Of a stretch of 47,120 bases of DNA, positions 1 to 47,120 are shown piece by piece. This DNA is from a virus. Positions within the stretch are counted from its first letter, which is position 1. Each line of letters opens with the position of its first letter. A model generated the notes under the pieces. That model was not told the origin of the DNA. It saw only the letters and a program-made list of their open reading frames with translations, and did not search any database. The translations under genes and the position numbers were made by a program. Where the stretch lies: the UHGV virus genome UHGV-0008871. The stretch is one strand, 5' to 3'.

Positions 1-441
1 ACGTAAACTTTTTCCGGTTGTTGTCGATAGCTCTATATCCCTCAACCGGAAAATAATAATAGTAAAATGCTTAGCCCTGCTAATAATCGCCTAATCCAAA
101 CGCCTCATTCATGTTCTGGTACAGTCGCTCAAATGTACTTCAGATGCGCGGTTCGCTGATTTCCAGGACATTGTCGTCATTCAGTGACCTGTCCCGTGTA
201 TCACGGTCCTGCGAATTCATCAAGGAATGCATTGCGGAGTGAAGTATCGAGTCACGCCATATTTCGCTATCAGGATTCTGTGTGATGGTTACATCGCCCG
301 GCCCAGGGCTGTTTAGTCATCAGCGCTTTCTGACAGTGCTGAGATTTCAACCTGTTGCAGTAAAAATGAGTAGATATAAGGCAAGTGTGCTGCCAAACCC
401 ATCTTTTACGGGGTGAAGGTAGATTTCGTTTGAAGGGTATC

Positions 442-456
442 TGGTGTCCCCTGCAG
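442..456. repeat. Prophage attachment-site core (distal copy): 15-bp direct repeat tggtgtcccctgcag, identical to the 3' end of the argW tRNA gene at 44352-44366
   Basis: Exact 15/15 match to 44352-44366 read from the sequence; lies just beyond torI, as expected for the junction far from the integrase. Confidence 0.8.
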
Positions 457-529
457 ACATCTACTTGGCGCGGCAGGGGATTGATTGGAATGATGTTTTT
501 TAGATGTGAAAAATATTTTACCCGCTATT

Positions 530-730
530 TTACCCATTGGCGCGGCTTAAGAGCTTATTTTTGAATTCACAATGGTCACGATATAACCATCTTGCTCGTC
601 CGTGGATAACTTTGGCTTTTGGCAGGTCGCCGGACTTAATCCGGTCGTAGATGAAGGTTTTACCGAAGCCAGTATCGGCCATGATGAATTTCAAATCAAC
701 CAGTGAATCAGGCTGTAGTTCGTGTTGCAT
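530..730 (-). CDS. torI: Recombination directionality factor / excisionase, AlpA-TorI family (66 aa)
   Basis: 66-aa ORF MQHELQPDSLVDLKFIMADTGFGKTFIYDRIKSGDLPKAKVIHGRARWLYRDHCEF... matches my recollection of E. coli KplE1 TorI; sits at the prophage end opposite the integrase. Confidence 0.75.
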   Translation of the reverse strand: MQHELQPDSLVDLKFIMADTGFGKTFIYDRIKSGDLPKAKVIHGRARWLYRDHCEFKNKLLSRANG

Positions 731-852
731 GAGTGCTATCTCCGAATAGGGAATCGAACCTGCAAATCAGGCAATAAAAAACCGCATTGATGCGGCGATG
801 GTAGGTCTGGATATCTTGATAAATGAAAATGCCTCATCGAGTGTGAGGCGGG

Positions 853-1197
853 TTAGTCCTTGCGTAGCTCGCTGATTCTTCTGTAAGTCTCTGGTGCTTT
901 GTTCCCGTACGTCTTCATTTCAGACTTCAACAGAGCAACGAGTGAATCCCATTCGTTGAGGATTCCTTTGAATGCCGGAACGCGCTTTGCAACCTTGTCG
1001 AATGAATCTCTGATTTCTGGAATCTGCTCAACAAGTGCAACGCATCGTCGGAAATCTGCTGCGTCATGTGGAGCGCCGAAGTGATGACCATAGATATTCT
1101 TTTTCAGTCCACATGCGATTGAGGCAAGAGTTGCGCTACTGATGCCAACATCGCCAGTTGATTGCCATTTCAAAACCTTCATAGCCAAATCTGACAT
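853..1197 (-). CDS. Hypothetical prophage protein (114 aa)
   Basis: Intact ORF co-oriented with the leftward early operon; no family recognised by eye. Confidence 0.5.
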   Translation of the reverse strand: MSDLAMKVLKWQSTGDVGISSATLASIACGLKKNIYGHHFGAPHDAADFRRCVALVEQIPEIRDSFDKVAKRVPAFKGILNEWDSLVALLKSEMKTYGNKAPETYRRISELRKD

Positions 1198-1269
1198 TTC
1201 TTGTCTCCATAAAACAAAACTCGCCGTAGCGAGTTCAGATAAAAGAAATCCCCGCGAATGCGAGGATTG

Positions 1270-1554
1270 TTATTCAGTGCCGATATTCACCTTTATCGCG
1301 TACACCTTTACCGGTTTATCGCCGAAGTGAGGATGTGTGATTGTCTTGATTTCATATCCGTCATACGGGACGTCAATTCTGCGGCTGGAATCGTCGCGCT
1401 TCGGATATCCCTTTGTGATAATCAGGCGGTCATACTCCCGGAACATAATTCGCTTATTCCAGTAGTCATTACACAGGCGATACTCTTCCGTTTTCTCGCC
1501 CCGCTTCATCTGGTCGAAGTATTCGCCGTTCACTGCCAGTTGCAGATTAGCCAT
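1270..1554 (-). CDS. ASCH/DUF3850-like small protein (94 aa)
   Basis: N-terminal pattern EYFDQMKRGEKTEEYRLCN resembles the ASCH-type beta-barrel signature (xYFxxxKxGxKTxExR); the 3' end overlaps the next gene's start by 8 nt (1547-1554). Confidence 0.45.
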   Translation of the reverse strand: MANLQLAVNGEYFDQMKRGEKTEEYRLCNDYWNKRIMFREYDRLIITKGYPKRDDSSRRIDVPYDGYEIKTITHPHFGDKPVKVYAIKVNIGTE

Positions 1555-2350
1555 TGTCAGCCTCCTGCTGCGGTGGTTCAGGAATCGACATCCATCTGAT
1601 TACATCGCAATTACGTAGACTGATGTCATCTCCAATCCATCCTTGACCTTCAGACCAGCATTGCACGTAATACCCGTCTGCGGCTTCAACTACGCACCAC
1701 TGAGCGTCGTCAGGCATTCGCTCACTACAGCTCATCCAGACAGACGGAGTTACCGGAGAGTTGCGCATTGCGACCTTTAATGCCTCATAGAAGCAACCTT
1801 TCAGATTGTTGAACTGACGCCCATTTAGCGGGCCGTGTTCAGTCAGCATGTCGTGTAATTTCCATGCCGCGTCGTTTACTTCGCTGGATGACAGGGGAGG
1901 CAACTTGTAAGTTTGGCTTACAGGTTCGGCACCATGAAGCATGGCGTCGCTCCGCTCTATGCCATCCAGCGCGATTCGCAGTGCCTGAATTGTGGTAGAG
2001 CTATCGTTTGGAGCTATTCCATATCGCTCGAATACAGCTAAATGGTTGCGCATAATCTCAGGCGTAAGCTCTTTGTAAGCATAAGCGAGAGGCTCTGATG
2101 CATTATCCGGCGCAACCGACGCAGGCGCGGCAGCATAAACAGGAATAACGTCCGCTTGCTCTTTATTGCTTTCATCCGTTAAAGCCCAGAATAATTTCCC
2201 GGCCGGATGTTTGAAAATATAAGCAACTGGCTCTGCTTCCAGCGATGCCAGTGCAATTCGTGCCAGTTCCATTTGTTCGCCACGAGTAAGCCCGTTTTCA
2301 AGCGGATCTTTAATGAACAATTCAATACGCTCTTTGGTAATAGAATTCAT
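1547..2350 (-). CDS. Hypothetical prophage protein with C-terminal Trp/Cys-rich DUF551-like region (267 aa)
   Basis: C-terminal WMSCSERMPDDAQWCVVEAADGYYVQCWSEGQGW resembles the DUF551 motif common in lambdoid early regions. Confidence 0.5.
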   Translation of the reverse strand: MNSITKERIELFIKDPLENGLTRGEQMELARIALASLEAEPVAYIFKHPAGKLFWALTDESNKEQADVIPVYAAAPASVAPDNASEPLAYAYKELTPEIMRNHLAVFERYGIAPNDSSTTIQALRIALDGIERSDAMLHGAEPVSQTYKLPPLSSSEVNDAAWKLHDMLTEHGPLNGRQFNNLKGCFYEALKVAMRNSPVTPSVWMSCSERMPDDAQWCVVEAADGYYVQCWSEGQGWIGDDISLRNCDVIRWMSIPEPPQQEADNG

Positions 2351-2351
2351 G

Positions 2352-2585
2352 CTATTTCACCTTAATCTCAACATTTCGCAGCTTTAGCTCTACTGGCAGG
2401 TCTGACTTTCCGGTTAATGCCAATGCGAGATTTTCTGGAGTAATGAGAGCAGTTATTGTTTTCCCCATTGCCAGACGAATAATCATTCGTATCTCGCAAT
2501 CGTCACATGCTCCAGGTCGAACAATTGATATTTCTCCATTCATCTCACTCTCCTTTGATGCGAATGCCAGCGGCACGGGAATCAT
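2352..2585 (-). CDS. Hypothetical small protein (77 aa; alternative start at 2543 gives 63 aa)
   Basis: ORF in the operon; its 5' end overlaps the Ea22-like stop, so the start is uncertain. Confidence 0.4.
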   Translation of the reverse strand: MIPVPLAFASKESEMNGEISIVRPGACDDCEIRMIIRLAMGKTITALITPENLALALTGKSDLPVELKLRNVEIKVK

Positions 2586-3162
2586 TCCATCGCTTTACTT
2601 CTTCACGAATTACGTCAATGCATTCTTTCGAATCCATTAGGTAATCTTCATCAAAAAGCCTTTCCTGTTCGTTTTCTATCGCAACAATGATTGCTTCAAC
2701 TAACTTTTGTGCCTGAGAACCACTTTCTAACTCTGCAATGCGCTTCTCTGCGGCTTCCAGCTTCTCGCGCATATCGTCAACGTACTCGACCAGAGATCCG
2801 CCAGCAGGAATTTCGCACTCCTCAACCAGTTGGAAGTAGATATCAGCTGCGGCCCGTGTGTTGCTATGCCTAGCGTCGCCCATCTCACCTTCACGAAGAG
2901 CATCGCGTTCGGCGGTAAGATTGGCTATTTTGCTGTCTTTGCCTTCCAGCTCAACGCGCAGCTTCCCTACCGTTAGCGCAATATCCTCGTTCTCCTGGTC
3001 GCGGCGTTTGATGTATTGCTGGTTTCTTTCCCTTTCATCCAGCAGTGTCAGCACAATCGATGGTGTTACCAGCTCATGGAAAAGGTCCGCGTCAAATCCC
3101 CAGTTGTCAGGCATTGCCTGCTCTGCCGCTTCACGCAGTGCCTGAGAGTGAATTACGCTCAC
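2545..3162 (-). CDS. Ea22-like coiled-coil early protein (205 aa)
   Basis: Position in the exo-xis region and acidic coiled-coil composition typical of lambdoid Ea22-type proteins. Confidence 0.5.
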   Translation of the reverse strand: MSVIHSQALREAAEQAMPDNWGFDADLFHELVTPSIVLTLLDERERNQQYIKRRDQENEDIALTVGKLRVELEGKDSKIANLTAERDALREGEMGDARHSNTRAAADIYFQLVEECEIPAGGSLVEYVDDMREKLEAAEKRIAELESGSQAQKLVEAIIVAIENEQERLFDEDYLMDSKECIDVIREEVKRWNDSRAAGIRIKGE

Positions 3163-3380
3163 TTCGAACCTCTCTGTTTACTGATAAGCTCCAGATCTTC
3201 CTGGCAACTTGCACAAGTCCGACAACCCTGAACGGCCAGGCGTCTTAGCTCATCTATGGGATCGCCACACTCACAACAATGAGTGGCAGATACAGCCTGG
3301 TGGTTCAGGCGGCGCATTTTTATTGCTGTGTTGCGCTGTAATTCTTCAATTTCTGATGCTGAATCAATGATGTCTGCCAT
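3159..3380 (-). CDS. TraR/DksA-family C4 zinc-finger protein (lambda orf73-like, 73 aa)
   Basis: CxxC...CxxC motif (CCECGDPI...CRTCASC) in a 73-aa protein; 4-nt overlap with the downstream gene. Confidence 0.7.
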   Translation of the reverse strand: MADIIDSASEIEELQRNTAIKMRRLNHQAVSATHCCECGDPIDELRRLAVQGCRTCASCQEDLELISKQRGSK

Positions 3381-3478
3381 CTTCCATTAATCCCTGAATT
3401 GTTGGTTAATACGCTTGGGGGTAAATGCGAGCAATAAAAAAGGAGCCTGTAGCTCCCTGATAATTTTGCTTTTCATGT

Positions 3479-3694
3479 TCATCGTTCCTTAAAGACGCCG
3501 TTTAACATGCCGATTGCCAGGCTTAAATGAGTCGGTGTGAATCCCATCAGCGTTACCGTTTCGCGGTGCTTCTTCAGTACGCTACGGCAAATGTCATCGA
3601 CGTTTTTATCCGGAAACTGCTGTCTGGCTTTTTTGATTTCAGAATTAGCCTGACGGGCAATGCTGCGAAGGGCGTTTTCTTGCTGAGGTGTCAT
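3479..3694 (-). CDS. Lambda exo-xis region protein, orf60a-like
   Basis: MTPQQENALRSIARQANSEIKKARQQFPDKNVDDICRSVLKKHRETVTLMGF... matches my recollection of lambda orf60a; start set at the internal Met (ORF track starts at 3760). Confidence 0.6.
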   Translation of the reverse strand: MTPQQENALRSIARQANSEIKKARQQFPDKNVDDICRSVLKKHRETVTLMGFTPTHLSLAIGMLNGVFKER

Positions 3695-3770
3695 TGAACA
3701 AGCCCCATGTCGGCAAGCATAAGCACACAGAATATGAAGCCCGCTGCCAGAAAAATGCATTCAGTGGTTG

Positions 3771-3962
3771 TCATACCTGGTCTCTCTCATCTGCTTCTGC
3801 TTTCGCCACCATCATTTCCAGCTTTTGTGAAAGGGATGCGGCTAACGTATGAAATTCTTCGTCTGTTTCTACTGGTATTGGCACAAACCTGACTCCAATT
3901 TGAGCGAGGCTATGTGCCATCTCGATACACGTTCTTAACTCAACAGGAGATGCTTTGTGCAT
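3771..3962 (-). CDS. Lambda exo-xis region protein, orf63-like (63 aa)
   Basis: [63 protein letters not shown]; recalled lambda orf63. Confidence 0.6.
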   Translation of the reverse strand: MHKASPVELRTCIEMAHSLAQIGVRFVPIPVETDEEFHTLAASLSQKLEMMVAKAEADERDQV

Positions 3963-4123
3963 ACAGCCCCCCGTTTATTATTTATCTCCTCAGCCAGCCG
4001 CTGTGCTTTCAGGGGATTTCTGATAACAGAAAGGCCGGGAAATACCCAGCCTCGCTTTGTAACGGAGTAGACGAAAGTGATCGCACCTACCCGGATATTA
4101 TCGTGAGGATGCTTCATCGCCAT
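3935..4123 (-). CDS. Lambda exo-xis region protein, orf61-like (62 aa)
   Basis: [62 protein letters not shown]; recalled lambda orf61; overlaps the end of exo. Confidence 0.55.
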
Positions 4124-4794
4124 TGCTCCCCAAATACAAAACCAATTTCAGCCAGTGCCTCGTCCATTTTTTCGATGAACTCCGGCACCATCTCGTCAAA
4201 ACTCGCCATGTACTTTTCATCCCGCTCAACCACGACATAATGCAGGCCTTCACGCTTCATACGCGGGTCATAGTTGGCAAAGTACCAGGCATCTTTTCGC
4301 GTCACCCACATGCTGTACTGCACCTGGGCCATGTAAGCCGACTTTATGGCCTCGAAACCACCGAGCCGGAACTTCATGAAATCCCGGGAGGTAAACGGGC
4401 ATTTCAGCTCAAGGCCATTGCCGTCACTGCATAAACCATCGGGAGAGCAGGCGGTGCGCATACTTTCGTCGCGATAGATGATCGGGGATTCAGTAACATT
4501 CACGCCGGAAGTGAATTCAAACAGGGTTCTGGCGTCGTTCTCGTACTGTTTTCCCCAGGCCAGCGCCTTAGCATTAACTTCCGGAGCCACACCGGTGCAA
4601 ACCTCAGCCAGCAGGGTGTGGAAGTAGGACATTTTCATGTCAGGCCACTTCTTTCCTGAGCGGGGCTTTGCTATCACGTTGTGAACTTCTGAAGCGGTGA
4701 TGACGCCGAGCCGTAATTTGTGCCATGCATCATCCCCCTGTTCGACAGCTCTCACGTCGATCCCGGTACGCTGCAGGATAATGTCCGATGTCAT
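4114..4794 (-). CDS. exo: Lambda exonuclease (Red alpha), 226 aa
   Basis: Near residue-for-residue match to recalled lambda Exo (…[53 protein letters not shown]…GEQWR); ATGA-type overlap with bet. Confidence 0.95.
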
Positions 4795-5576
4795 GCTGCC
4801 ACCTTCTGCTCAGTGGCTTTCTGTTTCAGGAATCCAAGAGCTTTCACTGCTTCGGCCTGTGTCAGTTCTGACGATGCGCGAATGTCGCGGCGAAATATCT
4901 GGGAACAGAGCGGCAATAAGTCGTCATCCCATGTTTTATCCAGGGCGATCAGCAGAGTGTTAATCTCCTGCATGGTTTCATCGTTAACCGGAGTGATGTC
5001 GCGTTCTGGCTGACGTTCTGCAGTGTATGCAGTATTTTCGACAATGCGCTCGGCTTCATCCTTGTCATAGATACCAGCAAATCCGAAGGCCAGACGGGCA
5101 CACTGAATCATGGCTTTATGCCGTAACATCCGTTTGGGATGCGACTGCCACGGCCCCGTGATTTCTCTGCCTTCGCGGGTTTTGAATGGTTCGCGGCGGC
5201 ATTCATCCATCCATTCGGTAACGCAGATCGGATGATTACGGTCCTTGCGGTAAATCCGGCATGTACAGGATTCATTGTCCTGCTCAAAGTCCATGCCATC
5301 AAACTGCTGGTTTTCATTGATGATGCGGGACCAGCCATCAACGCCCACCACCGGAACGATGCCATTCTGCTTATCAGGAAAGGCGTAAATTTCTTTCGTC
5401 CATGGATTAAGGCCGTACTGGTTGGCAACGATCAGTAATGCGATGAACTGCGCATCGCTGGCATCACCTTTAAATGCCGTCTGGCGAAGAGTGGTGATCA
5501 GTTCCTGTGGGTCGACAGAATCCATGCCGACGCGTTCAGCCAGCTTCCCAGCCAGCGTTGCGAGTGCTGTACTCAT
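4791..5576 (-). CDS. bet: Lambda Bet (Red beta) single-strand annealing protein, 261 aa
   Basis: Matches recalled lambda Bet ([66 protein letters not shown]…). Confidence 0.95.
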
Positions 5577-5581
5577 CCGTT

Positions 5582-5998
5582 TTATACCTCTGAATCAATA
5601 TCAACCTGGTGGTGAGCAATGGTTTCAACCATGTACCGGATGTGTTCTGCCATGCGCTCCTGAAACTCAACATCGTCATCAAACGCACGGGTAATGGCTT
5701 TTTTGCTGGCCCCGTGGCGTTGTAAATGATCGATGCAGAGTGATTCAAACAGGTGCTGGGGCAGACCTTTTTCCATGTCGTCTGCCAGTTCTGCCTCTTT
5801 CTCTTCACGGGCGATCTGCTGGTAGTGACGCGTCCAGCTCTGAGCCTCAAGACGATCCTGAATGTAATAAGCGTTCATGGCTGAACTCCTGAAATAGCTG
5901 TGAAAATATCGCCCGCGAAATGCCGGGCTGATTAGGAAAACAGGAAAGGAGGTTAGTGAATGCTTTTGCTTGATCTCAGTTTCAGTATTAATATCCAT
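5582..5998 (-). CDS. gam: Lambda Gam, RecBCD inhibitor (138 aa long form)
   Basis: [55 protein letters not shown]… matches recalled lambda Gam. Confidence 0.95.
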
Positions 5999-6096
5999 TT
6001 TTTATAAGCGTCGACGGCCTCACGAAACATCTTTTCATCGCCAATAAAAGTGGCGATAGTGAATTTAGTCTGGATAGCCATAAGTGTTTGGTCCAT
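5953..6096 (-). CDS. kil: Lambda Kil (host cell-division inhibitor, 47 aa)
   Basis: [47 protein letters not shown] inside the longer track ORF; start at the internal Met, overlapping cIII as in lambda. Confidence 0.85.
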
Positions 6097-6229
6097 TTTT
6101 TGGGACTCCTGGCTGATTAAGTATGTCGATAAGGCGTTTCCATCCGTCACGTAATTTACGGGTGATTCGTTCAAGTAAAGATTCGGAAGGGCAGCCAGCA
6201 ACAGGCCACCCTGCAATGGCATATTGCAT
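6065..6229 (-). CDS. cIII: Lambda cIII (FtsH/HflB inhibitor that stabilises cII), 54 aa
   Basis: Hand translation of the minus strand gives [54 protein letters not shown]; below the 60-aa track cutoff. Confidence 0.9.
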   Translation of the reverse strand: MQYAIAGWPVAGCPSESLLERITRKLRDGWKRLIDILNQPGVPKNGPNTYGYPD

Positions 6230-6301
6230 GGTGTGCTCCTTATTTATACATAACGAAAAACGCCTCGAGTGAAGCGTTATTGGTATGCGGTAACGCCGCG
6301 C

Positions 6302-6670
6302 TCAGGCGGCTTTGATAGTCATATCATCTGAATCAAATATTCCTGATGTATCGATATCGGTAATTCTTATTCCTTCGCTACCATCCATTGGAGGCCATCC
6401 TTCCTGACCATTTCCATCATTCCAGTCGAACTCACACACAACACCATATGCATTTAAGTCGCTTGAAATTGCTATAAGCAGAGCATGTTGCGCCAGCATG
6501 ATTAATACAGCATTTAATACAGAGCCGTGTTTATTGAGTCGGTATTCAGAGTCTGACCAGAAATTATTAATCTGGTGAAGTTTTTCCTCTGTCATTACGT
6601 CATGGTCGATTTCAATTTCTATTGATGCTTTCCAGTCGTAATCAATGATGTATTTTTTGATGTTTGACAT
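6302..6670 (-). CDS. ea10: Lambda Ea10-like early protein (122 aa)
   Basis: Size, position between cIII and sieB, and acidic C-terminus match lambda ea10 as I recall it. Confidence 0.6.
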   Translation of the reverse strand: MSNIKKYIIDYDWKASIEIEIDHDVMTEEKLHQINNFWSDSEYRLNKHGSVLNAVLIMLAQHALLIAISSDLNAYGVVCEFDWNDGNGQEGWPPMDGSEGIRITDIDTSGIFDSDDMTIKAA

Positions 6671-6692
6671 CTATTCATATCCTCACAGATAA

Positions 6693-6712
6693 AAAATCGC
6701 CCTCACATTGGA
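6693..6712 (-). terminator. Putative rho-independent terminator on the leftward transcript (hairpin gccctc/gagggc followed by a U-run)
   Basis: Minus-strand reading: gccctccaatgtgagggcgatttttt. Confidence 0.4.
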
Positions 6713-6930
6713 GGGCAAAGAAGATTTCCAATAATCAGAACAAGTCGGCTCCTGTTTAGTTACGAGCGACATTGCTCAGTGTATTCACTCGTTGGAATGA
6801 ATACACAGTGCAGTGTTTATTAGTATGCCTGTCTTTTAACCACATCAGGCTCGGTGGTTCTCGTGTACCCCTACAGCGAGAAATCGGATAAACTCTATTC
6901 ACCCCTACAGAGAGCAAAAGAGAAACGCCG

Positions 6931-7512
6931 ATGAACAACTCATGGTGGCAGGAACTAATGCATTTTTTCCTGCAAGGAATGACACTTAAACAGTTGATTC
7001 ATATGCTAATCATCCTAATCATATTGATTATTGTTATGCCTGTAAGCGTAAAAGAATGGATAAACCTGCATAATCCAGAAATCCTTCCTCATTACTGGAT
7101 GTATTACATCCTGTTGTTTTGCGTTAGCTATGTGCTTAACGGCGTTGTTAATTCCGCTTATCACGCTGTGACTGAAAGAATTGAGATATTCGCTGCTCAG
7201 AAGCGCAAATCTAAAGAAGAGAAATACGTGCAAGATTTGTTTGATTCGTTAACTCTTGGAGAAAGAGCGTATTTGGCATTCGCTGTAGCCGCTAATAACC
7301 AGCTAAAGACAGAAAAGGGAAGCCCTGAAGCAATCTCATTGCTCGAAAAAGGGCTTCTTATTCGGGTACCTTCTGCTACTGGATATCCTGAAATCGACCG
7401 TTTTGTTATCCCGGAACGCTATAGAAATGAGTGCTACATTAGGTTTGCTGGGAAGAAAGACAGTCTTATGGATGAACTTATCGCTCAGGATAAGCATGGC
7501 AAAAACAAGTAA
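6931..7512 (+). CDS. sieB: Superinfection exclusion protein B (193 aa, N-terminal membrane segment)
   Basis: Opposite orientation to the pL operon between ea10 and N, as lambda sieB; hydrophobic N-terminus (LIHMLIILIILIIVMPV). Confidence 0.7.
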   Translation: MNNSWWQELMHFFLQGMTLKQLIHMLIILIILIIVMPVSVKEWINLHNPEILPHYWMYYILLFCVSYVLNGVVNSAYHAVTERIEIFAAQKRKSKEEKYVQDLFDSLTLGERAYLAFAVAANNQLKTEKGSPEAISLLEKGLLIRVPSATGYPEIDRFVIPERYRNECYIRFAGKKDSLMDELIAQDKHGKNK

Positions 7513-7528
7513 TTAGCAAATTAATTTA

Positions 7529-7801
7529 TCATCTCGCCGTCAGTTGTTTTGATTTCCGGTAGCCTGCCGCGTAAATGGCTACGTTTGGCAGGCAAATACT
7601 TCCACTGCATTCATCTGCCTTCTTGCAGCGAAGGCTTCCGAGTGATGCTGCTTTGTCTGCTCTGACGCAACCAGAGAGCTTTAGCGCAATTTTTCGCGCC
7701 AGTCGCTGTTCTTGCATTGCCTGCTCACGTTGAGCCTGTCTGCGTGCTCTGCGGCGATTTCTGGCGTTATCGTCAGCCAGATATGTAATGACTACTGCCA
7801 T
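7529..7801 (-). CDS. N: N-type transcription antiterminator, P22 gp24-like (90 aa)
   Basis: Arginine-rich motif NARNRRRARRQAQRE and C-terminus VAIYAAGYRKSKQLTAR resemble recalled P22 gene 24 protein; first gene of the leftward operon. Confidence 0.75.
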   Translation of the reverse strand: MAVVITYLADDNARNRRRARRQAQREQAMQEQRLARKIALKLSGCVRADKAASLGSLRCKKADECSGSICLPNVAIYAAGYRKSKQLTAR

Positions 7802-7909
7802 GTTGACCTCCGATGATTGACTTTGGCGGTGACGCGCCGGGTGCTTATCTTCCGGTTGCCGTCGTGCAGCTGCACTTCACGTCACCCCAAAGCCAACTAC
7901 TCTTTGGTT

Positions 7910-7949
7910 CCCGCATTTCGGCGGGACAATCCCATCAATGTTAAAGAGC
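7910..7949 (-). promoter_or_regulatory. nutL candidate: boxA (gctctttaaca) and boxB hairpin (cccgccgaaatgcggg) on the leftward transcript
   Basis: The same boxA/boxB pair recurs downstream of cro at 9037-9079. Confidence 0.6.
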
Positions 7950-7954
7950 CTGCC

Positions 7955-8092
7955 AATCTGTTCCGTTTGGCTACCAGCGTCCTGCCGATGACTTAAATTT
8001 AAGATTTCTTTAACTATTGGTCAAGAGCGTTTTTGAAGAAAACTTAAATTTTGTTGCGAAGCTTAAGTTTTGCTTTGATTTTTAAAGGAAAG
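7955..8092. promoter_or_regulatory. OL/pL region: AT-rich tract with repeated TTAAGn/ACTTAA half-site-like motifs
   Basis: Repeats acttaaatttaaga, aaacttaaatttt, gcttaagtttt upstream of N; analogous motifs occur in the OR region. Confidence 0.5.
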
Positions 8093-8114
8093 AAAAAAAG
8101 GGGCGAATGCCCCT
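8090..8114 (-). terminator. Rho-independent terminator right after the repressor gene (hairpin aggggc-gaat-gcccct plus U-run on the minus strand)
   Basis: Read from the sequence; abuts the cI stop codon. Confidence 0.6.
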
Positions 8115-8764
8115 TATGGAAGGTTTGCTATTTTTGCATCGACAACTACACCGATGATTTTGCAGTTCCCGTTGATCTCAATCATCGGATATTGTGGGTT
8201 AAGTGGTTTTAGAAACCTTCTGCCAGCATCAATAACTAACTTCTTGAAAGTTGCCTCGTTTTCTCCTTCGAGCTTTGCCACTACCAGCTTCCCATTACGA
8301 GGTTCTACTTCAGGATCGACTAGTATTATCATCCCTTCCGGGATGCTAAGACCGGCTGGAGCCGTCATCGAATCACCCTTTACGTCCAGCCAAAACGAAT
8401 CTTCTGAACAATCTACGGTTGTATCGTACCAGTTATCTATTGCACGCTTATGATATGGCTCTACAGCTTCCATCCAACATCCTGCGCTTACCCAACTAAT
8501 TAGAGGATACGAACCTCTTGGATCATGCCTGCTGTGATAGGCAATGTTTGAAAGACTATCTTCTCCTTTCAACAAGTAATCAGGGGAGCACTGTAAAGCC
8601 TTGGCTAAAGCCAATAGGTTTTCGCCATTGGGCTCAGTTTCAGAACGCTCCCATTGGGAAATAGCAACATTAGACACGCCAACCATCTTGCCAAGGGCAG
8701 CCTGCCTAATCTTAAGTTCTTTTCTGCGAGCGCGAATACGCTCACCCATCAGTTGTGTATTCAT
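8114..8764 (-). CDS. cI: Prophage repressor, P22 C2-like (HTH plus LexA-like S24 self-cleavage domain), 216 aa
   Basis: MNTQLMGERIRARRKELKIRQAALGKMVGVSNVAISQWERSETEPNGENLLALAKALQCSPDYLL… plus GDSM…KL motifs; near-identical to recalled P22 c2. Confidence 0.9.
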   Translation of the reverse strand: MNTQLMGERIRARRKELKIRQAALGKMVGVSNVAISQWERSETEPNGENLLALAKALQCSPDYLLKGEDSLSNIAYHSRHDPRGSYPLISWVSAGCWMEAVEPYHKRAIDNWYDTTVDCSEDSFWLDVKGDSMTAPAGLSIPEGMIILVDPEVEPRNGKLVVAKLEGENEATFKKLVIDAGRRFLKPLNPQYPMIEINGNCKIIGVVVDAKIANLP

Positions 8765-8844
8765 AGTTAAGACATCTTAAATAAACTTGACTTAAGATTC
8801 CTTTGATAGATAATTTAAGTGTTCTTTAATTTCGGAGCGAGTCT
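8765..8844. promoter_or_regulatory. OR/PR/PRM divergent regulatory region between repressor and cro
   Basis: 80-bp AT-rich intergenic region with TTAAG-type operator half-sites. Confidence 0.6.
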
Positions 8845-9030
8845 ATGTACAAGAAAGATGTTATCGACCACTTCGGAACCCAGCGTGCGGTAGCTAAAGC
8901 GTTAGGCATTAGCGATGCAGCAGTCTCTCAGTGGAAGGAAGTCATCCCAGAGAAAGACGCCTATCGACTGGAAGTCGTTACAGCTGGCGCCCTGAAGTAT
9001 CAAGAAAGTGCTTATCGCAAAGCGGCATAA
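8845..9030 (+). CDS. cro: Cro repressor, P22-type (61 aa)
   Basis: MYKKDVIDHFGTQRAVAKALGISDAAVSQWKEVIPEKDAYRLEVVTAGALKYQESAYRKAA; HTH motif, divergent from cI. Confidence 0.9.
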   Translation: MYKKDVIDHFGTQRAVAKALGISDAAVSQWKEVIPEKDAYRLEVVTAGALKYQESAYRKAA

Positions 9031-9036
9031 GCAAAT

Positions 9037-9079
9037 TGCTCTTTAACAGTCATGGTCCTTATTCCCGCCGAAATGCGGG
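9037..9079 (+). promoter_or_regulatory. nutR: boxA (tgctctttaaca) and boxB hairpin (cccgccgaaatgcggg)
   Basis: Read from the sequence; same boxB hairpin as nutL. Confidence 0.65.
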
Positions 9080-9138
9080 AATACAACGCGCATCAGTTGG
9101 TGCGTATAACTTCTTATTTGTTAAGGAAATACTTACAT

Positions 9139-9417
9139 ATGCAACTTACAAGTACTCGCAAGAAAGCGAATGCAATCACAAGCAACATCCTGAATCGAAT
9201 TGCTGTACGTGGTCAGCGAAAGGTTGCTGATGCATTAGGGATTAATGAATCGCAAATTTCGCGATGGAAAGACAGCTTTATCCCAAAGATGGCCATGCTT
9301 CTGGCTGTGCTGGAGTGGGGTGTTGAAGACGAGGAATTAGCAAAGCTAGCAAAGAAAGTAGCCATGGTGCTGACAAAAGAAAAGCCTCAAGACTGCTGCA
9401 ACAGTTTTGAGGCCTGA
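9139..9417 (+). CDS. cII: cII-type transcription activator (P22 C1-like), 92 aa
   Basis: MQLTSTRKKANAITSNILNRIAVRGQRKVADALGINESQISRWK…; start at the internal Met of the track ORF. Confidence 0.8.
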   Translation: MQLTSTRKKANAITSNILNRIAVRGQRKVADALGINESQISRWKDSFIPKMAMLLAVLEWGVEDEELAKLAKKVAMVLTKEKPQDCCNSFEA

Positions 9418-9451
9418 TGTAGAAAGACTGGATCAATCCACAGGAGTCATT

Positions 9452-10351
9452 ATGACAAATACAGCAAAAATACTCAACTTCGGCAGAGGTAACTTTACCG
9501 GACAGGAGCGTAATGTGGCAGATCTCGATGATGGTTACGCCAGACTATCAAATATGCTGCTTGAGGCTTATTCAGGCGCAGATCTGACCAAGCGACAGTT
9601 TAAAGTGCTGCTTGCCATTCTGCGTAAAACCTATGGGTGGAATAAACCAATGGACAGAATCACCGATTCTCAACTTAGCGAGATTACAAAGTTACCTGTC
9701 AAACGGTGCAATGAAGCCAAGTTAGAACTCGTCAGAATGAATATTATCAAGCAGCAAGGCGGCATGTTTGGACCAAATAAAAACATCTCAGAATGGTGCA
9801 TCCCTCAAAACGAGGGAAAATCCCCTAAAACGAGGGATAAAACATCCCTCAAATTGGGGGATTGCTATCCCTCAAAACAGGGGGACACAAAAGACACTAT
9901 TACAAAAGAAAAAAGAAAAGATTATTCGTCAGAGAATTCTGGCGAATCCTCTGACCAGCCAGAAAACGACCTTTCTGTGGTGAAACCGGATGCTGCAATT
10001 CAGAGCGGCAGCAAGTGGGGGACAGCAGAAGACCTGACCGCCGCAGAGTGGATGTTTGACATGGTGAAGACTATCGCACCATCAGCCAGAAAACCGAATT
10101 TTGCTGGGTGGGCTAACGATATCCGCCTGATGCGTGAACGTGACGGACGTAACCACCGCGATATGTGTGTGCTGTTCCGCTGGGCATGCCAGGACAACTT
10201 CTGGTCCGGTAACGTGCTGAGCCCGGCCAAACTCCGCGATAAGTGGACCCAACTCGAAATCAACCGTAACAAGCAACAGGCAGGCGTGACAGCCAGCAAA
10301 CCAAAACTCGACCTGACAAACACAGACTGGATTTACGGGGTGGATCTATGA
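9452..10351 (+). CDS. O: Lambda O replication initiator (299 aa)
   Basis: MTNTAKILNFGRGNF… with RBS aggag upstream; the iteron array lies inside the ORF. Confidence 0.9.
   Translation: MTNTAKILNFGRGNFTGQERNVADLDDGYARLSNMLLEAYSGADLTKRQFKVLLAILRKTYGWNKPMDRITDSQLSEITKLPVKRCNEAKLELVRMNIIKQQGGMFGPNKNISEWCIPQNEGKSPKTRDKTSLKLGDCYPSKQGDTKDTITKEKRKDYSSENSGESSDQPENDLSVVKPDAAIQSGSKWGTAEDLTAAEWMFDMVKTIAPSARKPNFAGWANDIRLMRERDGRNHRDMCVLFRWACQDNFWSGNVLSPAKLRDKWTQLEINRNKQQAGVTASKPKLDLTNTDWIYGVDL
9799..9925. repeat. Lambda-type origin: four ~19-bp iterons (tccctcaaaacgaggga-like) plus flanking AT-rich tract, inside O
   Basis: Four iteron copies read directly, followed by acacaaaagacactattacaaaagaaaaaagaaaag. 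Confidence 0.85.
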
Positions 10352-11049
10352 AAAACATCGCCGCACAGATGGTTAACTTTGACCGTGAGCAGATGCGTCG
10401 GATCGCCAACAACATGCCGGAACAGTACGACGAAAAGCCGCAGGTACAGCAGGTAGCGCAGATCATCAACGGTGTGTTCAGCCAGTTACTGGCAACTTTC
10501 CCGGCGAGCCTGGCTAACCGTGACCAGAACGAAGTGAACGAAATCCGTCGCCAGTGGGTTCTGGCTTTTCGGGAAAACGGGATCACCACGATGGAACAGG
10601 TTAACGCAGGAATGCGCGTAGCCCGTCGGCAGAATCGACCATTTCTGCCATCACCCGGGCAGTTTGTTGCATGGTGCCGGGAAGAAGCATCCGTTACCGC
10701 CGGACTGCCAAACGTCAGCGAGCTGGTTGATATGGTTTACGAGTATTGCCGGAAGCGAGGCCTGTATCCGGATGCGGAGTCTTATCCGTGGAAATCAAAC
10801 GCGCACTACTGGCTGGTTACCAACCTGTATCAGAACATGCGAGCCAATGCGCTTACTGATGCGGAATTACGCCGTAAGGCCGCAGATGAGCTTGTCCATA
10901 TGACTGCGAGAATTAACCGTGGTGAGGCGATCCCTGAACCAGTAAAACAACTTCCTGTCATGGGCGGTAGACCTCTAAATCGTGCACAGGCTCTGGCGAA
11001 GATCGCAGAAATCAAAGCTAAGTTCGGACTGAAAGGAGCAAGTGTATGA
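10348..11049 (+). CDS. P: Lambda P (DnaB helicase loader), 233 aa
   Basis: MKNIAAQMVNFDREQMRRIANNMPEQYDEKPQVQQVAQIINGVFSQLLATFPASLANRDQNEVNEIRRQW… matches recalled lambda P. Confidence 0.95.
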   Translation: MKNIAAQMVNFDREQMRRIANNMPEQYDEKPQVQQVAQIINGVFSQLLATFPASLANRDQNEVNEIRRQWVLAFRENGITTMEQVNAGMRVARRQNRPFLPSPGQFVAWCREEASVTAGLPNVSELVDMVYEYCRKRGLYPDAESYPWKSNAHYWLVTNLYQNMRANALTDAELRRKAADELVHMTARINRGEAIPEPVKQLPVMGGRPLNRAQALAKIAEIKAKFGLKGASV

Positions 11050-11336
11050 CGGGCAAAGAGGCAATTATTCATTACCTGGGGACGCATAATAGCTTCTGTG
11101 CGCCGGACGTTGCCGCGCTAACAGGCGCAACAGTAACCAGCATAAATCAGGCCGCGGCTAAAATGGCACGGGCAGGTCTTCTGGTTATCGAAGGTAAGGT
11201 CTGGCGAACGGTGTATTACCGGTTTGCTACCAGGGAAGAACGGGAAGGAAAGATGAGCACGAACCTGATTTTTAAGGAGTGTCGCCAGAGTGCCGCGATG
11301 AAACGGGTATTGGCGGTATATGGAGTTAAAAGATGA
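11046..11336 (+). CDS. ren: Lambda Ren (96 aa)
   Basis: MTGKEAIIHYLGTHNSFCAPDVAALTGATVTSINQAAAKMARAGLLVIEGKVWRTVYYRFATREE… matches recalled lambda Ren. Confidence 0.9.
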   Translation: MTGKEAIIHYLGTHNSFCAPDVAALTGATVTSINQAAAKMARAGLLVIEGKVWRTVYYRFATREEREGKMSTNLIFKECRQSAAMKRVLAVYGVKR

Positions 11337-11361
11337 CCATCTACATTACTGAGCTAATAAC

Positions 11362-11394
11362 AGGCCTGCTGGTAATCGCAGGCCTTTTTATTTG
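11362..11394 (+). terminator. Rho-independent terminator (tR2-like) between ren and ninB
   Basis: Perfect 8-bp stem aggcctgc/gcaggcct, 8-nt loop, followed by ttttta ttt. Confidence 0.8.
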
Positions 11395-11409
11395 GGGGAG
11401 AGGGAAGTC

Positions 11410-11850
11410 ATGAAAAAACTAACCTTTGAAATTCGATCTCCAGCACATCAGCAAAACGCTATTCACGCGGTACAGCAAATTCTTCCAGACCCAACCAAAC
11501 CAATCGTAGTAACCATTCAGGAACGCAACCGCAGCTTAGACCAGAATCGAAAGCTTTGGGCTTGCCTTGGTGACGTCTCTCGTCAGGTTGAATGGCATGG
11601 TCGCTGGCTGGATGCAGAAAGCTGGAAGTGTGTGTTTACCGCAGCATTAAAGCAGCAGGATGTTGTTCCTAACCTTGCCGGGAATGGCTTTGTGGTAATA
11701 GGCCAGTCAACCAGCAGGATGCGTGTAGGCGAATTTGCGGAGCTATTAGAGCTTATACAGGCATTCGGTACAGAACGTGGCGTTAAGTGGTCAGACGAAG
11801 CGCGACTGGCTCTCGAATGGAAAGCGCGATGGGGAGATCGGGCTGCATGA
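11410..11850 (+). CDS. ninB: NinB (Orf-family recombination protein), 146 aa
   Basis: MKKLTFEIRSPAHQQNAIHAVQQILPDPTKPIVVTIQERNRSLDQNRKLWACLGDVSRQVEW…; start at the internal Met of the track ORF. Confidence 0.9.
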   Translation: MKKLTFEIRSPAHQQNAIHAVQQILPDPTKPIVVTIQERNRSLDQNRKLWACLGDVSRQVEWHGRWLDAESWKCVFTAALKQQDVVPNLAGNGFVVIGQSTSRMRVGEFAELLELIQAFGTERGVKWSDEARLALEWKARWGDRAA

Positions 11851-12374
11851 CTATCAAATCAAATACGCCAGCACACGACAAGGACTGCTGGCAAACGCCG
11901 CTTTGGCTTTTTGATGCACTGGATATTGAGTTTGGATTCTGGCTGGATTCGGCAGCGAGCGACAAAAATGCTCTGTGTGCTCACTGGCTAACTGAGGCCG
12001 ACGACGCGCTCAATTCTGAGTGGGTAAGCCACGGTGCAATCTGGAATAACCCACCGTACAGCAATATCAGGCCGTGGGTGGAAAAAGCCGCTGAGCAGTG
12101 CATACAACAGCGACAGACGGTAGTTATGCTTGTGCCAGAGGATATGTCAGTCGGATGGTTCAGCAAGGCTCTGGAGAGTGTCGACGAAGTTCGCATTATC
12201 ACTGATGGACGGATTAATTTTATCGAACCATCGACAGGGCTGGAGAAGAAGGGAAACAGCAAAGGCTCCATGCTGCTGATTTGGCGACCGTTCATCAGTC
12301 CTCGACGGATGTTTACTACCGTATCCAAAGCGGCATTGATGGCGATCGGGCAGGGCGTCAGGAGGGCGGCATGA
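11847..12374 (+). CDS. Phage N6-adenine DNA methyltransferase, orphan (no partner restriction gene nearby), 175 aa
   Basis: NPPY catalytic motif ([10 protein letters not shown]); ATGA overlap with the ninB stop; occupies the lambda ninC/ninD position. Confidence 0.8.
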
Positions 12375-12547
12375 GGCGACAGCGACGAAGTTTCACCGAC
12401 ATCATCTGCGAAAACTGCAAATACCTTCCAACGAAACGCTCCAGAAATAAACGCAAGCCAATCCCAAAAGAATCTGACGTAAAAACCTTCAACTACACGG
12501 CTCACCTGTGGGATATCCGGTGGCTAAGACATCGTGCGAGGAAATGA
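12371..12547 (+). CDS. ninE: NinE (58 aa)
   Basis: [58 protein letters not shown]; ATGA overlap with the methyltransferase stop. Confidence 0.85.
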
Positions 12548-12951
12548 CAATGCTTTTAATTCAACCAGGATTTGGCCTTAGCATCAAAAAAGGGCACATG
12601 TTTGGCGAGAAAGAATCTCAACGAAAAATGGTGTCGATACAGTTGCCATTTATCAGTATTTATTGGCTAAACAGGGAGGCAACAAATTATTGGTATACAT
12701 GCGCCAGAGCAGCATTTAACGACCCTGACTGGTTTGTGAAAAACCACCACGCAGTTCGTCAGGCAAAGAGAAAGGCCAATACGACATACATGAAGGCGTA
12801 TCGAAAAGCATGGAAAGAACACCGCGATCGATACCAGCAAGATATGGAAAAGCTTGAATCAGAAAACATGGAATTAAGACGAAAGCTTGGTGAAGCAAAA
12901 CGAGACATTGATGCTTACAAGCGACTTTTTAATGGTGAAAGCCATGCTTAG
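12544..12951 (+). CDS. Hypothetical nin-region protein with basic coiled-coil C-terminus (135 aa)
   Basis: Translationally coupled on both sides (ATGA overlap with ninE; overlaps the ninF start); lower-GC 5' part; no family recognised. Confidence 0.5.
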
Positions 12952-13129
12952 TCCATCCCAATCTCTTCAATACCAGAAAGAAAGCGTCGAGCGGGCTTTA
13001 ACGTGCGCTAACTGCGGTCAGAAGCTGCATGTGCTGGAAGTTCACGTGTGTGAGCGTTGTATATATGAATGCTTAAATATGGTGGAACATAATGAGAAAT
13101 ATAAGCAACATAGACGAATTAAGAAATAA
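12944..13129 (+). pseudogene. ninF: ninF disrupted: first 37 codons of NinF fused to a foreign AT-rich C-terminal tail
   Basis: [37 protein letters not shown] matches recalled lambda NinF, then diverges; the missing NinF C-terminus (…[19 protein letters not shown]) is encoded at 13597-13659 in another frame. Confidence 0.6.
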
Positions 13130-13598
13130 ATTATCATATGATGATGTTTTAGGTGTACTTAGATGGAAAGTGTCTCCTTCTAATAATGTTAAGGTTGGCA
13201 GTGTTGCTGGTTACATTAGGAGTGATGGTTATAGGATGTTAACTATCGATGGTGTAATTACTTATGCTCACCACGTTATATGGATGATAAATAATGGTGA
13301 GATTCCATTAGGGTATAAAATTGATCATATAAATGGAGTAAGGTCAGATAATAGGCTATCTAATCTTCGATTGGTTACACACCAACAGAATGCACAGAAC
13401 CAAAAGAGAAAAATAACCAATTCGTCAGGAGTGACTGGAGTATATTTCAATAAAGAGAGATGTAAGTGGATTGCGAATATATGCGTAGATGGGCGCACCA
13501 AATATCTTGGAATATTTGCTAGCATCATTGACGCTATTGCAGAAAGGAAGAGGGCAGAAAAAGAACTGGGTTTTCATGAAAACCATGGTAGACCATAA
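13092..13598 (+). CDS. HNH-family endonuclease, homing-endonuclease-like (168 aa)
   Basis: HNH motif IDHINGVRSDNRLSNLRLVTHQQN; markedly AT-rich relative to neighbours; sits inside ninF. Confidence 0.75.
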   Translation: MRNISNIDELRNKLSYDDVLGVLRWKVSPSNNVKVGSVAGYIRSDGYRMLTIDGVITYAHHVIWMINNGEIPLGYKIDHINGVRSDNRLSNLRLVTHQQNAQNQKRKITNSSGVTGVYFNKERCKWIANICVDGRTKYLGIFASIIDAIAERKRAEKELGFHENHGRP

Positions 13599-13651
13599 CT
13601 GCGCAGAACTGATGAGCGATCCGAATAGCTCAATGTACGAGGAAGAAGACG

Positions 13652-14263
13652 ATGGCTAAACCAGCGCGAAGACGATGTAAAAACGATGAATGTCGGGAAT
13701 GGTTTCACCCTGCATTCGCTAATCAGTGGTGGTGCTCTCCAGAGTGTGGAACCAAGATAGCACTCGAACGACGAAGTAAAGAACGCGAAAAAGCGGAAAA
13801 AGCAGCAGAGAAGAAACGACGACGAGAGGATCAGAAACAGAAAGATAAACTTAAGATTCGAAAACTCGCCTTAAAGCCCCGCAGTTACTGGATTAAACAA
13901 GCCCAACAAGCCGTAAACGCCTTCATCAGAGAAAGAGACCGCGACTTACCATGTATCTCGTGCGGAACGCTCACGTCTGCTCAGTGGGATGCCGGGCATT
14001 ACCGGACAACTGCTGCGGCACCTCAACTCCGATTTGATGAACGCAATATTCACAAGCAATGCGTGGTGTGCAACCAGCACAAAAGCGGAAATCTCGTTCC
14101 GTATCGCGTCGAACTGATTAACCGCATCGGGCAGGAAGCAGTAGACGAAATCGAATCAAACCATAACCGCCATCGCTGGACTGTCGAAGAGTGCAGGACC
14201 ATCAAGGCGGAGTATCAACAGAAACTTAAAAAACTGCGAAACAGCAGAAGTGAGGCTGCATGA
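13652..14263 (+). CDS. ninG: NinG (Rap-family recombination endonuclease), 203 aa
   Basis: [59 protein letters not shown]… matches recalled lambda NinG. Confidence 0.9.
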
Positions 14264-14931
14264 ATATCTACGAAAGAATTGATGGCAGCAAATACCGAAA
14301 TATTTGGGTAGTTGGCGATCTGCACGGATGCTACACGAACCTGATGAACAAACTGGATACGATTGGATTCGACAACAAAAAAGACCTGCTTATCTCGGTG
14401 GGCGATTTGGTTGATCGCGGTGCAGAGAACGTTGAATGCCTGGAATTAATCACATTCCCCTGGTTCAGAGCTGTACGTGGAAACCATGAGCACATGATGA
14501 TTGATGGCTTATCAGAGCGTGGAAACGTCAATCACTGGCTGCTTAATGGCGGTGTCTGGTTCTTTAATCTCGATTACGACAAAGAAATTCTGGCTAAAGC
14601 TCTTGCCCATAAAGCAGATGAACTTCCGTTAATCATCGAACTGGTGAGCAAAGGTAAAAAATATGTCATTTGCCACGCCGATTATCCTTGTGATGAATAC
14701 GAGTTTGGAAAGCCAGTTGATCATCAGCAGGTAATCTGGAACCGCGAACGAATCGGCAACTCACAAGACGGGATCGTGAAAGAAATCAAAGGCGCGGACA
14801 CGTTCATCTTTGGTCATACGCCAGCAGTGAAACCACTCAAATTTGCCAACCAGATGTATATCGATACCGGCGCAGTGTTCTGCGGAAACCTCACATTGAT
14901 TCAGGTACAGGGAGAAGGCGCGTGGGCATAA
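14260..14931 (+). CDS. ninI: NinI Ser/Thr protein phosphatase (lambda PPase-like), 223 aa
   Basis: Metallophosphatase motifs GDLHG, GDLVDRG, GNHE; no ninH between ninG and ninI. Confidence 0.85.
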
Positions 14932-15440
14932 GAGAACTAAACCTCACCAAAGAACAGCATGAGTGGCTGAATGGCTGGCTTGAACTGTGGGGCGCATGGG
15001 TTTATTCAGGTCGTCTGGAAAAGCGCATGAGCAGCGTAATAGCGAAGTTCATGGAGAGCGTAGAGCCGGGAAGAGTTATGACAAGGCCAATGTGTAATGA
15101 TGATGATGGAATGTTGATTTCTCAGGTCGTCGATTCCGTCATGTACATTGACAAGAAAGCCTTTGGCATCCTCCTAAGCTACTACGCTCATGGTTCATCT
15201 AAGCGAGCAATTGCATCCTACTATCACGCGACTGCAAAGCCACGCAAGATGTGTGGACGTGGTGGAGAGGGATGGAGAAAACCTTCACTGGCAACCTGTA
15301 GAAACGAAATTGACGACATCCTGAAAGCGTCATTATTTGTTTTATACCAGCCAATGCAAAATGCTTTTAAAATGCGTAAACGTGTTGAGAAAGTTAAGCA
15401 TGTTGCTGTTAAAAGCCTTGACATGCAATTATCCATTTAG
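14922..15440 (+). CDS. Putative late-gene antiterminator Q, non-lambda type (172 aa)
   Basis: Last gene before the late-operon leader and lysis cassette; not lambda Q in sequence; called by position only. Confidence 0.45.
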
Positions 15441-15502
15441 CCATAATTAGAAGGTAAGCTGCCATTAGTGACTCTTAAGTTGCAACGGTGGCTTTTTTAT
15501 TT

Positions 15503-15577
15503 GGGTCAGTCGTATAAAGGTCATTACGGAAGGCTGTTAACCTTCTTATCGTGGTTCGAGTCCACGCTGTCCCGCCA
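15503..15577 (+). tRNA. Phage-encoded tRNA, anticodon GUU (Asn) by manual fold; slightly non-canonical
   Basis: Hand-folded cloverleaf: acceptor gggtcag/ctgtccc (one mismatch), anticodon stem gaagg/ccttc, loop ctGTTaa, T-arm cgtgg-ttcgagt-ccacg, CCA encoded; D-stem only 3 bp. Confidence 0.5.
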
Positions 15578-15582
15578 AACAT

Positions 15583-15658
15583 GCTGTTTTAGCTCCAATG
15601 GTAGAGCGGTCGCCTTGTAAGCGAATGGGTAGCGGTTCAAGTCCGTTAAACAGCACCA
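15583..15658 (+). tRNA. Phage-encoded tRNA, anticodon UGU (Thr) by manual fold
   Basis: Perfect 7-bp acceptor gctgttt/aaacagc, D-stem gctc/gagc, anticodon loop ctTGTaa, T-loop ttcaagt, CCA encoded. Confidence 0.65.
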
Positions 15659-15745
15659 TAACTGAGCCGTAGCCACTGGCTATCCTGAATTCATCAGTGA
15701 TAGTTACGCTGCGGCCTTCTACACATGATCTTCGTGAAAGCGGGT

Positions 15746-15781
15746 GGCAGGAGGTCGCGCTAACAACCTCCTGCCGTTTTG
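15746..15781 (+). terminator. Rho-independent terminator (tR'-like) in the late-operon leader
   Basis: 10-bp stem ggcaggaggt/acctcctgcc, 10-nt loop, followed by gtttt. Confidence 0.75.
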
Positions 15782-15900
15782 CCCGTGCATACCGATCACG
15801 AACAAATCTGATTACTAAACACAGTAGCCTGGATTTGTTCTATCAGTAATCGACCTTATTCCTAATTAAATAGAGCAAATCCCCTTATTGGGGCTAAGAC

Positions 15901-16224
15901 ATGAAGATGCCAGAAAAACATGACCTGTTAGCCGCCATTCTCGCGGCAAAGGAACAAGGCATCGGGGCAATCCTTGCGTTTGCAATGGCGTACCTTCGCG
16001 GCAGATATAATGGCGGTGCGTTTACAAAAACAGTAATCGACGCAACGATGTGCGCCATTATCGCCTGGTTCATTCGTGACCTTCTCGACTTCGCCGGACT
16101 AAGTAGCAATCTCGCTTATATAACGAGCGTGTTCATCGGCTACATCGGTACTGACTCGATTGGTTCGCTTATCAAACGCTTCGCTGCTAAAAAAGCCGGA
16201 GTAGAAGATGGTGGAAATCAATAA
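15901..16224 (+). CDS. S: Lambda S holin/antiholin (S107 with dual-start Met1-Lys2-Met3)
   Basis: [67 protein letters not shown]… matches recalled lambda S; upstream hairpin ccccttattgggg at 15881-15893. Confidence 0.95.
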
Positions 16225-16684
16225 TCAACGTAAGGCGTTCCTCGATATGCTGGCGTGGTCAGAGGGAACTGATAACGGACGGCAGAAAACCAGAAATCAT
16301 GGTTATGACGTCATTGTTGGCGGAGAGCTATTCACTGATTACTCCGATCACCCTCGCAAACTTGTCACGCTAAACCCCAAACTCAAATCAACAGCCGCCG
16401 GACGCTACCAGCTTCTTTCCCGTTGGTGGGATGCCTACCGCAAGCAGCTTGGCCTGAAAGACTTCTCTCCGAAAAGCCAGGACGCTGTGGCACTGCAACA
16501 GATTAAAGAGCGTGGCGCTTTACCGATGATTGATCGCGGTGATATTCGTCAGGCTATCGACCGTTGCAGCAATATCTGGGCTTCACTGCCGGGGGCTGGT
16601 TATGGTCAGTTCGAGCATAAGGCTGACAGCCTGATTGCAAAATTCAAAGAAGCTGGCGGAACGGTCAGAGAGATTGAGGTATGA
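16208..16684 (+). CDS. R: Lambda R endolysin (lytic transglycosylase), 158 aa
   Basis: [51 protein letters not shown]… matches recalled lambda R. Confidence 0.95.
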
Positions 16685-17139
16685 GCAGAGTAACCGCGAT
16701 TATCTCCGCTCTGGTTATCTGCATCATCGTCTGCCTGTCATGGGCTGTTAATCATTACCGTGATAACGCAATCGCCTACAAAGAGCAGCGCGATAACAAG
16801 GCCAGTGAACTGGAGAAGGCGAACGCCACCATCGCTGACATGCGGAAGCGTCAACGTGATGTAGCAGAACTCGACACAAGATACACAAAGGAGCTTGCTG
16901 ATGCTAACGCGACTATCGAAAGTCTCCGTGCTGATGTTTCTGCTGGGCGTAAGCGCCTGCAAGTCGCCACCACCTGTGCAAAGTCAACGACCGGAGCCGG
17001 CGGCATGGGCGATGGAGAAAGTCCAGGACTTACAGCAGATGCTGAACTCAATTATTACCGTCTCCGAAGTGGAATCGACAAGATAACCGCACAGGTCAAC
17101 TACCTGCAGGAATACATCAGGGCGCAATGCCTGAAATAA
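16681..17139 (+). CDS. Rz: Rz inner-membrane spanin subunit (152 aa)
   Basis: N-terminal TM segment ([18 protein letters not shown]) plus coiled-coil; lambda Rz-like. Confidence 0.9.
16895..17086 (+). CDS. Rz1: Rz1 outer-membrane lipoprotein spanin, embedded in the +1 frame of Rz (start uncertain)
   Basis: Lipobox LLGVSAC followed by a Pro-rich mature region ([13 protein letters not shown]), fully inside Rz. Confidence 0.75.
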
Positions 17140-17170
17140 TTTTTTTGCAAATCACAAAGTCCATTTAATG

Positions 17171-17196
17171 AGCCTCGCGATGCGGGGCTTTTTTAT
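17171..17196 (+). terminator. Rho-independent terminator after the lysis cassette
   Basis: Hairpin agcctcgc-gat-gcggggct followed by tttttt. Confidence 0.6.
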
Positions 17197-17337
17197 GTCC
17201 GCAGTAAATGCGCATCTCACGCGCATATTCACGAGAGCCTTTCAGTAAGCGAGCCTGAGAAATGCCGTTATAGGTGGCGACCTCTCTCGGGCGGCTTTTC
17301 TGTGAGACAGGCTCACTTTCTAAAAGGTAAAGACGCT

Positions 17338-17862
17338 ATGAATAATCATTCAGTTATTCCAGCCTTCGACTTCCGAGAAATGGTGCAAGCCAAAAACGGA
17401 GAGGTCGTTACCACATCCAGAAAAATTGCCAAGTACTTCGGCAAGCGACACGGTGATGTTCTCAGGAAAATCGAGCAGGTTAAGGCTGATTGCTCGCGTG
17501 AGTTTAGCCAACGCAATTTTGCGTCGGCTGATTATATCGATGAGCAGGGCAAGGTTCGCCCGATGTACAGCCTGACGAAAGATGGCTGGATCATGGTTGT
17601 GATGGGGTTCACCGGGAAAGCTGCTGCGGCAATCAAGGAGAGCTATATCGCAGCATTCAACTGGATGGCAGAACAACTGAGCCGCCGCATGGCAATTGGC
17701 GAAGAAATGCAGCACCGCTACGCCATCAAAGAAACACGCTCAAAGCTGAAAGGTACGATCGGCAGTCGGTTAATGAACGAACGGAAGAAAGAGAAGCGTG
17801 TCCTGGCTGTCGAGCATGAATACATCTTGCAGGTGACACAGCCTGAACTGCTGATTAATTGA
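17338..17862 (+). CDS. rha: Rha-family phage regulatory protein (174 aa from Met at 17338)
   Basis: N-terminal VTTSRKIAKYFGKRHGDVLRKIEQ is characteristic of the Rha family. Confidence 0.7.
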   Translation: MNNHSVIPAFDFREMVQAKNGEVVTTSRKIAKYFGKRHGDVLRKIEQVKADCSREFSQRNFASADYIDEQGKVRPMYSLTKDGWIMVVMGFTGKAAAAIKESYIAAFNWMAEQLSRRMAIGEEMQHRYAIKETRSKLKGTIGSRLMNERKKEKRVLAVEHEYILQVTQPELLIN

Positions 17863-17923
17863 AGATGTCATTACAAAGCCTATCTACGGGTGGGCTTGAT
17901 AATGTCACTACGAGGTAAGGACT

Positions 17924-18664
17924 ATGGCAAAACCGGACTGGGGAGCACTGCAACACCAGTTCCTCGCCGAGCATGCCAAAACAGGAATATCCCCGAAAGA
18001 CTGGTGCGCAGCGCAGGGACTGAATTATTCATCTGCGAAACGCTATATCAAAGTAACGACTTACGGTGCGAATTCGCAAAAAAAAAGTGCGAACAAATCT
18101 GCGAATTCGCAGAAGGAGAAAGGCGGGGTCAGTAAAAACGGGGAGGTGAAAAAAAACCAGCCCGACACAGGCGCCCACTCAAAATCTCCAGAAACGAAAC
18201 CGATACGCGGATCGCGCACTGCTCCGCCGACGAACGCCTTCCAGCCTGGCAACCAGAACGCATTAAAGCATGGTGGCTATGGCCGCCGGATGCTGCTCTC
18301 TGACGCCATCACCGAAGATGCCCAGATGCTCACGCTCGACGATGAGCTTTTCTGGCTGCGAGCGGCGAGCCTGACAGCGGCAGAGAATATCGGGCGCTGG
18401 CAGACAGAGCTGGAGACAGCCGCCAGCGAGCAGGCCAAAGATCTGCACGACCTCATCTCTCAGGCGCAGAAAGCCATGCATCGCAACACTGCGCGCATTG
18501 AGTCGCTGGAGTACACCAAGGCGGCGATTATCAAGCAGCGCGTTGATGCCGCTTACCGCGAAGCCGCGACCGAAAAGGTTGAGCTCGAAATTGATGTACT
18601 GAAAGACGGCGACAAGGATAACGCGATCGTCGTGCATAACTCGCTGCCAATACCGGGAAGATAA
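17924..18664 (+). CDS. Terminase small subunit (putative), 246 aa
   Basis: Immediately upstream of the large terminase; N-terminal HTH-like region and GNQNALKHGGY motif. Confidence 0.6.
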   Translation: MAKPDWGALQHQFLAEHAKTGISPKDWCAAQGLNYSSAKRYIKVTTYGANSQKKSANKSANSQKEKGGVSKNGEVKKNQPDTGAHSKSPETKPIRGSRTAPPTNAFQPGNQNALKHGGYGRRMLLSDAITEDAQMLTLDDELFWLRAASLTAAENIGRWQTELETAASEQAKDLHDLISQAQKAMHRNTARIESLEYTKAAIIKQRVDAAYREAATEKVELEIDVLKDGDKDNAIVVHNSLPIPGR

Positions 18665-18667
18665 ATC

Positions 18668-19999
18668 ATGGCCGACATTTACCTACCCACGCTACACAAC
18701 GGGCAGTTAACGGTCTGGTCTGATTCCTGGGATCACCAGTTGAATGCGGTTCGCTGTGGTCGACGCTGGGGGAAAACCTTCATGCTGTCGAGCGCCGCGG
18801 TGACCTACGCAACGTCGCAGTTTCGGCGCCCGGGCATGGACATCGAGCTGGGCGGCCGGGTCGGTATCTTCACTGCCGAGTATCGCCAGTACCAGGAGAT
18901 CTACGACAAGCTGGAAGAAATCCTGTTGCCGCTGAAAAAGAGCTTCAGCCGGCAGGAAAAGCGACTGCTGCTGAAGAACGGCGGGAAGATTGACTTCTGG
19001 GTCACCAACGACAACAAACTGGCCGGTCGTGGTCGTGAATATGAAATTATCCTGATCGATGAGGCGGCGTTTACCAAGTCGCCTGAAATGCTGAAGGAAA
19101 TCTGGCCGAAGTCGATTAAGCCGACGCTGCTGACGACAAAGGGCCGGGCTTACGTATTCTCAACGCCTGACGGTGTGGACGAAGAAAATTTCTTCTATGC
19201 CATCTGCCATAACAAAGACCTCGGCTTCCATGAGCATCACGCGCCGACGTCATCAAACCCCTTCGTTCCTCCCGAGGAGCTGGAGAAAGAGCGACAGAAC
19301 AACGATCCTCGCGTTTTCCGGCAGGAGTTCTTGGCCGAGTTCGTCGACTGGTCCGCTGCGTCGCTGTTCGACGTCCGCAAATGGTTCGAGGGTGAAAACC
19401 AGGATCAGCCTGTCGATTACCCTGAGATGTGCCAGGCCGTTTTCGCTGTCATGGATACCGCCGTTAAGGGCGGTACTGAGCACGACGGCACGGCGGTGGT
19501 TTACTACGCCGTCGACACCCGGCCCGGAATTCAGCGCCTGACCATTCTTGACTGGGATGTGGTGCAGATCGACGGCGCGCTGCTGGAAGAGTGGATTCCG
19601 TCCGTTTTCACCAGGCTGAATGAGCTATCCGGCCAGTGCGTCGCTGTAAATGGCAGCCTCGGCGTTTTCATTGAAGACGCCAGTATGGGCAGCATCCTCC
19701 TGCAGAAAGGCGAGAGCCTGGGATGGCCGGTCAACAAAATTGAATCCGCCCTGACCAGCAAAGGGAAGGACGAGCGCGCCATTATGGCCTCTGGGTATCA
19801 CTACCGCGGGCTGGCGAAAATATCCCGATACGCCTACGAGAAGACGGCAGTCTTCAAGGGCGAAACAGCAAACCATCTGCATAAGCAGGTATCACGATTC
19901 CACCTTGCCGATAAGAACGCGCACAAGCGCGCCGACGATTTGCTGGATGATTACACCTACGGGCTGATCATCGCGTTCGGTAGCGGCGACGCACTCTAG
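18668..19999 (+). CDS. Terminase large subunit (ATPase plus nuclease), 443 aa
   Basis: Walker A GRRWGKT and Walker B ILIDEA; size and position. Confidence 0.85.
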   Translation: MADIYLPTLHNGQLTVWSDSWDHQLNAVRCGRRWGKTFMLSSAAVTYATSQFRRPGMDIELGGRVGIFTAEYRQYQEIYDKLEEILLPLKKSFSRQEKRLLLKNGGKIDFWVTNDNKLAGRGREYEIILIDEAAFTKSPEMLKEIWPKSIKPTLLTTKGRAYVFSTPDGVDEENFFYAICHNKDLGFHEHHAPTSSNPFVPPEELEKERQNNDPRVFRQEFLAEFVDWSAASLFDVRKWFEGENQDQPVDYPEMCQAVFAVMDTAVKGGTEHDGTAVVYYAVDTRPGIQRLTILDWDVVQIDGALLEEWIPSVFTRLNELSGQCVAVNGSLGVFIEDASMGSILLQKGESLGWPVNKIESALTSKGKDERAIMASGYHYRGLAKISRYAYEKTAVFKGETANHLHKQVSRFHLADKNAHKRADDLLDDYTYGLIIAFGSGDAL

Positions 20000-20010
20000 C
20001 GAGAAAACCA

Positions 20011-21426
20011 ATGAACGAAGATGATATCGCAATCGGCAGTTGCTCGCCGGAGCTGATCACGCTCCTGGACAGCGATGACATTCAGCCGGGTATGTCGGCT
20101 GGCTATCAGACCTGCAAAACGATTTACCTCTTCCACCCGTTGGGCGGGAAAATGGTAGATCGCCCGATCAAGATGGCGATGAACGAGTCGCGCACGGTTC
20201 ACATTTCGCAGGCGTATGGCATTGAGCAGCGTCTCCGCGATGCATTTGAGCGGGAGTGGAAAGCACTGGGCGCCGATAAGCACATCGCTAATGCGGCGCG
20301 CATCTCTCGCATTTACGGTGTTTCGGCGATCGCAATGCTGGTTGATAACCAGGAGCCGTCCTCTGCGGTGGACTACCGCACGCTGTATAAGCACAACGTG
20401 ACATTCAACATTCTCGACCCGCTGAACACTGCCGGAAGCATCGTCCTGAACCAGGATCCGAACGCGCAGGACTTTCAGAAGGTCGACGGGATCAGAGTGG
20501 CGGGCAAGCCGTATCACAAATCCCGCTGTGTTGTGCAACAGAACGAGGACCCGATTTATCTGGCCTATAACTCTGCTGCCTTTGGCTTTACCGGTCGCAG
20601 CGTTTACCAGCGCGCTCTGTTCCCGCTGAAATCCTTCATCCAGACCATGCGCACCGATGACATGGTTTCCGTGAAGGGTGGCTTGCTGGTAACGAAGATT
20701 CAGGGACCTAGCTCAGTCGTCAACAACATGATGCAAAAGCTCAGCGGCATCAAACGAATGATGCTGAAGCGAGGGAAGACAGGCGAAGTCCTGCAGATCG
20801 GCGCAAATGACAGCATCGAATCCATCGACCTGAGCAACCTGGAAAAGCCGCTCGACTCCTCCCGGAATCACATTCTGGAGAATATCGCTGCGGCAGCTGA
20901 CATGCCGGCTATCATTCTGAACTCGGAAACATTCGCCCAGGGCTTCGGCGAGGGGACGGAAGACGCTCGATCTGTTGCAGTCTACATCGACAACATCCGC
21001 GAGTGGCTTGAGCCGCTGTATGACTATTTCATCCGTATTTGCCAGTATCGCGCCTGGAGCATTGAGTTTTTCAATTCTCTGCGTGCTGACTTCCCGGAGC
21101 TTAAAAACACGTACAGCCTGTATTTCTCCTCATGGATTAACAACTTCGAATATCGCTGGCCGTCATCCCTGAAAGAGCCGGAAAGCGAAAAAGTGAAGGT
21201 CGACGAAATCCGCTTTAAGGCCATCGTCAGCATGCTGGAAGTCCTTCTCCCGCAGGTCAACACGGATGATGAGAACCGCGCGCTTCTTATCGAGTGGGCG
21301 CAGACCAACGCGAACGCTAACGAAAGCCTGTTCCCGCAGCGACTTGATCTCGATATCGACTCGTTAAAGGCTAACCGGCCTGAACAGCCACGGGATGAAG
21401 AGCCCGGCGGCGGGATGATGCTATGA
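20011..21426 (+). CDS. Portal protein (putative), 471 aa
   Basis: Gene following the large terminase, size typical of portal proteins; acidic C-terminus. Confidence 0.65.
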   Translation: MNEDDIAIGSCSPELITLLDSDDIQPGMSAGYQTCKTIYLFHPLGGKMVDRPIKMAMNESRTVHISQAYGIEQRLRDAFEREWKALGADKHIANAARISRIYGVSAIAMLVDNQEPSSAVDYRTLYKHNVTFNILDPLNTAGSIVLNQDPNAQDFQKVDGIRVAGKPYHKSRCVVQQNEDPIYLAYNSAAFGFTGRSVYQRALFPLKSFIQTMRTDDMVSVKGGLLVTKIQGPSSVVNNMMQKLSGIKRMMLKRGKTGEVLQIGANDSIESIDLSNLEKPLDSSRNHILENIAAAADMPAIILNSETFAQGFGEGTEDARSVAVYIDNIREWLEPLYDYFIRICQYRAWSIEFFNSLRADFPELKNTYSLYFSSWINNFEYRWPSSLKEPESEKVKVDEIRFKAIVSMLEVLLPQVNTDDENRALLIEWAQTNANANESLFPQRLDLDIDSLKANRPEQPRDEEPGGGMML

Positions 21427-22244
21427 AGACTTTCACGCGCACCGTACGCGAGGCGGTGAAGTTCTTTCTGCGCAATGGCTACACCTCGAGGCAGGAGCTG
21501 GAGCAATGGCAGGCCATTATCCGGCAGGCGGGCGAAAGCGAAACCGATGACGACTACATGAGCATGGTGTCGGATCGGTTGCGTAAGACCTATGACCTGC
21601 AGGTGAGCAAGGCTGGAGCGCTGGAGCGCCACAAGGGGCTTTCGCGCTTCACGCTGAACTACATGGAGCCGAAGTTACGCAGCGAGCTGGATCGCCGCAT
21701 CCTGGCCAGCGCTGACCTGATAAAGCTGAATCGCAAGAAAGCCATCGACACTACTCTGTCGCGGTTTAGCGGATGGGCCAGCAGCATTCCCTCAGCAGAC
21801 AGCATTGCGCTGACCGGCATTCAGGGAACGATGCGGGAGACGGCGGCGCACATTCAGAAGGCCGCCGAGAAGGTGGACTATGAAGCGCGCCGCGTGATGA
21901 TTGACCAGAGCCATAAGCTGATCGCCAATATCGACAACATCATCGCGACGGGCAACAACGCGATTGCTGCCGAGTGGCATAGCCACTGGCGCCAGCCAGG
22001 GTACGACTACCGGGAAGATCACAAGGAGAGGGACAAGCTGATCTATCTCATCCGCGGGAACTGGGCGCAGAAAAATGGCTATGTCAAAGCTGGCCCCGCC
22101 GGCTATCTCGACGAAATCACACAGCCTGGCGAAGAGGTTTTCTGTCGGTGCTACGTCACCTATCTGTACAACCTCCGCAGCATTCCCGAGGACATGCTGA
22201 CCCAGAAGGGCCGCAAGTTCCTGGAGTCCATGAAAGCAGCATAG
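21423..22244 (+). CDS. Head morphogenesis / minor head protein (putative MuF/SPP1 gp7-like), 273 aa
   Basis: Position after portal with translational coupling; called by synteny. Confidence 0.5.
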   Translation: MKTFTRTVREAVKFFLRNGYTSRQELEQWQAIIRQAGESETDDDYMSMVSDRLRKTYDLQVSKAGALERHKGLSRFTLNYMEPKLRSELDRRILASADLIKLNRKKAIDTTLSRFSGWASSIPSADSIALTGIQGTMRETAAHIQKAAEKVDYEARRVMIDQSHKLIANIDNIIATGNNAIAAEWHSHWRQPGYDYREDHKERDKLIYLIRGNWAQKNGYVKAGPAGYLDEITQPGEEVFCRCYVTYLYNLRSIPEDMLTQKGRKFLESMKAA

Positions 22245-22256
22245 GAGCATTAAAAC

Positions 22257-23870
22257 GTGGCTATTTTTGGCAGCGGGATAATGTTCCGTCAGGGGAAGTT
22301 CGTCTTCCTGATCCAGCGCTCGGATGATGGCACATGGTGCCAGCCGGGCGGGACGATAGAGCCGGGAGAGTTAGCCATAGACGCCGCACGGCGCGAGGTG
22401 CTGGAGGAAACAGGCTATCAGTACGATGGCCCGCTGACGCCGCACAGCGTACATGGTGACTACCTGACCTACCGCGCCGACGTGCCGGAGCAATTCGAAG
22501 CGAAGATAAACGACGAATCGCTGGCCGCCGGATGGTTCCATATTGAAGATCTGCCAAAGCCGCTTCATCAGCCATTCGCTGAAATGCTGGCGCAGCAGGC
22601 GCTCAACGAAACCGACGTGGCCGCGCTCATCGCTGACGGAACGCTCAGCAGCCCGCAATATTTTTACAACATGTGGATGTTCGCCATCCGGGTGACCGGA
22701 ACAGGGGTTACCTGGCGATCTGCAGATCAGGAGATGACGTTCCGTAACCCGGACGACTATCTCACCCCTGAATTTCTCCAGCGGGTAGCTGGCGTACCAC
22801 TTATCTGGCTTCACCCCGAAAAAAGAACACTTGATAGCGACGAGTTCTCAAAGCGCGTTATTGGCACCCTGACAAATGCCTGGGTTGCCGATAAGGGCGA
22901 AGTGTGGGCCGTTGCGCGTGTGTACGACGCCGAAGCTGCTGAAATTATGGCAACAAGGCAATTAAGCACCTCGCCAACTGTGAAGTTCTCAGAGGTTGCT
23001 CAATCAATCATTGTCGACGGTCAGCCTCTACTGGTGGAGCCATCCCCCGAGCTGCTCGACCACGTTGCAATTTGTGAACAGGGCGTGTGGGACAAGCTCC
23101 TTGCCCCTACCGGTGTTAAATCTGATTCCATTCCTGAAGAGGCTGAAAAGATGGACGAGGAAAAAATCGTAGCGCTGATTAATAAGGCGATCGATGCGCG
23201 TTTGGCTAAGGCCGACGAAGAGAAGGAAGCGAAAGCCAAGGCTGACGCCGAAGAGGCCGCCAAGAAAGAAAAGGCTGACGCAGAAGACAAAGAAGCGGAA
23301 GAGGCGAAAGCTAAAGCCGACGCGGAAGAGAAAGCCGCGAAGGAAAAAGCTGATGCTGAAGCCAAAGAAAAGGCGGATGCCGAAGAGGCTGAGAAAATGG
23401 CAAAAGAAAAAGCCGACTCTCAAATCCTCCAGGAAATTGCTGAGCTTCGCTCCCGCATTCCTACCGAACTGAGCGACGAAGAGCGCAACGAAGTTGCAGA
23501 AGCGCAGGTGAAAGCCGATAGCGTCTTCTCCAGCTTTGGCAAACGCGCCCCGATCCCGCTGTCCGGTGAAAAACCGATGGCGTATCGCCGCCGTCTGATG
23601 ATTCAACTGCAGGAGCATTCTCCGGACTACAAAGCCGTCGATCTCTCTGCCATCGCTGATTCTCAACTGCTGAGCACTGCCGAAAAGCATATCTACGCTG
23701 ATGCGCAGAAGGCGGCCAGCCTGTCAGTTGGTCCCGGTATGCTGCGCGAGATTAAGCGCGCCGATGCAACCGGTCGCCAGATCAGCACCTTTGAAGGCGA
23801 TCCCGCCGTCACCTGGGCGCCGTTCCAGTCTGGCAAGCGTCAGGTCACCAGTTTTAACAACCAGGCTTAA
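22257..23870 (+). CDS. Head scaffold-like protein with N-terminal Nudix hydrolase domain and internal Lys/Ala/Glu/Asp-rich repeat region (537 aa)
   Basis: Canonical Nudix box [23 protein letters not shown] (GX5EX7REUXEEXGU) at residues ~30-53; KADAEE-type repeats at residues ~315-380; position between head morphogenesis and capsid genes. Confidence 0.6.
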
Positions 23871-23885
23871 CGGGAGCTCTGAAGC

Positions 23886-24746
23886 ATGGCTAATTTATCT
23901 CTTAACCCGATGGCGACCACGAATGCCGCTGGTTCCTTCGGTGTGCAGTCTGATGGCTTCATTCAGGGCGTTGCTCTGGATGATCCGGCAAATCGCTTTA
24001 ACCTGGCGTCCGGCACTGTCGCCGCCACCGAAACCAAACCGCTGTGGGGTGGCCTGCCGGTTGCCGAGTTGCTGCCCGGCGTGAACTCCAGTCCTCGCGG
24101 GTCGACTATTCGTCGCGCTGTGTCACTGGCTGAACTCGAAGGCTTCACCGTCTTCAACCAGGCCCACAACGGCCTTACCACTCCGCAATCACCGGTTCCG
24201 CTGTATGCGTCCGGCATGAGCGTTTCATTCTACCGCCTTGGATCCAACATGCGCGTTCCGCTGAAAGCTTCAGCGCAGGTGGTAGCGCTCGGAACCGCTG
24301 GCGCATCGGTGAAAACGCCGCTGGCGTGGGACTTCGTCAATAACCAGGTGACCACCGCAGCCGCGGCGGCTTTTGCCGGTGCTGACATTGACACGACCGC
24401 TGTTACCTACTCGAACGGCGTGGCCACCGCCACCACTGCCTCTGCACATGGTCTGACTGCAGGCCAGTACGTGAAGATCAGCGGCGTAGCTCCGACTGCC
24501 TATAACGGCACCGTCGTTGTGCTGAGCGTACCGAGTACGACAACCTTCACCTATGCGCCTGCCAGCGCGCCGGGCGGCTCCACGACCACGCAGGGCACTA
24601 TCGGCGCTGTTGCTCAGGCAGACATCACCCTGCCAGTGAAAGTCATCTCCATCGAGAGTGGGAACTCTAAAACTGTCAGCTATGACAGCGCTACGGGCTT
24701 CCTTACCTGGAACAACACCGACAGCTGCGCGCTGGTCTTACTTTAA
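23886..24746 (+). CDS. Putative head structural/decoration protein with Ser/Thr/Ala-rich beta domain (286 aa)
   Basis: Between scaffold-like and capsid genes; contains a ~55-aa domain also found in the sheath-like protein (28129-29523). Confidence 0.45.
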   Translation: MANLSLNPMATTNAAGSFGVQSDGFIQGVALDDPANRFNLASGTVAATETKPLWGGLPVAELLPGVNSSPRGSTIRRAVSLAELEGFTVFNQAHNGLTTPQSPVPLYASGMSVSFYRLGSNMRVPLKASAQVVALGTAGASVKTPLAWDFVNNQVTTAAAAAFAGADIDTTAVTYSNGVATATTASAHGLTAGQYVKISGVAPTAYNGTVVVLSVPSTTTFTYAPASAPGGSTTTQGTIGAVAQADITLPVKVISIESGNSKTVSYDSATGFLTWNNTDSCALVLL

Positions 24747-24759
24747 TCGGGAGCTTTAA

Positions 24760-25791
24760 ATGGCTGCAATTACCCCCAGCTACACCATCGTCAACCCGTC
24801 GTATATTGCGCCGGAGTTGATCATTGGTTACCAGCAGGCGTCCGGTGCGTTCGAAACCATCGCCAGCGGTAACCCGCAGGTCCGCCTTGGCGTAGGCGAC
24901 CAGTACGTTTATATGCGCCGCCTGGATATTCGTACCCAGGTAACCTCCAGCCAGTCCGGCAACGCCAACCAGCTGCCGAGCGTGGCGCTCGAGGCGCGCA
25001 TGATCTCCACTCCAACCTACCTGTTCCGCTGCCGTGGTATCTACGATCACCACGACACCGCGGCGGCCGGTAACTGGAACGTGGCTCTGCCAGAAGCTCA
25101 GCGTCTCGGCATGCGTCAGGGCATCTTCCAGCAGTTGCGTTCTGCGCTGCTGTACGGCATGAACCCGGCAGGCGGCGAAGGTCTGCTGAACACCGCAGGC
25201 GCGACCACCGAAACCCTGCCGCCGGACAGCAACAGCAACACCACTGTGCTGACCTACGACCATGGACAGATGGCTGTCTATCTGCTGGGCCATGTACAGG
25301 CCGCGCTGACCCGCACCATGCAACTGGGTCGCCAGCAGCGTGTTGTTATCCTCGGTCCGCAGCGAGTGCTGGGCGCGATGGAGATTCAGCAGATCGTTCA
25401 GCTGACATCTTATCAGCGTCCTGGCGGCGGTACTGATACCGTCGGCGGCACCGTGAAAGAGGTTCTCCGTGGCGCGAATGTTCAGGTTGACTGGGTGTAC
25501 GACGACACGCTGATCGGCGCCGGTGCCGGAGGTACTGACGCGGTGGTTATCACCATCCCGGAAGTGGAAGTGCCGATGGTTAACTCCACCGTGAACACCA
25601 ACGAATTCGCCAAACTGAGCCCGTCTCTTGCGGCGAACGCCCTGATGTTCACCGACATGGCTGCACCGATGGAAATCCCGACGCCAATCCCCGGGGGCGC
25701 TATCGACGTGCTGTCAGAAATGCGCTCTACGGCTGGCTGGGCAGTCCGTCCGGAAGCTATCACCATCCTGTCGATGAAATACAGCGACTAA
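24760..25791 (+). CDS. Major capsid protein (putative), 343 aa
   Basis: Size, position and a strong terminator immediately downstream; no sequence-level recognition. Confidence 0.55.
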   Translation: MAAITPSYTIVNPSYIAPELIIGYQQASGAFETIASGNPQVRLGVGDQYVYMRRLDIRTQVTSSQSGNANQLPSVALEARMISTPTYLFRCRGIYDHHDTAAAGNWNVALPEAQRLGMRQGIFQQLRSALLYGMNPAGGEGLLNTAGATTETLPPDSNSNTTVLTYDHGQMAVYLLGHVQAALTRTMQLGRQQRVVILGPQRVLGAMEIQQIVQLTSYQRPGGGTDTVGGTVKEVLRGANVQVDWVYDDTLIGAGAGGTDAVVITIPEVEVPMVNSTVNTNEFAKLSPSLAANALMFTDMAAPMEIPTPIPGGAIDVLSEMRSTAGWAVRPEAITILSMKYSD

Positions 25792-25815
25792 AACTCGAAA
25801 TTGAGAAGTGCTTAA

Positions 25816-25849
25816 GCCTCTGCATGGTTCGCTGTGCAGGGGCTTTTTT
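25816..25849 (+). terminator. Rho-independent terminator after the putative capsid gene
   Basis: Hairpin cctctgca…tgcagggg followed by cttttttac. Confidence 0.6.
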
Positions 25850-25863
25850 ACGAAGGGTAAACA

Positions 25864-26346
25864 ATGAAACTGTACATCGCCAACACTACCAAGCAGCGCC
25901 ACATCTTCACTTTCCGCCAGCTGGAAACCGGGCGCCTTCGCCAGATCCCCATTGAGCACGGCTCACAGATGCTGGTTCTGGATGGCTCGACCGAAGAAGT
26001 CGAAGCGGTTATTCAGCATCATCAGGTTTACGGTCTGGTTGACTCAACCAAAATCGACCAGAGCCAGGCATTTGTCGGCCTGTGCTACAGCATCAACAAA
26101 CCCGTTTCCGCCAGCGTTATTGAGAAAACCATTCGCGATAACGATGGTCATCTGACCCGCGGGGCTCATAACCGCCGGCAGGCATCAGTCGCCGCGCTGG
26201 ATAACACACTGCGCGAAAGCGGTATCGGCTACGAAGGTGACATGGAATTCAGCGCAGAGCAGGCCAAGGGGCGCGATGACCATTCAGACGACCCGACCAT
26301 CAACGAAAAAATTGTCACGCCGAAAGCCGGGAGCAAGAAGAAATGA
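25864..26346 (+). CDS. Hypothetical head-tail joining region protein (160 aa)
   Basis: ORF in the co-oriented structural operon. Confidence 0.5.
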   Translation: MKLYIANTTKQRHIFTFRQLETGRLRQIPIEHGSQMLVLDGSTEEVEAVIQHHQVYGLVDSTKIDQSQAFVGLCYSINKPVSASVIEKTIRDNDGHLTRGAHNRRQASVAALDNTLRESGIGYEGDMEFSAEQAKGRDDHSDDPTINEKIVTPKAGSKKK

Positions 26347-26771
26347 CCACCAGTCTGTCGGGATTCATCGAATTCGTTCGATCTGATATGGGAATCACCC
26401 CCGACAAGGTTCCCGACGACTCGCCGTCTTTTTCTCTCGCCTATGGCGGCGCCATTGAATGGGTTAACCCGGACATCGCGTGCGTTATGCCTAACATGTA
26501 CAGCATCGCGGTTTATAACCTTGGGGCATCGTTTCTCATCAATTACGGGACAGAGGCTGTGTTTGCTGAGTTCCGTAAACAATATGGGCTGAATGACTTC
26601 AAAGCCGGGGTTATCACGGGAGCCGGGGATAACTCTACCAGCGCACAGCGCCTGGTCCCTGATTTCTTCAAAGACCTGTCGCTGGCAGATCTGCAGATGC
26701 TCCAGGACCCGTGGGGCCGTCGCTACCTGATGATCGCTCAGCAGTTCGGTAGCCTGTGGGGCTTGTCATGA
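26343..26771 (+). CDS. Putative head-tail connector/neck protein (142 aa)
   Basis: Translationally coupled small structural ORF; role assigned by position. Confidence 0.45.
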   Translation: MTTSLSGFIEFVRSDMGITPDKVPDDSPSFSLAYGGAIEWVNPDIACVMPNMYSIAVYNLGASFLINYGTEAVFAEFRKQYGLNDFKAGVITGAGDNSTSAQRLVPDFFKDLSLADLQMLQDPWGRRYLMIAQQFGSLWGLS

Positions 26772-27202
26772 TCACCTTTCATCTGGGCGTTATCGATATC
26801 CCCTACGAGGACGAGGACACCACGACGGGGAGCGTAGCGGAAGAGCTGGAAGCGAGGTATCAGATTATGCAGACGTTCTTTGACCGCTACGGGAACGACA
26901 TCGCTGAGCTGATGAGCAAAGACCTGGCCGCAGCGCTTGAAAACATGTTCGCTGGCGCGCCGCCGGCAAAAGACCCGCTCGCTGAGTCAATGTCCAAAGT
27001 TCACGATCTCTTTGTCGGCTTCCTCGATAACACCGAGATGAACGGCCTCCCTGGTGTTCCAACGCGCCGCGCGCTTGAGGGTATATCGAAGCGCTTTAAA
27101 GGCAAAAAGGGGCCGCCGCGCCCTTCGTTCATTGACACAGGAACCTATCAGGCAGCTATGCGCGCCTGGGTAAGCGGGGTGATGAATGCCTTCCCTGAGT
27201 GA
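26756..27202 (+). CDS. Hypothetical head/tail completion protein (148 aa)
   Basis: Overlapping ORF in the structural operon. Confidence 0.45.
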   Translation: MGLVMITFHLGVIDIPYEDEDTTTGSVAEELEARYQIMQTFFDRYGNDIAELMSKDLAAALENMFAGAPPAKDPLAESMSKVHDLFVGFLDNTEMNGLPGVPTRRALEGISKRFKGKKGPPRPSFIDTGTYQAAMRAWVSGVMNAFPE

Positions 27203-28124
27203 GTTACAGAACGCCAAAACCGAGCTTAACGCTACCCTGACGCAGGGGCTGGATGATCTGAGCCGGTTCCAGGTGGTCACGTTCACGAAGTACATCAGAA
27301 AGGTGCTTCCGCTCGATGGCTTCGTGTTCTGGGTGAAAGCCTCGGTCCTGTCTGACGATCCGAACAATGAGCCGGATACGGTGGATGTGAAAGGTTATTT
27401 GCACCTGACGACAGAAACCATTCAGGACGACGAGCAACTTTACGATCGCAACGTGGTGACGTTCACCGCACAGGCGGACATCGACCCGTTTAACGACATC
27501 GGGTCAGAGGTGCTGTACATCGGCGAGTTTTTTGGCGTTCAGTTCTCGTTCTCCCGGCGTACCGGGCTGAATGAGCCGGCGAACCTGTACCACTACACCG
27601 GAGAGGCAATTTTCCCGCACATGCGGTCGCAGATCATCAACTCTGCGGATGACATAGACCTCTCTGACGTAGTGGTGTCGAGCTCGTTGCCGATCTGGTT
27701 GGCACTGAATCAGTACATGCCGATGTTCCCGGCGATGCTCTCAACGCAGAACCTTTCTCCGCCCTATGCGACGGTGAAATGCAGTAACACGTCACCGATC
27801 GCCGGCGCTTTCTATCTGGACGAGAAGCAAAACCAGTATCAGCTGGTATCGGAAGATGTGACGCTTTCGGTCACCGGCCTGCGTAACGCCAGCATTGAAG
27901 ACTTTGTGCGGTATGTGCAGGACTACACGACCGGCGATGCCCCGGAGATGGGGATCATGAATATTCCCGTCGTGCAGGATGAGCGAGTCACTCAGAACGA
28001 GCTCAACATCATTGCCATGCGTAAGACCATCAAATTCAAAATCAATTACTACCAGCAACGGATGCGTAATTTAGCGCGCCAGTTGATCACGTCTGCAATT
28101 CCGTCCATTGACCCGGAGAAATAA
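27186..28124 (+). CDS. Hypothetical structural protein (312 aa)
   Basis: ORF in the structural operon immediately upstream of the sheath-like gene. Confidence 0.45.
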   Translation: MPSLSELQNAKTELNATLTQGLDDLSRFQVVTFTKYIRKVLPLDGFVFWVKASVLSDDPNNEPDTVDVKGYLHLTTETIQDDEQLYDRNVVTFTAQADIDPFNDIGSEVLYIGEFFGVQFSFSRRTGLNEPANLYHYTGEAIFPHMRSQIINSADDIDLSDVVVSSSLPIWLALNQYMPMFPAMLSTQNLSPPYATVKCSNTSPIAGAFYLDEKQNQYQLVSEDVTLSVTGLRNASIEDFVRYVQDYTTGDAPEMGIMNIPVVQDERVTQNELNIIAMRKTIKFKINYYQQRMRNLARQLITSAIPSIDPEK

Positions 28125-28128
28125 GTAA

Positions 28129-29523
28129 ATGGCAATTGTTAATATTAACGTGTCGGTGACGAATCCGCCGAAGCCCTCGCAGTTGTTAAAGTCCGGGGCG
28201 ATGATTTCTATGGGCGGCACGACGCTGAATGCCGGTGAATATCAGCTGCTGACCAGTGAAACCGACCTGGCCGACATCCTTGCACCGGCGAAAACCATCT
28301 CGACGCTCGCCTGGGCTACTGGCGTGGTAACCGTCACGCTGGCTGCCGCTCACGGATGGACTAACGGGTCGCAGGTCCCGGTGATCATCTCCGGCGCGAC
28401 TCCGGCGGGGTACAATGGCGCCTATACCGCTACGGTGACAGGAGCCAACACCTTCACCTATCCGCTGACGACCAACCCAGGAACCGCAACGGCAATGGGA
28501 ACGGTAAAAACGGTAGTGCAGACCGAAATTTCCCAGATGAATACTTCGTTCTGGGCCCAGGGTAAAACGCGGGCTGTTTATGTGCTGGAACTGGGCGATG
28601 TGTCCATGGAGGCAGCTGTCGCAGCGCTGACAACCTTCATTGCTGAAGACGTCTCCCTGGGTAACACCTACCAGAAGTTTTTCTCCTATCTGGTGCCGCG
28701 CGAATGGGATTCGGTCGATGAATTTAAAACCCTGACCAGCCTCTATACTTCACCGGGAAGTCTGGTTTACTTCTTTGTCACCACAACGATCGCGACCTAT
28801 GAAGTGTGGACTGCGACGAAATACAAAACTGTCTTTGCCGGCGTCGAGGCTCCGGATATTCCGGCGAGCGAGTTTTCCATGGCCGGCCCGTTCCAGTCAT
28901 CCCTGGCAAACGACCCGGGGTCGAGCAACATGGTGCCGCCGATGTCGTACCGCTTTATGTACGGCCTGACTGAGTATCCGCTGGAAGGCAACAGCGCACT
29001 GCTGAAATCGCTTCAGGACAGCAACATCAACTACATCGGTACCGGCGCCGAAGGTGGCCTCAGCAATAAAGTGCTGTTCACCGGCCGCATGCTCGACGGT
29101 AACCCGTTCAACTACTGGTATTCGGTGGCGTGGACGGCGATCAACCTTGAGCTCGACCTGGCGAATGAAATCATCAACGGCTCCAACACGACCGTTAACC
29201 CGCTGTACTACGAGCAGAAGGGCATTGACCGCCTGCAGCGTCGCGCTCTGAAAACCATGCGTAATGGCATCAGCTACGGGCTGATCCTCGGTCGCGTCAT
29301 CGACACGCAACTGACGCAGGAAGATTTCAACACCGAGTATGACAAAGGCACTTACGCCGGCAACGCCGTGATCAACGCCGTGCCGTTCAGTAACTACAAC
29401 AGCCTGAACCCCTCCGATTACCAGGAAGGAAAATATAACGGGCTGAGCGCCGTCATGACGCCGCGCCGCGGCTTCGAATCCATCACGTTTAACGTGAACG
29501 TAACGAACTTTGTAGGGGCGTAA
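28129..29523 (+). CDS. Tail sheath protein (putative, contractile tail), 464 aa
   Basis: Large protein directly followed by a ~145-aa tube-like gene, a chaperone-like gene and a tape-measure-like gene; assignment by gene order. Confidence 0.5.
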   Translation: MAIVNINVSVTNPPKPSQLLKSGAMISMGGTTLNAGEYQLLTSETDLADILAPAKTISTLAWATGVVTVTLAAAHGWTNGSQVPVIISGATPAGYNGAYTATVTGANTFTYPLTTNPGTATAMGTVKTVVQTEISQMNTSFWAQGKTRAVYVLELGDVSMEAAVAALTTFIAEDVSLGNTYQKFFSYLVPREWDSVDEFKTLTSLYTSPGSLVYFFVTTTIATYEVWTATKYKTVFAGVEAPDIPASEFSMAGPFQSSLANDPGSSNMVPPMSYRFMYGLTEYPLEGNSALLKSLQDSNINYIGTGAEGGLSNKVLFTGRMLDGNPFNYWYSVAWTAINLELDLANEIINGSNTTVNPLYYEQKGIDRLQRRALKTMRNGISYGLILGRVIDTQLTQEDFNTEYDKGTYAGNAVINAVPFSNYNSLNPSDYQEGKYNGLSAVMTPRRGFESITFNVNVTNFVGA

Positions 29524-29526
29524 AAA

Positions 29527-29964
29527 ATGGCGAACCCATTAGTACCGCAGGGCTTTCTTAACCGCGTACGCGGGGCTCTTTCCGTCACGGATACACCGGC
29601 GCTGAACGTTTCGGCGTCGTACCTGGCAAAGGACGGCATTAGCCTACGTCCGGATGGCCCGGCGACCGACATCATCCCTACGATGACCGGAACCGTCGGC
29701 AGCCAGGCGCCGTATCAGCAGGTAACGCTGACCGTGCATCTCCTGAAAACTCAGGGGCTGGGCGAAAGCTACCGGCAGCGCTTTTTAACCGACACGTCGC
29801 TGGGTGAAATCGTGGTGACGCCGGATGCAACGACGTTCGGCAATATCACGCTGCTCAACTGCTACCTGGTCAACTTCAACGAGCTGGCTTTCAGCGGGAT
29901 GGACCCGGCTTTTGTGGTAACCATCAGCGGCTATATGGTTACCAACGACAACATGTGGGTGTAA
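29527..29964 (+). CDS. Tail tube protein (putative), 145 aa
   Basis: Size and position after the sheath-like gene. Confidence 0.5.
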   Translation: MANPLVPQGFLNRVRGALSVTDTPALNVSASYLAKDGISLRPDGPATDIIPTMTGTVGSQAPYQQVTLTVHLLKTQGLGESYRQRFLTDTSLGEIVVTPDATTFGNITLLNCYLVNFNELAFSGMDPAFVVTISGYMVTNDNMWV

Positions 29965-29967
29965 CGC

Positions 29968-30540
29968 ATGAAAATTGACAAGAAACTGAATCTGGTCACC
30001 AGCGTTACCCGCGAAGACGGCTCGATCGTATATCTGCACGTGACGCCGTTCCCCTATGAGGTGGTGGAAGAGCACTGCATCCTGCTGGGGAACCTGTTCA
30101 CCAAATTCATCTCGCAGGTTGGTGGTCTTGGCGCCGCCAGAATCGCCGCGATGATGCTGAGGCAGAGCCTGAAAGCGGAAATCGATAACGGTCGGACAGG
30201 CCCGAACATCGTTGATGAAATTCAGCGACTGACGGTCGTTATCCATAACGTCGGCGGCCAGTGGAAAACCACGCCTCTTGAGGTGGCATTCAAGCAGGGG
30301 GTTATCGACCCTGATGAGTATCGCGAGGTCGAAGGCGAAGTGGTTTTTTTTATGGTTTCCTCTGCTATTCAGAAGGCAAACCTGATCGCGCCGACCGTGG
30401 GAACGGTGATCAAAATGTACGATGGGCAACTAACCTCATCGAGCGTTACGGCGTTCCGCGATTCGTTGCAGACGTCGAAGCCGGATACCGATACCCCGAC
30501 CCAGAATGCCCAGCCGGAAACGTCATTTATACCCTCTTAG
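29968..30540 (+). CDS. Tail assembly chaperone (putative), 190 aa
   Basis: Position between tube and tape-measure genes. Confidence 0.4.
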   Translation: MKIDKKLNLVTSVTREDGSIVYLHVTPFPYEVVEEHCILLGNLFTKFISQVGGLGAARIAAMMLRQSLKAEIDNGRTGPNIVDEIQRLTVVIHNVGGQWKTTPLEVAFKQGVIDPDEYREVEGEVVFFMVSSAIQKANLIAPTVGTVIKMYDGQLTSSSVTAFRDSLQTSKPDTDTPTQNAQPETSFIPS

Positions 30541-30597
30541 ACTGGGCGTCTAATGAGGGCTTCTGGCAGGTGATAAGGGAGATCACCGGCGAGGAGT

Positions 30598-32481
30598 ATG
30601 CAAGCCCGGCGCAGTACCGGCAGCGCTACCTCCTCGCCGCGCTCAAAGAAAGAGGTTTCTTCAATGGTAGCTAAGTCGATCGTCGACATTGACGTAAATG
30701 ACGACAAGTTTGTCGCGTTTATGGAAAAGTTTCGCGAATACCAGAGCGCGCTGGATGATTTACCGGAAGCCTGGCGGGTAGCTGCCGTTGGTATTGGCGA
30801 AAGCAGCAAGCAGACCGAAAAAGCCAAAGGTGAGGCGAAGGAGTTAGGCGCGGAGTTTAATGCCGTGGCCGAGGCCATCCTGACCATCAACAGCGGTATC
30901 GATCGGCTCAATACCAACCTGGAAGACTCGAAGAAAAAGCAGGACGAATTCAACAAAAGCACCCGATCTGCGAAGGGCTTCCTCAGCGATGCGACGAAAG
31001 ACGCTAAATCGCTGGCAGGGCATATCAAGGAAGCGACGGCCAGCCTTCTGTCCTGGGGTGGTATTGTCGGGATATTTACCGGCGTCCTGGGCGTTGGCGG
31101 CCTGTTTGGCATCAACCGGCTGGCGGCCACCACCGGCGCCCAGCGGTTTACCTCTCTCGGGCTCGGGACGAGCATCGGCGCACTTGATTCCACCGCCATA
31201 AACTACCAGAAAGCGCTGGGTAATCCGGCGGGTACGCTGGGCGCTATCCGCGATTCGCAAATGGACCTGTCGAAGCGCTGGACGTTTCAGGCGATGGGGA
31301 TTAACAACCCCGACCAGGACCCGGCCAAACTGCTCCCGCAGATGATCCGTAATGCGCGCGATATTTTCGTGCAGAGCGGCAGCACGCTGCAGGGCGCACA
31401 GGCGCACGGCCTGACAAACTTCTTTACGCTGGACGACCTGAACCGCTTCAAAAACATGAGCGATGAGGAGATCACCGCCATGGAGAAGCGCGCGCAGCAG
31501 GATGCGCGTATGTTGCAAATTACCGACCAGCAGGCGCGTCAGTGGCAGGATTTTAACGTCCAGCTCGATTACAGCAGCCAGAGCATCAGAAACACGTTTG
31601 TGCGCGGCCTGGGGCCTCTCACACCTCAACTGAGAAAACTGTCTGATGCGCTGTCAGGCGCGATCGATACCGTCCTGAAATCCCCCGAACTCGGCAAGTG
31701 GATTGATGCGCTTGCCGGCGGCATTGAGCGATTCGGTAATTACCTCGCTTCTCCTGAATTTTCCACAGATGTAAGCAACTTTATGGACAAAGTAGAGAAA
31801 ATGGGAAATCTAATTGGCAAGGTTATTGATTGGGTAACAGGGAAAGCGAGTATCTCTACTGCGGATATATCATCCGGGTCAACGATGTTGAGCCAAAGCA
31901 CCATCATCGATCCGAAAACGGGAAAATCCTATACTCCTGGAAGCAATGATGACCCGCATGTATGGGGCTGGCTCAAGGGTGTTAGGCGCTTCTTTGAAGA
32001 TGGAACCGTTAAAGCTGTTGATCCCACACCTGCAAATACTTCCGACAGAAACAGGACTATTGCAGATCGATTTAATAATCCGGGAAATCTGCGGTGGGCT
32101 GAAGGATACAGCAGCGAGAATACGAGAAGCGGTAAATTTGCCGTCTTCCCAACGCTGGATGAAGGCGTACTGGCGGCGACAAAGCAACTTCAAATGTATG
32201 GCGCTAAAGGAATAAATACGGTAGGAGATATTGCAAGAAAATGGGCTCCTCCTAAGGAAAATAATACCGCTGAGTATATTCGGCATGTGGTTAAAACTAC
32301 TGGATTTAATGAGAATCAGAAACTGAATCTCAATGATCCTCAGGTTATCGCGAAACTCATTTCTGCTATATCTCAAAAAGAAGGGGCTGGTAGCAGAGTT
32401 TCTGAGAGCACAGTCATTCAGATCTATAACAATACCGGTGGGAATGCAGTGGTAACTTCAGCGCAATTGGGGGCGAGGTAA
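30598..32481 (+). CDS. Tape measure protein (putative) with lower-GC C-terminal domain; alternative start at 30664
   Basis: Long Ala/Gly-rich helical protein with a Gly-rich hydrophobic segment (GGIVGIFTGVLGVGGLFG); C-terminal ~200 aa are clearly AT-richer. Confidence 0.6.
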   Translation: MQARRSTGSATSSPRSKKEVSSMVAKSIVDIDVNDDKFVAFMEKFREYQSALDDLPEAWRVAAVGIGESSKQTEKAKGEAKELGAEFNAVAEAILTINSGIDRLNTNLEDSKKKQDEFNKSTRSAKGFLSDATKDAKSLAGHIKEATASLLSWGGIVGIFTGVLGVGGLFGINRLAATTGAQRFTSLGLGTSIGALDSTAINYQKALGNPAGTLGAIRDSQMDLSKRWTFQAMGINNPDQDPAKLLPQMIRNARDIFVQSGSTLQGAQAHGLTNFFTLDDLNRFKNMSDEEITAMEKRAQQDARMLQITDQQARQWQDFNVQLDYSSQSIRNTFVRGLGPLTPQLRKLSDALSGAIDTVLKSPELGKWIDALAGGIERFGNYLASPEFSTDVSNFMDKVEKMGNLIGKVIDWVTGKASISTADISSGSTMLSQSTIIDPKTGKSYTPGSNDDPHVWGWLKGVRRFFEDGTVKAVDPTPANTSDRNRTIADRFNNPGNLRWAEGYSSENTRSGKFAVFPTLDEGVLAATKQLQMYGAKGINTVGDIARKWAPPKENNTAEYIRHVVKTTGFNENQKLNLNDPQVIAKLISAISQKEGAGSRVSESTVIQIYNNTGGNAVVTSAQLGAR

Positions 32482-33191
32482 TGGGATTCACACGTGAAAT
32501 GTATAAGCTGGGTTTTGAAATATCCCCAGTAATACTTTGCGGAGGGATAGCACAGGCCATTCCTGGAGGAATGCTCCCGATCGTCGCTTTGACGCAGAGC
32601 TCGAGCTTTGTTACGGGACTGCTTGGAGGAGCCATAAACCTAACCGATCTGGATAAATATTTCTGCCACTGGCGACCGGTTCAGGGCGCCACAATGGTTG
32701 ATTATGAAATTGCCAGATACCCTTTCGCCAACCAGGTAGTAGCTGCGAACGCCTTGCTTGCTCAGCCTTTGCGCGTTTCGTTGGTAATGGAGGCCCCGGT
32801 CAATGAAAACACCGGGGCGATGACAAAGCTCGTCACTATGAGTGCTTTGCAGTCTGTCCTTCAGGCGCATTCTAACTTAGGCGGCACGTTTATCGTCGCC
32901 ACCCCATCCGTTATCTATAGCAACTGCATTTTGCGTGTAGTGAGGGACATTACCTCTGGTAACGATCCATTACCACAGCGTTCATGGATATGGGATTTCG
33001 AGCAGCCACTGATAACCGATAATGGTGCAGAGCAGGCCGTGAACAATTTTTTAAACAAGATTGGCGCCGGGGATATGGTAACCGACCCATCCTGGACTAA
33101 TACCGCCAATGCTCTTGGCAACACGCCACTCGGGAGCTCTGTATCGGAAGCAATAACCGGCCTATTGGGTAAGTTGGGGGTAGGGCCATGA
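32481..33191 (+). CDS. Hypothetical tail/baseplate protein (236 aa)
   Basis: ORF in the tail operon. Confidence 0.45.
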   Translation: MGFTREMYKLGFEISPVILCGGIAQAIPGGMLPIVALTQSSSFVTGLLGGAINLTDLDKYFCHWRPVQGATMVDYEIARYPFANQVVAANALLAQPLRVSLVMEAPVNENTGAMTKLVTMSALQSVLQAHSNLGGTFIVATPSVIYSNCILRVVRDITSGNDPLPQRSWIWDFEQPLITDNGAEQAVNNFLNKIGAGDMVTDPSWTNTANALGNTPLGSSVSEAITGLLGKLGVGP

Positions 33192-33466
33192 CAACCCAGA
33201 ATTATCCGTTTACCGGCAATGATCGTCAAAGCATGACATTTACACCGATCCTTGATGGTACCGTCTATAACTGCCAGGTTAAATGGAACATTGCCGGGCT
33301 GAGGTGGTATGTCCTCATTACAGATGGCTCTGGGAATACCATTCTAAATACCCCGCTCGTTGGCTCCGAGCTTAACGGTGGAATAAATATTATCTCCGGA
33401 GTGTTTAATTCGTCCTCCATGTACTGGCGCGAACAGAATGGACTGATTGAGGTAAACAGTTCATGA
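33188..33466 (+). CDS. Hypothetical small tail protein (92 aa)
   Basis: Translationally coupled ORF. Confidence 0.4.
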   Translation: MTTQNYPFTGNDRQSMTFTPILDGTVYNCQVKWNIAGLRWYVLITDGSGNTILNTPLVGSELNGGINIISGVFNSSSMYWREQNGLIEVNSS

Positions 33467-34500
33467 GATATTATGATATTGAGATAACCATTCCTGCTGA
33501 AGGTGCCTCTCCGGAAAGAACGATAAAATACAGTAGCCATAAGAACGGAGTTTACAACCCCGGCGCCCTGATGATTGAGTTTGATATCCTCAGGTACGGT
33601 GAATCGACTCCCCAGGGCGAAACTCACCTGACCATCTGGGGTATTGGCCCAAAAGAAATGCAGCAGGCTCGCCAGAATTTTTTTGGCAAAAAAATTAAAA
33701 TATTCCTTGGGATGAAAGACGGGCTGCCATTGGCTGGCAAGGTTACCGCACCAAAACTGGTATTGGATGGCGTGATAAATCAGGTCTTTGGTAACTGGCA
33801 GGGTATTGAGTTACGACTTGACTTCATAATCGTGGTTGGTCCTGTCCAGAACGTGCCAAATAACAAACCCGTACCCCTTCCTTTAACCTTTGACTGGAAG
33901 GAGGGGCAGAAGCTTTCTGTAGCCCTCACGCAGTGTTTTATGAACATCAGAGGGTATACGTTCAATATCAACATAAGCGACCGGCTAATCCTTAATCATT
34001 ACCGGGGGCTGTTTTGTGATGACATTGTCACCCTGGCCAAGGACCTTAATGCTTTTTCACGTTCCAGAATTCGCGATAGCGGGTACTCTGGTGTAGAGAT
34101 CGCAATAGTGAATGGTAATGAGATCCGGGTATGGGATAACGATTATGATAACCACCCGGATAAGACTTCTGTTTCCAGCGCCGTAGCCAGAAGCAACAGC
34201 CCAACCCAAATAGATTTCAAGGATTTGATAGGGCAGCCGACATGGGTGGCATTTAACACAATCAGCATGGCGTGCGTAATGCGCGGTGATATTCAGGTTG
34301 GCGATCACATCCTGATGCCTAAAAAAAGCACTCCGTTGATACAGGCCTCTTCGTATTCTCAGTATCGAGAAGACTCTGCCTTTACTGGCGACTTTATTGT
34401 GAACTCCGTTCGCCTGTTAGGGAATAGCAGGCAACCAACGGCAGAGGCATGGGTAACAATTATTGAGGCTTCCCCTTTCATTAAGGCAGGTAGTGCATGA
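33463..34500 (+). CDS. Putative baseplate hub / tail protein (345 aa)
   Basis: Position upstream of the spike-like and J-like baseplate genes. Confidence 0.45.
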   Translation: MRYYDIEITIPAEGASPERTIKYSSHKNGVYNPGALMIEFDILRYGESTPQGETHLTIWGIGPKEMQQARQNFFGKKIKIFLGMKDGLPLAGKVTAPKLVLDGVINQVFGNWQGIELRLDFIIVVGPVQNVPNNKPVPLPLTFDWKEGQKLSVALTQCFMNIRGYTFNINISDRLILNHYRGLFCDDIVTLAKDLNAFSRSRIRDSGYSGVEIAIVNGNEIRVWDNDYDNHPDKTSVSSAVARSNSPTQIDFKDLIGQPTWVAFNTISMACVMRGDIQVGDHILMPKKSTPLIQASSYSQYREDSAFTGDFIVNSVRLLGNSRQPTAEAWVTIIEASPFIKAGSA

Positions 34501-35213
34501 GCATCGACAACAAGCTTAATTTTGCCTCAAGCATGAACAGGTTTACTGAAAGAAAGATTGAAAATGCGCTTCAAAAATCAGGGAAAGTTCTTCCGGCGAG
34601 CGTGGTTAAGCAAACTGGGAATATGATCACCGTCTCCTTCGAGCTAAGGGATATCCCATATGTTTTGCCGCAAGTGACTATCCCCTTATTTGGCCCTCAA
34701 TATATTCGTTACCCTATGCAGCCGGGAGATAAGGGGATTGTTATCCCCGCAGATACTTACATTGGCGGGGTTAGCGGTCAGGGAGGCGGCATTGCAGATA
34801 TGACTCCGCCAGCAAACTTAAGCGCCCTCGTTTTTTTGCCGATCAGTAATACCGAGTGGCAGGGTGTCGACGGACAGGTGGTGACGGTATACGGTCCGGA
34901 GGGTGTAACGCTGCGCGACAGCGGCAACAACACGACGTTTCTCCTGAAGCCTGACAGCATCGCTATTTCCACACCTGACAGCTTCACCGTCACCGTTGGC
35001 GGGACAGTTTTTTCACTGACCGGTAGCAAATGGAGCCTTTCAGGAGAGGCAGGGCATCTGCAGGATTCAGTGGCCAGTACCAGCCCGGCAATCATGCACG
35101 CCGGATGGCAGTCGCTTCTGGCCTGGCTTAACAGCCATGAGCATTCAAACGGCAACGATGGAAATGATACCGGGGGGCCGACTTCAACGTATAACGGGAG
35201 TATCACCGAGTGA
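34497..35213 (+). CDS. Putative baseplate spike (gpV-like) protein (238 aa)
   Basis: Size and position; Gly-rich beta segments. Confidence 0.4.
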   Translation: MSIDNKLNFASSMNRFTERKIENALQKSGKVLPASVVKQTGNMITVSFELRDIPYVLPQVTIPLFGPQYIRYPMQPGDKGIVIPADTYIGGVSGQGGGIADMTPPANLSALVFLPISNTEWQGVDGQVVTVYGPEGVTLRDSGNNTTFLLKPDSIAISTPDSFTVTVGGTVFSLTGSKWSLSGEAGHLQDSVASTSPAIMHAGWQSLLAWLNSHEHSNGNDGNDTGGPTSTYNGSITE

Positions 35214-35542
35214 GAACCTATGGCCGAAACTCTGAGGGGAAGTGGGTCCTGGTGGAAACCGACGAATATGGGTTTAATGACTCGGTGTATTTGACGACCC
35301 TGATCCAGAATCTGAAACTGGCGCCGCAGGAGTCGCCATTTTATGCGAACAACGGAATCCCGGCCGCCGGGTCGGTGATCCAGCAAATCCTGCCGACGTA
35401 TTACGTAAACCGTATTCAGAAACAGTTCAGCCAGTATTTTTCCTCGCTGCAGATTGCGCTGATCAGCGACGACCCGCCTGTTTATAACATCTCGGCAATC
35501 ACAAATGCAGGTTCAAAAATAATTACACAGGTGGCCGTATGA
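35210..35542 (+). CDS. Putative baseplate wedge protein (110 aa)
   Basis: Small ORF immediately before the J-like gene. Confidence 0.4.
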   Translation: MRTYGRNSEGKWVLVETDEYGFNDSVYLTTLIQNLKLAPQESPFYANNGIPAAGSVIQQILPTYYVNRIQKQFSQYFSSLQIALISDDPPVYNISAITNAGSKIITQVAV

Positions 35543-36957
35543 GCGATTTACCAGTCAGCTATACGTCAGCAGGCCCGGTTCCTCTGACGCCGGAAGAGCT
35601 ACGAGCACAGCTCGTTTCTCAGGCAATTGCGCTATCTCCGGGACTCACAACTGATTTGCCTGGATCTCTGATTGAGGACGTGGCCAGTACCGATGTCGGC
35701 GCGCTCATCGTTTGTGATCAAGCAAGGGTTGACCTGATTAACTCGGTGGGGCCACTAAAGGCTAACCTGGCCATGCTGGAGCTTCTCGCACAGCAGGCTG
35801 GTATTCCTGGGCAGAAAACGGCTGGCACAACAACAGTCCCGGTTCAGTTTTCCGGCCCCGCGGGATTTGTTATCCCACAGGGGTTTATTGTTTCTGATGG
35901 GACCTATACCTATTCAGTCAGTGATGCGACGATTATCTCGTCGTCTGGAGTATCTGCCAGCGTATCATGCGAGGGAACGGAGACCGGGACCTGGGCGGTG
36001 CCGGTAAATACGGTTAACCAGATCATATCCAGTCTACCGTCTGACGTCACCATCACCTGCACCAACCCGATCGCCGGCACTCCGGGTGCTGACCCGGAAA
36101 CGAACTATCAGTTTCGTGATCGCGTATGGCAGGCGCAGATGGCCACCGTTCAGGGATATCCTGGATTTATCCGGCAATATCTCACCAGCCTTGATAACGT
36201 GCAGGCGCGCCTGGTTTCTGTCATTCAGGACGGGGATAAATGGATAGTCATGTGTGCCGGCGGTGATATTTACGATATTGCTGGCGCGCTCTATAAGTCT
36301 GCGGGGGATATCAGCCGGCTGAAAGGGTGTTCACTGAACGTAACGGGGATCACGAATGCAAATCCTGGTGTCGTCAGCACAGACCTGACTCATGGTTACA
36401 CTGACGGCCAGGTTATCCGGATCACTGGCGTTACCGGGATGACGGGTATTAATGACGTCCCTCTGACCGTGACGGTACTGTCTCCTCACACGTTTTCCAT
36501 CGGGATTGACACCACGTCATCCGGGACCTGGGGAGGCGGCGGCGAGGTGACACCGAACGTCAGAAACAATACCGTGACGGTGAATGACTGGCCTGATAAC
36601 TACGTGATCCCGTTCGTGACGCCATTGCTGCAGCGGGTCACTGTGACGTATCAGTGGGGGACAGAAAGTGTTAATTACCTGACAGATGCCACGGTCGCCT
36701 CTCTGGTCTCGGCGCCTACGATTCAGTATGTGAACGGCATATTCGCCGGGAAACCGCTGAACGTTAACAACCTGAAAGACGCATTCTTACAGGCGATTAA
36801 CTCGACAATCGACATGGGGCTGATCAGCACTTTAAACGTCGTGGTCACCATCAATGGTGTGATAACACCACCGGATGCCGGGACGAATATCATCAGCGGC
36901 GATAAGTTCAGTTATTTTTATATCGCGTCGGATGGCGTGATCGTAACAGGGGCGTAG
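35539..36957 (+). CDS. Baseplate J-like protein (472 aa)
   Basis: Size and N-terminal pattern typical of baseplate J family; position before the fibre genes. Confidence 0.55.
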   Translation: MSDLPVSYTSAGPVPLTPEELRAQLVSQAIALSPGLTTDLPGSLIEDVASTDVGALIVCDQARVDLINSVGPLKANLAMLELLAQQAGIPGQKTAGTTTVPVQFSGPAGFVIPQGFIVSDGTYTYSVSDATIISSSGVSASVSCEGTETGTWAVPVNTVNQIISSLPSDVTITCTNPIAGTPGADPETNYQFRDRVWQAQMATVQGYPGFIRQYLTSLDNVQARLVSVIQDGDKWIVMCAGGDIYDIAGALYKSAGDISRLKGCSLNVTGITNANPGVVSTDLTHGYTDGQVIRITGVTGMTGINDVPLTVTVLSPHTFSIGIDTTSSGTWGGGGEVTPNVRNNTVTVNDWPDNYVIPFVTPLLQRVTVTYQWGTESVNYLTDATVASLVSAPTIQYVNGIFAGKPLNVNNLKDAFLQAINSTIDMGLISTLNVVVTINGVITPPDAGTNIISGDKFSYFYIASDGVIVTGA

Positions 36958-36958
36958 C

Positions 36959-37663
36959 ATGCTGGACGATATCATCCGGTCGTATATGTATACGCAATAC
37001 AACGACGATGAAAATCTGCGGGCGTTTTTTACTGCGTATAACTCGATGGCGCAGGGCATTTATGACTGGATGGTTAATGCCAACCTGCCGATTTTCATCG
37101 GTGACTACAACACCGGAGATCAGCTCCGGTGGATTGCCCATGGCATCTATGGCGTTTTGCCGCCGGTGATTTCCAGCAGCGATCAGCAGGAGATAGGCCC
37201 ATATAACACCTTCGAATTTAACCAGCTGGCATTCAATGAGTACCGGGTGATTGACCAGTCAAACCAGGTTGTTGTCTCTGATGACCTTTTTAAGCGGATC
37301 ATGACCTGGAATTTTTACAAAGGTGACGGCTTCTATTTCTCTATCCCATGGATAAAGCGGCGTATTCTGCGGTTCCTTTTGGGAGTGAATGGCACCGACA
37401 TTCTCAACGACCAGCGATGGAGTATCTCGATCCAGTTTGTGGATGGCGGTATCGTGATTTCCATCTATAAAGGGCGCCGCATGTTCACGCGGAGCGCTAT
37501 CTACAATGCATCGGCCTATAACTCCAGGAAGTACAACCAGAAGGACACGGCCTTTGTGATCACTGAGGATTTCGAGTTCGCCATTTTTTTCAAGCAGGCC
37601 ATGGATAGCGGCCTGCTGCACATGCCGTTTTACCAGTCAGTCACGGTTGAGATATTTGATTAG
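36959..37663 (+). CDS. Putative baseplate/tail-fibre attachment protein (234 aa)
   Basis: Last + strand structural ORF before the tail fibre. Confidence 0.4.
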   Translation: MLDDIIRSYMYTQYNDDENLRAFFTAYNSMAQGIYDWMVNANLPIFIGDYNTGDQLRWIAHGIYGVLPPVISSSDQQEIGPYNTFEFNQLAFNEYRVIDQSNQVVVSDDLFKRIMTWNFYKGDGFYFSIPWIKRRILRFLLGVNGTDILNDQRWSISIQFVDGGIVISIYKGRRMFTRSAIYNASAYNSRKYNQKDTAFVITEDFEFAIFFKQAMDSGLLHMPFYQSVTVEIFD

Positions 37664-37915
37664 GTTTTTATCTCGATTATCTATTGTTATATACAGATGT
37701 GATTTAACGCTCTGACAAATTATATACAGCACAACTATTGATAAAAACAAAATGGATGACATTTTTATCATATCTATTGGCGGCATTCCTTGCTGAAAAA
37801 GAAATCCAAATAAAATAATAAGCAAGGCGCACGAAAGGAGTATTAATAAAGTAGATAGAGTTCCTAAAAGTATTTTTAAAATAGCAATAGAAGCATTATT
37901 CATAATATTCACCAT
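37637..37915 (-). CDS. Small two-TM membrane protein encoded by an AT-rich reverse-oriented insert in the tail operon (92 aa)
   Basis: Only minus-strand gene within ~25 kb of + strand structural genes; local GC far below flanks; two hydrophobic helices (ILKILLGTLSTLLILLSCALLIILFGFLF and SSILFLSIVVLYIICQSV). Confidence 0.6.
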   Translation of the reverse strand: MVNIMNNASIAILKILLGTLSTLLILLSCALLIILFGFLFQQGMPPIDMIKMSSILFLSIVVLYIICQSVKSHLYITIDNRDKNLIKYLNRD

Positions 37916-37964
37916 TTAAAAGGCCGCGCTTGCGGTTTTTTTATTGCCTAATCCCGGAGGATAC

Positions 37965-40900
37965 ATGGCACTAACCCTTTTGGCTACAAACAACGCAGAA
38001 AGCACGCTGGCTTCTGCTATCAGCGCAACCGACACGTCGCTGATCGTTAGCGCTGGAACTGGTGCCGAGTTCCCTGATGCTGTGGCAGGCGAGAGTTACT
38101 TTAAGCTCACTCTCACCGATGCCGCCACCGGCTCACAGGTTGAGATCGTGAACGTGACAGCTAAGGCCGGAGACATCTTCACGATTGAACGTGCGCAAGA
38201 AGGAACGCTGGCGCGTGCGTGGGCGGCCAACGACATGGTTGCCAACATGATGACGGCGGATACGCTGAACATTATCGCTCAATATGCCCAGCAGGCAGCT
38301 GCATCAGCAGATCAGGCAATTGAGGCTGCTAATAACGCCTCTGAATACGCAAAGAACAAATACACATTCTATAAGACTGCCAGCGATCCTGATGGCACCA
38401 TTGCAGGGTTGGCAGCAACTACTGACGGCCAGTCGTTCTGGGTAGCTCAGGGGCCAGATGCGCTTTCTGCTGCATGGCAGTATCAAAACAATGCTGGCGT
38501 GGCCGTGTTGCAGGCCAAGCAGCCAGGGACAGCGGCCATAACAGGGACAATCCGCGAGTTTCCGACGCTGGCTGCGGCGCAGGCAGACGCAGCTGCGGGT
38601 AATATACCGGTGGGATCAACTGCTTATTATCGCAGCTCAGATGACAATAATCTTTCAATTGAGGTTATCAATACCGCTGGTACGTTGGTAGCAACCGGAA
38701 GAAAAATTCCAGCGTATTCCGCTTTGCGTAGAGGCAACATTTTATTCGACGCATTTAATGAATATTCCTCAAGCCTTTTAACATTCGCTAACTGGGATTG
38801 GTATAAAGGCGCTACGCCAACATTTTCTACTACTGATGTTAATTTGCCGCTTCCAACACCTGTTATTCAAGCTTCTGGTGTAACATCGTTTGATAAATAT
38901 TACGATGTGTCAAAATTACAGGTAAAACCAGGAGACACTTTAGCTTTCTCTGTTTTGGTATGGTTCGAGAACGCTGGAGGCAAGTTACAGATTTATTGGC
39001 TTGATTCAGCAGGAGTAACCATCACTACAGGGGAGGCCTCTCCACTGGTTGCTGGTATATCTTCGCCGGTTGTGGTCATTGCTGTGCCATCTGGCGCATC
39101 ATCCATACGAATTCGGGTGCAAAACACTGTGTCAGGGGCGTTCAAAATCGGTGCCTATGCCGCAGCTATTGGTGATGTTACTCCTGAATTCACAAGGTCT
39201 TTCCCTTCAAAAGCGTACCAGGAGGCATTGGGTACCCCTGATAACCTCGTGTACGATCCTTTTGGCGAGATGCTTTCCGTTCGCCCTAAGCAAGGACTCC
39301 CAGCAGGCGTGGTTGACGCCATGAGTTACGCAGGAACATTGATTCAGAACAGCGCAAATTCACCATGGGGTAAGACCGGGATCCAAAACACGTCAGGAGT
39401 TGGTGCTGATCGTATTATTTCTCTCAGTTCGATGGGGGTTAAGCCGGGAGACACAATCACTGTCCGTCTGGCTGCATGGTTCGCGTCAACGGGTGGCACG
39501 TTTCAGGTTTTCTGTCGTAATGCATCCGGAGTACTTTCTTCGGCAACTATTGCCGCATCAGCATCCGGCTTTAATGATGGAAGTACCACGCTGACAATAC
39601 CAGCATCAACGACATACCTTACGCTTCGCGCATCAGGGGCTATGGTCAAGGAGCTGGTTGCCATAGGTGTAGCTTTCGGACGATCTCGCCCTGAGTTTAT
39701 TTACGGTAGCCTTCCAGCAGAGTATTCAGGATACCAGCGCCAGCAGATTAACCTGTGGCCTGATCCCTGGTATCGCCGCTACGAGTGCGGGGAAACGTGT
39801 ATTGATGGTTGGGGTCCTGCTCAAGTAGCAGGGGTTTCACTACCAGCATATGTTGCGGATTATTCTGGCAGCCCGTTTCTTAGGAAAAAATCTCTGATTA
39901 TCCCAGTAGGTGGTGGTCAGACGGATATTAACATTTCAGCAAAGCGGCTTGGACTGCGTGCTGGAGATTCGCTGACAGTAGCGCTGGGTGTGGTATCGTC
40001 TCAGGCAATCAACGTGGCAGCATATTTCCGGACGGCTAGCGGGACTGTTATTAGTGACAGTTCGTCTCAGTTGTTCCAGTTCCCAACCCAGCAATATCAG
40101 ACTCTGGTTCGCACAATAGCTATCACCCAGACTATTGTTGATACGGCTGGATATCTGCAAATCCGCCTTATGAATGGGCAGACTGTTGGCGCTGCAGGTG
40201 TTTATGTTGTTGCCAGGGGGCTCTTTGTTGGGAATGGCTCTCCTGTACTGAGTGATGATACGTACCGACAGGATGTCGATTACACAACTTCCAGAGCATT
40301 CACGTTAAATCAGGATTCACTCAGAGAGACACATAAGCGCCTGATGAACAGGCGGCTTTCTCAGTCAGCAACACTGGTAACAGCGCACATTGGCGATAGC
40401 TGGACTCACCTGTGGAACCGATGGAGCGGAATTTTTGCCGGAAAAATGCAGGCTGACTATGGCAGTGCAGGTATCGGCTATATCGGATTTGGCTATCCGT
40501 CTGAGGCGGGTTTCGGGCAGTATAACGGCAATATACTTGGTCAGATAACTTTGACCAAAACAGGAACATGGACGCCGACATATGCGGCAGCACAGAGCGC
40601 AGATATTTGTAGCGTCTCGTCTTCTGATACCACCGCTACTTTCAGGGCGAACGGTATACCGGCAAATGCATCGTCAGTCCGCCTTTTTGCTAAACCTCAG
40701 GGGAGTGTTAAATACAGCACAGATGGTGGAGTTAACTGGACAACTATCGACCTGAGCACGTTCACTGACCTTGCGGTTGTCAGCCTCACGGTACCGGCAA
40801 CAGCTTTCAATATCTGGTTCAGTCCGGTATCAGGAACCGTTGAACTGTACGGTCTGGATGTGCAGACCGCGACAGATGGTGTCCGGTCTCACAAGCTGGG

Positions 40901-41354
40901 TGCGACGGGGAGTTCTGCTCAACAATGGGCGGCGCAGGTTACCAGCGCAACATGGAAAGCAGCATTCACCGCGCTGGCCCCCAATCTGGTGACAATTCTG
41001 CATGGGACCAATGACCAGACATCATCCCGTGATCCATCCGCGTTTGCTGCCGATATTCAGACGATAATCACAGCAGTTCGCACTGCATGCCCGTTGGCTG
41101 ATGTTCTGGTGATCATGCCATGTGAAAACCAGAGGAATAACAATGTGGCAATGGCGGCGTATGCGTCTGTTGTACGGGATGTTTGTGCGCTAAACAGGGT
41201 GGCTTATCACAATCTCCAGATTGACTACGGAGACAAGCCATCTGATTACGCATCGACATCTCCACGCAACTGGTTCAATGCTGATGGAATCCATCCTGAC
41301 CCTGCAACTGGAGGTGGGCTGCCGATCGTTTCTGCTGTTTTGAAGTTAATGTAA
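37965..41354 (+). CDS. Long tail fibre: conserved N-terminal anchor domain, three internal ~110-aa repeats, C-terminal SGNH/GDSL-type esterase-like domain (1129 aa from Met at 37965)
   Basis: RBS ggagg before ATG 37965; SGNH blocks HIGDSWT, HGTND and DGIHPD in the last ~330 aa; N-terminus homologous to the second fibre. Confidence 0.75.
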   Translation: MALTLLATNNAESTLASAISATDTSLIVSAGTGAEFPDAVAGESYFKLTLTDAATGSQVEIVNVTAKAGDIFTIERAQEGTLARAWAANDMVANMMTADTLNIIAQYAQQAAASADQAIEAANNASEYAKNKYTFYKTASDPDGTIAGLAATTDGQSFWVAQGPDALSAAWQYQNNAGVAVLQAKQPGTAAITGTIREFPTLAAAQADAAAGNIPVGSTAYYRSSDDNNLSIEVINTAGTLVATGRKIPAYSALRRGNILFDAFNEYSSSLLTFANWDWYKGATPTFSTTDVNLPLPTPVIQASGVTSFDKYYDVSKLQVKPGDTLAFSVLVWFENAGGKLQIYWLDSAGVTITTGEASPLVAGISSPVVVIAVPSGASSIRIRVQNTVSGAFKIGAYAAAIGDVTPEFTRSFPSKAYQEALGTPDNLVYDPFGEMLSVRPKQGLPAGVVDAMSYAGTLIQNSANSPWGKTGIQNTSGVGADRIISLSSMGVKPGDTITVRLAAWFASTGGTFQVFCRNASGVLSSATIAASASGFNDGSTTLTIPASTTYLTLRASGAMVKELVAIGVAFGRSRPEFIYGSLPAEYSGYQRQQINLWPDPWYRRYECGETCIDGWGPAQVAGVSLPAYVADYSGSPFLRKKSLIIPVGGGQTDINISAKRLGLRAGDSLTVALGVVSSQAINVAAYFRTASGTVISDSSSQLFQFPTQQYQTLVRTIAITQTIVDTAGYLQIRLMNGQTVGAAGVYVVARGLFVGNGSPVLSDDTYRQDVDYTTSRAFTLNQDSLRETHKRLMNRRLSQSATLVTAHIGDSWTHLWNRWSGIFAGKMQADYGSAGIGYIGFGYPSEAGFGQYNGNILGQITLTKTGTWTPTYAAAQSADICSVSSSDTTATFRANGIPANASSVRLFAKPQGSVKYSTDGGVNWTTIDLSTFTDLAVVSLTVPATAFNIWFSPVSGTVELYGLDVQTATDGVRSHKLGATGSSAQQWAAQVTSATWKAAFTALAPNLVTILHGTNDQTSSRDPSAFAADIQTIITAVRTACPLADVLVIMPCENQRNNNVAMAAYASVVRDVCALNRVAYHNLQIDYGDKPSDYASTSPRNWFNADGIHPDPATGGGLPIVSAVLKLM

Positions 41355-41387
41355 AACTCCTACATTGATCTTCCCTCACAACAATAA

Positions 41388-41407
41388 TACTGTGTGTTTG
41401 TACAGTA
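41388..41407 (+). promoter_or_regulatory. LexA (SOS) box taCTGTgtgtttgtACAGta within the promoter of the downstream two-gene cassette
   Basis: Perfect CTGT-N8-ACAG palindrome with TA flanks, 18 nt upstream of a gggaggg RBS; overlaps a TATTAT -10-like hexamer. Confidence 0.7.
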
Positions 41408-41425
41408 TTATTGGGAGGGCAGATC

Positions 41426-41665
41426 ATGCTTCGACAGTCAGACATCGCAGCGGCGTTCCGCGAGTCGGTATTGCGCAGTTCCAAGGGGTTCCAGTACCTT
41501 CACACCCGCGACTTCGTTACCGCGCTGCGCCGGCGCGGCATCCATTTTTCCGAGGTGGAGGCGAACTCCTGGATCGCACGCGAGCAAACGTATTTCGTCG
41601 ACAAAACGGCAGAGCATAGTGAAAACTGCCTGTGGATGATGGCCAACATGGGGAGGATTCTGTAA
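41426..41665 (+). CDS. Hypothetical SOS-regulated protein (79 aa)
   Basis: Strong RBS gggaggg 7 nt upstream; LexA box in the promoter; TAATG coupling to the next gene. Confidence 0.55.
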   Translation: MLRQSDIAAAFRESVLRSSKGFQYLHTRDFVTALRRRGIHFSEVEANSWIAREQTYFVDKTAEHSENCLWMMANMGRIL

Positions 41666-41982
41666 TGGGCTTTCCTTCACCCGCGACGGATTACGTTGAG
41701 CAGCGACTGTCTGTCAACTCGATCTGCAATGTTGGGCCTAATACGTTGCTCTTCGAACGGTCTGGCGGTTACGTTGTGCTGGATATCTCCCTGAAGCCAA
41801 AGCAGGGTAGCCAACTACTTATACAGCACGGCGGCGGGACGGAGCTTGCCACGCTGAGAGGAAGGTCGCTGATTACTGAAGATGGTGAAGCGATCGAGGG
41901 CGAAGCCCTGGACGATGTTACTGTCATCGGCGTCGTGACGTTTACTATCTGCGATGTTCGTTCCGATAATTCTATTATTTAA
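41665..41982 (+). CDS. UmuD'-like protein lacking a recognisable serine-protease motif (105 aa)
   Basis: N-terminus MGFPSPATDYVEQRLSVN matches the UmuD/MucA post-cleavage N-terminus (GFPSPAADYVEQRIDLN); QLLIQH and VIGVV also echo UmuD; no GDSM motif. Confidence 0.55.
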   Translation: MGFPSPATDYVEQRLSVNSICNVGPNTLLFERSGGYVVLDISLKPKQGSQLLIQHGGGTELATLRGRSLITEDGEAIEGEALDDVTVIGVVTFTICDVRSDNSII

Positions 41983-41993
41983 CTGGGGTATAT

Positions 41994-43025
41994 ATGGCGC
42001 TGAAGCTATTAGCCAATAATAACGCAAAGAGTGTTCTCGCTGCGGGTATTAGCGCGTCCGCTACCGTTATTACCGTGGGTACTGGAGCGGGGTCTTTATT
42101 CCCGTCCCCTGTATCAGGGCAGAGTTATTTCAAATTAACGATAACCGACGCGGCCACGAAAACAATTTCTGAAATTATGCACGTCACGTCTGTATCCGGT
42201 GACGTGATGACAGTAATTCGTGGTCAGGAAGGAACTACGGCACGTGTATGGTCAACGAATGACATTGTTGCGAATTTAATGACCGCCGGGTCTTTATTAT
42301 CTTTCCTGCAGATCAGCAATAACCTGTCAGAAATTAAAGATGCCGGTGATGATGCGGTAAATGAAGCCCGTTATAACCTCGGAATATCTGATTCCTCTGG
42401 TTTTGTCGGGCGTTCTCTTGGCGCACCAAAAACTTTCTATACAAATGGAACTTATACTCGCTCACCGCTGGCCCGTTATGCAAAAGTAACGTTGGTCGGA
42501 GGTGGCGGCGGCGGTGGCGGGTGCCAGGCATCTAATAACACCGAAACCTTTTCCGGTGCCGGCGGCGGCGCGGGTGCGACCATTATCGTATGGGTTGACC
42601 TGTCTGCTGCCAGTTCTTACGCGATTACTGTCGGCAAGGGTGGTAAGGGCGGAGTTGGCGCAGTAAGTGGTGCGGATGGTGGTGCTACCTCGTTTGCCAG
42701 CCTGTTCTCAGCTCCTGGCGGGAAAGGCGGCGTGAAGTCAGGCGTGTCCAATACCGCCGGCGGCGCCGGAGGTACGGCGGCGACCGGAGATATCAGGATC
42801 AACGGTGGTACCGGCTCAGATGGACAGACAGGCTCAAGCCTTCTGACGGGCAACGGCGGGGCGTCGTATTTTGGCGGCGGTGGCCGGGCGGGTTCTCAGG
42901 CCGGTATTGCTGGCGCAGCTCCCGGATCCGGTGGTGGTGGCGCGTATGACCTTGGGTTTACCGGTACGGCATTTACCGGTGGTGATGGTGCTACTGGCAT
43001 GGCGATCGTGGAAGAATTCGCGTAA
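41994..43025 (+). CDS. Second tail fibre: same N-terminal anchor domain as the long fibre, Gly-rich C-terminal domain (343 aa)
   Basis: N-terminal ~100 aa alignable by eye with fibre 1; C-terminal half is Gly-rich (GGGGGGG, GGxGG repeats). Confidence 0.7.
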   Translation: MALKLLANNNAKSVLAAGISASATVITVGTGAGSLFPSPVSGQSYFKLTITDAATKTISEIMHVTSVSGDVMTVIRGQEGTTARVWSTNDIVANLMTAGSLLSFLQISNNLSEIKDAGDDAVNEARYNLGISDSSGFVGRSLGAPKTFYTNGTYTRSPLARYAKVTLVGGGGGGGGCQASNNTETFSGAGGGAGATIIVWVDLSAASSYAITVGKGGKGGVGAVSGADGGATSFASLFSAPGGKGGVKSGVSNTAGGAGGTAATGDIRINGGTGSDGQTGSSLLTGNGGASYFGGGGRAGSQAGIAGAAPGSGGGGAYDLGFTGTAFTGGDGATGMAIVEEFA

Positions 43026-43029
43026 TGGC

Positions 43030-44226
43030 TTACACTCCTGCACGACCATCGATGTAATCAGCCCACCATTGCATCATTTCTCTGCGCTTATCGAGATACT
43101 GAGCATGGTTGTAAATTCCACGTACAGATCCGCCGTTGGCATGTGCCAGCTGCACTTCAATAGCGTCAGCAGGCCATTCGTGCTCGTTCATAATCGTGCT
43201 GAATTCATGCCTGAATCCGTGACCGCTTTCCAGACCTTCATAGCCGATTTGTTTGATCACAAGCAATACCGCGTTCTCGCAGATTGGCTTCTTCTTATCG
43301 TTGCGCCCGGCAAAAACAAACTCTGAGACTGGTTTGGTGATTGAGCTTAGCGTAGTGAGAAGTTCAACCACCTGGTCTGACATCGGGACCACATGAATTT
43401 TGCGTCCCTTCATCACACTGGCGTCGATGGTGATAATCCTGTTTTCAAAATCGACGTTCTTCCATAGCATGGAACGAAGCTCTTTTGTTCTTAGGGCTGT
43501 GTAGCGTAAAACTTTGGTCGCAATGAGCGATACGATACTTCCTGAAAATGTTGCAAGTGCTTTGTTGAATGCCGGGATCTGGTCGGCAGGTAAAAACGGG
43601 AAGTTCTTCTTGCGGTATCCCTTCATGGCGTCAGCAAGGTCAGGTGCCGGGTTATATTTAGCCCTACCAGTGACAATAGCGTAACGGAAAACCTCGCCGC
43701 ATCTTCTGCGGGCTTTGTTGGCTCGCTCCATTGCACCGCGATCTTCAAATCTGCGGATTACTTCCAGCAGTTGCATCGGCTCAATATCCTGAATTTCAAG
43801 GCCGCCGATGATAGGTAAAATGTCGTCATCAAACATTTTTGCAAGTTCAGTCGCATACCCTACTGACCATACTTGCTTCTTGTGCTCGTACCATTCCTTG
43901 TAAATCGCACTAAAGGAATTGTTGTTAGACGAAGCCTTTTTCGCCTTTACCGGATCGATGCCAACCGAGATGTCTTTCCTCGCAGTCCATGCCTTATCCC
44001 TTGCTTCCTGCAAAGTCATAAGCGGATATTTTCCGACGGTCAGGATTTTCTCCTTACCGTCAATCTTGTAGCGAAGCTGCCATACCTTTTTCCCTGACAC
44101 AGGGACATAAAGGTACAGGCCATTACCATCGAGAAGGCGGTATGGTTTTTCTTTCGGCTTTGCTGCTTCAATCTGCTTAACGGTGAGCATGGGTAAAAAT
44201 CCGGTGGGTAAAATTATTTTATCCAC
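43030..44226 (-). CDS. intS: Tyrosine integrase, P4/IntS-type (398 aa; alternative start at 44190)
   Basis: Adjacent to the tRNA-Arg gene; catalytic HGFRH…Y region; matches my recollection of E. coli IntS (CPS-53/KplE1). Confidence 0.85.
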   Translation of the reverse strand: MDKIILPTGFLPMLTVKQIEAAKPKEKPYRLLDGNGLYLYVPVSGKKVWQLRYKIDGKEKILTVGKYPLMTLQEARDKAWTARKDISVGIDPVKAKKASSNNNSFSAIYKEWYEHKKQVWSVGYATELAKMFDDDILPIIGGLEIQDIEPMQLLEVIRRFEDRGAMERANKARRRCGEVFRYAIVTGRAKYNPAPDLADAMKGYRKKNFPFLPADQIPAFNKALATFSGSIVSLIATKVLRYTALRTKELRSMLWKNVDFENRIITIDASVMKGRKIHVVPMSDQVVELLTTLSSITKPVSEFVFAGRNDKKKPICENAVLLVIKQIGYEGLESGHGFRHEFSTIMNEHEWPADAIEVQLAHANGGSVRGIYNHAQYLDKRREMMQWWADYIDGRAGV

Positions 44227-44351
44227 TTTTTACCCGTCATGGAGTGCGGCTGTCAACGATCTGACGCGAACCATGACGAACTGTGAATCTACGGGAGGCT
44301 TGATATTCAGGGGATTTTGCGGACTGGTACGGATGGGAGCGAACTGATAAA

Positions 44352-44426
44352 TGGTGTCCCCTGCAGGAATCGAACCTGCAATTAGCCCTTAGGAGGGGCT
44401 CGTTATATCCATTTAACTAAGAGGAC
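44352..44426 (-). tRNA. argW: tRNA-Arg (anticodon CCU), prophage integration target
   Basis: Hand-folded cloverleaf from the minus strand: GTCCTCTTAGTTAAATGGATATAACGAGCCCCTCCTAAGGGCTAATTGCAGGTTCGATTCCTGCAGGGGACACCA; last 15 nt repeated at 442-456. Confidence 0.85.
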
Positions 44427-44501
44427 AATGCGGCATGAGTATACCCGCTAATGGAGTGCGGGGTAAGTACGCTGCCGCTCGATTGCTTAAACCCTCGCCA
44501 T

Positions 44502-45434
44502 TTATGCCGGGTTTTTATAATTTTTCTTAATGTTTTCCGCACGTTCTGCTTTTTGGCGTGCTTCTGCTTTACGCTTATTGCTCATGTCGTTACGAATCTG
44601 TGCATGACTCATTAACGCGAAGATAAAGGTGCCGCCGCAGATGTTCCCCGCTAAAGTAGGTAGTGCGAAGGGCCAGATGAAATCGCTCCAGTGCAGCGTG
44701 CCGTTAAACACCAGATAGAGGATTTCAACAGAACCGACAACGATGTGGGTGGTGTCACCCAGTGCAATAAGCCAGGTCATCAATATAATCACCACAATCT
44801 TTGCCGCACCCGCAGCAGGAAACATCCAAACCATAGTGGCGATCAGCCAGCCGGAAATGATCGCGTTGGCAAACATCTCGCTGGGGGTGTTCTTCATCAC
44901 ATCCATGCCGATTTTGACAAATGCATCGCGAGTTTCTTCATTGAAGATAGGCATATATTCAAATGCCCATGCAGCAATACCTGTCCCGAGAATATTACCC
45001 AGCAGCACGACGCCCCATAATCGCATAAGTAAGCCGACGTTGCTCATTGTCGGTTTTTGCATGACGGGTAGTACCGCAGTCACGGTGTTTTCGGTAAATA
45101 ATTGCTGGCGGGCCATAATGACGATAATAAAACCAAAGGTATAACCGAGATTCTCCAGTAAGAAGCTGCCTGGCACTCCTTCCAGTTCGACATGAAATAT
45201 CCCTTTTGCCAGTAGCGAAGCGCCCATCGACAGACCCGCCGCAATGGCTGACCACAGTAGCGCCATTGCGTCGCGTTCCAGCTCTTTTTCACCATCCTGG
45301 CGGATATGCTCATGAATTGCCATCGCCCGGGAGGGGAGTCGATCTTCATCTATTTCTATTTTTTTGCCGCGCTCTTTTTCTTCGCTCTCAACTTCAATTT
45401 CGTCGCTGTGTTGATCAATTTTGTCGTTGTCCAT
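44502..45434 (-). CDS. yfdC: Formate/nitrite-transporter-family inner membrane protein YfdC (host gene), 310 aa
   Basis: Multi-TM protein matching my recollection of E. coli yfdC, the chromosomal neighbour of argW. Confidence 0.8.
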   Translation of the reverse strand: MDNDKIDQHSDEIEVESEEKERGKKIEIDEDRLPSRAMAIHEHIRQDGEKELERDAMALLWSAIAAGLSMGASLLAKGIFHVELEGVPGSFLLENLGYTFGFIIVIMARQQLFTENTVTAVLPVMQKPTMSNVGLLMRLWGVVLLGNILGTGIAAWAFEYMPIFNEETRDAFVKIGMDVMKNTPSEMFANAIISGWLIATMVWMFPAAGAAKIVVIILMTWLIALGDTTHIVVGSVEILYLVFNGTLHWSDFIWPFALPTLAGNICGGTFIFALMSHAQIRNDMSNKRKAEARQKAERAENIKKNYKNPA

Positions 45435-45727
45435 GGTCTCTTCTCTTGAATTAGCACGTATAGCTAAAGCGTAGCGGCTTTTTTGCTCGCAACTGGCGGG
45501 AGTTACTCTGAAAATGTAGAAAAGGCTGCGTTTGCCTTTTTCTGTTTCTATAGAATCAAGTAGCCTACAGGGCGGCGATTACCAGGCTATGATCAAATCA
45601 GCAAATCAGGGCGTCTGGACATCAGTTGACGTGCTGTTACAATCGCCCACACCTAAACAGGCGGATACGGTATCGTTCCGTCATGGATGGCAAACTGCAT
45701 AAGCCATAAAAAAACAGGGAGACATTT

Positions 45728-46483
45728 ATGAAGCTTCGCCTGTCGGCGCTTGCTCTGGGAACTACGCTTCTGGTGGGGTGTGCGAGTTCCGGTACAGATC
45801 AGCAAGGGCGTTCTGACCCGTTAGAAGGGTTCAACCGCACCATGTACAACTTCAACTTCAACGTATTAGACCCGTATATTGTTCGACCGGTCGCTGTCGC
45901 CTGGCGTGATTATGTTCCGCAACCGGCGCGTAATGGTTTGAGCAACTTTACTGGCAACCTTGAAGAACCTGCGGTGATGGTTAACTACTTCTTGCAGGGC
46001 GACCCTTATCAGGGGATGGTCCACTTTACCCGCTTTTTCCTGAACACCATTTTGGGGATGGGCGGCTTTATTGATGTTGCAGGGATGGCGAACCCGAAAC
46101 TGCAACGGACTGAACCTCACCGCTTCGGTAGTACGCTTGGTCATTATGGCGTGGGTTATGGGCCTTACGTTCAGTTACCGTTCTACGGTAGCTTCACGCT
46201 GCGTGATGACGGTGGTGATATGGCGGATGGTCTTTACCCGGTTCTTTCCTGGCTGACCTGGCCGATGTCTGTGGGTAAATGGACGCTTGAAGGGATCGAA
46301 ACCCGCGCTCAGCTGCTGGATTCCGATGGTCTGCTGCGTCAGTCGTCCGATCCTTATATTATGGTGCGCGAAGCGTACTTCCAGCGTCATGATTTCATCG
46401 CTAATGGCGGCGAACTCAAACCGCAGGAAAATCCGAACGCACAAGCGATTCAGGATGATTTAAAAGATATTGATTCTGAATAA
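45728..46483 (+). CDS. mlaA: Outer-membrane lipoprotein MlaA/VacJ (host gene), 251 aa
   Basis: Lipobox LLVGCAS and MlaA-like sequence; neighbour of yfdC in E. coli. Confidence 0.85.
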   Translation: MKLRLSALALGTTLLVGCASSGTDQQGRSDPLEGFNRTMYNFNFNVLDPYIVRPVAVAWRDYVPQPARNGLSNFTGNLEEPAVMVNYFLQGDPYQGMVHFTRFFLNTILGMGGFIDVAGMANPKLQRTEPHRFGSTLGHYGVGYGPYVQLPFYGSFTLRDDGGDMADGLYPVLSWLTWPMSVGKWTLEGIETRAQLLDSDGLLRQSSDPYIMVREAYFQRHDFIANGGELKPQENPNAQAIQDDLKDIDSE

Positions 46484-46496
46484 GAAACAAATAAAA

Positions 46497-46527
46497 AAGG
46501 TGAGTCGCAATACTCACCTTTTTTGTT
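46497..46527 (+). terminator. Rho-independent terminator downstream of mlaA
   Basis: Hairpin aaggtgagt-cgcaat-actcacctt followed by tttttt. Confidence 0.7.
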
Positions 46528-46664
46528 GTTATCCCTCAATTACCACAAGTAAAAGGAGATAAACCGACAATGACCCGGACGTAATGATGTAAAAATACTG
46601 ATGTTCGTCACTGACTATTTCCGATATTCAGGCGTTGAAAAATCAAAAAACTGGAAAAATAATT

Positions 46665-47000
46665 TTAAATATCATCAAAATTAACACCTGGCGCAGATAG
46701 TTGATTAATTTCATTTTGATATTTCGCCTGGCGATTTTGAAGTCTTTTTTCAACGTTATCTTCGAGATCCTTAAAGTCTTTGTATTTATTTTCAGGATGG
46801 TCAACGTCAACTTTGTTAGCGAATAAATTAGAAATTGTTTCTTTTACATTGTCGCGTCTAAATTTTGCATCGTCCACTTGAAAATTATATCTTATTGCTC
46901 GACCTAAACGTTTAAAAACTTCGTTAGGTTCTCTCAGTCTTTCCCCGTTGAGCTCGTTTACAACCTGATGATCGGAACCTGTTGCAAATGATTCTGCCAT
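46665..47000 (-). CDS. Hypothetical host protein, AT-rich (111 aa as listed; true start may lie upstream or beyond the window)
   Basis: ORF track only; not recognised. Confidence 0.35.
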   Translation of the reverse strand: MAESFATGSDHQVVNELNGERLREPNEVFKRLGRAIRYNFQVDDAKFRRDNVKETISNLFANKVDVDHPENKYKDFKDLEDNVEKRLQNRQAKYQNEINQLSAPGVNFDDI

Positions 47001-47120
47001 GATAGCTTTACTGCTTTCAAACCACGCTGAAGCATTCCTGGCTTTTTCACTACAATATTGGGTGAGACTATCACCATTAATACGAATTCCTCTTTGAATG
47101 TGGTAGTCGTCCTGATCGTA

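Follow-up and report, generated by a model that had tools for sequence, protein, structure and literature searches.

The stretch of DNA analysed here (the window) is the 47,120-nucleotide virus genome UHGV-0008871, in which we focused on a gene for a long tail fibre. The phage carrying this fibre is a temperate, myovirus-type prophage in E. coli, with ends formed by intS and tRNA-Arg and integrated at the tRNA-Arg(CCU)/intS site. The fibre gene lies directly downstream of the tail sheath, baseplate hub and baseplate-J-like wedge genes, a second fibre gene is found at 41994-43025, and a transglycosylase-like domain is encoded by a separate gene at 30598-32481. In the ORF listing the reading frame covers 37944..41354 (+) and is counted as 1136 aa from a TTG, and its first ATG, at 37965, opens an intact ORF (37965-41354) for a tail fibre of 1129 aa, the length given by the initial annotation; the feature start of 38900 in that annotation falls inside the ORF. 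E. coli MEI008 carries the ORF intact as well. The protein matched phrog_38670 'tail fiber protein' with 1887 bits over residues 93-1129, and its RefSeq label is already SGNH/GDSL hydrolase. The Pfam search gave no match for the N-terminal 250 aa of the fibre, nor for the upstream gene of 234 aa, the pair of small genes downstream and an antisense ORF. Scanning 37500-43100 for promoters and terminators gave no excess of sites over shuffled sequence. The features of the gene are as follows.

37965..41354, + strand: entire tail-fibre gene with the ATG start (1129 aa); the in-frame TTG at 37944 would add 7 aa
37965..38324, + strand: N-terminal virion-anchor domain, residues 1-120, matching the N-terminus of 8jov
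38325..38711, + strand: shaft/linker, residues 121-249, common to many temperate-phage fibres
38712..39239, + strand: repeat R1, residues 250-425, a CBM-like beta-sandwich in the model
39243..39740, + strand: repeat R2, residues 427-592, related to R1 (alignment A3)
39741..40259, + strand: repeat R3, residues 593-765, divergent third copy with two insertions (alignment A3)
40293..41351, + strand: two-domain Ape1-type O-acetylesterase module (predicted), residues 777-1129
40398..40400, + strand: Ser812 codon, block I GDSW, predicted nucleophile; 37 of 38 aligned sequences have Ser and the remaining one a gap
40467..40874, + strand: beta-sandwich insert between blocks I and II, about residues 835-970 (boundaries approximate), counterpart of the CBM35-like domain of Ape1
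40908..40910, + strand: Gly982 codon, block II, predicted oxyanion hole; Gly in 37 of 38
41010..41012, + strand: Asn1016 codon, block III GTND, predicted oxyanion hole; Asn invariant (38 of 38)
41283..41294, + strand: Asp1107-His1110 codons, block V DGIH, predicted to complete the triad with Ser812; 37 of 38 sequences have the Asp and all 38 the His

The N-terminal part of the fibre is that of a virion-attached protein. Residues 8-117 matched the N-terminal part of 8jov, a solved structure named 'putative tail fiber protein' (E=5.7e-9), and the N-termini of this fibre and of the second fibre share 50% identity over 125 aa. Identity to Klebsiella phage vB_Kpn_Chronis is 92.8% over residues 1-250, and residues 126-250 show 82-88% identity to fibres of Klebsiella, Pectobacterium and lambdoid phages. 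A mosaic junction lies at about residue 250; from residue 248 to the C-terminus at 1129 the protein is 98% identical to a K. pneumoniae prophage protein, which belongs to a related prophage at the same chromosomal site. Together with a gene position among tail and baseplate genes and an intact SGNH catalytic domain at the distal end, this attachment domain gives the fibre the composition of a phage esterase receptor-binding protein.

The three tandem repeats named by the initial annotation were found where it had placed them, with the motifs VKPGDT (38922-38939), VKPGDT (39438-39455) and LRAGDS (39954-39971). Its repeat length of ~110 aa has to be corrected, as alignment A3, made from trimmed segments, gave a unit of ~170 aa in which the ~110-aa stretches are the better-conserved C-terminal cores. 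The MAFFT alignment A2 of the repeats with full-length homologues was dropped, having placed R2 under the R2 of near-identical proteins and not under R1. With Smith-Waterman comparison, R1 and R2 scored 126, against 32.9 +/- 5.2 for 300 shuffles (z=18); in similar comparisons with shuffles, R2 and R3 reached z=4.2, and R1 against R3 alone was not significant (z=1.1). The repeat profile, built from R1, R2 and 27 R1-like homologues, scored R3 at 23.8 bits compared with a maximum of 8.5 in 500 R3 shuffles, and on the N-terminal 249 aa and the esterase part it did not rise above the R3 shuffles. Judged by their sequences, R1 and R2 are clearly related, and R3 is divergent but significant. R2 also matched, at about E=1e-12, the R1-like domain in other fibres. 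In a self-BLAST the fibre gave the identity match only, and a homologue search with R2 and R3 alone returned near-identical proteins only, so no R2/R3 relatives were detectable outside this lineage. R1, the sole repeat modelled, was predicted with moderate confidence (pLDDT 73, with the first 45 residues poor) to be a beta-sandwich jelly-roll, whose nearest structures are CBMs and phage fibre domains. The Pfam search of residues 250-765 at E<=1 yielded no CBM or other family beyond chance-level matches. The three repeats would be expected to bind sugar.

Behind the repeats, the C-terminal module contains the SGNH blocks I (HIGDSWT, 40386-40406), II (LGATGSS, 40896-40916), III (HGTND, 41001-41015) and V (DGIHPD, 41283-41300); blocks I, III and V had been quoted in exactly this form by the initial annotation. 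With the SGNH/GDSL superfamily profile PF13472 the module scored 53.4 bits (E=6e-14; cut-off 32.9). Blocks I and II are held apart by an insertion of ~135 aa, which confines the match to residues 973-1114. The C-terminal 366 aa were modelled with high confidence (pLDDT 93.4, pTM 0.91) as the alpha/beta/alpha SGNH fold, in which the insert forms a run of beta-strands from about model residue 99 to 205. The C-terminal SGNH esterase-like domain of the initial annotation is thus borne out by structure prediction and by the mapping of its catalytic residues, which align with those of Ape; block II, the inserted beta-sandwich and the kinship with Ape1 had escaped it. The conservation counts were taken over 38 homologues with 23-50% identity. 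Enzyme folds that have lost their activity occur in some phage receptor-binding proteins, and by this precedent the module could be a catalytically silent lectin that keeps the SGNH fold only as a glycan-binding scaffold. However, all five catalytic and oxyanion positions are intact and were kept in 37-38 of the 38 homologues, the pattern expected from purifying selection on catalysis, and we consider a silent lectin quite improbable.

The module is structurally closest to the Ape1 enzymes, O-acetylesterases of peptidoglycan, which are also the only solved homologues that sequence comparison could detect. Profile A1 matched 4k3u at E=2.2e-22, with profile positions 192-529 on chain residues 40-366, and this alignment spans the inserted beta-sandwich too, so that homology extends over both domains. 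Like Ape1/Ape of N. meningitidis, N. gonorrhoeae (4K3U, 4K7J) and Campylobacter jejuni (8GKD, 8GLD), the module combines the SGNH fold with a CBM35-like insert between blocks I and II, and blocks I, II, III and V can all be aligned, although identity in the structural alignments is only 12-16%. In Neisseria Ape, the catalytic residues Ser80, Asp366 and His369 were established through mutagenesis, and the CBM35-like domain occupies residues 104-221, between Ser80 and Gly236; the catalytic positions of the fibre align residue for residue with these blocks. In Campylobacter Ape1 the CBM35 loops are part of the active cleft and full activity needs them. According to a review, Ape homologues align with the CAZy family CE3.

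These enzymes act on peptidoglycan and not on O-antigen or capsule, which counts against the substrate that we propose below. Since the closest structures and the only solved homologues within reach of sequence comparison are Ape1 enzymes, the module could be read as a virion-associated cell-wall enzyme that removes O-acetyl groups from peptidoglycan (6-O-acetyl-MurNAc) during DNA injection. Ape1, however, is a free periplasmic enzyme acting on the 6-O-acetyl-MurNAc of the cell's own wall, whereas the module forms the C-terminal end of a phage fibre and its substrate is presumably a surface polysaccharide. It follows three CBM-like domains at the far end of a fibre of 1129 aa, and is not part of the tail tip or tape measure; a possible wall-acting function is available in the other gene with the transglycosylase-like domain; and O-acetylated peptidoglycan is not known in E. 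coli or Klebsiella. Ape itself shows relative substrate promiscuity, and therefore the fold does not fix the substrate; moreover, the Ape-like domain of a phage tailspike acts on capsule. On these grounds, we rejected a peptidoglycan-targeting role, which we regard as extremely unlikely. As the module is part of the fibre and has no separate gene, it was filed as an Ape1 fold-family homologue and not as a peptidoglycan esterase. We likewise rejected, giving it very little weight, the 'GDSL lipase' reading of the module as a lipase or acyl esterase for lipid A, phospholipid or another acyl ester, or as an acyltransferase of the PatB/OatA type.

The receptor-binding part of the fibre is widespread. 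Prophage proteins from E. coli, Klebsiella pneumoniae and Raoultella share modules of ~90-99% identity that consist of the three repeats and the esterase. While remaining nearly identical across genera, the module is joined to at least three N-termini and two types of tail. Nearly all of the best 150 among 238 distant cluster representatives (E<=1e-30) carry the esterase at the C-terminus, and most are long multi-domain proteins of ~500-1300 aa. Isolated phages of Klebsiella, Proteus, Staphylococcus, Gordonia and Arthrobacter also carry an esterase homologue in tail fibre or minor tail proteins, the nearest of these having only 36-40% identity.

Deacetylating fibres are, according to recent work, among the commonest enzymatic receptor-binding domains of Klebsiella prophages. 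The described examples include the SGNH tail fibres 164_08-KL2 and 174_38-KL55 (PLoS Biol 2026, PMC13123978) and the esterases KPS2894 and KPS7939 (Viruses 2025, PMC12115436), and two Klebsiella prophage SGNH fibres hydrolysed p-nitrophenyl acetate. The fibre studied here is likewise a tail fibre of an Enterobacteriaceae temperate phage with a C-terminal SGNH domain, but it resides in E. coli and has a different N-terminal anchor. Its motifs were not found in the accessible supplements of PMC13123978, and the assayed fibres may be of a subtype other than the Ape1-like one. Gp41 of Acinetobacter phage Aristophanes is also a virion receptor-binding protein with an Ape-like SGNH domain, modelled on Ape (4K7J), and de-O-acetylation of the K26 capsule was demonstrated by NMR (PMC8471582). 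Unlike our fibre, which comes from a temperate myovirus-type prophage, gp41 is the podovirus tailspike of a lytic phage for which tandem CBM-like repeats are not reported, and tblastn at E<=1e-3 found no similarity between it and the fibre esterase. Within E. coli phages, the tailspike gp63.1 of G7C (4QNL) is cited as a receptor-binding protein whose SGNH esterase removes acetyl groups from the O-antigen. We take it as the functional model for the way in which our fibre probably works; a search for specific homology between the two esterases did not find it. The paper on K1 phages related to BUCT541 does not mention an esterase fibre.

What is established in silico is the position of the gene, the domain layout and fold of its product, a catalytic apparatus that is intact and conserved, and the homology to Ape1, and on these grounds we consider it likely that this is a receptor-binding tail fibre that binds and O-deacetylates a surface polysaccharide during adsorption. 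Its esterase activity and an O-acetylated surface glycan as substrate are what we infer from them, and the fibre is presumably trimeric. Specifically, the N-terminal domain would plug the fibre into the baseplate, followed by the shaft; the three tandem CBM-type beta-sandwiches would hold it on the surface polysaccharide; and the C-terminal Ape1-type two-domain esterase would hydrolyse the O-acetyl esters of the bound polymer. In the predicted chemistry, Ser812 would serve as the nucleophile, His1110 and Asp1107 as the general base pair, and Gly982 and Asn1016 as the oxyanion hole, and the inserted beta-sandwich would, on the model of Campylobacter Ape1, line one side of the substrate cleft. 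Binding and deacetylation may together provide reversible attachment and let the virion cross the O-antigen or capsule to reach the outer membrane, and the fibre would therefore be a main determinant of host range. The suggestion of receptor-modifying deacetylation in the initial annotation gains support from the anchor, the baseplate setting, the CBM-like R1 and the precedents of G7C gp63.1, Aristophanes gp41 and the Klebsiella fibres, from which activity would follow by inference.

The same catalytic evidence would serve a receptor-destroying enzyme, in which stripping of acetyl groups frees progeny from debris or lysogens or denies the receptor to other phages. Virion-borne receptor-destroying esterases are established in the haemagglutinin-esterases of influenza C virus and coronaviruses. 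Such an enzyme would differ from the proposed adsorption esterase in purpose, with the chemistry being the same. However, the RefSeq annotation of the closest genome names no O-acetyltransferase, glycan-modifying or other surface-modifying gene within the prophage, a weak negative because many of its genes are only 'hypothetical protein', and we judge a receptor-destroying role unlikely. Superinfection exclusion, also raised by the initial annotation, found nothing in its favour. The esterase is virion-borne and its expression from a repressed prophage is not expected, so it would not protect the lysogen, and we rejected exclusion of this kind.

For the proposed deacetylating fibre, the near-identical modules in E. 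coli, K. pneumoniae and Raoultella suggest that the substrate might be an O-acetylated glycan common to Enterobacteriaceae, and not a strain-specific O- or K-antigen; enterobacterial common antigen and colanic acid are the candidates, on an outside chance. The GlcNAc of enterobacterial common antigen is 6-O-acetylated, and this residue is chemically close to the 6-O-acetyl-MurNAc on which Ape1 acts.

The fibre is not novel, as SGNH fibres, including Ape1-like ones, have already been described and shown to be active, and it is another member of this group. Its importance is therefore modest, adding to the deacetylating fibre class a representative from E. coli whose domains are cleanly mapped and whose catalytic residues are named. 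Since the module sits on several N-termini and tail types and is nearly identical across genera, it offers a convenient system for studying the transfer of esterase modules between phages and the structures that they recognise. The identity of the substrate is relevant to host-range prediction and to phage and vaccine work relying on O-acetyl epitopes. If the substrate were such a shared glycan, no earlier phage fibre would have been shown to modify one enzymatically, and the module would offer a route to cross-genus host range.

The long tail fibre that the initial annotation placed at 38900-41354 starts inside a single ORF, so the ORF itself begins ~940 bases further upstream.

Fibre gene and the genes that follow it
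37944-41354, plus strand, uninterrupted fibre ORF, 1136 aa from TTG
41426-41665, plus strand, 79-aa gene, phrog_3893, function unknown
41665-41982, plus strand, 105-aa UmuD'-like gene, protein starting GFPSPATDYVEQR
41994-43025, plus strand, second fibre gene, 343 aa, glycine-rich C-terminal domain PF21722

The first ATG of the fibre ORF (37965) gives 1129 aa, in agreement with the length first quoted. The gene lies directly after the baseplate genes, and its product matched the PHROG family 'tail fiber protein' with 1887 bits. By position and architecture, it is most likely a receptor-binding fibre. In E. coli strain MEI008, the closest genome, RefSeq (PGAP) splits the gene (locus L001, 12001-15411) into a 'partial, missing C-terminus' pseudogene and a separate 303-aa CDS; the ORF is uninterrupted there, yet ~1.7 kb is left unannotated. 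The copy in E. coli strain 10 (lambdoid prophage L002, 5570-9028) is likewise given as a partial pseudogene plus a separate CDS. Such splitting is the probable reason for the predominance of fragments among the protein database entries for this fibre.

The window is an E. coli prophage. Over its full length, the fibre DNA shares 99.9% identity with that of MEI008. Of 5426 complete E. coli genomes, 64 contain all or part of it, in every case on the chromosome, and 15 of them contain at least 80%. The early region is lambdoid (N, CII, CIII, Kil and Nin genes, lambda-type holin), the late region is of the contractile-tail type (tail sheath, baseplate hub, baseplate-J-like wedge protein), and the prophage ends with intS beside tRNA-Arg(CCU) on one side and torI on the other. 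The prophage has its own tRNA-Asn(GTT) and tRNA-Thr(TGT) genes (15503-15658, plus strand), upstream of the lysis genes. The head-morphogenesis block encodes, just downstream of the large terminase, a 471-aa product that RefSeq calls 'anti-CBASS protein Acb1 family protein' (20011-21426, plus strand; 20928-22343 in L003) and a 537-aa product that it calls 'NUDIX hydrolase' (22257-23870, plus strand; 23174-24787 in L003), names that look odd where portal and head proteins are expected. The wedge protein (35539-36957, plus strand) carries an inserted domain at residues 275-338 that matches the FCCH domain of ubiquitin-activating enzyme E1 (Pfam PF16190, E=4e-14), and RefSeq has given the entire protein the name of this domain. 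An unannotated antisense ORF (37637-37915, minus strand) lies within the 300 bases that separate the fibre from the last gene of the baseplate region. Its very hydrophobic 92-aa product matched nothing in Pfam or PHROG; the ORF may be a moron for a small membrane protein or may have arisen by chance.

At the N-terminus, residues 8-117 matched the start of a solved 'putative tail fiber protein' (8jov, E=5.7e-9). This anchor is 50% identical over 125 aa to the start of the second fibre, and therefore the phage seems to encode two fibres, which seem to be either alternative or co-resident. In the Klebsiella relative, two glycine-rich genes of the second-fibre type flank the esterase fibre. Residues 1-250 share 92.8% identity with a Klebsiella phage fibre, and residues 126-250 share 82-88% with fibres of several Klebsiella, Pectobacterium and lambdoid phages. 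This similarity ends after about residue 250, a typical mosaic junction.

Beyond this point, the three repeat motifs described in the initial annotation were found where it had placed them. The tandem arrangement held, and the ~110-aa unit did not: the repeat unit is ~170 aa (R1, 250-425; R2, 427-592; R3, 593-765), starting with N-hydrophobic-x-x-D-P and ending with G-x-x-x-P-E/V-F/L, and the shorter stretches are its conserved cores. The homology of R1 and R2 is clear (Smith-Waterman z=18 vs shuffles), and R2 also matched other fibres, in their only R1-like domain, at about E=1e-12. R3 is divergent (z=4.2 with R2; not significant with R1 in the same pairwise comparison). When scored with a profile of the R1/R2 family, R3 reached 23.8 bits, and 500 shuffles of it gave at most 8.5; no score in the rest of the fibre exceeded those of the R3 shuffles.

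The C-terminal SGNH domain was correctly recognized at first, whereas the insertion between blocks I and II and the specific relationship to the peptidoglycan O-acetylesterase Ape1 had been missed. Since 170 residues separate block I (GDSW, Ser812) from block II (Gly982), the Pfam match (PF13472, 53.4 bits vs a cut-off of 32.9) is confined to residues 973-1114. Across 38 aligned sequences, including 37 homologues of 23-50% identity, Asn1016 and His1110 are kept in all, and Ser812, Gly982 and Asp1107 in 37 each. AlphaFold2 modelled residues 764-1129 with high confidence (pLDDT 93.4, pTM 0.91), and the best structural matches of this model are Ape1 of Neisseria meningitidis and Campylobacter jejuni (Foldseek TM 0.77-0.80, E=1.6e-19), spanning the whole module beyond the catalytic core. 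The family profile matched Neisseria Ape1 (4k3u) over both domains at E=2.2e-22, aligning IGDSW/IGDSH, GxxG, GTND/GTNE and DxxH. Ape has a proven triad of Ser80, His369 and Asp366, and a CBM35-like domain (residues 104-221) between blocks I and II. From the matches and aligned catalytic positions, we assign the fibre C-terminus as a predicted Ape1-type two-domain O-acetylesterase with a complete predicted catalytic apparatus.

The binding and esterase module is found on other fibres. A protein encoded by a K. pneumoniae prophage shares 98% identity with residues 248-1129; its true ORF is 1090 aa, and its N-terminus differs, being coiled-coil-like. That prophage is a related one of the myovirus type and occupies the same site, on the yfdC/mlaA side. 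From query base 384 onward, the fibre DNA also occurs in E. coli strain 10 and 13 other genomes, there within a lambdoid prophage of the siphovirus type. It follows gpJ and lom in that setting, and the RefSeq annotation has a lambda Stf-type N-terminal fragment immediately upstream of it. Raoultella carries partial, highly similar copies. E. coli and Klebsiella also have a separate, though related, family of fibres, in which a single R1-like domain (~58% identical) is combined with two other repeated domains and with a different SGNH domain of compact build. The esterase family comprises 238 cluster representatives at E<=1e-30; among the best 150, most are long proteins and nearly all have the esterase at the C-terminus. 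In isolated phages (Klebsiella siphoviruses, Proteus phage Mydo, and Staphylococcus, Gordonia and Arthrobacter phages), it occurs in tail fibre or minor tail proteins at no more than 40% identity.

The 79-aa and 105-aa genes overlap and directly follow the fibre. This pair accompanies the C-terminal module in three different prophage contexts: the window, the E. coli lambdoid prophage (L002 9100-9656) and the Klebsiella prophage (L004 8721-9277). The 105-aa gene is present in 116 phage records; in the one compared by coordinates, Klebsiella phage RCIP0114, it lies ~300 bases downstream of an SGNH fibre. Its start, GFPSPATDYVEQR, is presumably where UmuD begins after self-cleavage, and the protein seems to lack the catalytic Ser and Lys, judging by eye against the UmuD sequence.

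In the proposed mechanism, the anchor and shaft would keep the esterase and the three CBM-like domains at a distance from the baseplate; a polysaccharide would be bound by these domains and by the esterase's own inserted sandwich, and would lose its O-acetyl groups to the esterase. We consider an active O-acetylesterase fibre directed at surface glycans the probable reading, and the remaining probability is shared by a receptor-destroying or release role, a silent lectin, a lipase or acyltransferase, and a peptidoglycan esterase. The last is unlikely because the esterase is the distal part of the fibre, a different tail gene encodes a transglycosylase-like domain, and wall O-acetylation is not known in E. 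coli. For the surface-glycan esterase, binding and deacetylation have been shown experimentally in other phage receptor-binding proteins: O-antigen is the substrate of G7C gp63.1, p-nitrophenyl acetate is hydrolysed by two SGNH fibres of Klebsiella prophages, and Aristophanes gp41, whose SGNH domain was modelled by its authors on Ape (4K7J), deacetylates K26 capsule.

The initial observation is thus confirmed, and its reading as a receptor-modifying esterase fibre is supported by position, architecture, the Ape1-type module and these active precedents. Superinfection exclusion, also suggested, found no support: the enzyme is a virion part, and no gene of the prophage is annotated by RefSeq as glycan-modifying in the closest genome, a weak negative because many genes are only 'hypothetical protein'. 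With binding modules that are nearly identical in three genera, a receptor common to Enterobacteriaceae is conceivable, at low probability. RefSeq already names the product 'SGNH/GDSL hydrolase family protein', and a 2026 preprint puts proteins of this sort in a class of 'capsule surface remodellers'. The fibre belongs to a known kind, of which it is an uncharacterised example, and its novelty is low.

Follow-up and report, generated by a model that had tools for sequence, protein, structure and literature searches.

The window, a 47,120-nt stretch of DNA, holds an apparently complete temperate myophage of ~43.6 kb of the Felixviridae type, integrated at argW. It is an E. coli prophage of this recently named family, and its relatives are Klebsiella phages RothC/D and Chronis. 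A 16-nt att repeat occurs at positions 750 and 44366. Contractile-tail genes were recognized using PHROGs (sheath, phrog_205; hub, phrog_196; and a J-like wedge), and electron microscopy has shown the Yersinia relatives to be myoviruses (PMC9224151). The features discussed here are listed below by coordinates and strand.

35539..36957, +, baseplate J-like wedge protein, 472 aa (Pfam Baseplate_J, E 6e-12; phrog_6, baseplate wedge)
36959..37663, +, 234-aa protein, last gene of the conserved structural core
37918..37946, +, GC hairpin, then a seven-T run; 20 nt before the start of fibre 1
37965..41354, +, fibre 1 (type A), 1129 aa (phrog_38670, tail fiber; ATG behind a GGAGG ribosome-binding site)
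37965..38264, +, anchor domain A, aa 1 to ~100 (phmmer match to 8jov_1, E 6e-9)
40392..41354, +, SGNH esterase region of fibre 1, block I (GDSW) through C-terminus
41390..41409, +, LexA box TACTGTGTGTTTGTACAGTA, a perfect match
41426..41665, +, 79-aa ORF, first gene of the SOS cassette (phrog_3893, function unknown)
41665..41982, +, 105-aa UmuD'/HumD-like protein (phrog_3469, UmuD-like, E 9e-46)
41994..43025, +, fibre 2 (type B), 343 aa, final gene on the late strand ahead of the integrase
41994..42293, +, anchor domain B, aa 1 to ~100 (Foldseek to 8jov_1, TM 0.70, 35% identity)
42429..43025, +, receptor-binding tip of fibre 2, with the polyglycine-rich domain inside (Pfam PF21722, E 2e-15)
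43030..44226, -, IntS-type integrase, adjoining tRNA-Arg (44352-44426) at the right prophage end

The J-like protein, the putative inner wedge subunit, carries an E1-FCCH-like beta-barrel inserted at residues 275-338 (Pfam E1_FCCH, E 4e-14). Between its gene and the fibres sits the gene for the 234-aa protein, in what we take to be the same position as P2 gpI and Mu gp48. Some homologues of the 234-aa protein carry the name DUF2612. It had no match in PDB or Pfam, and its AF2 model (pLDDT 45) did not confirm a fold. The core region of RothD ends exactly at this gene (PMC12629751). The hairpin that follows (fold energy -11.9 kcal/mol, z -2.3) is terminator-like on either strand; this T-run hairpin directly before fibre 1 and the SOS cassette before fibre 2 both bear on late transcription and count against the reading, given below, that both fibres are structural.

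The initial annotation had proposed by eye that the two fibres share a homologous N-terminal domain of ~100 residues, and the proposal held in a formal alignment. BLASTP aligned anchors A and B with 63/125 identities (50%), 68% positives and no gaps (E 2e-33), and found no second significant segment between fibre 1 and fibre 2 (next best E 0.046). Identity per 25-residue window was 64, 52, 48, 64 and then 24%, and the homologous part therefore comprises residues 1 to ~100. Nucleotide identity of the anchors is 56%, and 34% in third codon positions; no exact match is longer than 8 nt. Three further claims were borne out: both ORFs are present (37965-41354 and 41994-43025), their distal parts are unrelated by Pfam (SGNH esterase in fibre 1, Gly_rich_2 in fibre 2), and the SOS cassette lies exactly between them, where the LexA box (41390-41409) and the 79-aa and 105-aa ORFs were found.

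We assessed the conservation of each anchor within its own lineage. Among 33 unique type A fibres, mean pairwise identity is 95-98% in the anchor, 67% further along and then <10%. The 23 unique type B fibres have anchors with 86-96% identity and a drop near residue 100. Beyond this point, both lineages are mosaic and distal parts have been swapped among relatives. The dN/dS values are 0.062 for anchor A and 0.054 for anchor B; dS reaches 2-3 inside each lineage and is saturated between A and B. A set of residues is invariant across distant lineages (N9-N10-A11, G31, G33, F36-P37, E60-I61, R76 and Q78-E79). By these sequence comparisons, the A and B anchors are old paralogues, each strongly conserved within its own lineage.

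In fibre 1, the anchor leads into a mosaic shaft, whose middle domains are uncharacterised, and the C-terminus is formed by an SGNH/GDSL esterase. Pfam Lipase_GDSL_2 (PF13472) matched residues 973-1114 above the cutoff (E 6e-14), and all four SGNH motifs are present (GDSW at residue 810, GATGSS at 979, GTND at 1014 and DGIHP at 1107), with a large insertion separating blocks I and II. In fibre 2, the anchor is followed by a short helical neck and a polyglycine-rich tip (AF2 model, pLDDT 88), and Pfam Gly_rich_2 (PF21722) matched residues 152-340 (E 2e-15). Foldseek matched this tip to the Pam3 fibre gp24 (7ypx, E 3e-8) and to Bxb1 tail-tip chains (9d93, E 1e-8); ALK glycine-rich domains were also matched. 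Type B tips have been exchanged between relatives, as Gly-rich, collar and gp53-like C forms.

The LexA box overlaps a possible -10 hexamer (identified by eye). Of 35 related loci, 29 have a CTGT-N8-ACAG box no more than 150 nt upstream of their cassette. The start of the 105-aa gene overlaps the stop of the 79-aa ORF (TAATG). Its product, which presumably begins at the residue where UmuD' starts in E. coli UmuD, scored below the family cutoff against the NCBIfam HumD family (E 7e-13). The gene stops 11 nt before the start codon of fibre 2, a spacing of 11-14 nt when relatives are included.

We compared the locus to its nearest cultured relatives, the RothC/RothD/Chronis-type Klebsiella phages. 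Nucleotide identity is 93-95% over the matched parts, which make up 49-53% of a query taken across the baseplate and fibre region. The layout is the same (long fibre, cassette, short fibre, integrase), with other distal domains in the long fibre (640 and 849 aa) and no SGNH match there. RothD gp33, the orthologue of fibre 2, has been described as a short tail fibre in which a rare polyglycine-rich domain occurs (PMC12629751), and in the preprint gp28 is singled out as probably a receptor-binding protein. The main text of the RothD paper (PMC12629751) nowhere mentions "anchor", "N-terminal" or two receptor-binding proteins, and thus does not point out the anchor common to both fibres. Both fibre genes occur in all 27 close relatives whose loci are long enough to be informative; in each of the 10 loci with A alone, the sequence breaks off no more than 750 nt past the A gene. 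The 27 include two cultured infectious phages, RothC, with near-identical anchors, and Chronis, with anchors that are 100% (A) and 93% (B) identical. Low dN/dS (~0.05-0.06) and this co-occurrence weaken, on evolutionary grounds, the possibility that one gene is a non-expressed remnant. Both anchors are under strong purifying selection, and neither gene is likely to be a remnant.

The ~100-residue segment common to both fibres is a genuine N-terminal attachment module. The earlier reading of it as an anchor gained support from the match, in sequence (phmmer) and in fold (Foldseek, TM 0.70 to the 116 modelled residues of 8jov_1), to the virion-attached N-domain of the tail fibre of the Ralstonia podophage GP4 (8JOV, "Portal-tail complex of phage GP4"; MH638294; 35-40% identity). 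This N-domain is the sole modelled part of the GP4 fibre (116 of 439 residues) and occurs as 18 chains, which we read as six trimers. GP4 being a podophage, its anchor sits on a tail/adaptor structure and not on the wedge of a contractile-tail baseplate. Foldseek also returned weaker matches to the N-terminal parts of the AP22, LKA1 and phi297 tailspikes. The anchor domain is present in ~10,200 protein clusters and begins at or near residue 1 in most of the best 150.

The anchor is a domain that has been duplicated independently more than once, with GP4, PdC23 and others having pairs of their own. GP4 likewise encodes two adjacent fibres (439 and 295 aa, only the former being in the PDB copy searched) with a common domain that is 47% identical, after which they diverge. 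The GP4 pair are nearer each other than either is to a window anchor, so they represent a separate duplication. The virulent relative PdC23 has its two fibre genes next to each other, immediately after the DUF2612 gene. Some relatives have a single fibre, with an anchor roughly equidistant from A (61-69%) and B (63-72%), and show that this anchor type is able to dock on a baseplate alone.

We consider it fairly probable that both fibres of the prophage are structural, each docking directly through its own anchor. Incorporation of both into virions is suggested by their conservation. They would be trimeric virion components docked on the baseplate wedge, with either the 234-aa protein or the J-like protein as the probable partner. 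The 234-aa protein, placed like gp23 of cyanophage Pam3 (7YPX, 7YFW), may be the outer wedge subunit on which the fibres dock, although homology to Pam3 gp23 was sought and could not be shown. The Pam3 baseplate genes are colinear with the window (tube initiator, plug, hub, spike, sheath initiator, J-like wedge, outer wedge, fibre), and the Pam3_gp18 plug has a weak, sub-threshold match there. In Pam3, each gp23 has two sites at which fibres dock, and the 12 fibres point alternately up and down (PMC9942802). Because of this colinearity with a baseplate that has two non-equivalent sites per outer wedge subunit, each wedge would most likely carry one fibre of type A and one of type B (6 + 6). 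Two distinct docking sites per wedge are a more tentative part of the interpretation. In Pam3, a single fibre gene fills both sites, whereas the window prophage has a pair of paralogues. The Pam3 fibre attaches by an alpha-helical N-domain and disulfides (PMC9942802), whereas the window anchor is beta-rich; since the N-domains differ, the two-site analogy rests on gene order, the sub-threshold plug match and the similarity of the fibre tips. Having diverged to ~50% identity, the anchors could confine each fibre to a separate site, prevent mixed trimers, or do both.

Alternatively, both anchors could compete for one docking site, such that virions carry a random mixture of A and B and the divergence serves only to block mixed trimers. 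The homology of the anchors and their common invariant residues would fit such a site, as would the near-equidistance of the single-fibre anchors from A and B, and repeated independent duplication is easiest if a new copy can use an existing site at once. We nevertheless regard a single site as unlikely: A and B differ at about half of their anchor positions, against 86-98% conservation inside each lineage, a divergence that exceeds what blocking mixed trimers obviously requires, and the colinear Pam3 baseplate already has two distinct sites per wedge.

Very improbable, in our assessment, is that only one fibre is structural and that fibre 2, as the third gene of a mobile LexA-controlled block, may not enter virions. 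Its close spacing to the HumD-like gene agrees with this, and the block (79-aa ORF, HumD-like gene and fibre 2) recurs at 94% nucleotide identity in a different phage backbone, near an integrase remnant. In complete E. coli genomes, fibre 2 occurs in 73 and the type A anchor in 43. A different phage (locus L087) has a 99%-identical type B anchor beside an integrase remnant, and its DUF2612 wedge protein gave no BLASTP match to the 234-aa protein; the cassette and fibre 2 can thus travel as a passenger. However, the type B dN/dS of 0.05, measured across deep synonymous divergence, is hard to explain unless a docking partner has been conserved, and tip swapping is as expected of an active host-range determinant. 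Moreover, the short fibre occurs without that cassette arrangement in PdC23 and in loci L067-L074, and the single-fibre relatives depend on a short-type fibre.

Phage G7C reportedly pairs an SGNH esterase spike, gp63.1, with a second receptor-binding protein (Prokhorov et al. 2017, cited in PMC6872550), and this counts towards the branched fibre that the initial annotation had offered, in which one fibre sits on the baseplate and the other on the first fibre. Such anchor-branch systems (G7C gp66/gp63.1; Klebsiella KP32-/KP34-type), the best documented dual-RBP route in small phages (PMC6872550), also place two RBPs on each virion and resemble the window in their conserved N-terminal modules, horizontally exchanged distal domains and enzymes acting on surface polysaccharide. 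A branched fibre, as in G7C or KP32-type phages, nonetheless fits poorly and is the least probable reading, as the second protein of those systems has a short docking peptide in place of an anchor and binds a T4gp10-like domain of the first (PMC6872550), whereas each fibre here has a complete anchor, paralogous to that of the other, no T4gp10-like domain was found in either by sequence searches of Pfam, PHROGs and PDB, and the anchor of the single-fibre relatives docks on the baseplate by itself.

With two directly docked fibres, fibre 1 would combine serotype-specific binding with deacetylation of surface polysaccharide, and fibre 2 would act as a second adhesin. The two tips, an esterase on one fibre and a polyglycine domain of adhesin type on the other, make the dual receptor specificity suggested earlier plausible. 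The virus thus probably displays two different receptor-binding proteins at once, as an example of a known dual receptor-binding strategy rather than a new kind of system.

The prophage carries two tail-fibre genes, which encode proteins of 1129 aa (fibre 1, type A) and 343 aa (fibre 2, type B). The features considered here are as follows.

37918-37946: hairpin (-11.9 kcal/mol) with seven consecutive T behind it, 20 nt before fibre 1
37965-41354, + strand: fibre 1, 1129 aa; ATG 6 nt downstream of a GGAGG ribosome-binding site
41390-41409: perfect LexA box, TACTGTGTGTTTGTACAGTA, between the fibre genes
41426-41665: ORF of 79 aa, first gene of the cassette
41665-41982: UmuD'/HumD-like ORF of 105 aa; stop 11 nt upstream of fibre 2
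41994-43025, + strand: fibre 2, 343 aa

The initial annotation had placed both fibre ORFs at these coordinates and had read them as sharing an N-terminal anchor ahead of unrelated distal domains, with an SOS-controlled cassette between the genes. Each of these observations was borne out. Both ORFs are present, and the perfect LexA box and two ORFs at 41390-41982 lie between them. BLASTP gave a gap-free alignment of the N-termini (63/125 identities, 50%; 68% positives; E 2e-33), and no further significant segment was found beyond them. This likeness is far beyond chance. Identity per 25-residue window was 64, 52, 48, 64 and then 24%, and this fall after the fourth window sets the shared module at residues 1 to ~100. 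A longer, TTG-initiated ORF for fibre 1 was unnecessary because its ATG already has the GGAGG 6 nt upstream.

The distal parts are unrelated and carry different Pfam domains, Lipase_GDSL_2 in fibre 1 and Gly_rich_2 in fibre 2. Lipase_GDSL_2 (PF13472) matches aa 973-1114 of fibre 1 with 53.4 bits against a cutoff of 32.9 (E 6e-14). All four conserved SGNH motifs are present, GDSW (aa 810), GATGSS (979), GTND (1014) and DGIHP (1107), which we read as blocks I, II, III and V with the catalytic Ser, Gly, Asn and His. Gly_rich_2 (PF21722) matches aa 152-340 of fibre 2 with 57.8 bits against a cutoff of 24.3. The tip of fibre 2 was modelled with pLDDT >90, and Foldseek matched it to the fibre of cyanophage Pam3 (7ypx_A, E 3e-8) and to 7yfw_a (E 4e-6). 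The distal part also matches Bxb1 tail-tip chains and ALK glycine-rich domains. From sequence and model, the tip of fibre 2 is predicted to be an adhesin of the polyglycine-rich type of Pam3 gp24 and S16 gp38.

On either side lies E. coli chromosome (yfdC, mlaA and tRNA-Arg(CCT)), with the IntS integrase adjoining the tRNA. A 16-nt direct repeat, GGAATCGAACCTGCAA, which is part of the tRNA-Arg, occurs at 750 and 44366 and bounds a prophage of ~43.6 kb. These repeats are probably attL and attR, and together with the intact late genes they suggest that the prophage is complete. The contractile-tail genes include a sheath (phrog_205), a tape measure with a transglycosylase part, a hub (phrog_196) and a J-like wedge. 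The prophage also bears tRNA-Asn(GTT) and tRNA-Thr(TGT) at 15503-15658. With 34400-43100, which spans the baseplate and fibre genes, as the query, the nearest cultured phages were the Klebsiella phages vB_Kpn_Chronis, RothC and RothD, which matched at 93-95% nucleotide identity over 49-53% of it. Gene order is the same in this group, and the 234-aa protein encoded at 36959-37663 on the + strand, a putative outer wedge subunit, is 98% identical. Chronis, RothC and RothD were recently placed in the new family Felixviridae (10.1101/2024.12.02.626457; PMC12629751), and more remote relatives in Yersinia can be induced with mitomycin and are myoviruses under the electron microscope (PMC9224151). The conserved structural core of RothD ends at 20,241 bp (PMC12629751), which is the exact end of its homologue of the 234-aa gene; the fibre region starts beyond. 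The same paper classes RothD gp33, the orthologue of fibre 2, as a short tail fibre and calls its polyglycine-rich domain rare (PMC12629751).

We fetched 80 IMG/VR loci via the 234-aa protein and scored their ORFs. A close group of 37 loci, in which this protein is ≥94% identical, takes in RothC, Chronis and an E. coli prophage that is nearly identical to ours. All 27 close-group loci that extend far enough carry one type A and one type B gene, and in each of the ten loci with type A only the sequence ends ≤750 nt past the A gene. Type A anchors are 79-100% identical to that of fibre 1 in proteins of 640-1259 aa; type B anchors are 83-100% identical to that of fibre 2 in proteins of 279-368 aa. 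Pairwise comparison of type A proteins gave a mean identity of 95-98% to residue 100 and <10% by alignment column ~280; type B proteins gave 86-96% over the anchor and then 40-60%. Conservation falls sharply near residue 100 in both lineages.

Nei-Gojobori dN/dS for codons 1-100 was 0.062 in type A and 0.054 in type B, with dS reaching 2-3 within each lineage. Such low ratios point to strong purifying selection on both anchors, and on evolutionary grounds either fibre being a non-expressed remnant is ruled out. Between A and B, third codon positions are 34% identical, the longest shared run is 8 nt and dS is saturated. The first two values exclude a recent duplication or ongoing gene conversion between the anchors, and the anchor duplication is ancient.

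Annotation pipelines often clip the anchor of fibre 2. In a 99%-identical E. coli prophage (NZ_CP074680.1), PGAP places the start of fibre 2 at an internal codon, which leaves 272 aa and loses ~70 anchor residues. Many database entries named "glycine-rich domain-containing protein" are likewise truncated, which hides the shared anchor from protein-level searches. PGAP also splits fibre 1 of this prophage into two fragments, one of them labelled a pseudogene, despite the presence of an intact ORF of 1136 aa.

We searched for the family and fold of the anchor. No Pfam family covers it, though PHROGs has families: both fibres matched PHROGs with E 1e-12 to 1e-28, and the anchor PHROGs are 6427, 8469, 30299 and 25419. 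A full HMMER scan detected the anchor in ~10,200 representative clusters (E ≤0.001). The match begins at or near residue 1 in most of the top 150 clusters, and a few have it further in or hold two or three copies. Among cultured phages, tblastn located the anchor at 168 places in 136 genomes, with two copies in GP4-like Ralstonia phages, Bcep22/DC1, Itty13, PdC23 and Chronis. In the PDB, phmmer matched both anchors to one solved protein, 8JOV chain 1 (E 5.7e-9 for fibre 1 and 4.4e-7 for fibre 2). The AlphaFold2 (AF2) model of fibre 2 has a pLDDT of 88, with block means of 80-93 over residues 11-90, and Foldseek aligned its N-domain to 8jov_1 ("Portal-tail complex of phage GP4") with a TM-score of 0.70 at 35% identity (probability 1.0). 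The anchor of fibre 1 presumably has the same fold, given that it is 50% identical to that of fibre 2. Weaker Foldseek matches of the fibre 2 N-domain were the N-terminal parts of the podophage tailspikes AP22 gp54, LKA1 gp49 and phi297 gp61. According to the PDB title, chain counts and citing papers, from which we took the facts on 8JOV, 8jov_1 is present in 18 copies of which 116 of 439 residues are modelled, which indicates that this domain is the portion fixed to the particle. The shared N-domain is thus predicted to be the tail attachment module of the phage studied here.

The layout is mirrored in other phages, including the Ralstonia podophage GP4 itself (MH638294). Its adjacent fibre genes encode proteins of 439 aa (the 8JOV chain) and 295 aa that are 47% identical over 102 residues and then divergent. 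The PDB copy searched holds only the 439-aa protein, and our result flags the second paralogue as missing from the solved structure. In its C-terminal part the 295-aa fibre is similar to a solved fibre, the long tail fibre of cyanophage A-1(L) (8kec, E 2e-10).

Related loci differ in the number of fibres. A group in which the 234-aa protein is ~66% identical has a single fibre of 265-498 aa, whose anchor is about equidistant from the two types (61-69% identity to A versus 63-72% to B). In a third group (L067-L074) a long fibre is again paired with a short one, and the two anchors of the related locus L082 are very similar. In the virulent phage PdC23, fibres of 317 aa and 667 aa lie back to back directly after a DUF2612 gene. 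Paired anchors are nearer to each other within a lineage than between lineages, so the anchor was duplicated repeatedly, and a single ancient duplication shared with GP4 is ruled out. Which fibre type is ancestral depends on the measure: a neighbour-joining tree, in which single-fibre anchors are nearer to B, leans to B, whereas gene order leans to A and the identities are almost equal. In single-fibre phages the order is fibre, cassette and integrase, and the single fibre therefore lies upstream of the cassette, in the position of A.

The cassette, whole or in part, was found in 35 related loci with one or two fibres, and a LexA box lies ≤150 nt upstream in 29 of them. Its spacing of 11-14 nt from fibre 2 marks a tight unit. 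The best NCBIfam match of the UmuD'/HumD-like protein is the P1 HumD family, below the cutoff. The protein begins at what we take to be the UmuD' processing point of E. coli UmuD (MGFPSPATDYVEQ...), and it presumably lacks the catalytic Ser and Lys of S24 peptidases. Candidate roles for the cassette are a translesion-synthesis accessory or, with the 79-aa protein, an SOS-triggered induction or antirepressor module.

Parts of this region occur in other backbones. The 79-aa gene, the HumD-like gene and fibre 2, with a type B anchor 99% identical to ours, are present in NZ_CP141750.1, a 47,948-bp circular "plasmid" of E. coli 2023CK-01482 that appears to be a phage genome, circular and taken for a plasmid in assembly. 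The unit adjoins an integrase remnant and then a different integrase. This element has a different baseplate (a 410-aa J/gp47 protein and a 195-aa DUF2612 protein), and BLASTP gave no match between its DUF2612 wedge protein and the 234-aa protein. It also has its own fibres with other N-termini, of 431 aa (Gly-rich tip) and 683 aa (SGNH). The cassette and fibre 2 can therefore travel as a passenger block, and their presence alone is no proof of function in every genome. In addition, fibre 1 from ~aa 121 together with the cassette (38327-41960) has 98.3-98.5% nucleotide identity to a block in at least 12 listed E. coli genomes. In those lambdoid prophages, PGAP names the N-terminal part a prophage tail fibre N-terminal domain (Stf-type, PF08400). 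At the one locus inspected (NZ_OZ501679.1, ompW/trp site), the block comes after J and Lom, is fused to the Stf-type N-terminus and has a leftover tail fibre assembly gene downstream. The distal fibre and the SOS cassette therefore move together between a siphophage side-fibre slot and the long-fibre slot of this myophage. The left junction of the block lies directly after the anchor, and ~90% of fibre 1 is distal to it.

Upstream of fibre 1, the hairpin at 37918-37946 implies that the fibre region must be transcribed late either by read-through or from a promoter of its own. The interval from the last baseplate gene to fibre 1 (37637-37946) is low in GC (43% for 37001-38000) and holds a hydrophobic ORF of 92 aa on the minus strand for which no family match was found. 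The equivalent position in related loci is occupied by similar hydrophobic ORFs, Arc-like genes, antirepressor-like genes or acyltransferases. The interval appears to be a variable cargo (moron) slot.

Type A fibres of several relatives carry polysaccharide-active domains: some E. coli loci have an SGNH esterase, and one locus of the third group (L074) has a pectate-lyase-like domain. Type B tips vary and are non-enzymatic (polyglycine-rich, collar or gp53-like C), and the polyglycine tip is found also behind P2-type fibre N-termini. The simplest reading is a variable, serotype-specific enzymatic fibre plus a second adhesin, giving two specificities. The initial annotation had proposed such dual specificity, with both proteins attached to the same baseplate site or forming a branched fibre. 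The shared anchor, two real fibres and probable dual specificity stand; of the proposed attachment geometries, the branched form is the least likely.

We compared the baseplate genes with those of Pam3. The order in our prophage (236 aa, 92 aa, hub of 345 aa, 238 aa, 110 aa, J-like of 472 aa, 234 aa, fibre) matches Pam3 gp17-gp24, which are tube initiator, plug, hub, spike, sheath initiator, J-like wedge, outer wedge and fibre (PMC9942802). The 92-aa baseplate protein scored 22.3 bits against the Pam3_gp18 plug, below the cutoff of 24.2. For the 234-aa protein, an AF2 model from 29 homologues reached a pLDDT of 45, and phmmer and profile searches of the PDB and Pfam scans gave nothing credible for its family. 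In Pam3, fibres dock at two sites on each outer wedge subunit; the 12 fibres are copies of a single protein and point alternately up and down (PMC9942802). The Pam3 fibre attaches by a helical domain, unlike the anchor of the fibres described here, and this difference limits the comparison, as does the unusable model of the 234-aa protein. By analogy with Pam3, we favour one site each for A and B: in single-fibre relatives one fibre would fill both docking sites, and in two-fibre phages A and B would take one site each. The J-like wedge (35539-36957) has an insertion at aa 275-338 that scores as ubiquitin-E1 FCCH (Pfam E 4e-14; PDB matches UBA1 and UBA6). A wedge-protein insertion domain holds the long tail fibre of cyanophage A-1(L) (PMC10966104), which makes the J-like insertion a candidate second docking element.

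The anchor was duplicated independently in myophages (the group studied here, L067-L074, PdC23 and L082) and in podophage GP4, and the Pseudomonas phage Itty13 and Burkholderia Bcep22-like podophages have two copies each. It is possible, though we think it somewhat unlikely, that the anchors are specialised for two non-equivalent wedge positions. Virions would then show enzymatic, polysaccharide-specific fibres and polyglycine adhesins in a fixed 6 + 6 arrangement, and duplicating the anchor would be a general, repeatedly used way for small tailed phages to acquire a second receptor specificity with no branching adaptor. A serious rival to one site each is that A and B randomly share one docking site and that anchor divergence merely prevents mixed trimers. 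A branched fibre, with one fibre riding on the other, fits worst, because documented anchor-branch systems have a T4gp10-like domain in the first protein and only a short docking peptide in the second (PMC6872550), whereas both proteins here have full anchors of ~100 residues and sequence searches of Pfam, PHROGs and the PDB (phmmer) found no T4gp10-like domain.

The finding is solid and moderately interesting. Dual receptor-binding systems determine which hosts a phage can infect and offer the chief means of engineering that range. The well-described dual mode is anchor-branch, in which a second protein rides on the first. The system described here is probably a distinct variant, built by duplication of the anchor; the Felixviridae papers, as far as they could be searched, do not discuss it. 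The second specificity seemingly comes from duplicating the anchor itself, a solution that recurs in unrelated phages. The domain-swap boundary is clean, at ~residue 100 in both fibres. If both fibres are on the particle, this widespread family of gut Enterobacteriaceae prophages would offer two independently exchangeable slots, one for a long serotype-specific enzymatic fibre and one for a short adhesin.

Follow-up and report, generated by a model that had tools for sequence, protein, structure and literature searches.

A putatively LexA-controlled two-gene prophage cassette encoding a predicted shortened UmuD'-type protein and a winged-helix partner

Two small genes behind an SOS box, lodged among the tail-fibre genes of an E. 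coli prophage, raise the question of what their products might do once DNA damage sets them free. The locus lies in UHGV virus genome UHGV-0008871, a stretch of 47,120 nt which was analysed as a whole and is referred to below as the window. ORF1 (41426-41665, plus strand) encodes a basic protein of 79 aa with a predicted winged helix, belonging to PHROG 3893, and ORF2 (41665-41982, plus strand) a truncated UmuD'/HumD-type protein of 105 aa. Upstream of the pair is a tail-fibre gene (37965-41354, plus strand), whose product carries a C-terminal GDSL/SGNH esterase domain (Pfam Lipase_GDSL_2) and is named 'SGNH/GDSL hydrolase' by PGAP in the nearest E. coli relative. A second, fibre-like gene (41994-43025, plus strand; Gly_rich_2) starts 11 nt past the ORF2 stop, and the N-terminal 125 aa of its product are common to the upstream fibre. 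The prophage end is marked by an IntS-type integrase gene (43030-44226, minus strand) and by tRNA-Arg(CCT) (44352-44426), an attachment site marker and the only RNA element found in the region. The cassette is best explained as a putative SOS-regulated accessory 'moron', placed as cargo in the stretch from the tail-fibre genes to the integrase of a lambdoid prophage at argW.

A sequence-only reading of this DNA had reported a perfect SOS box in a promoter-like context, followed by a strong ribosome-binding site, and these elements are indeed present. The LexA box TACTGTGTGTTTGTACAGTA (41388-41407, plus strand) matches TACTGT(AT)4ACAGTA at 12 of 12 outer positions and is the only zero-mismatch occurrence of TACTGT-N8-ACAGTA in the 47 kb window. 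Its left half, TACTGT, falls at the expected -10 position, with a -35 hexamer TTGATC (41365-41370, plus strand) located 17 nt upstream of the box, and the distance from the box to the ATG of ORF1 is 18 nt. The ribosome-binding site GGGAGGG (41413-41419, plus strand; read from the sequence) lies 6 nt upstream of this ATG, and a GGAGG-like element is kept in related loci. In a generic promoter scan the TTGATC promoter fell below threshold, and it is weak by consensus. Conservation of the arrangement was extensive and goes beyond chance: among 107 related loci, 98 had a CTG-N10-CAG box at most 100 nt ahead of ORF1 (consensus TACTGTATATAAAAACAGTA), and seven of the others have one insertion in common. 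Of 88 distinct upstream regions, 66 had a TTG[AC][TC][CA] hexamer 17 nt before the box, and 7 had it at 18 nt. Across related loci the box keeps an almost constant distance from both the start codon and the -35 hexamer, and box position and -35 spacing, along with ORF sizes and coupling, are kept at Enterobacterales loci whose proteins have drifted apart to 30-59% identity. The same TTGATC-17-TACTGT layout also occurs upstream of the umuDC operons in loci L028 and L025. In silico, the promoter/operator of the cassette is of the umuDC type, with the LexA box in place of the -10 hexamer.

The stop codon of ORF1 and the start codon of ORF2 overlap as TAATG. In approximately 23 of 31 diverged species-level loci, an ORF1 homologue of 79-80 aa is located directly upstream of an ORF2 homologue of 104-108 aa, the two being joined by a stop/start overlap or separated by a gap of 0-3 nt; the two small, translationally coupled genes described earlier (79 and 105 aa) can therefore be regarded as real. 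ORF2 was present in 79 of the 80 viral contigs carrying ORF1, while ORF1 was seen alone in HK225, P18-100 and L038. Values of dN/dS were 0.13 for ORF1 and 0.12 for ORF2. In silico, both genes are thus under purifying selection and co-inherited across Enterobacterales prophages. The charges of the two protein families are complementary, ORF1 being basic and ORF2 strongly acidic.

Two small overlapping genes of opposite charge could also serve the tail fibres as chaperones or in assembly, or form a toxin-antitoxin or defence unit present here by chance, a reading to which we give next to no credence. The site between two fibre genes agrees with the former, and late read-through at the cassette is likely, because a sequence scan of the gap between ORF2 and the downstream fibre gene found no terminator-like site. 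Elsewhere, however, the same cassette adjoins an integrase or a prophage end and is not followed by a fibre gene, and the conserved LexA box and the UmuD'-type fold and arm (see below) likewise speak against such a pair. PADLOC returned no match for either ORF, and Pfam matches among the 44 members of the ORF1 family were weak and scattered over one or two members, revealing no consistent tail-chaperone, toxin or antitoxin family; with Pfam at noise level only, an assignment to defence or toxin-antitoxin systems was rejected.

The identity of the second gene is better resolved. Residues 2-18 of ORF2 align with G25-N41 of UmuD, the start of UmuD' as solved in 1UMU, which bears out the resemblance to the N-terminus of RecA-processed UmuD' that had been noticed from the letters. 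The N-terminal arm, GFPSPAxDYvE, begins at the post-cleavage glycine, and its residues G2, F3, S5, P6 and D9 are nearly invariant, as few other columns are, in a family set reaching down to 25% identity. Structure prediction, which covered ORF1 and ORF2 as monomers, gave the LexA/UmuD C-terminal-domain beta fold anticipated for ORF2. In the alignment, a 10-12-residue deletion removes the Ser60 loop in all family members, so that the loop is deleted rather than substituted; the Lys97 column is not conserved (A/V or K/R/T, depending on the alignment), and the Ser-Lys catalytic dyad of Peptidase S24 is lacking in ORF2. The earlier observation that a G-D-S-M motif is missing and that self-cleavage is unlikely holds up: with the serine motif absent, ORF2 cannot cleave itself, and as its start is the post-cleavage glycine it does not need to. 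An invariant acidic motif, LITEDGEAIEGEA, replaces the LxPxNxxYxPI segment of S24 proteins throughout the ORF2 family. It is kept in variants that have no arm (L025, L027, L028, L031 and L035), which suggests a conserved, arm-independent role of the globular domain. Two internal echoes of UmuD had also been proposed: VIGVV does align with UmuD VFGVV, but QLLIQH is not positionally homologous, as that of ORF2 aligns with UmuD GDIVIAAV and that of UmuD with ORF2 SICNVG.

Taking NF051876 and PHROG 3469/811 as the UmuD'-like/HumD class, ORF2 matched PHROG 3469 ('UmuD-like protein') with an E-value of 7e-46, PHROGs having no curated cut-off, and stayed below the curated cut-offs of NF051876 (48.6 versus 120 bits) and PRK10276 (29.7 versus 110). 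Against Pfam, Peptidase_S24 (PF00717) included, nothing was returned for ORF2 at E ≤ 1, and Pfam annotation was empty for all 120 homologues listed. The only significant PDB sequence matches of the cassette were those of ORF2 to UmuD/UmuD'. In silico, ORF2 is best described as a predicted shortened derivative of the phage HumD/UmuD' lineage.

Its closest characterised relative is HumD of bacteriophage P1, likewise a phage-borne UmuD' homologue without the cleavable N-terminal 24 residues, starting with MGFPSPA and having no cognate umuC. In the P1 record, a LexA site is annotated just upstream of humD, and flanking (downstream) sequence is similar to that of the cassette. HumD and ORF2 aligned end to end (hhalign 98.5%), and a C-terminal DDxPV tail (DDCPV) is common to both and absent from UmuD. 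The two nevertheless differ in size (129 aa in HumD, 105 aa in ORF2) and in the catalytic region, where HumD keeps the Ser loop (ADSHH) and the Lys (RIKRY), whereas in ORF2 the loop is lost and the Lys unconserved; LITEDGEAIEGEAL in ORF2 takes the place of a HumD segment. The upstream neighbours differ as well, being a coupled winged-helix gene for ORF2 and, for P1 humD, a divergent 190-aa lxr unrelated to ORF1. McLenigan et al. reportedly found in 1999 that P1 HumD can stand in for UmuD', that it forms dimers, and that both UmuC and RecA filaments are bound by it; the engineered UmuD' of Nohmi et al. in 1988 is reported to need no Ser60.

Homologues of HumD size were also found in N15 (gp26), phiKO2 (gp23), HK639 and HK140. 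N15 gene 26 is a named UmuD homologue, and since N15 gp25 is a tail fibre, it occupies the same after-fibre slot as the cassette. Compared with E. coli UmuD and umuDC, ORF2 has neither the pro-sequence nor the Ser60/Lys97 dyad nor a downstream umuC. Plasmid operons of the impCAB type, reportedly described by Lodwick et al. in 1990, carry a gene of approximately 80 aa before the UmuD homologue under a LexA box, and ORF1 is in the same position. ImpC is DinI-like; ORF1, in contrast, is a predicted winged helix, and there is no ImpB/UmuC gene at the cassette. The module had been put forward as undescribed, a view that cannot be kept, given that P1 humD, N15 gene 26 and the PHROG 3469 name 'UmuD-like protein' already exist. 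A LexA-controlled, pre-truncated UmuD' is already described in P1 humD and an after-fibre UmuD-like gene in N15 gene 26; what is new here is the truncated, dyad-less form combined with a constant winged-helix partner. Keyword and accession searches of the literature found no paper on the cassette family, and a paper on the Gifsy-1 genes STM14_3218-3220 (PMC9879122) proved unrelated to it.

The partner, ORF1, has the topology H1-b1-H2-H3-b2-b3 in the monomer prediction, i.e. that of a winged helix, and is on this model a basic stand-alone winged-helix protein. No Pfam family matched it, and neither the single sequence nor a profile matched any PDB chain; a BFVD fold search returned only an HK225-type homologue. 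As regards possible DNA binding through helix 3 and the wing, the family is basic overall (pI 9.3), and these two elements hold conserved acidic residues (E45, D59, E66, and position 51, where 61% of members have an acidic residue). Several known proteins were considered and rejected as equivalents. An SPC32H-type Ant, Tum or any other solved protein was dismissed on the PDB result, and P1 Lxr on an hhalign probability of 0.15% and on lxr being a 190-aa gene divergent from humD. A serine invertase relic was dismissed on the missing Pfam match and the winged-helix fold; ORF1 homologues named 'invertase' or 'recombinase' (PF00239, PF02796) consist of an intact ORF1 fused with the C-terminal portion of the invertase gene next to it, and in HK225 a separate invertase gene lies downstream. 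The winged-helix partner of mini-UmuD' modules is a new, constant and uncharacterised component.

LexA control of small prophage genes is also the hallmark of the antirepressor modules of Gifsy phages (dinI-gfoA/gftA), 186 (Tum) and N15 (AntC), and the cassette had been likened to those of the Gifsy and 186 types. In the Gifsy modules, LexA holds the genes and DNA damage frees them; their SOS locus adjoins replication genes rather than the tail region (PMC3121763), and its genome position thus differs from that of the cassette. The ORF1 homologue of HK225 lies divergently next to a dinI homologue, recalling the dinI of the Gifsy modules. Beyond LexA control nothing was found to be shared, and the analogy was given up. 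By this reading, the prophage repressor would be inactivated by one of the two ORFs, for example by ORF2 mimicking the C-terminal domain of CI as a decoy. The CI repressor of the prophage (8114-8764, minus strand), however, combines HTH_3 with a complete Peptidase_S24 domain including the GDSM motif and is of the self-cleaving type, not the uncleaved kind of resident repressor that needs an antirepressor. The decoy variant was rejected, as ORF2 is unlike CI in sequence, yet aligns end to end with HumD/UmuD'. No homology to Tum, GfoA/GftA, AntC or SPC32H Ant was detected, no solved chain besides UmuD/UmuD' being matched at a significant E-value, and no Gifsy or 186 record was among the tblastn matches listed for either ORF in the phage collection. 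The cassette was moreover present in records of six genera with different genome types in the 'phages' collection, which argues against it. With the S24 domain of CI intact and neither ORF resembling a known antirepressor, this reading is not favoured, and we consider it very unlikely.

The suggestion that the cassette acts on Pol V or RecA is a sensible direction. We lean towards the reading that, once SOS is induced, it provides the host's UmuC (Pol V) with UmuD' function or modulates that function. No umuC gene was found in the 47 kb window, so that any UmuC partner must be host-encoded; in the Klebsiella-type contig L111, umuDC and the cassette are approximately 1.5 kb apart. AlphaFold models of Pol V show the arm of one UmuD' wedged between the UmuC palm and little finger, near the active site, and armless UmuD' dimerises but is dead for mutagenesis (PMC11791011). 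The homologous N-terminal arm is the only element common to the small subunits of YqjW-type Gram-positive mutasomes, and inserts into the polymerase much like the UmuD' arm in UmuC (PMC12926913). In a lysogen, LexA would keep the cassette silent, and DNA damage would lead via RecA* to LexA cleavage and transcription of the cassette. Removal of Met1 of ORF2 by methionine aminopeptidase would leave a mature GFPSPA... identical to the N-terminus made by RecA-mediated UmuD cleavage. The arm could then engage host UmuC, with ORF2 paired either with itself or with UmuD or UmuD', and Pol V activity would be altered at prophage induction. In the favoured direction, as reported for P1 HumD, ORF2 would give UmuD' function at once, bypassing the slow RecA*-dependent maturation of UmuD, and damaged phage and host templates would be copied before lysis. 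Most likely, ORF1 would complex with acidic ORF2 as a stabiliser or adaptor, this being the weakest link of the scheme.

The direction of the effect could be the opposite. In the Pol V model, the C-terminal carboxylate of UmuC docks on UmuD' S36/T71/K73, corresponding to UmuD S60/T95/K97 (PMC11791011). Because the Ser loop is deleted and the Lys unconserved, one of the two modelled UmuC contacts is probably lost in ORF2, which could for this reason be a poor activator or an inhibitor. The armless variants, the score of ORF2 far under the HumD cut-off, its missing Peptidase_S24 match, the loci with ORF1 but not ORF2 and the weak promoter consensus also count against the preferred account. As a Pol V antagonist, ORF2 would plug UmuC with its arm or heterodimerise with UmuD/UmuD' and, having no pocket for the UmuC C-terminus, form dead-end complexes that damp host SOS mutagenesis or the UmuDC checkpoint while the prophage is being induced, a possibility that we regard as real but unlikely. 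Consistent with it are the loss of just those residues that form the modelled UmuC-tail pocket, the invariant acidic motif standing where S24 proteins have their LxPxNxxYxPI segment, and the location of armless variants inside or adjoining umuDC operons. The pocket, however, was assigned solely by modelling in silico, the closest characterised relative, P1 HumD, is reported to be an activator, and no element is more conserved than the arm with its exact post-cleavage N-terminus, which is what a productive subunit would be expected to show. Tentatively, and with rather low confidence, one may also imagine a 'Pol V governor', in which the arm fills the UmuC cleft, the pocket clamping the UmuC C-terminus is discarded, and the winged-helix partner and the acidic LITEDGEAIEGEA surface serve to block Pol V, retarget it (e.g. 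to phage replication forks) or retime it as the prophage is induced, rather than simply to replace UmuD'.

UmuD-family proteins bind RecA*, and the pair might instead act on the RecA filament like DinI or ImpC, tuning co-protease activity or filament stability rather than UmuC. The divergent pairing in HK225 of the ORF1 homologue with the dinI homologue across the same LexA box fits such a role, as do the position of ORF1, which matches that of the short gene opening the plasmid impCAB operon, and the strongly acidic nature of ORF2 with its invariant acidic motif. Nothing ties this motif to RecA, however, and arm conservation points to UmuC. ORF1 and its 44 family members gave no Pfam DinI match, and the winged helix predicted for ORF1 differs from the DinI fold. 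We therefore judge action on RecA* distinctly improbable and retain Pol V as the preferred target.

In enterobacteria, damage-induced mutations arise mainly through Pol V, whose activation is ordinarily held back by the slowness with which UmuD is cleaved. Under LexA control, the cassette is predicted to offer a ready-made, protease-independent UmuD'-like subunit. Should Pol V be sped up, blocked or redirected by it, prophage content would alter the mutation supply under DNA-damaging antibiotics, and survival of induced phage genomes would be affected. The ORF2 family also amounts to a natural dissection of UmuD', in which the arm is retained and the catalytic and UmuC-tail pocket removed, and can be used to probe the mutasome model recently built for Pol V in silico. 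Prophages of Klebsiella and E. coli, those of clinical strains included, commonly carry the cassette, so that SOS mutagenesis in clinical Klebsiella and E. coli lineages would be set by prophage content if the 'Pol V governor' were true. Among 5426 complete E. coli genomes, 149 carried it, as did temperate Klebsiella phages with names pointing to OXA-48, VIM and KPC host strains, and the largest homologue clusters comprised 820, 2058 and 3207 member sequences.

The positions that the sequence-only reading assigned to the LexA box, the ribosome-binding site and two ORFs were all confirmed in the window. A −35 hexamer, TTGATC (41365–41370), is followed by a 17-nt spacer and then by the LexA-box palindrome TACTGTGTGTTTGTACAGTA (41388–41407), the ribosome-binding site GGGAGGG (41413–41419) and the coding sequences of ORF1 (79 aa, 41426–41665) and ORF2 (105 aa, 41665–41982), which overlap by the sequence TAATG. 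The strongest evidence for a real, conserved cassette is a set of 31 diverged loci, taken from a one-genome-per-species collection, with ORF2 34–59% identical to the window copy. In approximately 23 of these, an ORF1 homologue (79–80 aa, 30–53% identical) was found directly 5′ of a 104–108-aa ORF2, with the two reading frames either overlapping at their stop and start codons or lying 0–3 nt apart. The layout TTGATC-17/18-nt-TACTGT...ACAG..RBS..ATG also precedes diverged locus pairs in this set; such fixation of a non-coding box and promoter while the coding sequence diverges indicates that the element is under selection. Values of dN/dS against the window copy were 0.13 for ORF1 and 0.12 for ORF2, and ORF2 was co-inherited in 79 of 80 viral contigs having ORF1. 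DNA-level matches were obtained in 32 phage records, mainly Klebsiella, and the cassette was present in 149 of 5426 complete E. coli genomes. It is abundant in prophages of clinical Klebsiella and E. coli. There were 854 clusters of ORF2-like and 307 of ORF1-like proteins (208 ORF2 matches among one-per-50%-identity representatives).

Among all 107 loci having ORF1, a CTG-N10-CAG box was located ≤ 100 nt 5′ of this gene in 98 (consensus TACTGTATATAAAAACAGTA), with the start codon usually 18 nt past the box end. Seven of the nine box-less exceptions have one foreign insertion in common at the box position. In these seven IMG/VR prophage contigs (L040, L043, L048, L084, L085, L087 and L090), the −35 and LexA box are replaced by a common foreign sequence ~ 130 nt 5′ of ORF1, ending in ...ccctaccgcgac directly before the ribosome-binding site, which is probably an insertion freeing the cassette from LexA. 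Two of the loci contain genuine umuDC operons whose −35/box layout matches that of the cassette. The cassette promoter scored under the threshold of a generic sigma-70 scan. Perfect TACTGT-N8-ACAGTA occurs only once in the window, as the cassette box. LexA should occupy the cassette promoter in the lysogen and be released upon DNA damage, a prediction well supported in silico.

The looser palindrome CTGT-N8-ACAG occurs four times in the window against 0.5 expected; the three additional copies (20526–20541, 24673–24688 and 40045–40060) all lie within ORFs. That at 24673 is ~ 70 nt 5′ of an ATG at 24760, and that at 40043–40062 has two mismatches to the full 20-mer consensus. A conserved (A/T)TTAATAGGC motif ~ 12 nt 5′ of the −35 (loci L002, L005, L010–L016, L019, L023, L024, L026 and L030), kept despite differing upstream genes, could be the preceding gene's double stop codon, an UP-like element or the left boundary of a mobile cassette. 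A simple scan also marked a terminator-like GC-rich hairpin with a T run inside ORF1 (41520–41548; CCGCGCTGCGCCGGCGCGG CATCCATTTT).

ORF2 matched PHROG 3469, ‘UmuD-like protein’ (7e-46), and NCBIfam HumD at 7e-13 (48.6 bits, below the cut-off of 120), with no match to Pfam Peptidase_S24. Its family profile aligned end-to-end with P1 HumD (hhalign 98.5%, E 1.7e-15, 38% identity); against E. coli UmuD, the alignment began at G25 and ran to the C-terminus (97.7%). The family N-terminus is MGFPSPAxDYVEQR, so that after the expected removal of Met1 the mature protein would begin as RecA-cleaved UmuD does; few alignment columns stay near-invariant when the set extends down to 25% identity, and residues of this arm belong to them. 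The missing serine motif noted earlier proved to be a family trait, as the GDSM (Ser60) loop is removed by a 10–12-residue deletion in every member, and the Lys97 column shows no conservation. Regarding the two UmuD echoes proposed from the sequence, VIGVV occupies a homologous position in the alignment with UmuD and QLLIQH does not. The almost invariant acidic segment LITEDGEAIEGEAL stands in place of UmuD LIPMNSAYSPI, ORF2 family members are strongly acidic, with a median pI of 4.4, and a C-terminal DDxPV tail is common to ORF2 and HumD but absent from UmuD. ORF2 is thus a truncated descendant of the HumD lineage of phages. P1 HumD, whose gene is preceded by an annotated LexA site in the P1 record, differs in retaining both dyad residues (ADSHH, RIKRY).

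Several related arrangements were seen. Phages mEp390 and Flotzy carry ORF1 with the mini form, HK140 and an Enterobacter hormaechei locus ORF1 with a HumD-size protein, and Atlantibacter loci the mini form without ORF1, immediately 3′ of the box. HumD-size proteins also include N15 gp26, phiKO2 gp23 and those of HK639 and P1/P7/D6. In HK225 (L117, 3662–4908), a dinI homologue diverges from ORF1 across the LexA box, a separate invertase gene lies downstream and ORF2 is missing. On a short metagenomic viral contig (L111, 678–4426), the cassette and an integrase remnant precede a umuD-umuC operon by ~ 1.5 kb; its umuD ORF appears truncated.

The effector half of the proposed mechanism rests on homology. 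McLenigan reportedly found in 1999 that P1 HumD can stand in for UmuD′ and that it binds RecA filaments as well as UmuC. As the window contains no umuC, the partner of ORF2 would be host UmuC. AlphaFold models of Pol V place one UmuD′ arm between the UmuC palm and little-finger domains, beside the active site, and UmuD′ without the arm dimerises and fails to support mutagenesis (PMC11791011). In Gram-positive YqjW-type mutasomes, a homologous N-terminal arm is the only element common to different small subunits and enters the polymerase much like the UmuD′ arm in UmuC (PMC12926913). Taken with the HumD precedent and the absent umuC, the arm models favour the reading that the cassette would supply ready-made UmuD′ function at SOS onset. 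The main rival, that ORF2 inhibits or retargets Pol V, seems rather unlikely and is kept on two grounds. In the Pol V model the UmuC C-terminal carboxylate rests on UmuD′ S36/T71/K73, equivalent to UmuD S60/T95/K97 (PMC11791011), and this predicted site is the one dismantled in ORF2. Mini forms lacking the arm also persist in a minority of loci, retaining the invariant acidic motif ITEDGEAIEGEA: directly 5′ of umuDC with its own LexA box (L025, 231–2422), directly after umuC in a dusA-integrated island (L027, 22–1364; L028, 1955–3956) and after ORF1 (L031, 3756–4276). The cassette offers a naturally occurring way of testing the Pol V model.

ORF1 belongs to PHROG 3893, annotated as function unknown, and gave no match in Pfam, NCBIfam, PADLOC or PDB sequences, whether searched singly, as a profile or through 44 members of its family. 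AlphaFold2 predicted an H-b-H-H-b-b topology with confidence (pLDDT 90.9). ORF1 family members are basic, with a median pI of 9.3; acidic residues conserved in helix 3 and the wing make DNA binding not obvious. Coupled translation, the co-inheritance of the pair and their complementary charge make an ORF1-ORF2 complex plausible. Profile comparison rejected identity with P1 Lxr. The name ‘invertase’ given to some homologues was likewise discarded, as it arose where ORF1 had become fused with an invertase gene next to it; P0171, P0131, P0210 and P0236 are ORF1 homologues fused in frame to a serine invertase E-helix or HTH end.

P1 HumD set the precedent for a LexA-controlled, pre-truncated phage UmuD′ homologue, and the ORF2 family is already ‘UmuD-like’ in databases. 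Our literature search found no description of the dyad-less 105-aa form, its invariant acidic motif, the constant winged-helix partner ORF1 or the armless relatives beside umuDC, all of which appear undescribed.

The window covers almost all of a lambdoid E. coli prophage inserted at tRNA-Arg(CCT) argW (44352–44426, minus strand), with IntS at 43030–44226 (minus strand) and host yfdC and mlaA beyond the tRNA. The cassette had been likened to the LexA-controlled antirepressors of Gifsy-type and 186-type phages, an analogy we regard as very improbable: the prophage CI (8114–8764, minus strand) comprises HTH_3 and a full Peptidase_S24 domain with GDSM, ORF2 has no sequence relation to it, and the Gifsy SOS locus differs in genome position and construction. 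The cassette lies at the distal end of the late region, and in every phage examined it follows the tail-fibre genes close to the integrase or prophage end, which is a usual cargo position. It is flanked by a 1129-aa tail fibre with a C-terminal GDSL/SGNH esterase (37965–41354) and a 343-aa glycine-rich fibre-like protein (41994–43025). No terminator-like site was seen between the two fibre genes in the window; read-through of the SOS cassette by late transcription is therefore probable, and SOS transcripts may extend into the second fibre gene. The fibres have their N-terminal 125 aa in common (50% identity) and differ in their distal domains, esterase versus glycine-rich, a pattern that suggests alternative receptor-binding proteins sharing a single type of anchor. 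In the head region, the equivalents of ORFs 20011–21426 and 22257–23870 in the nearest E. coli relative, MEI008, are named by PGAP ‘anti-CBASS protein Acb1 family protein’ (471 aa) and ‘NUDIX hydrolase’ (537 aa), respectively.
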